Origin: an uncultured Nitrososphaerota archaeon
Lineage (GTDB): Archaea; Asgardarchaeota; Njordarchaeia; Njordarchaeales; Njordarchaeaceae
Length of the DNA stretch: 19,963 bases
Assembly: GCA_964518475.1 (NCBI GenBank)
Contig: CAZFGR010000028.1
Span: forward strand, 1 to 19,963
Reading direction: 5' to 3'
Within the stretch, counting starts at the first letter, position 1, and the number at the start of each line of letters is the position of its first letter. This document shows positions 1 to 19,963 of the stretch, one piece after another. The notes beneath the pieces were generated by a model, which was given only the letters and a program-made list of their open reading frames with translations, did no database searches and was not told the DNA's origin. The translations under genes and the position numbers were made by a program.

Positions 1-218
1 GGCAAGAACTAGGCTGAGAAAAGAGATAAATTTGAAACAAAGCCTTCTGAAAGATAAGTAGTTAGAGGAGTAGAAGTTAAGTAATTGATTATACATGATA
101 ATAAAAGTTTCCCCCCCATGAGAATGAGTCTTTAACCACAGACACAAGACTTTTCCTTCTAAAGAGTATATATTTTCTCCTATATAATGATTTACGATTC
201 TCTCACATTCCGTTAAAA

Positions 219-266
219 ATAAATAGTATACATAGGTTTATTCTTCAAGCTATATAGTCTACATAG
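219..266. promoter_or_regulatory. Four MTAHATAG boxes arranged as two 9-bp-spaced pairs flanking a TATA-like element upstream of phoU; putative operator
   Basis: ATAAATAG 219-226, ATACATAG 228-235, CTATATAG 250-257 (perfect palindrome), CTACATAG 259-266. TTTATT at 237-242 lies between the pairs, and a GGGAGG RBS at 271-276 precedes ATG 280. Confidence 0.5.
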
Positions 267-279
267 ACGGGGGAGGAAA

Positions 280-1308
280 ATGAAGGAGTTAAGGAGAATT
301 CAAAAAACTGGAGGCGCTACCTATATAATTTCTTTACCGAAGCGTTGGATCAAACAACAGGGATTAAATGTTGGAGATATAATCGCCATAGAGCCTCTCC
401 CAGACGGGAATTTAATTCTTAGCCCATATAGGTTCGAAGAGACGAAGATTCATCGGGAGGCTGTATTAGAGGCTAATCCTAAAGAAAGCGTTGATGTGCT
501 TATAAGGAACTTTGTTGCATACTATCTCGTGGGCTATGATTCGATAAAAGTGTTATTTAAAGAGGGTATGAGGCAACACAAGGAGGCTTTAAAGAATTTT
601 GTGCGGGAGAAACTGATAGGGGCTGAAGTCATCGAAGAATCGGCGAAACATGTTTTGATTCAATGTATTGTTCGTTATAATGAGCTTCCATTGAAAAAGA
701 CCTTGGAGAGGATGAGTGTTTTAGCGGAATTCATGATAGATGACGCTATCAGGGCATTTATTGATTTTGATAAGGATTTGGCTGAAGAGGTTATTAGAAG
801 AGACAATGACGTGGATAGATTTTATCTGTACGCTGTAAGACAACTAAAACAGCTAATAAGTAATGTAAGAGCAAAATTACCAGAGGAAATAAAGCGTCCA
901 AGAGAATTCCTAGGTTATAGGATTGTTGTTAAGAGTATTGAGAGAGTAGCTGATCATGCCGCTAGAATCGCGTCAAGTGCTAATAGGCTCGAAAAATGTA
1001 TCTCAGAAGATCTTGGTAAGATTTTTCTCTCTTTATCGAGAAATGTTAGAGCAATATTCAGGGAGGCCGTGACCTCATTTCTTGAGAGGGATCTCAGCTC
1101 TTCTCACAGAGTTATAAATAAATCAGTAGAGTTTTCTCGAAAGTGCGAATCTCTCCTACTAAAGATCTTATCCAATGCTGATGCTAGAACCGCTGCCATG
1201 CTCTCTCTTGTACTAGATAGTATTAAAAGAATAGCGGATTATAGTGCTGATATTGCTGAAATAGCCTTAAATCTAAGTATTGAAACTCTAAGAAAGAGAT
1301 CTCAATAG
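280..1308 (+). CDS. phoU: Phosphate uptake regulator, archaeal type (N-terminal AbrB/MazE-like DNA-binding domain + tandem PhoU domains)
   Basis: N-terminal RRIQKTGGATYIISLPKRW...GLNVGD is the AbrB-type signature. PhoU repeats: RDNDVDRFY, KSIERVADHA and SIKRIADYSADIAE. Strong RBS. Confidence 0.93.
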   Translation: MKELRRIQKTGGATYIISLPKRWIKQQGLNVGDIIAIEPLPDGNLILSPYRFEETKIHREAVLEANPKESVDVLIRNFVAYYLVGYDSIKVLFKEGMRQHKEALKNFVREKLIGAEVIEESAKHVLIQCIVRYNELPLKKTLERMSVLAEFMIDDAIRAFIDFDKDLAEEVIRRDNDVDRFYLYAVRQLKQLISNVRAKLPEEIKRPREFLGYRIVVKSIERVADHAARIASSANRLEKCISEDLGKIFLSLSRNVRAIFREAVTSFLERDLSSSHRVINKSVEFSRKCESLLLKILSNADARTAAMLSLVLDSIKRIADYSADIAEIALNLSIETLRKRSQ

Positions 1309-1321
1309 CTTTCCATATTTG

Positions 1322-1594
1322 TTATCTAGGCGAAACTTTATTCTCCTCTTTACCAAAGCGGTTAAAGAATTCCTTTACGGTAGCTTCGATAAGTTCTCTA
1401 TCCTCATCATTAATTACGCTTAATTCTTCTTTCACTTCACCCCTAATGACTGTAGCTTCTGATCTCCCAATACTTATTCTCAGCTCTTTGAAAGCTGGAT
1501 AATAAGTTACTTCACCCACGACTTTATCATCCACAATTACCTGAAAATTCATAAGATGAGAGTCAGAATAAATATGCTTAAAAGTTATTTTCAT
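1322..1594 (-). CDS. Hypothetical 90-aa protein (beta-rich N-terminus, C-terminal helix), last gene of the YbjN-like operon
   Basis: ORF with GGAGG RBS between the upstream stop (1613) and ATG 1594. Protein-like composition, no recognised family. Confidence 0.8.
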   Translation of the reverse strand: MKITFKHIYSDSHLMNFQVIVDDKVVGEVTYYPAFKELRISIGRSEATVIRGEVKEELSVINDEDRELIEATVKEFFNRFGKEENKVSPR

Positions 1595-1612
1595 AAAAGT
1601 GGCCTCCAGCGA

Positions 1613-2044
1613 TTATTTCCCCTCTTTCTGAGGAACTGGTGAAGTAATCTCCTTTAATAACTTATTGAAGACATCGATCCCTACTAGTAATGCTTCGTAT
1701 TCCTCTATAAATATGTCTAGCGTTAAGGCACTCTCTAAGATCTCTTCTCTTAAAAGAATATTACCATCTTTATTGATCCCGAATGATACCTCAGCATAAT
1801 CATTATTAATTCTTAATAGCGAGAACATGATCTCACCCCGGTACTCTTCGGGAATTTCCTCAAGTGATGCACATTTAAGAGCCATCCATACCCATCCCTT
1901 AGTCACTCCAAGTAAAACTCTGTATTCTTTTCCATTCATTTTTTCGTGAACAATTATTTGGTTGTTCTTTTTATCCACTTCGAAATTCTTTCCCAGTAAT
2001 TTCAGATACTTTATTATTCTCTCAAAAGTGGTGAGCCCGAGCAT
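1613..2044 (-). CDS. YbjN-like / type III secretion chaperone (CesT)-fold protein, paralog B
   Basis: About 143 aa and Glu-rich. LLRINNDYAEVSFGINKDGNILLREEI matches the YbjN/CesT pattern LL.lN......f.ld..g.i.l, followed by an amphipathic C-terminal helix. Likely start is ATG 2044 with an AGGTGA RBS overlapping the upstream stop (ORF track start GTG 2053). Confidence 0.75.
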   Translation of the reverse strand: MLGLTTFERIIKYLKLLGKNFEVDKKNNQIIVHEKMNGKEYRVLLGVTKGWVWMALKCASLEEIPEEYRGEIMFSLLRINNDYAEVSFGINKDGNILLREEILESALTLDIFIEEYEALLVGIDVFNKLLKEITSPVPQKEGK

Positions 2045-2053
2045 ACCTATCAC

Positions 2054-2521
2054 CTAAACAAATTCTATTTTCTGTTCCTCCTCCATTATCCTCTTTATCT
2101 CTGGATACACAGCATTTTTGAACCTCTGATAGGCCGCTGGTATTGCATGGTATTCTTCCTCAAAAACATCGAAGGATAAAGCCCCTAGGAAGATATAGTG
2201 AACGATATAGATATTATAGCTATCATCCATTGCGAAATTGAATTCGGGGAACCTGAAACTTAATCGGAGGAGTTCTCTGTATAGAATGTGAGTAGAGCCC
2301 ACCAGTTTCTGTACTTCGTCCCCACTCATTAGGATAGATCTGATAACAACCCATCCAGGTTTGGCTATTTGGATCTCTATGGGTATCTTATCACCATTAA
2401 CCACTTCTTCGATGAGCATTACTAAGTTTCGTTCATCAATATCCACAATTTTCTTGCCCATTAGTTCAAGATAGAAACGAACTTTTTCAAAGCCCTTACT
2501 GAACTCTTCACTAATACCCAA
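2054..2521 (-). CDS. YbjN-like / type III secretion chaperone (CesT)-fold protein, paralog A
   Basis: ELLRLSFRFPEFNFAMDDSYNIYIV. Aligns by eye with the downstream paralog (FE....YL.L.GK, NG, GWV, LLR, AL..D.F.EEY.A). TTG start with AGGGGT upstream. Confidence 0.72.
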   Translation of the reverse strand: MGISEEFSKGFEKVRFYLELMGKKIVDIDERNLVMLIEEVVNGDKIPIEIQIAKPGWVVIRSILMSGDEVQKLVGSTHILYRELLRLSFRFPEFNFAMDDSYNIYIVHYIFLGALSFDVFEEEYHAIPAAYQRFKNAVYPEIKRIMEEEQKIEFV

Positions 2522-2574
2522 TCCAGACCCCTAGTAAATCGAAGAGAGTCGCAGAGCATAATATGTAAATCCAG

Positions 2575-2589
2575 CTTAAAATTTTTTCC
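2575..2589 (-). promoter_or_regulatory. Putative BRE-TATA promoter of the YbjN-like operon
   Basis: Minus strand reads GGAAAAAA-TTTTAAG about 55 nt upstream of TTG 2521. Confidence 0.5.
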
Positions 2590-2753
2590 ACGAAAATTTC
2601 TCTACTACTAAATGTTCTAAGCCCAAAGAAAGATCACCAAGAAATACATACTTTATTAGAAAACTCATGAGAGGTTTAAACTTTATACTCAGGGCTGAGA
2701 AATAGATGAAGAAAAATGAGAGGAGTTTAAGCAATAAATTATCATTGATACGG

Positions 2754-3456
2754 TTATATTAGAATGTCTAGTAAGTTGTAGAGAAAGTGCGTTATCATTA
2801 CAGAGTAGAGATTCTCGGTTTTTTCATAGATGTAGCACATGAACATCTCGAAGATAAAGGTGTGTATTGCCCAAAATGATGCGGCAAAGGTTGGATAAAG
2901 GGGTAGCAGGAATAAGAAGTGAGTCATGTGTCTTATGGAGAAGAATACTGTTGAGATTATTGTTGAAAACCAGAACGAGTATTTCTCTCTCAAGTCACCA
3001 TAGATATATCCTCTATAGAAAAGCTCTTCACCAATAGGCGCCCAGATAATCACGAATAACCCGTAAATCAGCATAATGACATCGATGCTTATATTGAATT
3101 TCTGGCTTGCTTTCACAGCTAAGTAATTAAGGGCTTCGTTCAAATCATAGAGAGCAGAGTGTAGGAGATTTTTTGGCAGAAAGTATTAAGGTATATAGAG
3201 CTTCTAAGCAATACAGCGTAACGGAGACAATAATGAAACCCAAAGCAAAACTCAGTATATTTCTCTTAGAGGTCAGAGAAGCTATTGATCCGGTAGTATA
3301 ATTTTTTGCATATAGAGGAATAATTATTGCTAACGCCGCATATACCGGGAAAAACGGTGCCCACGGAACAATATAAAGGCTCTCTATAGCAACCAATACT
3401 GTGAGAAGAATTCCTAGGAGAATTATTATAGAAGGATTGTTAAGTTGCTCTCTCAT
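2754..3456 (-). pseudogene. CPBP/Abi (CAAX protease type II) intramembrane metalloprotease split by a 1-nt frameshift (pseudogene or sequencing error)
   Basis: The C-terminal ORF 2754-3143 carries all CPBP motifs (EELFYR, FSIRH, HFLYN). The N-terminal ORF 3145-3456 is transmembrane. Removing one base of the T6 run at 3169-3174 fuses them (...SAKNLLHSALYDLNEALNY...) into 233 aa. Confidence 0.8.
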
Positions 3457-3739
3457 CTCAATACGCCTACTCTAAGGAAAAAGAATTTTTCGAAAGTTGT
3501 GAAAGGAAAATATAGATTTAAGCTTATTATTTCATGAAGCTGTAGACCCACTAGTAATTTTAGCCAAGATTTATCATTTCTACTTTAATTAGAATCAGTT
3601 ATTATCGAACGAAATCATTGCAAAGATTTCAGCAGCACTGAAGTAGTGAAATGCTTAGAAGCGCCGAACATTTTTACAATAGATCATATCAGTATGCCTC
3701 TTGATGGAGTTTCCTAGGTACTGAATTGGAGGATTAGAG

Positions 3740-4930
3740 ATGATTGAAGATTGGAAGAAGCTACCTATTGGTGCGAAAAGGCTGATAACGTACTACTCAA
3801 TATCCACTATTCCCCTAGTGGGTGATATTTTCCTCCCAATATACCTCTATACTAGGGGCTGGGAGCTGATCGAGGTAGGATTCTTATTATCCTTTGGTTT
3901 CATCATGGAGATTGTGGGCAGTTTCGTTATAGGGTATCTGTTTGATAAAGGCTTCCAGCCAAAGATTGCGATGTTTATCATAGACTTTGCATCAGGAATA
4001 ATCCATATTATCTACGCGATCGCTGGAGAGCCCGAACTAATATATCTCGGGTATAGTTTATGGGGTTTTCTAGCACCTCTAACAGTTGCTTACCAAACTA
4101 TTGAGAAAGAGGTATATCCAGAAACTAGCTACGAGGCTGCATTCTCCCTACACATGGCACTCCCAAATGCTACACAGCTTATAGGGATTATAGCGTATGG
4201 GTATTTTCTAACATACATCGCACCAAGACTAACTGGTTTCAGAATTTTTTATTTCTCCACAGCATCTCTTTACTTCATAACATCAATATATATCCTAGCA
4301 AGAATTCCGAGAACCAAAGAGAGAACAGTTGTTAGCGGTCTCACAATATCGAGAATCAGCAAGGACTTACTCCCATTTTTCGTCGCGGAAATATTGATTA
4401 TTTTTGGTTACCAAATAGCCCCCCAGTTCATTTACATGAATTACGTCTTTAACATCGCTGGGTTCAACATTTTTATGATCTCCCTCACGCTTATCCTGGC
4501 CAATATAGCGGGGGTAGTGGGAGGAGCAATAACTAGTGAGAAAGCGGGGAGACGCGAGCTTCTTTTCCCAGCAATCATGGTCTCGGCATCCTCTTATGCA
4601 TTAATGTACTTGGCAAAGTTTTTCCACAAGATCCTACAAGTATTTGTCTTCAGCTGCTTACACGTTTTCGTTTCTTACCTAGCCCATACTGTTTGGTTCG
4701 TTTATCATAGATCCCTGCTCTATGAGAGAGTTCCACAGGAACATAAAGGAAAAATTTTTGGCACATTATCTTCTATGAGAAACCTTATCTTCGCGATCAC
4801 GCCGATTGTCTCGGCTCAAATAGCTACGCTTATTGACCCATTATCGAACTTTCTTATCGCAGCCATAATAATTTTGATAGCAGCTGTTCCCTACATCTTT
4901 GTAATACGTACAGCTAAAAATGAGTCATAA
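3740..4930 (+). CDS. MFS transporter
   Basis: 396 aa with about 12 hydrophobic segments. MFS-type motifs GYLFDKG, GAITSEKAGRR and VPQEHKGKIFG. GGAGG RBS. Confidence 0.9.
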   Translation: MIEDWKKLPIGAKRLITYYSISTIPLVGDIFLPIYLYTRGWELIEVGFLLSFGFIMEIVGSFVIGYLFDKGFQPKIAMFIIDFASGIIHIIYAIAGEPELIYLGYSLWGFLAPLTVAYQTIEKEVYPETSYEAAFSLHMALPNATQLIGIIAYGYFLTYIAPRLTGFRIFYFSTASLYFITSIYILARIPRTKERTVVSGLTISRISKDLLPFFVAEILIIFGYQIAPQFIYMNYVFNIAGFNIFMISLTLILANIAGVVGGAITSEKAGRRELLFPAIMVSASSYALMYLAKFFHKILQVFVFSCLHVFVSYLAHTVWFVYHRSLLYERVPQEHKGKIFGTLSSMRNLIFAITPIVSAQIATLIDPLSNFLIAAIIILIAAVPYIFVIRTAKNES

Positions 4931-5031
4931 AGGTTTCATGTACTCGGTAGACCTTCTATTTAGAACAGTTTTAAATTTAAAATTTTCATGCTGTTTTTAG
5001 TTCTTTCTTCTACTTTTTAAGGTAACCCTAA

Positions 5032-6414
5032 ATGCCTTCCGTAACCGACGTTGTTGATTATCTAATCAGGAAGGGAGTAGACTTCTGCGATGCCCGTCTA
5101 GAATCTCGGGGAACTCTTAGAATAGAGGTCGTGAATAGTGAAATAAGAGCAATAAGCAGTAATGAGCAACGGGGATTAGCCATAAGAGTATTGATTAATG
5201 GGGTCTGGGGCTATGCCTCTACGACAAGACTGGATAAAGAATCCATTAGAGAAGCTGCGGAAAAAGCCTTTAAAGCTGCAAAAGTTCTGGCAGAGAGAGC
5301 TGGTAGGAAGAAAATTTTATTAAACAGTATTGTTAGGACGGAGGAGGCAAAACCGCGCATATTGATACATCCCTGGGAAGTCCCTCTTTCTGAGAAGTTA
5401 GATGTACTATTCAGTATCAATAAAGTTCAGAAAGAGTATAGTGAAAAGATCGTTAATGTCACTACTAATTATCACGAAAGAATAGACCATTACGAGTTAG
5501 CGAATTCTCTAGGATCCCTCTTAGTATGGGATGAGATCCGCCTCTCCGTATCTTCGGCATCTATAGCGAGAGAAGCTGGTAAGATGCAATATTCTTTCAT
5601 GCGCAAGAGCGGGACAAGAGGGTTCGAGTTGCTTAAAGAATTAAACCCCGAGGAGGGCAGAAAAGTCTCTGAGGAAGCTGTTAAATTATTATCTGCTAAG
5701 AAGCCCCCTGCTGGATACTTAACAGTAATTGCGGATCCCTCCGTGGCTGGTGTATTAGCTCATGAAGTAATGGGTCATGCTTCCGAAGCAGACGAGGTTA
5801 TCAAGAAAAGAAGTTTCCTCACGGGAATCATTGGAGAACGCGTGGGTTCAGAATTGGTAACGATGGTGGACGATGGTACTCTTAATGGGGCCTATGGATC
5901 TATACCCTTTGACAGCGAAGGAACGCCTTCATCAAGAACTGTGATAATTAATAAAGGTGTATACACTAGCTATCTTCATAGTTTAGAAACTGCTTCTCTA
6001 ATGAGAGTAGAACCCACAGGAAATGGTAGAGCACAAGACTTCAATCGCAGAGTCTTTGTTAGGATGACAAATACTTTCTTCGAGCCCGGAGAATGGAGCT
6101 TTGATGAGATAATAAGTGATACAAAGGAAGGATTATTGGCGTTGAAATCCATAGGAGGGATGGAGGATCCTGTAGGCGGCGGGTTCCAGACAACAGTCTT
6201 AATGGGTTATATCATAAAGAATGGGGAATTAACAGATCTCGTTAGAGGCTTCACATTAAGCGGAAAAGCGTTAGAGATCTTAAAAACGGTCGATGCAGTA
6301 AGCAAGGAATTTAGGTTAGAGGGTGGTCATTGCGGAAAAGGAGAAGAAGATTATGTCCCAGTCTCAATAGGCGGACCGTATATGAGAGCAAAAATGTTGG
6401 TTGGAGGTGGATGA
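5032..6414 (+). CDS. tldD: TldD family metalloprotease (catalytic subunit)
   Basis: GLAIRVLINGVWGYAST; metal-binding HEVMGHASEAD (HExxxH); FDSEGTP; TGNGRA; RMTNTF; conserved C-terminal Cys in GHCGKG...PVSIGGP. Confidence 0.95.
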   Translation: MPSVTDVVDYLIRKGVDFCDARLESRGTLRIEVVNSEIRAISSNEQRGLAIRVLINGVWGYASTTRLDKESIREAAEKAFKAAKVLAERAGRKKILLNSIVRTEEAKPRILIHPWEVPLSEKLDVLFSINKVQKEYSEKIVNVTTNYHERIDHYELANSLGSLLVWDEIRLSVSSASIAREAGKMQYSFMRKSGTRGFELLKELNPEEGRKVSEEAVKLLSAKKPPAGYLTVIADPSVAGVLAHEVMGHASEADEVIKKRSFLTGIIGERVGSELVTMVDDGTLNGAYGSIPFDSEGTPSSRTVIINKGVYTSYLHSLETASLMRVEPTGNGRAQDFNRRVFVRMTNTFFEPGEWSFDEIISDTKEGLLALKSIGGMEDPVGGGFQTTVLMGYIIKNGELTDLVRGFTLSGKALEILKTVDAVSKEFRLEGGHCGKGEEDYVPVSIGGPYMRAKMLVGGG

Positions 6415-6415
6415 G

Positions 6416-7759
6416 GTGGGAATTGATCTCCATGAACTTTCTGACTATGCTCTAGAAATCTCGAAAGCCGATCAGACCGAGGTATTCTCTATAAAAGCTA
6501 CAATGAGAAACTACTATATTGATGACGGCGTAGTAACGATCGGTACAGATAATACATGGGTGGGGGTAGGAGTTAAGAGCATTATAAAGAAAAAGATAGG
6601 ATATTTCTCCAAGACTATTCACAAAAAACGTGAAGTAGAAGGCATCGTCGAAAAATCCCTTGAAATAGCAAAGACCTCTCCCTCAGATGAAAAATTTACT
6701 AGTCTCCCAAGCCCAGAAAAAATCTCGGGGAATGTGGAGGGGGTATACGATGAGAATACAGCGCAGGCAGACCCTGGAGAAATTGTGGAGAATCTAGTTA
6801 CTTTTCTAGAGAGTGCTCAAAGAGAAGGAGTTAAAGTCATGAATGGTTTCCTAAGAATATCAGTTTTTGAGTTTGTTGTCAAGAACTCTCTGGGAGTGGA
6901 CTTCTCTCACAAAGGTACACTAGTCTACCTATTCGCCACAGCTAAGAAGGAGATGGGTGAAGGAATCATTAAGAGATTCTCTACCTCGCTTAAGGGAATA
7001 AATTACCAGGAGGCTGGTGAGGATCTATTCGAGAGAACAAAACTGGCTAGCAGTGCAAGAGCGTTTAAAGGTGTTAAGGAAGTAGATGCGATAATTGCCC
7101 CAATGGAAGCCGCTGGAATCCTCTCAGTAATACCTACCGCCGCGAGCGGAGAATTAATTAATCGGAGAGCCAGCCCTTGGATTAACAAACTCGGACAAGA
7201 AATAGCCTCAAAGGATTTAACAGTAATAGATGATGGCCGTCTCCCAGGAGGATTAAGGAGTGCATTAGCTGATGACGAGGGAGTCCCAACTACTAAGAAA
7301 CCTATTATAGAGAGTGGTATTCTAAAGAACTACTTATTCGACACATACAATGCGGGAATAGCAGGCACAAAGTCCACGGGGAACGGCTTTAGACGGGGCG
7401 TAACAAGTATCGAGGATGCTCATACAAGACCAGTATCATGCGAAGCCTCAAACGTGATCATCCAAGCAGGGAATAAAGACTTGCAAGATCTAATCAGTGA
7501 GACTGATGAAGGAGTACTAATCTACAAATTCGCTTACCCACAAGTAGATCCCATATCTGGAAACTTCGGTTTAGAAGTCAGAAATGCTGTGCTGATAGAG
7601 AATGGTAGTGCCGAAACAGCCATAAAACACGCAATACTTGCTGGAAACATCTATACCGCATTAAGAAACATAAGCGGCCTCGGAAAGCAACAATACTTCA
7701 TCGAAAACTTCCTAGTACCATATATAAGATTCTCTAAACTACAACTCGTCGGACTATAA
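6416..7759 (+). CDS. pmbA: PmbA/TldE family protein (non-catalytic partner of TldD)
   Basis: DDEGVPT, STGNGFR, VDPISGNF. Lacks the HExxxH motif and abuts the tldD stop. Likely start is GTG 6416 after GGAGGTG (ORF track start TTG 6401). Confidence 0.92.
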   Translation: MGIDLHELSDYALEISKADQTEVFSIKATMRNYYIDDGVVTIGTDNTWVGVGVKSIIKKKIGYFSKTIHKKREVEGIVEKSLEIAKTSPSDEKFTSLPSPEKISGNVEGVYDENTAQADPGEIVENLVTFLESAQREGVKVMNGFLRISVFEFVVKNSLGVDFSHKGTLVYLFATAKKEMGEGIIKRFSTSLKGINYQEAGEDLFERTKLASSARAFKGVKEVDAIIAPMEAAGILSVIPTAASGELINRRASPWINKLGQEIASKDLTVIDDGRLPGGLRSALADDEGVPTTKKPIIESGILKNYLFDTYNAGIAGTKSTGNGFRRGVTSIEDAHTRPVSCEASNVIIQAGNKDLQDLISETDEGVLIYKFAYPQVDPISGNFGLEVRNAVLIENGSAETAIKHAILAGNIYTALRNISGLGKQQYFIENFLVPYIRFSKLQLVGL

Positions 7760-7794
7760 TCCCGCACAAAAACCCACTAGCTCCCTTTAGCTCA

Positions 7795-7850
7795 TCCCTA
7801 ATCCTTTTTCTTTTACTTCTCATTTTCTAAGCACTTTTTGATAAAAAATA
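7795..7850. terminator. T-rich putative archaeal terminator region between convergent pmbA and the ino1-like gene
   Basis: CCTTTTTCTTTTACTTCTCATTTT...CTTTTTG on the plus strand, followed by A-tracts that are T-tracts on the minus strand. Confidence 0.4.
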
Positions 7851-7908
7851 GTTGAAGAGGTATAAATTAGAGAATTTAAGAAAGAACATTCTTTAAAAAC
7901 ATTCCTTT

Positions 7909-8982
7909 TTAACTGGTTCTTTTTCCTTCAATGAATTCTTTGAATGCTTTTTCGGCGTCTTCTAGCGTCATTTTCTCAGGTGGGTTCTTGAAGTATAGGG
8001 CTGAAACGCTTTTTAGTACTCCTGTTAGTCCTCTGTCGAGCCCAATCCTGACCGCTCTTATTACATCGACTAGGGGATTGAAAGCGTTTAAGCTATCTGG
8101 GGCTCTCATTTTTATCTCCATTGTCAGCTGTGCTCCTGCGAAGAATTTTGCTGTAATGTAAATAATTGCGTCTCTATTATCTCTTAGGAAATCGACGTAA
8201 TCCATTGATAGGGCTGCTATTGGGAACTCTTGTCTGGTAGCTGCTGAGATCCCTATTTCTTTGACCTTGCTCTTGACTAGTCTGCTTCTTAGCTCTAATG
8301 AGCCAAAGGTTTCCGGGTTTCCTCCTACATCGAGATCATAGCTATAATTTATCATAGCGCCGTTTTTTCTTAGCCACTCTATGATGGCCTTGTGAATCCT
8401 CGTACTTCCGAATTGACTCATTAGATCGTCTCCTACAACAATTGCTTTCTGATCGAATTTTTTGGCCAGTTCCTCATCATTTACCACGTTTGCCGGAGTA
8501 CAGTTGACGAAGCTGATACTATGCTCTGCAGATATTTCTGCGTAGAATCTGGAGGATTCAAAAGCAAATCCAGAGATAAGATTTACCAGCATATCTATTC
8601 TTTTCTCTCGCAAAGAGTTGATGAATTCTTCCTGAGAAGTATCAACGGGTTTAATTACTTGGCTAGTTAGTGGACCCAATTTATCGAGCAGAACACCTTT
8701 TTCCACCATTACATCTAGTTTCGGCAATTTCTTAACCAAGATAGTCATGTTATTTGGTTCGGAATAGATTGCTTCTGAAAGATCTTTACCGATCTTCCGC
8801 TTATCCACATCATATGCCGCCACTATCTCTATGTCTGTGACCTTATACCCACCTAGGTCCCAGTGAAGAACACCCTCCAGCTCCTCCCCTCTCTCTTTCG
8901 CCAAATGTAGAGACTGTACTAGTGCAGAAGCAGCATTACCTACTCCTAACAATCCAATACGAATTCTTCCCAACGTAATCAC
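7909..8982 (-). CDS. ino1: Myo-inositol-1-phosphate synthase family protein (divergent)
   Basis: NAD-binding GLLGVGNAASALVQ, VAAYDVDKRKIGKDLSEAI, FVNCTP, VGDDLMSQFGST, DVGGN, YFKNPP. Probable start is TTG 8973 after GGTGA. Confidence 0.88.
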   Translation of the reverse strand: MITLGRIRIGLLGVGNAASALVQSLHLAKERGEELEGVLHWDLGGYKVTDIEIVAAYDVDKRKIGKDLSEAIYSEPNNMTILVKKLPKLDVMVEKGVLLDKLGPLTSQVIKPVDTSQEEFINSLREKRIDMLVNLISGFAFESSRFYAEISAEHSISFVNCTPANVVNDEELAKKFDQKAIVVGDDLMSQFGSTRIHKAIIEWLRKNGAMINYSYDLDVGGNPETFGSLELRSRLVKSKVKEIGISAATRQEFPIAALSMDYVDFLRDNRDAIIYITAKFFAGAQLTMEIKMRAPDSLNAFNPLVDVIRAVRIGLDRGLTGVLKSVSALYFKNPPEKMTLEDAEKAFKEFIEGKRTS

Positions 8983-9010
8983 CAGAAAGCCCCTTGGATT
9001 AAATACACAT

Positions 9011-9027
9011 GTTAATAAATTTTTTAA
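9011..9027 (-). promoter_or_regulatory. Putative BRE-TATA promoter of the ino1-like gene
   Basis: Minus strand reads AAAAAA-TTTATTAA about 40 nt upstream of the probable start. Confidence 0.45.
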
Positions 9028-9131
9028 GCTTTCTTAAAAATCTGCTTTTGAAAAAAGAGGTGTCTTGATGAAAATATTTTTGAGTTCTAAAATACGTTTC
9101 ATATAGAAAGTTTGTCTTTGTTTTTAGCTGC

Positions 9132-9926
9132 TTATGAGCTGGTCTTAATAAATCTTAGAAGCTCCTTTTCTATTTCCTTAATAGTTTTATCTGCTATGTG
9201 AATTACTTTGATGTTTTCTGGTGATTTCTCTAATTCTTTTTCTAATCTTTCCTTTGCTCCCTTTAAAATTTGCCAATTAAGTTCTTCCGCTATAGAGTCT
9301 AGTACACTACATAGCTCAATGGGCCATGTTTTGGGATCGTTGCCACATATTAAAAGAAGAAATTCGCAATTCTCTTTTATTCTGGCGATAGAAAATACGC
9401 TCATTAAGATGCCTTTGTGATCCACTAGATCTAGTATTACCTGGGTGTCAAGTATTTCTCGTACAAATTTTTCATATTTCTCAAGTGCTAGCATTTCTCT
9501 TACTTCCGAAAGGATCTGAGGTATCACTAAACCATTGATTATTTTCACATACTTATTCTCACCGATCTTAAAGTCAAAGCTGACATGTAGTAATTCTGTC
9601 TCTGTCCCGTATTCTACATGGTTTTTTTCTAGAACTTCCTCAACAAGCTTTTTTATAAAGTAACAGTCAACTATTCCTGGTTTCGTGAGTTCCTGTCTTC
9701 CCTTCTCTGTTATCTTCAATAATATTTTCCTAGAACCTTTTCTCCTTAGCGGTTCTACGGATCCCTCCCTGATTAATTCCTTCACAAGCTCGTTAACCCA
9801 TGATTTACGTATTCCTAGTTTTTCTGACAGGTCTTTCTGGGACAATGGTTTGAAGTAGAGCAGTGTCAAAATCTGCTTTTTCCGAAGATTCCTTCTCACT
9901 CTCTTAACCCGTCTTCTATTTAGCAT
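9132..9926 (-). CDS. Winged-HTH (MarR/ArsR-like) protein with an uncharacterised C-terminal domain, possibly a degenerate PD-(D/E)XK fold
   Basis: QILTLLYFKPLSQKDLSEKLGIRKSWVNELVKELIREGSVE...KILLKITEKG is a typical MarR-type wHTH. The C-terminal VEEVLEKNHVEY...FDFKIGENKYVKI resembles the start of a restriction-endonuclease-like core. Confidence 0.75.
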   Translation of the reverse strand: MLNRRRVKRVRRNLRKKQILTLLYFKPLSQKDLSEKLGIRKSWVNELVKELIREGSVEPLRRKGSRKILLKITEKGRQELTKPGIVDCYFIKKLVEEVLEKNHVEYGTETELLHVSFDFKIGENKYVKIINGLVIPQILSEVREMLALEKYEKFVREILDTQVILDLVDHKGILMSVFSIARIKENCEFLLLICGNDPKTWPIELCSVLDSIAEELNWQILKGAKERLEKELEKSPENIKVIHIADKTIKEIEKELLRFIKTSS

Positions 9927-9986
9927 TTTACCTAACCAAACCTCATAATTACCGGAAATCTATTGATTATTATCATGGTGACCCTT

Positions 9987-11288
9987 ATGAAGATTAGTGT
10001 TACTGATACTCTCTCGGACACCATGGCGGTTATAGTCCATAGAGAACTTTTCCCAATTTATAAAGTTGCGATCATAAGTTCTAAGAACTACTCGCTACCC
10101 GTCTGTGTATTACCTAATGATCACCCAGATATCAACATCAAAATGGGAAGGGACGATATTTTGTTAACTTCAAAGATTCTGAAGGAACTTGAAGTTTCCG
10201 CGGACAAGCTTGAAGTAAGACCCGTCTCTAGGGGTCTTTTTGTCTATGGAACACTATTGCCTACCTGGATAACTCCTGAGGGAGAAATCGGTCATTGCTG
10301 GGCAAGACTTGACAGTTCTTTATCCGTTAAAACCGTTCTCAGAGATTACGAAATCATTTACAGAGGGGGATTACCGTATGCTCAACAAGCTTCTGGTGAA
10401 GACATTCTAGGTGTAACGTATCTAGAAGTCCCTCTTGAGGAGAAAAATAGGATTCACAATATTGAGATTTCAGCTGGTTATAAAGTATCAATAGAGAAAG
10501 GATATATTGTAGAAAACTTCCCTATGCGCAGAACAATCCAAGTAAAGTTTTATAGCAGTAGACGGAGATTAGAAGGGAGGAAAATATTCACGATGCTATA
10601 TGGGGAGACCTTCCATCTGAGAGGATCATTAGTTCATTATGAAAGCGACCCAACAGGTTACATAACATGGCTGCGAGGGAACTGTTCTCTGCTGCTAACT
10701 GTTCCGCACGGTGGTTACTGGCGACCAGTCAACATAGTTAAGAGAAGAGAAAAAGAAGCTGACGAAGAGACTCAAGAACTAGTGAGAGAACTCGTAAAGA
10801 ACTTCTACGAGTTGAGTAATGGAGCGTTTCTACCATATGTTGTCTTAGCTAATCTGCATAGGTCCCGAATCGACTTTAATAGAGACTATGAAATTCGAGA
10901 AACACGCATCGCAAAGAAATATCATAACAAGATAGAGACTTTCCTTAGGGAGAGAAATATATTCTTGTTACTTGATATCCACGGAATGAGTGAGAAAAAT
11001 AGACACGATATCGAACTCGGTACATGCGAAGGAAAAACTGTGAAAGGGTATGAAGAAGTCCTAGAAACTCTCTACACAGAACTAAAGAGAGAAAACTTCT
11101 CAGTTCTCGTAGACGAGTACTATCCTGGCGAGTACACTGTGAAGAGATATGGAGAAAACAAAAACGTCATTGCTATCCAAGTAGAAATAAATAAGCAACT
11201 CAGAAAACTACAGAGTTATAAAACAACAGCTAAAAGACTAGCTAAAGCATTCATAAAGACGCTTAGAACACTCAGAACCAAATTATAA
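9987..11288 (+). CDS. Fusion protein: possible double-psi barrel + gamma-glutamylcyclotransferase (GGCT/AIG2) + N-formylglutamate amidohydrolase (HutG-like Zn hydrolase)
   Basis: GGCT motifs: LFVYGTLL, GLPYA, ILGVTY, IHNIE...GY. Amidohydrolase motifs: LLTVPHGG, EADEET, RSRIDFNRD, YHNKI, LLDIHGM, IELGT, AIQVEINKQLR. Likely start is ATG 9987 after GGTGA (ORF track start 9963). Confidence 0.8.
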   Translation: MKISVTDTLSDTMAVIVHRELFPIYKVAIISSKNYSLPVCVLPNDHPDINIKMGRDDILLTSKILKELEVSADKLEVRPVSRGLFVYGTLLPTWITPEGEIGHCWARLDSSLSVKTVLRDYEIIYRGGLPYAQQASGEDILGVTYLEVPLEEKNRIHNIEISAGYKVSIEKGYIVENFPMRRTIQVKFYSSRRRLEGRKIFTMLYGETFHLRGSLVHYESDPTGYITWLRGNCSLLLTVPHGGYWRPVNIVKRREKEADEETQELVRELVKNFYELSNGAFLPYVVLANLHRSRIDFNRDYEIRETRIAKKYHNKIETFLRERNIFLLLDIHGMSEKNRHDIELGTCEGKTVKGYEEVLETLYTELKRENFSVLVDEYYPGEYTVKRYGENKNVIAIQVEINKQLRKLQSYKTTAKRLAKAFIKTLRTLRTKL

Positions 11289-11450
11289 AAATATGTCCTA
11301 AGAAAACTCATCCACAAGAGGATAGAGCAATGCACTAAACTTTTCAATAGCTTAGTCCAATTTTCCAGCAATAGTTAAATCCCGATTAGCTTCATGAATT
11401 ATATTCTAGGATATTTCCAAGGAAAAATTTGGGTTCCCTCTAAAGCCTAA

Positions 11451-12863
11451 TTGCTTCCTTCCATTCAATCCGGGGATTCGATTTTGCGCATAAGAAGAGT
11501 GGGTCTAGAACTAGCTATTGAGTTAGACGAGGACGAAACTCCTCTCAAAGATATACCAATAATCCTTGATAAGAAGACGAGGACTTGGCGTCTACTCCCG
11601 ATGTATTACTACGACTTGAAGCGTCGAGCTACTCTTCTAGGGTATGATGTGAAAACTAATCTACGTGGAAACATATCACTAAGCAATATTATTGCTTCTA
11701 AACTTTCTCGACAATATGAATTGAGGGATTATCAATTACAAGCCATTAATTTCTTGGCCAAGAATAACTGGCGCGGCGTGATTGTTCTCCCGACGGGTGC
11801 TGGGAAGACGTTGATAGGTATTGAAGCATTAAATCAGTTACGATTAAAAACGCTTATAGTCGTGCCTACGCTGGATCTCATGAACCAATGGTTAAGAAAA
11901 CTTAACGAGTCTTTAGGGATTCCGAGAAGTTTGATTGGTCTTTACGGTGGTGGAAAATACAGTATAAGAGAGATAACCATTGTAACTTATGCAAGCGCGC
12001 ATAAAAAAGAGTTCCTAGAAAAGGCGATGGATTATTTCGGATTCGTTATATTCGATGAAGCTCATCACTTAGCCACAGAGCTTAACAAGGAGATAGCGAA
12101 AAGACTCATAGCTCCTTACCGAATAGGTTTGACAGCAACTCCTGGAGAGAAACATAAAGTATTAGAGGCCCTCATTGGTCCCATCCTTAAAATTGCTACA
12201 TTCAAAGACTTAGTTTCAAAAGGCTATTTAGCAGAATTCAATTACAAAAGGATATACGTGAGACTCACTAGTGAGGAGGAAAAACGTTACCAAGAACTGA
12301 TGAAGACATATGTGGAGTACGTAACTAATCTCTCAGGAAAAGATGAGATTGAACGGTTTAGAGAACTGGTGAAAAAATCTGTGAGAGATTCTGAAGCTAG
12401 AAAAGCACTCTTAGCGAGGATAGAAGCTAAGAACATAGCTCTTAAGGCACGGGAAAAGATTGAGGTTTTGAAGGATCTGTTAAGTAGGCATAAAAAGGAT
12501 AAAGTGATCATATTTACACGCCACGTAGATGCGGCTAAATACATATCAGTAATGTTCGGCATACCCTATATCACGGGAGACATGGACAAAAAGAGAAGAA
12601 AAGAAATATTGAAGATGTTCGAAGAGGGGAAAGTAACAAAGCTTGTAACTGCTGAAGTCTTAGATGAGGGTATGGATCTCCCCTCAGCCTCTGTGGGAAT
12701 AATTCTGGCTGGAAGACCATCCAAGAGGCAATTAATTCAGAGAATTGGTCGCTTGTTACGACCTAAAAACGGTAAGAAGGCGATGATTTACGAAGTGGTG
12801 ACCAGAGCAACTTATGACTTCTTCGCTTCTAAGAAAAGAAGAATTCGATTCCACGAGTTGTAA
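11451..12863 (+). CDS. xpb: XPB/Rad25-like SF2 DNA helicase
   Basis: LRDYQ, Walker A LPTGAGKT, DEAH, GLTAT, LDEGMDLP, QRIGRLLRP. Adjacent to a DUF790/Bax1 gene. The true start may be TTG 11484. Confidence 0.92.
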   Translation: MLPSIQSGDSILRIRRVGLELAIELDEDETPLKDIPIILDKKTRTWRLLPMYYYDLKRRATLLGYDVKTNLRGNISLSNIIASKLSRQYELRDYQLQAINFLAKNNWRGVIVLPTGAGKTLIGIEALNQLRLKTLIVVPTLDLMNQWLRKLNESLGIPRSLIGLYGGGKYSIREITIVTYASAHKKEFLEKAMDYFGFVIFDEAHHLATELNKEIAKRLIAPYRIGLTATPGEKHKVLEALIGPILKIATFKDLVSKGYLAEFNYKRIYVRLTSEEEKRYQELMKTYVEYVTNLSGKDEIERFRELVKKSVRDSEARKALLARIEAKNIALKAREKIEVLKDLLSRHKKDKVIIFTRHVDAAKYISVMFGIPYITGDMDKKRRKEILKMFEEGKVTKLVTAEVLDEGMDLPSASVGIILAGRPSKRQLIQRIGRLLRPKNGKKAMIYEVVTRATYDFFASKKRRIRFHEL

Positions 12864-12879
12864 AAGAGGGTTTTTATTA

Positions 12880-14157
12880 ATGATTCCTTTGTCCGCTCTT
12901 CCAGTCATCATAAGAGGAAAAACATTGATTCCGAGGTTTCTCTATCCCAAACATGTCAGTCTAGTGGCTTCATTAATCGATTTTGTAGAGGAGTTTGTAG
13001 ATAAGAATATCACGGAGACTCAACTTAAAAGGCTGATAGAGGGGTTAGTGGGGGATTATAGGTTATCTAGGGCTTTATTTTATACCCTAAAATATTTCTA
13101 CGAGTTCAGGACTACAGGATTAAGTGATTCCGAGATAAAGTATTTATCGAGTAGGTTAAATATCTCAGATGAGTGGGGATTAAAGAAGCTCTTCTATAAA
13201 TGGGTTCATGAAAAATACGGCTTTCTTGAACCAGAAAATAGGCTCGTAGCCTTGAGAGAATTTGCTACTGAAATAGGCATGTCTTTAGACACTATTAGGA
13301 GAGTAATAGAGAATGAGTTACCCGAGAAGACCATCTTTATCAGAAAAATGGCTGATAAGCCACGACCTTTAGCACTAATTGGTATGTACAATTTCTTGGT
13401 TCTAGAGAAACTCTTATCGATAAGCGACAAAGCCGTTCTTTACGTATTTGGCGAGGATCTAGGTACTACTGTGAAGAAGTTAATACTTAGGGCAAAGTGG
13501 CACGATGTACTCGCTGATTTTAAACATATCAATAAGGGAGTAGAGGTAACAATTACTGGTCCTCACCAACTATTTAAATTACCAGCTGTGAGTGAGTATG
13601 GCAAACACATCGCCGCTACGATAGCTCCTGTAATAGTGACCCGTGAAGCATGGCGCTTGAGAATATGGGTTATTTATAGGAAGAGGAGGTACTATTGCGA
13701 GATAAGTGGTTACCTAAGAGACTCACCTATCCTAAAACCTTACTGGGTATTAAACCCAACAGAAAAACCGAAAGAAACCTATGATAGCTCCGTGGAGAAA
13801 CGTCTTCATAGCATTCTTTCGCAAGTCTTAAAAAGAAACAACGCACGAGTTATCCGCGAATCCGATGTCTTGATACTCAGTAGTGGGAGAATAATAATCC
13901 CAGATCTCACAATAATAAGGAACGGTAAAAAAGTGTTCTTGGAGATTGTCGGGTATTGGCGCAAGGAGTATGTTGAGAAGAAACGAGAAAAATTGATTGA
14001 GGCTATGAGAAGTGGATTTAGGAACTTCGTAGCTGTTATAGATCATAAACTCAGAGGTAATTTTGAGGATACCCCGATCAATAAAGTATTTTATAGTGGT
14101 GACTATATCCCCGTCGGGAAACTCTGCCGTATAATAGATGACTTACTATCTTCTTAA
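12880..14157 (+). CDS. bax1: Bax1 (DUF790) endonuclease, partner of XPB
   Basis: N-terminal MIP...PRFL, ITGP..LF, and C-terminal nuclease core YDSSVEKRL...IIIPDL...FLEIVGYWRKEYVEKK. Likely start is ATG 12880 after GAGGG (ORF track start 12814 overlaps xpb). Confidence 0.9.
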   Translation: MIPLSALPVIIRGKTLIPRFLYPKHVSLVASLIDFVEEFVDKNITETQLKRLIEGLVGDYRLSRALFYTLKYFYEFRTTGLSDSEIKYLSSRLNISDEWGLKKLFYKWVHEKYGFLEPENRLVALREFATEIGMSLDTIRRVIENELPEKTIFIRKMADKPRPLALIGMYNFLVLEKLLSISDKAVLYVFGEDLGTTVKKLILRAKWHDVLADFKHINKGVEVTITGPHQLFKLPAVSEYGKHIAATIAPVIVTREAWRLRIWVIYRKRRYYCEISGYLRDSPILKPYWVLNPTEKPKETYDSSVEKRLHSILSQVLKRNNARVIRESDVLILSSGRIIIPDLTIIRNGKKVFLEIVGYWRKEYVEKKREKLIEAMRSGFRNFVAVIDHKLRGNFEDTPINKVFYSGDYIPVGKLCRIIDDLLSS

Positions 14158-14232
14158 TAATGCTTATAGAAAAACTAAAGAATCTTCGAAAGACATCGAT
14201 TTACTCTGGAAAGAATAACGGAAGGATATTAA

Positions 14233-14700
14233 ATGTCGATTCCCGAAAAAATCTGCTTTAAGCCAATCGGCATCGTTCATGTGTCCGTACCAGACTATGT
14301 TGTTAAGCAGGCTCTTAATGGTGTAAGAGGAGAAATAGAGATTTTTGAAGAATATGTTGAGGGATTAGAGGGTATTGAGGAATTCTCTCATATAATTGTT
14401 GTAGCCTATCTTCATAAAGTTCCTGAAGAAGCCCGACATACTCTAAAAGTCAGACCTAGGGGTAGATCTGATATGCCTCTCGTAGGTGTATTTTGTACAA
14501 ATTCTCCTCACAGACCAAACCCAATAGCGATAACCATCGTTAAATTGTTGAAGAGGAAGGATAGAAGACTCGTTGTTGGGGGATTAGATCTCTTCGATGG
14601 CACCATAGTTCTGGATATAAAACCATATACTCCTAGAAGAGTAGTCAGACACGCTAAATATCCCGAGTGGGTACTTAAGATATTAGGTAACAACCAGTAA
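14233..14700 (+). CDS. tsaA: TsaA/TrmO family SAM-binding protein (tRNA m6t6A37 methyltransferase-like), single-domain form
   Basis: FKPIGIVH, GLEGIEEFSHI, GVFCTNSPHRPNPI, GLDLFDGTIVLDIKPY. Confidence 0.92.
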   Translation: MSIPEKICFKPIGIVHVSVPDYVVKQALNGVRGEIEIFEEYVEGLEGIEEFSHIIVVAYLHKVPEEARHTLKVRPRGRSDMPLVGVFCTNSPHRPNPIAITIVKLLKRKDRRLVVGGLDLFDGTIVLDIKPYTPRRVVRHAKYPEWVLKILGNNQ

Positions 14701-15207
14701 TATCGGTAGCGTAGGGAGATAATTATAGTAAATGGAAGTTATACACTATTCGTCATCTTGTGTTATTAACATAGATCCAGAGTTATATCTCTTGTACCTC
14801 GAAATAAACAGCCTACTATCCGAGCTCGACTTCTTGCTTTTTGGCTGATCTGTTTTTGGGATTTGGATCATTGGGAATTCTCTGGGTGCTTTGCCATAGT
14901 CTCGCTTATCGCCCGAATTGATCTAGAATGCATTATACTAATCCCATCTACTGTGTATTCAATCCTAACCCCTGTTATGTGTATACGAGGGTCAAGATGA
15001 TGAGATGAGAACTTAGATCTTGATCGCATTAATCTTTTTTCTTATTTTCATGGAACTTTATCTATTCATTACCGGAGCCCATGCGATCTAGTCATTATAT
15101 CAAGTTGCAATTCTATCGAGGAGAGTTTAAAAAGACTAAATGGAGTAAGATAGTATGAAATATTGTTTTTAAGATGAAGATAAAGACTTATTTTGATACA
15201 GACATAG

Positions 15208-15234
15208 AAAATACTATAGTATTGATAAAATACT
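15208..15234. promoter_or_regulatory. Palindromic operator upstream of the RHH-PIN operon
   Basis: Perfect 14-bp palindrome AATACTATAGTATT (15210-15223) plus a repeated AAAATACT (15208-15215 and 15227-15234), directly before the GAGGTG RBS. Confidence 0.6.
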
Positions 15235-15246
15235 GAGGTGTTTTTA

Positions 15247-15546
15247 TTGACCACGACTGTATGGACTATAAAAGTGGATAAAAAGATGGATGCGATAGTT
15301 GAGAAACTTGTTAGAGAACTTGGATATACTAGTAAGGCCGAGTTTATCAGAGAGGCTGTTAGGGAGGCTATAATTAGGAAATATATTGGATTATTGGGGT
15401 TATTCTCAATGGATAGGTTGCAGTCTTCTAAGGGAGACCCAATGAAAGCTCTCGAAAAACTCTCTAGACTGGGAATCGATAGATCCATTATTGAGAAAGA
15501 GCTAGAAATGGGAAAAAAGGATGTTGAAAAACTCATCACGGAGTAG
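15247..15546 (+). CDS. Ribbon-helix-helix (CopG-like) antitoxin, VapB-like
   Basis: TTVWTIKVDKKMDAIVEKLVRELGYTSKAEFIREAVREAI is a typical RHH. Overlaps the downstream PIN gene. TTG 15247 follows GAGGTG (ORF track start 15238). Confidence 0.85.
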   Translation: MTTTVWTIKVDKKMDAIVEKLVRELGYTSKAEFIREAVREAIIRKYIGLLGLFSMDRLQSSKGDPMKALEKLSRLGIDRSIIEKELEMGKKDVEKLITE

Positions 15547-16063
15547 GATTATAGTTCTTGATGCTAATATATGGATAAAAGGTCTCTTCGGAATAAGTAA
15601 GGAAGCCAGACAGATTATTAAGGATTGCTTAAATCGTAAGTTAAGGATTGTTGTGAACAGCTATATTGTAGCAGAAGTGGTGCGAGTTCTTAAAAGAATA
15701 GCTATGAGAAGCAAGTTGAATCCATTAAAATTAGAGAGAAATTTCTGGATAATAATCAATTCTGAGAGCGTGATAAAAGATTTTATTACACCAGTTTCCG
15801 AGGATTTAATAGAGTTTCTGAAAAATAAGGATGAAATCTTACTGATATCCAAGATATTTAATTTAGAGCCTAAAGACGTACCTTATATTGTTCTAGCTTT
15901 CAAATTTAAAGCCCCAATAATAACAGAAGATAAGAGAAGCATTTATATAAAGCGGAGAGAGATAGAAGAGAGAATCGGAATTAGAATTCTTACTCTGAAA
16001 GAATTTAAGGCATATAATAAAAAAATGAGACCTTGTCTCAAGTCTGTGTCATGGCCTTCATGA
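15521..16063 (+). CDS. vapC: PIN-domain ribonuclease toxin (VapC-like)
   Basis: Four acidic PIN residues retained: IVLDANI, IVAEV, EPKDVPY, IITEDK. Ends with GIRILTLKEF. Confidence 0.88.
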   Translation: MLKNSSRSRIIVLDANIWIKGLFGISKEARQIIKDCLNRKLRIVVNSYIVAEVVRVLKRIAMRSKLNPLKLERNFWIIINSESVIKDFITPVSEDLIEFLKNKDEILLISKIFNLEPKDVPYIVLAFKFKAPIITEDKRSIYIKRREIEERIGIRILTLKEFKAYNKKMRPCLKSVSWPS

Positions 16064-16739
16064 TTACTTCTCTATCCTTGTATAATAGGATTCCTACTAG
16101 TACGAGACTGATTAATTCTAGAATGCCATGGATTATATCGAATATTGTTGGAAATGCGACAAAGATGAGAGTTACTATAAAGAATCCTACAAAAATCATA
16201 ATTATTGCTCTAGTAAACTTGGATATTCTTTCCTTAGCGAAGTAGTAAATCATCCAGAAAAATACTGCATACCAGAACTTAAACAACGCTTGTCTTACAT
16301 GATCAATAAGAGGCGGGAGACTCCAGAACAATCCCATTTTCTGAGGAATTACTGGCCATAGTATAGCCACTCCCACCATATAGGGTAAATCAATAAGTAT
16401 ATGGAGGAAGATACCAGCACTTATTCCTAGAAGAATAGACCCCGCTCTTTCGCTTTTGTACTTGATGAGAAGAGCTATGATGGTGATTACCGCTACAGTG
16501 ATTATGCTATGAGTAAGTGTCCTATGAAAAGCTTCATGTATTCTAGCGAGGTTTTCTACTCTATAATCTCCGGAGAATGCCCAGATGATCAGAGAGATGA
16601 GAGGATCATAGTCTGGAATAAAAGCCCCAAGGACGAATCCGTAACCGAGATACTTATTCATACGTATTCCTTCTCTATACTTACCAGCACTCCTATATAC
16701 TAAGAAATTAACAATACCATGTATCCCAGTAGCTGGCAT
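16038..16739 (-). CDS. Membrane-bound metal-dependent hydrolase (YdjM / LexA-binding inner-membrane hydrolase family)
   Basis: N-terminal His (GIHG), GAFIPDYD, HRTLTHS, FLHILID, GVAILWP, and multiple transmembrane segments. Confidence 0.85.
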   Translation of the reverse strand: MPATGIHGIVNFLVYRSAGKYREGIRMNKYLGYGFVLGAFIPDYDPLISLIIWAFSGDYRVENLARIHEAFHRTLTHSIITVAVITIIALLIKYKSERAGSILLGISAGIFLHILIDLPYMVGVAILWPVIPQKMGLFWSLPPLIDHVRQALFKFWYAVFFWMIYYFAKERISKFTRAIIMIFVGFFIVTLIFVAFPTIFDIIHGILELISLVLVGILLYKDREVIMKAMTQT

Positions 16740-16856
16740 AACCGAAAACCTTCAAACCAAAAATAAAAATGCTCAATAATCTAGGAATTAAAAACAGATT
16801 AAAAAAATTTAAAAAACCCTAACCACTTAAAGACATGCGCAAAGCGGTGTGACACT

Positions 16857-18020
16857 ATGAGTGGAAAAATACTAGATTTGATCAATCTACACGAAAAATA
16901 CCGCTCATCAACAATTAATCTAATACCAAGCGAAAACGTTATGAGTGAAAAAGCTTTGAAGGCTCTAGCTTCTGATCTCACACATAGATACCATCATGAG
17001 TGGTTCTATGGTGGACAGAAATATATCCAGGAAATAATCAGTGAGACAAGACGAAGCGTTCGGAACCTTTTTCAGGCTGAATACGCGTTTATAGAACCCT
17101 TAAGCGGTAACATTGCATTACTATCTACTATATTAGCTCTAACCAGGGAAGGAGACTCCGTAGCTGCTCTAAATTTTCGACATGGTGGCTATCCTTTTGC
17201 GTATGAAAAAATATATCGAAAATTCATTGAACTTCCATTTGATGAGTCCGAGGGCAATATAGATGCAGAGAGAGCCCAAGATGTTATTCTTACAGCCAAG
17301 CCAAAGTTAGTTGTCTTAGGAGCAAGCTTTATCCTTTTCCCCCATCCGGTAAAAGAAATCGCTGAAACAGCCAAAGAAGTCGGAGCAATCACTATTTATG
17401 ATGGTTCTCATGTTCTCGGATTAATAGCTGGAGGAGAATTTCAGGATCCGCTTAGGGAAGGAGCCGATATTCTCTTGGGAAGCACCCATAAGACGTTCCC
17501 TGGGCCTCAAGGTGGTATTATATTATGTGATAATGATGAAATATATGGGAGGTTGCGAGAATATTTCGGCTTCCCACTAGTTATTGTTGATAACCCCCAC
17601 GTTAACAGAATAGCGGCACTCGGTATTACTGCCGTCGAGATGCAACTTTATGGTAAAGAATATGCGAGAAAGGTCGTAGAAAATGCTCAATTCTTGGCTT
17701 CTCAACTATGTAAGAAGGGGCTTAATATTTCTCATCCAGAGAAAGGATTTACCAGATCTCATCAAATTCATTTAAAAGTTGGAGATGAAAAAGAAGGAAG
17801 AGCCATTGTAGATACTCTCGAGAAAGCTGGTATAATAGCAGATATAGCTGTAAGATTCGGAACACAAGAAGTGACGAGGAGAGGAATAACTCAAGAGGAT
17901 CTCCGAAGAATTGTGGAAATTATCAGTGAAATTCTTATTGACAAGAAAGATCCAACAAGCTTTAGGGAGGAGACAAGAAGCATAGCGCTGAGATTAAATA
18001 GGGTTCTCTACTCTATCTAA
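16857..18020 (+). CDS. glyA: Serine hydroxymethyltransferase-like PLP enzyme (atypical, short)
   Basis: INLIPSENVMS, GASFILFPHPV, YDGSHVLGLIAGG, PLP-Lys motif GSTHKTFPGPQGG, FTRSHQ, RFGTQEVTRRG. Several folate/serine-site motifs are altered (see findings). Confidence 0.8.
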   Translation: MSGKILDLINLHEKYRSSTINLIPSENVMSEKALKALASDLTHRYHHEWFYGGQKYIQEIISETRRSVRNLFQAEYAFIEPLSGNIALLSTILALTREGDSVAALNFRHGGYPFAYEKIYRKFIELPFDESEGNIDAERAQDVILTAKPKLVVLGASFILFPHPVKEIAETAKEVGAITIYDGSHVLGLIAGGEFQDPLREGADILLGSTHKTFPGPQGGIILCDNDEIYGRLREYFGFPLVIVDNPHVNRIAALGITAVEMQLYGKEYARKVVENAQFLASQLCKKGLNISHPEKGFTRSHQIHLKVGDEKEGRAIVDTLEKAGIIADIAVRFGTQEVTRRGITQEDLRRIVEIISEILIDKKDPTSFREETRSIALRLNRVLYSI

Positions 18021-18028
18021 ACTCATTT

Positions 18029-19366
18029 CTATTCTTCTAAAATAAATTCATCTAATTTTCTTTGGGAAGTCATGTCTTTCAAAGTTCTGCTAACACTGAA
18101 CCAGATATCAAGTCCTATCTTTAATCGCTCCTGAATATACCTGAGAACATCCCGTAGATTCTCAAACTTTAATGGTTTATTCTTCAGCGCCGCTCTTACG
18201 CCTTCGCGAACATGCCACACCCCTAGAGGCATTATATGCTCTGGATAAGCCTCCCTGAGAATAAGAACTCTGGCTTGTTTCCCAATTTTTGCTAAGTACT
18301 CAGTGACCGCAAGCCTGGCAGCGTAGTAACAACCACCAATAGAGGCATAAGTTGTTCTACCACTGTAATATTCCCAATCACCCCCAATGGCGATATGAGT
18401 CTTGTCTGGATTCCATGTAGTCCCTGGATACCATGCTTCGATAAACTCATAACTCCAAGCATCTGGAATCAAAATCACTAAAAACCTATCGCCGAAGAAA
18501 TCTGTTTCGAAAACCTGGTACTCTCCTATTGTAGGGTTTCTTTTCACGTATTCATTAATTAACCAGTTAGATATCATACTATCGACTGCTGTAATACTCC
18601 ATCTCGTCGGTACGAATCTTCTTTCATTCCATAGACCAAATAATCCAGCACAAAACGCTCTTATAATCGATGAGATAGGTTTTCCTCTTTTATACAATAA
18701 TTTAACCGCTTCTAATGCTTTAAGATCCTCGTCCTCATGAACCCTTATTATGTGCTGATCGATATTGATTGTGCTAACACCTATTTCCTTCAGAGGAGCT
18801 CCAGGCCCTATAGGCTGGAGTTCTGAGTCAATGATTACTCCTCTAGGCTCTTTTTTAAGTATCATGTAACCATCAACCGGATTCCTTGCCATAGCTATTT
18901 CTTGGATAAGTTCTATTCTTCGATCACTTTTATTTGCATCTTTAACATGTGTTCTAAAATTGCCTCTAACAAGAGATAACCTAAACTTAACAATATCTTC
19001 GACTCTGTACCCGTGCCAAAATTCTGGTAAATCAAAAATCGAGGTATCGCCTTGAATTGGAGGAAGTAATGGTCCGACATTCACATACGGATACCCAAAT
19101 CTTCCCACGAAAATACTGGGAGGGGATGATCCATTTATTTCCTTGCTCTTTACGAGTGGTGCTATAGATGAGAAAGAATAATATTTAACTAATATTGGAC
19201 ATTTCGCTTTTCCGCACAATAGTTTCGCTCCTCGACAAATAAGGCATCTATTCCTTCTCGATACCTTCTTCTTGACGGGAGTCAACTCCACTAAGTTCTC
19301 TATCCCTATGAAGTCTGATAACCACGGGATCTTCTTCTTAAAGATCTTCACGAACTTCTTGCCCAA
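18029..19366 (-). CDS. nreA: Nre family archaeal DNA repair protein (DUF650/DUF651) with C-terminal PCNA-interacting (PIP) motif
   Basis: Zn finger CLICRGAKLLCGKAKC, GSSPPSIFVGRFGYP, VPTRWSITAVD, GGCYYAARLAV, PLGVWHVRE, and C-terminal QRKLDEF. Confidence 0.93.
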   Translation of the reverse strand: MGKKFVKIFKKKIPWLSDFIGIENLVELTPVKKKVSRRNRCLICRGAKLLCGKAKCPILVKYYSFSSIAPLVKSKEINGSSPPSIFVGRFGYPYVNVGPLLPPIQGDTSIFDLPEFWHGYRVEDIVKFRLSLVRGNFRTHVKDANKSDRRIELIQEIAMARNPVDGYMILKKEPRGVIIDSELQPIGPGAPLKEIGVSTINIDQHIIRVHEDEDLKALEAVKLLYKRGKPISSIIRAFCAGLFGLWNERRFVPTRWSITAVDSMISNWLINEYVKRNPTIGEYQVFETDFFGDRFLVILIPDAWSYEFIEAWYPGTTWNPDKTHIAIGGDWEYYSGRTTYASIGGCYYAARLAVTEYLAKIGKQARVLILREAYPEHIMPLGVWHVREGVRAALKNKPLKFENLRDVLRYIQERLKIGLDIWFSVSRTLKDMTSQRKLDEFILEE

Positions 19367-19417
19367 AGTACCACCAAGAATTATTCACTCTAAATAATAA
19401 ATAGAGAGTTAAAAATA

Positions 19418-19432
19418 GCTTATAAAAGCGAG
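19418..19432 (-). promoter_or_regulatory. Putative TATA box of nreA
   Basis: Minus strand reads CGC-TTTTATAA-GC about 55 nt upstream of TTG 19366. Confidence 0.4.
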
Positions 19433-19565
19433 TATTCCCTTTCTGGGTAGGAGGATACCTAATACAGCACTCAGAACTTTCTAGAAAATATTCGTAGAGA
19501 AAACAAGAAATTAGATAGGGGTTCAATAGATGAAGAAAAAAGGATTAAGAAAGGTAGGATAAACT

Positions 19566-19963
19566 TTAGCTCTCGAGTATTGCTTCGAATTCTTCTCTGT
19601 CGAGATCCTCTAGGAGTGGTATCTCGAAGACCTTTGCAGCTCTCTCTGTTAGTGCTGCTACATCGCTTCTCCTTAGTAGCATTATGTCGAATTTGCGTGC
19701 ACCAGCTAGGAGCTGCTTGAGACCGGTACCAATTCTGTCTACGAAGTATGAGTATATTCCAATACCTCCAGGTGGGATCTTCTTCCAATCATCTCCGTAT
19801 CTTCTCTTAAGGTCACCTATTACCGCAAATACGTTCTCAAGCTTATCTCCATAGATTGATGCGAATTCTGGAGCGATTTTTCTCAGTTTGCCTTCTTGAG
19901 CGGCCTTGGCGAAGTACTTCGCTTTCATAGCAGCGGTTAGGGCTGGTTTAGCCACTGCTGCTC
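19566..19963 (-). CDS. FMN-binding glutamate synthase family protein, C-terminal part (truncated by the window edge)
   Basis: AMAKPALTAAM...IPPGGIGIYSYF.DRIGTGLKQLLAGARKF...RSDVAALTERAA matches the C-terminus of stand-alone archaeal/clostridial GltB FMN-domain proteins. The frame is open to the window end. Confidence 0.8.
   Translation of the reverse strand, partial: AAVAKPALTAAMKAKYFAKAAQEGKLRKIAPEFASIYGDKLENVFAVIGDLKRRYGDDWKKIPPGGIGIYSYFVDRIGTGLKQLLAGARKFDIMLLRRSDVAALTERAAKVFEIPLLEDLDREEFEAILES

Follow-up and report, generated by a model that had tools for sequence, protein, structure and literature searches.

A three-domain gene of Njordarchaeales archaea encodes a double-psi beta-barrel joined to cyclotransferase-like and amidohydrolase domains

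Results

The forward strand of the window (the whole stretch of DNA analyzed, 19,963 nucleotides) carries a three-domain enzyme gene at 9987..11288, hereafter P0001, comprising 433 codons and a TAA/TAG-type stop at 11286-11288. A possible in-frame TTG start lies upstream at 9963; the N-termini of all homologs line up with the ATG at 9987. Full-length homologs were recovered at E-values from 2e-137 to 9e-94, and an alignment of seven sequences contains about 100 invariant columns over the entire length of the protein. Given these full-length homologs and the conservation from end to end, P0001 is a genuine gene rather than a frame left open by chance. The open reading frame stands as it was read in the first-pass annotation, and all the motifs quoted there are present in the translation, namely LFVYGTL (aa 84-90), IHNIE...GY (156-165), PHGG (240-243), EAD (257-259), RSRIDFNR (292-299), DIHG (330-333) and QVEI (398-401). 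From the N- to the C-terminus, the protein consists of a double-psi beta-barrel (DPBB), a GGACT/AIG2-like cyclotransferase and a Zn amidohydrolase of the FGase family. It is presumably cytoplasmic, since no hydrophobic signal is seen at the N-terminus. The neighbors of P0001 in the window include genes for inositol-1-phosphate synthase, TldD/PmbA and XPB-Bax1, none of which is kept beside P0001 orthologs; a TldD/PmbA pair lies about 5 kb away from one distant paralog.

On the reverse strand at 9132..9926, a divergent gene encodes P0157, a protein of 264 residues with a winged helix-turn-helix at aa ~15-70 and a C-terminal domain of about 190 residues. The N-terminus gives weak matches to MarR, TrmB and HTH_24, and aa 75-264 match no known family. 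Homologs of P0157 divergently adjoin the enzyme gene in four further genomes (G286, G292, G295 and G293). Among 400 Asgard genomes, matches at E 1e-11 or better are confined to the two enzyme-bearing genera, and the only other match (G365) is weak and partial, covering aa 21-145 at E 6.5e-7 with one in-frame TGA. P0157 is most likely a transcriptional regulator of the divergent pair. Both promoters must lie within the 60-bp spacer between the two genes (9927..9986), which contains the box TTACCKRA twice, at 9928-9935 and 9949-9956, with a spacing of 21 bp. The spacers of the orthologous gene pairs in G286 and G295 contain comparable paired boxes. With 10 copies of the 8-mer in the window, where 2.7 would be expected, its specificity is low, and the box pair is a weak candidate for an operator.

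The N-terminal domain (aa 1-81; 9987..10229, forward strand) was modeled with AF2 as 84 residues from an alignment of 21 sequences, giving a pLDDT of 92.2 and a pTM of 0.81. The model shows six strands and one helix. A Foldseek search placed the N-domain of AMP phosphorylase (4ga5) at the top with an E-value of 7.5e-5, followed by the N-domains of p97, NSF and VAT and by designed DPBBs; the Pex1 N-domain is also among the fold matches. Every top row of a VIA search was a DPBB, at Z-scores of 7.8 to 6.3 (4ga5, 7.8; the designed DPBB 7dww, 7.0; the VAT DPBB 7dbo, 6.3). As Z-scores below 8 are only middling, the argument rests on the uniformity of the match list, and a shape search of the Atlas returned the same families. 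At the sequence level, aa 1-81 gave no Pfam match at E<=1, including PF02359 (CDC48_N) and other DPBB families, and the 21-sequence profile found chance matches only among PDB sequences. The barrel proposed for this region from the letters alone is therefore borne out, as the confidently modeled domain resembles double-psi barrels only.

The middle domain (aa 82-212; 10230..10622, forward strand) is a gamma-glutamyl(amine) cyclotransferase domain of the AIG2/GGACT-like type. By itself, P0001 scores 13.4 bits (E 0.12) against the Pfam GGACT family PF06094, below the gathering cut-off of 22.8. The cut-off is passed by five homologs, P0008 (25.8 bits), P0011 (34.8), P0012 (38.4), P0013 (32.6) and P0017 (28.3), and a family profile retrieved the solved AIG2/GGACT proteins 2jqv (1.3e-6), 1v30 (1.2e-5) and 2g0q (5.7e-5) from the PDB. 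The GGCT/AIG2 module named in the first-pass annotation is thus supported by the family, with P0001 alone remaining sub-threshold. The catalytic site of GGACT consists of Tyr7-Leu10, Ile50, Glu82 and Tyr88 (PMC2954230), and a YGSL motif together with Glu82 is the hallmark of the superfamily (PMC12569754). A profile alignment over the full length of the domain to mouse GGACT (2kl2/1vkb) equates Tyr7-Leu10 with the YGTL loop of P0001 (Y87-G88-T89-L90, 10245-10256), Ile50 with L129 of the L129-P130 pair (10371-10376), Glu82 with the putative catalytic Glu160 (10464-10466) and Tyr88 with Tyr165 (10479-10481). Glu160 is kept in 19 of the 21 family sequences that cover this position; YGTL and Glu160 are gone in some lineages of the family (P0014, L043). 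When the entire protein was modeled with AF2 from seven sequences (mean pLDDT 65), aa 82-148 and 159-208 fell below 50. A word-index search for single-domain relatives, using an alignment of the GGACT domain, scored no candidates.

The C-terminal domain (aa 213-433; 10623..11285, forward strand) is an FGase-family Zn amidohydrolase with the HutG-type fold. P0001 scores 60.9 bits against PF05013 (E 2.6e-16; cut-off 28.9), as read from the motifs beforehand, and every full-length homolog passes this cut-off too. The corresponding part of the AF2 model has a pLDDT of 80-96. Its top Foldseek match is the solved FGase 2q7s (E 4.6e-8, TMt 0.59), followed by 1yw4 (1.1e-5), 2odf (1.4e-5) and the poly-gamma-glutamate hydrolase PghP (3a9l, 2.8e-5), and more weakly by YndL (5onj, 9e-5) and CCP5 (8v3p, 2.5e-4). 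A 39-sequence profile places the motif set of P0001 on the same motifs of 2q7s. The conserved residues are His241 (10707-10709), Asp259 (10761-10763), Arg292/Asp296/Asn298 (10860-10880), Asp330/His332 (10974-10982), Gln398/Glu400 (11178-11186) and likewise Arg406. Among them, H241, N298, D330, H332 and E400 (H29, N86, D118, H120 and E188 of the domain alignment) are invariant in 39 of 39 sequences, and the Zn ligands probably lie among these motif residues, judging from the motifs. In P0047, a fragment, the FGase histidines have been lost. Against PF05908, the PghP family (cut-off 22 bits), P0001 gave no match, and its best homolog, P0008, reached 15.6 bits. Taking both domains together, the cyclotransferase and hydrolase sets of catalytic residues are kept in nearly all of 22 family members; in the seven closest sequences both are invariant, and in P0001 and its orthologs they are intact.

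Outside Njordarchaeales, where two genera have the full architecture, it was found in a single Asgard genome. A set of about 1.8 billion representative proteins yields it in only about twelve clusters, each of them from archaea of the Njordarchaeales type. Clusters of Actinomycetota in the ESM Atlas combine PF05908 (gamma-PGA hydrolase) with PF06094/PF13772 in one protein. These bacterial fusions are absent from the best 150 of the 431 phmmer matches to P0001, and a GGACT fusion sought in ten longer FGase-containing matches outside the P0001 family was found in none of them. On both grounds the bacterial fusions are probably independent of P0001. One protein, P0015, is a tandem double FGase. 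A literature search found no paper describing the three-domain architecture, which the first-pass annotation had not recognized as characterized; it is less isolated than was thought, given the bacterial two-domain fusions and a set of paralogs linked to urocanase genes.

Elsewhere in the genome of the window (G000, 91% complete), on contig C12, lies an operon that encodes an ATP-grasp protein (417 aa), a separate FGase (305 aa) and a GCS2 protein (481 aa). It is unlinked to the enzyme gene, which is on another contig. The named families nearest to its proteins, glutamate ligases and YbdK/gamma-Glu-Cys ligases, are all matched at scores well under the cut-offs. The operon is kept in six more genomes, and its ATP-grasp gene is present in 10 of 400 Asgard genomes. 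Within the order, the ATP-grasp gene is present in exactly nine of 14 genomes, G000 among them, and these are the same nine in which the three-domain gene is present or probably present. Against this, the operon occurs without the enzyme in G007, and a homolog of the enzyme occurs without the operon in G309. This co-distribution could be one shared gain or loss, since the genomes are close relatives and many are incomplete. A tblastn search found no ATP-grasp or GCS2 homologs near the FGase-only genes of other Asgard families. Neighborhoods of ATP-grasp, GCS2 and FGase genes were reportedly described in the 2009 amidoligase paper of Iyer and Aravind, and in the butirosin system (BtrJ/BtrG) an ATP-grasp enzyme adds a gamma-glutamyl group that a GGACT-like enzyme removes. 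It is plausible that the amidoligase operon is the source of the P0001 substrate. The genome also encodes a HyuA/HyuB pair of the oxoprolinase type on contig C59; HyuAB enzymes have substrates other than 5-oxoproline as well. Neither a RimK-type ligase (PF08443) nor a PxpA-type oxoprolinase (PF03746) was found in G000.

No hut genes are present in the window, as had been noted at first reading, and none was found across the genome: histidase (PF00221), urocanase (PF01175) and HutI (TIGR01224) gave no match above cut-off. P0001 has no match at E<=1 in NCBIfam, and hence none to the HutG equivalog TIGR02017, for which the paralogs P0011 and P0013 score 35.9 and 25 bits against a cut-off of 278.75. 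With histidase, urocanase and imidazolonepropionase missing, P0001 in this genome is not an enzyme of histidine utilization.

Discussion

We propose, with a probability of about 0.5, that P0001 breaks a glutamyl amide down to 5-oxoproline at two active sites. The two-site deglutamylase suggested in the first-pass annotation has some genomic context in its favor, though a RimK-type ligase was not found in G000. Both catalytic domains, FGase first and GGACT second, would process a single glutamate-containing amide. The former would hydrolyze the amide at the glutamyl residue either by taking off an N-acyl- or N-formyl-type group or by cutting a glutamyl linkage, and would thereby yield a gamma-glutamyl amide with a free alpha-amino group. 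The GGACT domain would then cyclize this product to 5-oxoproline and free the amine, and the HyuA/HyuB-type oxoprolinase candidate could convert 5-oxoproline back to glutamate by ring opening. A probable role of the barrel is in oligomerization or in docking of a substrate or partner, by analogy with AMP phosphorylase or Cdc48.

The FGase family is the best Pfam and fold match of the C-terminal domain, which raises the question of whether P0001 performs the last step of histidine breakdown as a HutG-type N-formylglutamate or N-formimino-glutamate amidohydrolase, with the other two domains accessory. The sister genus, which has hutH, hutU and hutI and in which neither an FTCD nor a HutF equivalog was found, speaks for such a role: in two of its genomes, paralogs about 30% identical to P0001 sit in a collinear cluster of AFOR, aldo/keto reductase, three-domain and urocanase genes, and about 1.2 kb separate another copy from the end of a histidase gene (contig C56 of G292). 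This adjacency to urocanase is, however, missing in two of four genomes, the copies beside urocanase change rapidly, sharing 44% identity where their flanks share 75-92%, and YGTL and Glu160 have been lost from one lineage. Arginase-type formiminoglutamase-like genes of the sister genus, scoring 158-188 bits, could complete the pathway there. Moreover, histidase and urocanase are absent from both G000 and its congener G286 (HutI is absent from G000, the only genome tested), and even the paralogs stay at 25-36 bits for the HutG equivalog. We therefore regard a histidine-breakdown role of P0001 as unlikely, although the urocanase-adjacent distant paralogs hint at an ancestral role of the N-formyl- or formimino-glutamate type. 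Equally doubtful is an enzyme with one catalytic domain only, in which either the GGACT-like module has a ligand-binding or regulatory part in an N-acyl-amino-acid amidohydrolase of single activity, or the hydrolase domain is degenerate and the protein is a cyclotransferase. The sub-threshold GGACT score of P0001 would fit, and the losses in P0014, L043 and P0047 indicate that pseudo-enzyme versions arise. Against it stand the two intact residue sets described above and the independent bacterial fusions of both chemistries, which argue for coupled catalysis.

The barrel and the amidoligase operon invite another reading, in which P0001 erases a tag on a protein or peptide: the barrel would dock the substrate, the FGase-fold domain would shorten the glutamyl tails or isopeptides that the ATP-grasp/GCS2 operon had attached, and the last remnant, of the gamma-glutamyl-lysine type, would be cleared by the GGACT domain. 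The barrel has the fold of the adaptor- and substrate-binding N-domains of Cdc48, p97, NSF and Pex1, the hydrolase shares its fold class with PghP and the cytosolic carboxypeptidase deglutamylases (PghP, YndL and CCP5 are among its fold matches), and the enzyme is co-distributed with an operon whose ATP-grasp protein is TTL/RimK-like. In addition, gamma-glutamyl-epsilon-lysine is the known substrate of GGACT (PMC2954230, citing Oakley 2010). On the other hand, the CCP and PghP matches are weaker than those to FGase, a RimK-family match is absent from the genome, and no gene for a target protein or precursor peptide was seen near the enzyme or the operon locus. The closest barrel, moreover, is the N-domain of AMP phosphorylase, which has a role in multimerization and is not known to bind substrate. 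Tag erasure is accordingly improbable in our estimate. A broader proposal, to which we give a rather small chance, is that P0001 is dedicated to erasing or recycling a glutamyl-type metabolite or modification written by the co-distributed operon. It would form part of a reversible glutamylation (or glutamyl-peptide) system specific to Njordarchaeales, in which the barrel would read the modified protein or peptide and P0157 would sense the released product.

Returning to sequential degradation of a glutamyl amide, the apparently independent bacterial fusions of cyclotransferase and amidohydrolase suggest that two-step dismantling of glutamyl amides via 5-oxoproline is a recurring solution. Identification of the substrate would give several orphan families a function together and, for Asgard archaea, might bring to light a glutamyl metabolite or modification peculiar to one lineage.

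In summary, P0001 does not represent a new kind of system, as all three of its domains come from known superfamilies. Its barrel (aa 1-84) shares the fold of AMP phosphorylase (4ga5) and of the Cdc48/p97/VAT/NSF/Pex1 N-domains (TM 0.6, Z 6-8, 75-78 aligned residues), but it has no detectable sequence similarity to them and is joined to a cyclotransferase and a hydrolase, whereas the known ones are joined to a phosphorylase or an AAA+ ATPase. Like the GGACT/AIG2-like proteins of PF06094 (3juc, 2kl2, 1vkb, 2jqv and PH0828, 1v30), the middle domain keeps the YGTL loop and the equivalents of Ile50, Glu82 and Tyr88; the known members are single-domain proteins of about 120-170 aa, whereas that of P0001 is divergent and sandwiched between two domains. 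The hydrolase has the fold of the PF05013 family (2q7s, 2odf, HutG) and its PH-G, D, R-x3-D-x-N-R, D-x-H-G and Q-x-E motifs, but unlike HutG it is no equivalog, resides in a genome without hut genes and bears two additional N-terminal domains. PghP/YndL and the M14-like deglutamylases (CCP5, MpaA-type), which cut glutamyl amide bonds, belong to a related class of Zn-hydrolase folds; the similarity to PghP is at the level of fold only, as PF05908 is not matched. The bacterial two-domain fusions, none of which has been characterized, unite the same two chemistries as P0001 in one polypeptide, but they are about 326-352 aa long, lack a DPBB and have a hydrolase half that is PF05908 or unannotated rather than PF05013.

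The frame at 9987–11288 on the forward strand (433 codons and a stop) is a real gene, since its product P0001 has end-to-end homologs and is conserved over its entire length in their alignment. In a collection of 5.8 billion protein clusters, six other 90%-identity clusters matched P0001 from end to end (E 2e-137 to 9e-94). An in-frame TTG at 9963 precedes the ATG at 9987, with which the N-termini of all aligned homologs agree. The motifs cited for this frame in the first-pass annotation all stand in the translation where it had placed them. P0001 has three domains. The C-terminal one (aa 213–433), described earlier as a HutG-type Zn amidohydrolase module, indeed belongs to the FGase family, scoring 60.9 bits on PF05013 against a cut-off of 28.9. 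It was modeled at pLDDT 80–96 in the AF2 model of the whole protein. By Foldseek, the PDB entry nearest to it is 2q7s, an FGase structure (E 4.6e-8), followed by succinylglutamate desuccinylase 1yw4, Atu2144 2odf and the poly-gamma-glutamate hydrolase PghP 3a9l, with M14-like carboxypeptidases, YndL and CCP5 further down. Among 39 sequences including FGase-only relatives, five positions (H241, N298, D330, H332, and E400) do not vary and five more (D259, R292, D296, Q398, and R406) hardly do; the domain profile places the conserved motifs on their equivalents in 2q7s. Since P0001 has no NCBIfam match and its paralogs score only 25–36 bits on TIGR02017 (cut-off 279), P0001 is, by sequence profile, not a HutG equivalog.

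The middle domain (aa 82–212) had been read as a GGCT/AIG2 module. P0001 by itself falls short of the PF06094 cut-off (13.4 versus 22.8 bits), but the assignment stands on its homologs, five of which exceed this cut-off (25.8–38.4 bits), on profile matches to the PDB and on aligned catalytic residues. A 14-sequence profile of this domain matched the solved AIG2-like/GGACT-like proteins 2jqv (1.3e-6), 1v30 (1.2e-5), and 2g0q (5.7e-5), and aligned over its full length with mouse GGACT (2kl2/1vkb). The GGACT catalytic site includes Tyr7–Leu10, Ile50, Glu82, and Tyr88 (PMC2954230), and the superfamily hallmark is a YGSL motif plus Glu82 (PMC12569754). In the profile alignment, these site residues correspond to Y87-G88-T89-L90, L129, E160, and Y165 of P0001, and they are kept in nearly all 22 family members. 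The AF2 model, built on only seven aligned sequences, gave pLDDT values below 50 for aa 82–148 and 159–208. Both catalytic residue sets are intact in P0001, and we consider it unlikely that just one of its domains is active. Some family members resemble pseudo-enzymes: in the P0014/G296-copy lineage (L043 9349–10731), the exception within the family, the cyclotransferase domain has lost both its YGTL motif and its catalytic Glu, and in the fragment P0047 (L050 32–925) the FGase histidines are replaced (PHGG to VYGG, DIHG to DLRG).

The N-terminal region (aa 1–81) found no sequence-level match in Pfam or the PDB. Folded alone from a 21-sequence alignment, it gave six strands and one helix (pLDDT 92.2, pTM 0.81). 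The best Foldseek match is the N-terminal domain of an archaeal AMP phosphorylase (4ga5; E 7.5e-5, TM 0.62), followed by kiwellin, p97/VCP, NSF, VAT, and computationally designed double-psi barrels. An aligner independent of Foldseek likewise ranked 4ga5 first (Z 7.8 over 78 residues), with the designed barrel 7dww (Z 7.0), Pex1/Pex6, CDC48A-N, and the VAT barrel 7dbo (Z 6.3) at later ranks; these scores, all below 8, are middling in absolute terms, yet the top rows are double-psi barrels without exception. A shape search of the Atlas returned AMP-phosphorylase-type proteins and the Molydop_binding and CDC48_N clusters. The model and structural matches thus support a double-psi barrel by fold; the Cdc48-N-type guess is upheld for the fold but not for family membership.

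On the opposite strand, at 9132–9926, lies the divergent gene of P0157 (264 aa), whose N-terminus weakly matches a MarR/TrmB-type winged helix; the C-terminal approximately 190 aa matched no family. Homologs stand divergently beside the enzyme gene in four further genomes (G286, G292, G293, and G295), and in G290 15 bp separate the copy from the end of its contig. Among 400 Asgard genomes, matches at E 1e-11 or better are confined to the window's genus and its sister genus, at one copy per genome; the sole other match, in G365, is weak and partial (aa 21–145, E 6.5e-7) with an in-frame TGA. In the simplest reading, this private partner is a dedicated transcription regulator of the enzyme gene. 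The spacer measures 46–60 bp in the window, G286, and G292, and, by ORF calls, at least 69 bp in G293 and G295. The 60-bp spacer of the window carries two TTACCKRA boxes 21 bp apart (9928–9956), with comparable pairs in the spacers of the G286 and G295 orthologs; at 10 occurrences within the whole window, however, the 8-mer is too common for this to weigh much.

Neighbors of archaeal character in the window include Nre, TrmO, and an archaeal-type inositol-1-phosphate synthase. Homologous loci occur in public Candidatus Njordarchaeum guaymaensis and Candidatus Njordarchaeota archaeon genomes, one being contig C36 of the congener G286; the window is accordingly assigned to an Asgard archaeon of Njordarchaeales type. 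Directly 3' of the enzyme gene are an XPB-type helicase and a DUF790/Bax1-type protein (11451–14157, +), a usual archaeal gene pair whose adjacency to the enzyme gene is not kept in orthologous loci. An MFS transporter gene (3740–4930) precedes a TldD/PmbA-type metallopeptidase pair (5032–7759, +), a homolog of which lies about 5 kb from a distant paralog of the enzyme in G296 (L043 1892–4668). A VapBC-like pair, a small RHH-type gene overlapping a PIN-domain gene (15238–16063, +), is backed by RHH_1 and PIN calls on an identical public contig.

For P0001 we propose a putative two-step model, to which we assign a probability of about one half. The hydrolase domain would cleave an amide bond at a glutamyl residue, yielding a free-amino gamma-glutamyl amide from which the cyclotransferase domain would form 5-oxoproline and an amine. 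The barrel may serve assembly or docking, with P0157 regulating transcription. The cyclotransferase product could be recycled by the HyuA (699 aa)/HyuB (552 aa) pair of hydantoinase/oxoprolinase type, a candidate 5-oxoprolinase (C59:1851–5605 of the window's genome; L053). This family includes ATP-dependent 5-oxoprolinases; a PxpA-type gene was not found in the genome.

A HutG-like role for P0001 appears improbable. The window's genome (G000; 2.33 Mb, 121 contigs, 91% complete) has no histidase, urocanase, or imidazolonepropionase above cut-off, in line with the criterion set earlier for a protein that is not simply HutG, and neither histidase nor urocanase was found in G286. The sister genus possesses hutH, hutU, and hutI. 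There, in two genomes, genes for aldehyde:ferredoxin oxidoreductase, aldo/keto reductase, a roughly 30%-identical three-domain paralog, and urocanase follow one another in collinear clusters (L045 990–6975, G292:C57; L043 7429–13488, G296:C23), and about 1.2 kb separates another three-domain copy from the end of a histidase gene. However, urocanase stands without an adjoining paralog in two other sister-genus genomes, the urocanase-linked paralogs are just 44% identical to each other against 75–92% for their flanks, and one has lost its cyclotransferase residues. Moreover, arginase-type formiminoglutamase-like genes (158–188 bits) could finish the pathway in that genus; FTCD and the HutF equivalog were found nowhere in the order. 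The link of the paralogs to histidine utilization in the sister genus is thus real but limited.

A ligase triad encoded on another contig, C12 (17984–21642; L052 5982–9643, −), also bears on the mechanism. In this operon, the only other FGase-family gene of the genome (305 aa) lies between an ATP-grasp gene (417 aa) and a GCS2/YbdK-like carboxylate-amine ligase gene (481 aa), adjoined by a divergent Ras-family small GTPase gene. The nearest named families, all far under their cut-offs, are the MptN, glutathione synthetase, RimK, and LysX glutamate ligases for the ATP-grasp protein, with TTL and YheCD matches too, and YbdK and gamma-Glu-Cys ligases for the GCS2 protein. The operon is kept in six further genomes, and its ATP-grasp occurs in 10 of the 400 Asgard genomes (G000, G286, G289, G290, G292–G296, and G007). 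Across the 14 genomes of Njordarchaeales, triad and three-domain gene coincide without exception in nine (in G290 it is the partner, at a contig end, that stands for the gene), and the other five (G284, G285, G287, G288, and G291) are devoid of enzyme, partner, and ATP-grasp alike. Outside the order the pattern breaks, G007 having only the triad and G309 only an enzyme homolog; given how closely related these genomes are, and that several of them are incomplete, as few as one or two events may account for the match. We doubt that P0001 erases a protein or peptide tag together with this triad. Slightly less likely still is a write/erase system, specific to Njordarchaeales, that acts on a glutamyl modification or metabolite.

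Full-length enzyme matches among the 400 genomes are restricted to the window's genus (G000, G286, and G289), all five sister-genus genomes (G292–G296, with up to three copies each), and G309; elsewhere only FGase-only genes of about 250 aa match. Searched exhaustively with phmmer, 1.84 billion representatives gave 431 matches, of whose best 150 about a dozen are full-length (P0003, P0008, P0009, and P0011–P0014, plus fragments) and the rest cover the FGase domain alone. P0015 (553 aa, metagenomic), the closest non-family FGase relative among the matches listed, is a tandem of two FGase domains. The architecture had not been recognized as characterized, and our literature searches likewise yielded no description of it. 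The proposed search for other GGCT–FGase fusions found no GGACT in twelve scanned FGase-containing proteins outside the family, ten of them multidomain, but it did produce leads: Actinomycetota Atlas clusters (63 and 223 members, about 340–350 aa) combining PF05908 with PF06094/PF13772, and a 326-aa GGACT cluster of Thermodesulfobacteriota, all at similarity scores below 0.9. In addition, PF06094 and PF05908 stand adjacent with equal P-values in a Pfam-domain table comparing mycobacteria and related actinomycetes (PMC3388012). These leads suggest that GGACT/AIG2 domains are joined to FGase-superfamily hydrolases beyond this family as well. All component domains of P0001 belong to known superfamilies; its three-domain form with a putative regulator is lineage-specific, and bacteria have two-domain fusions of a similar kind.
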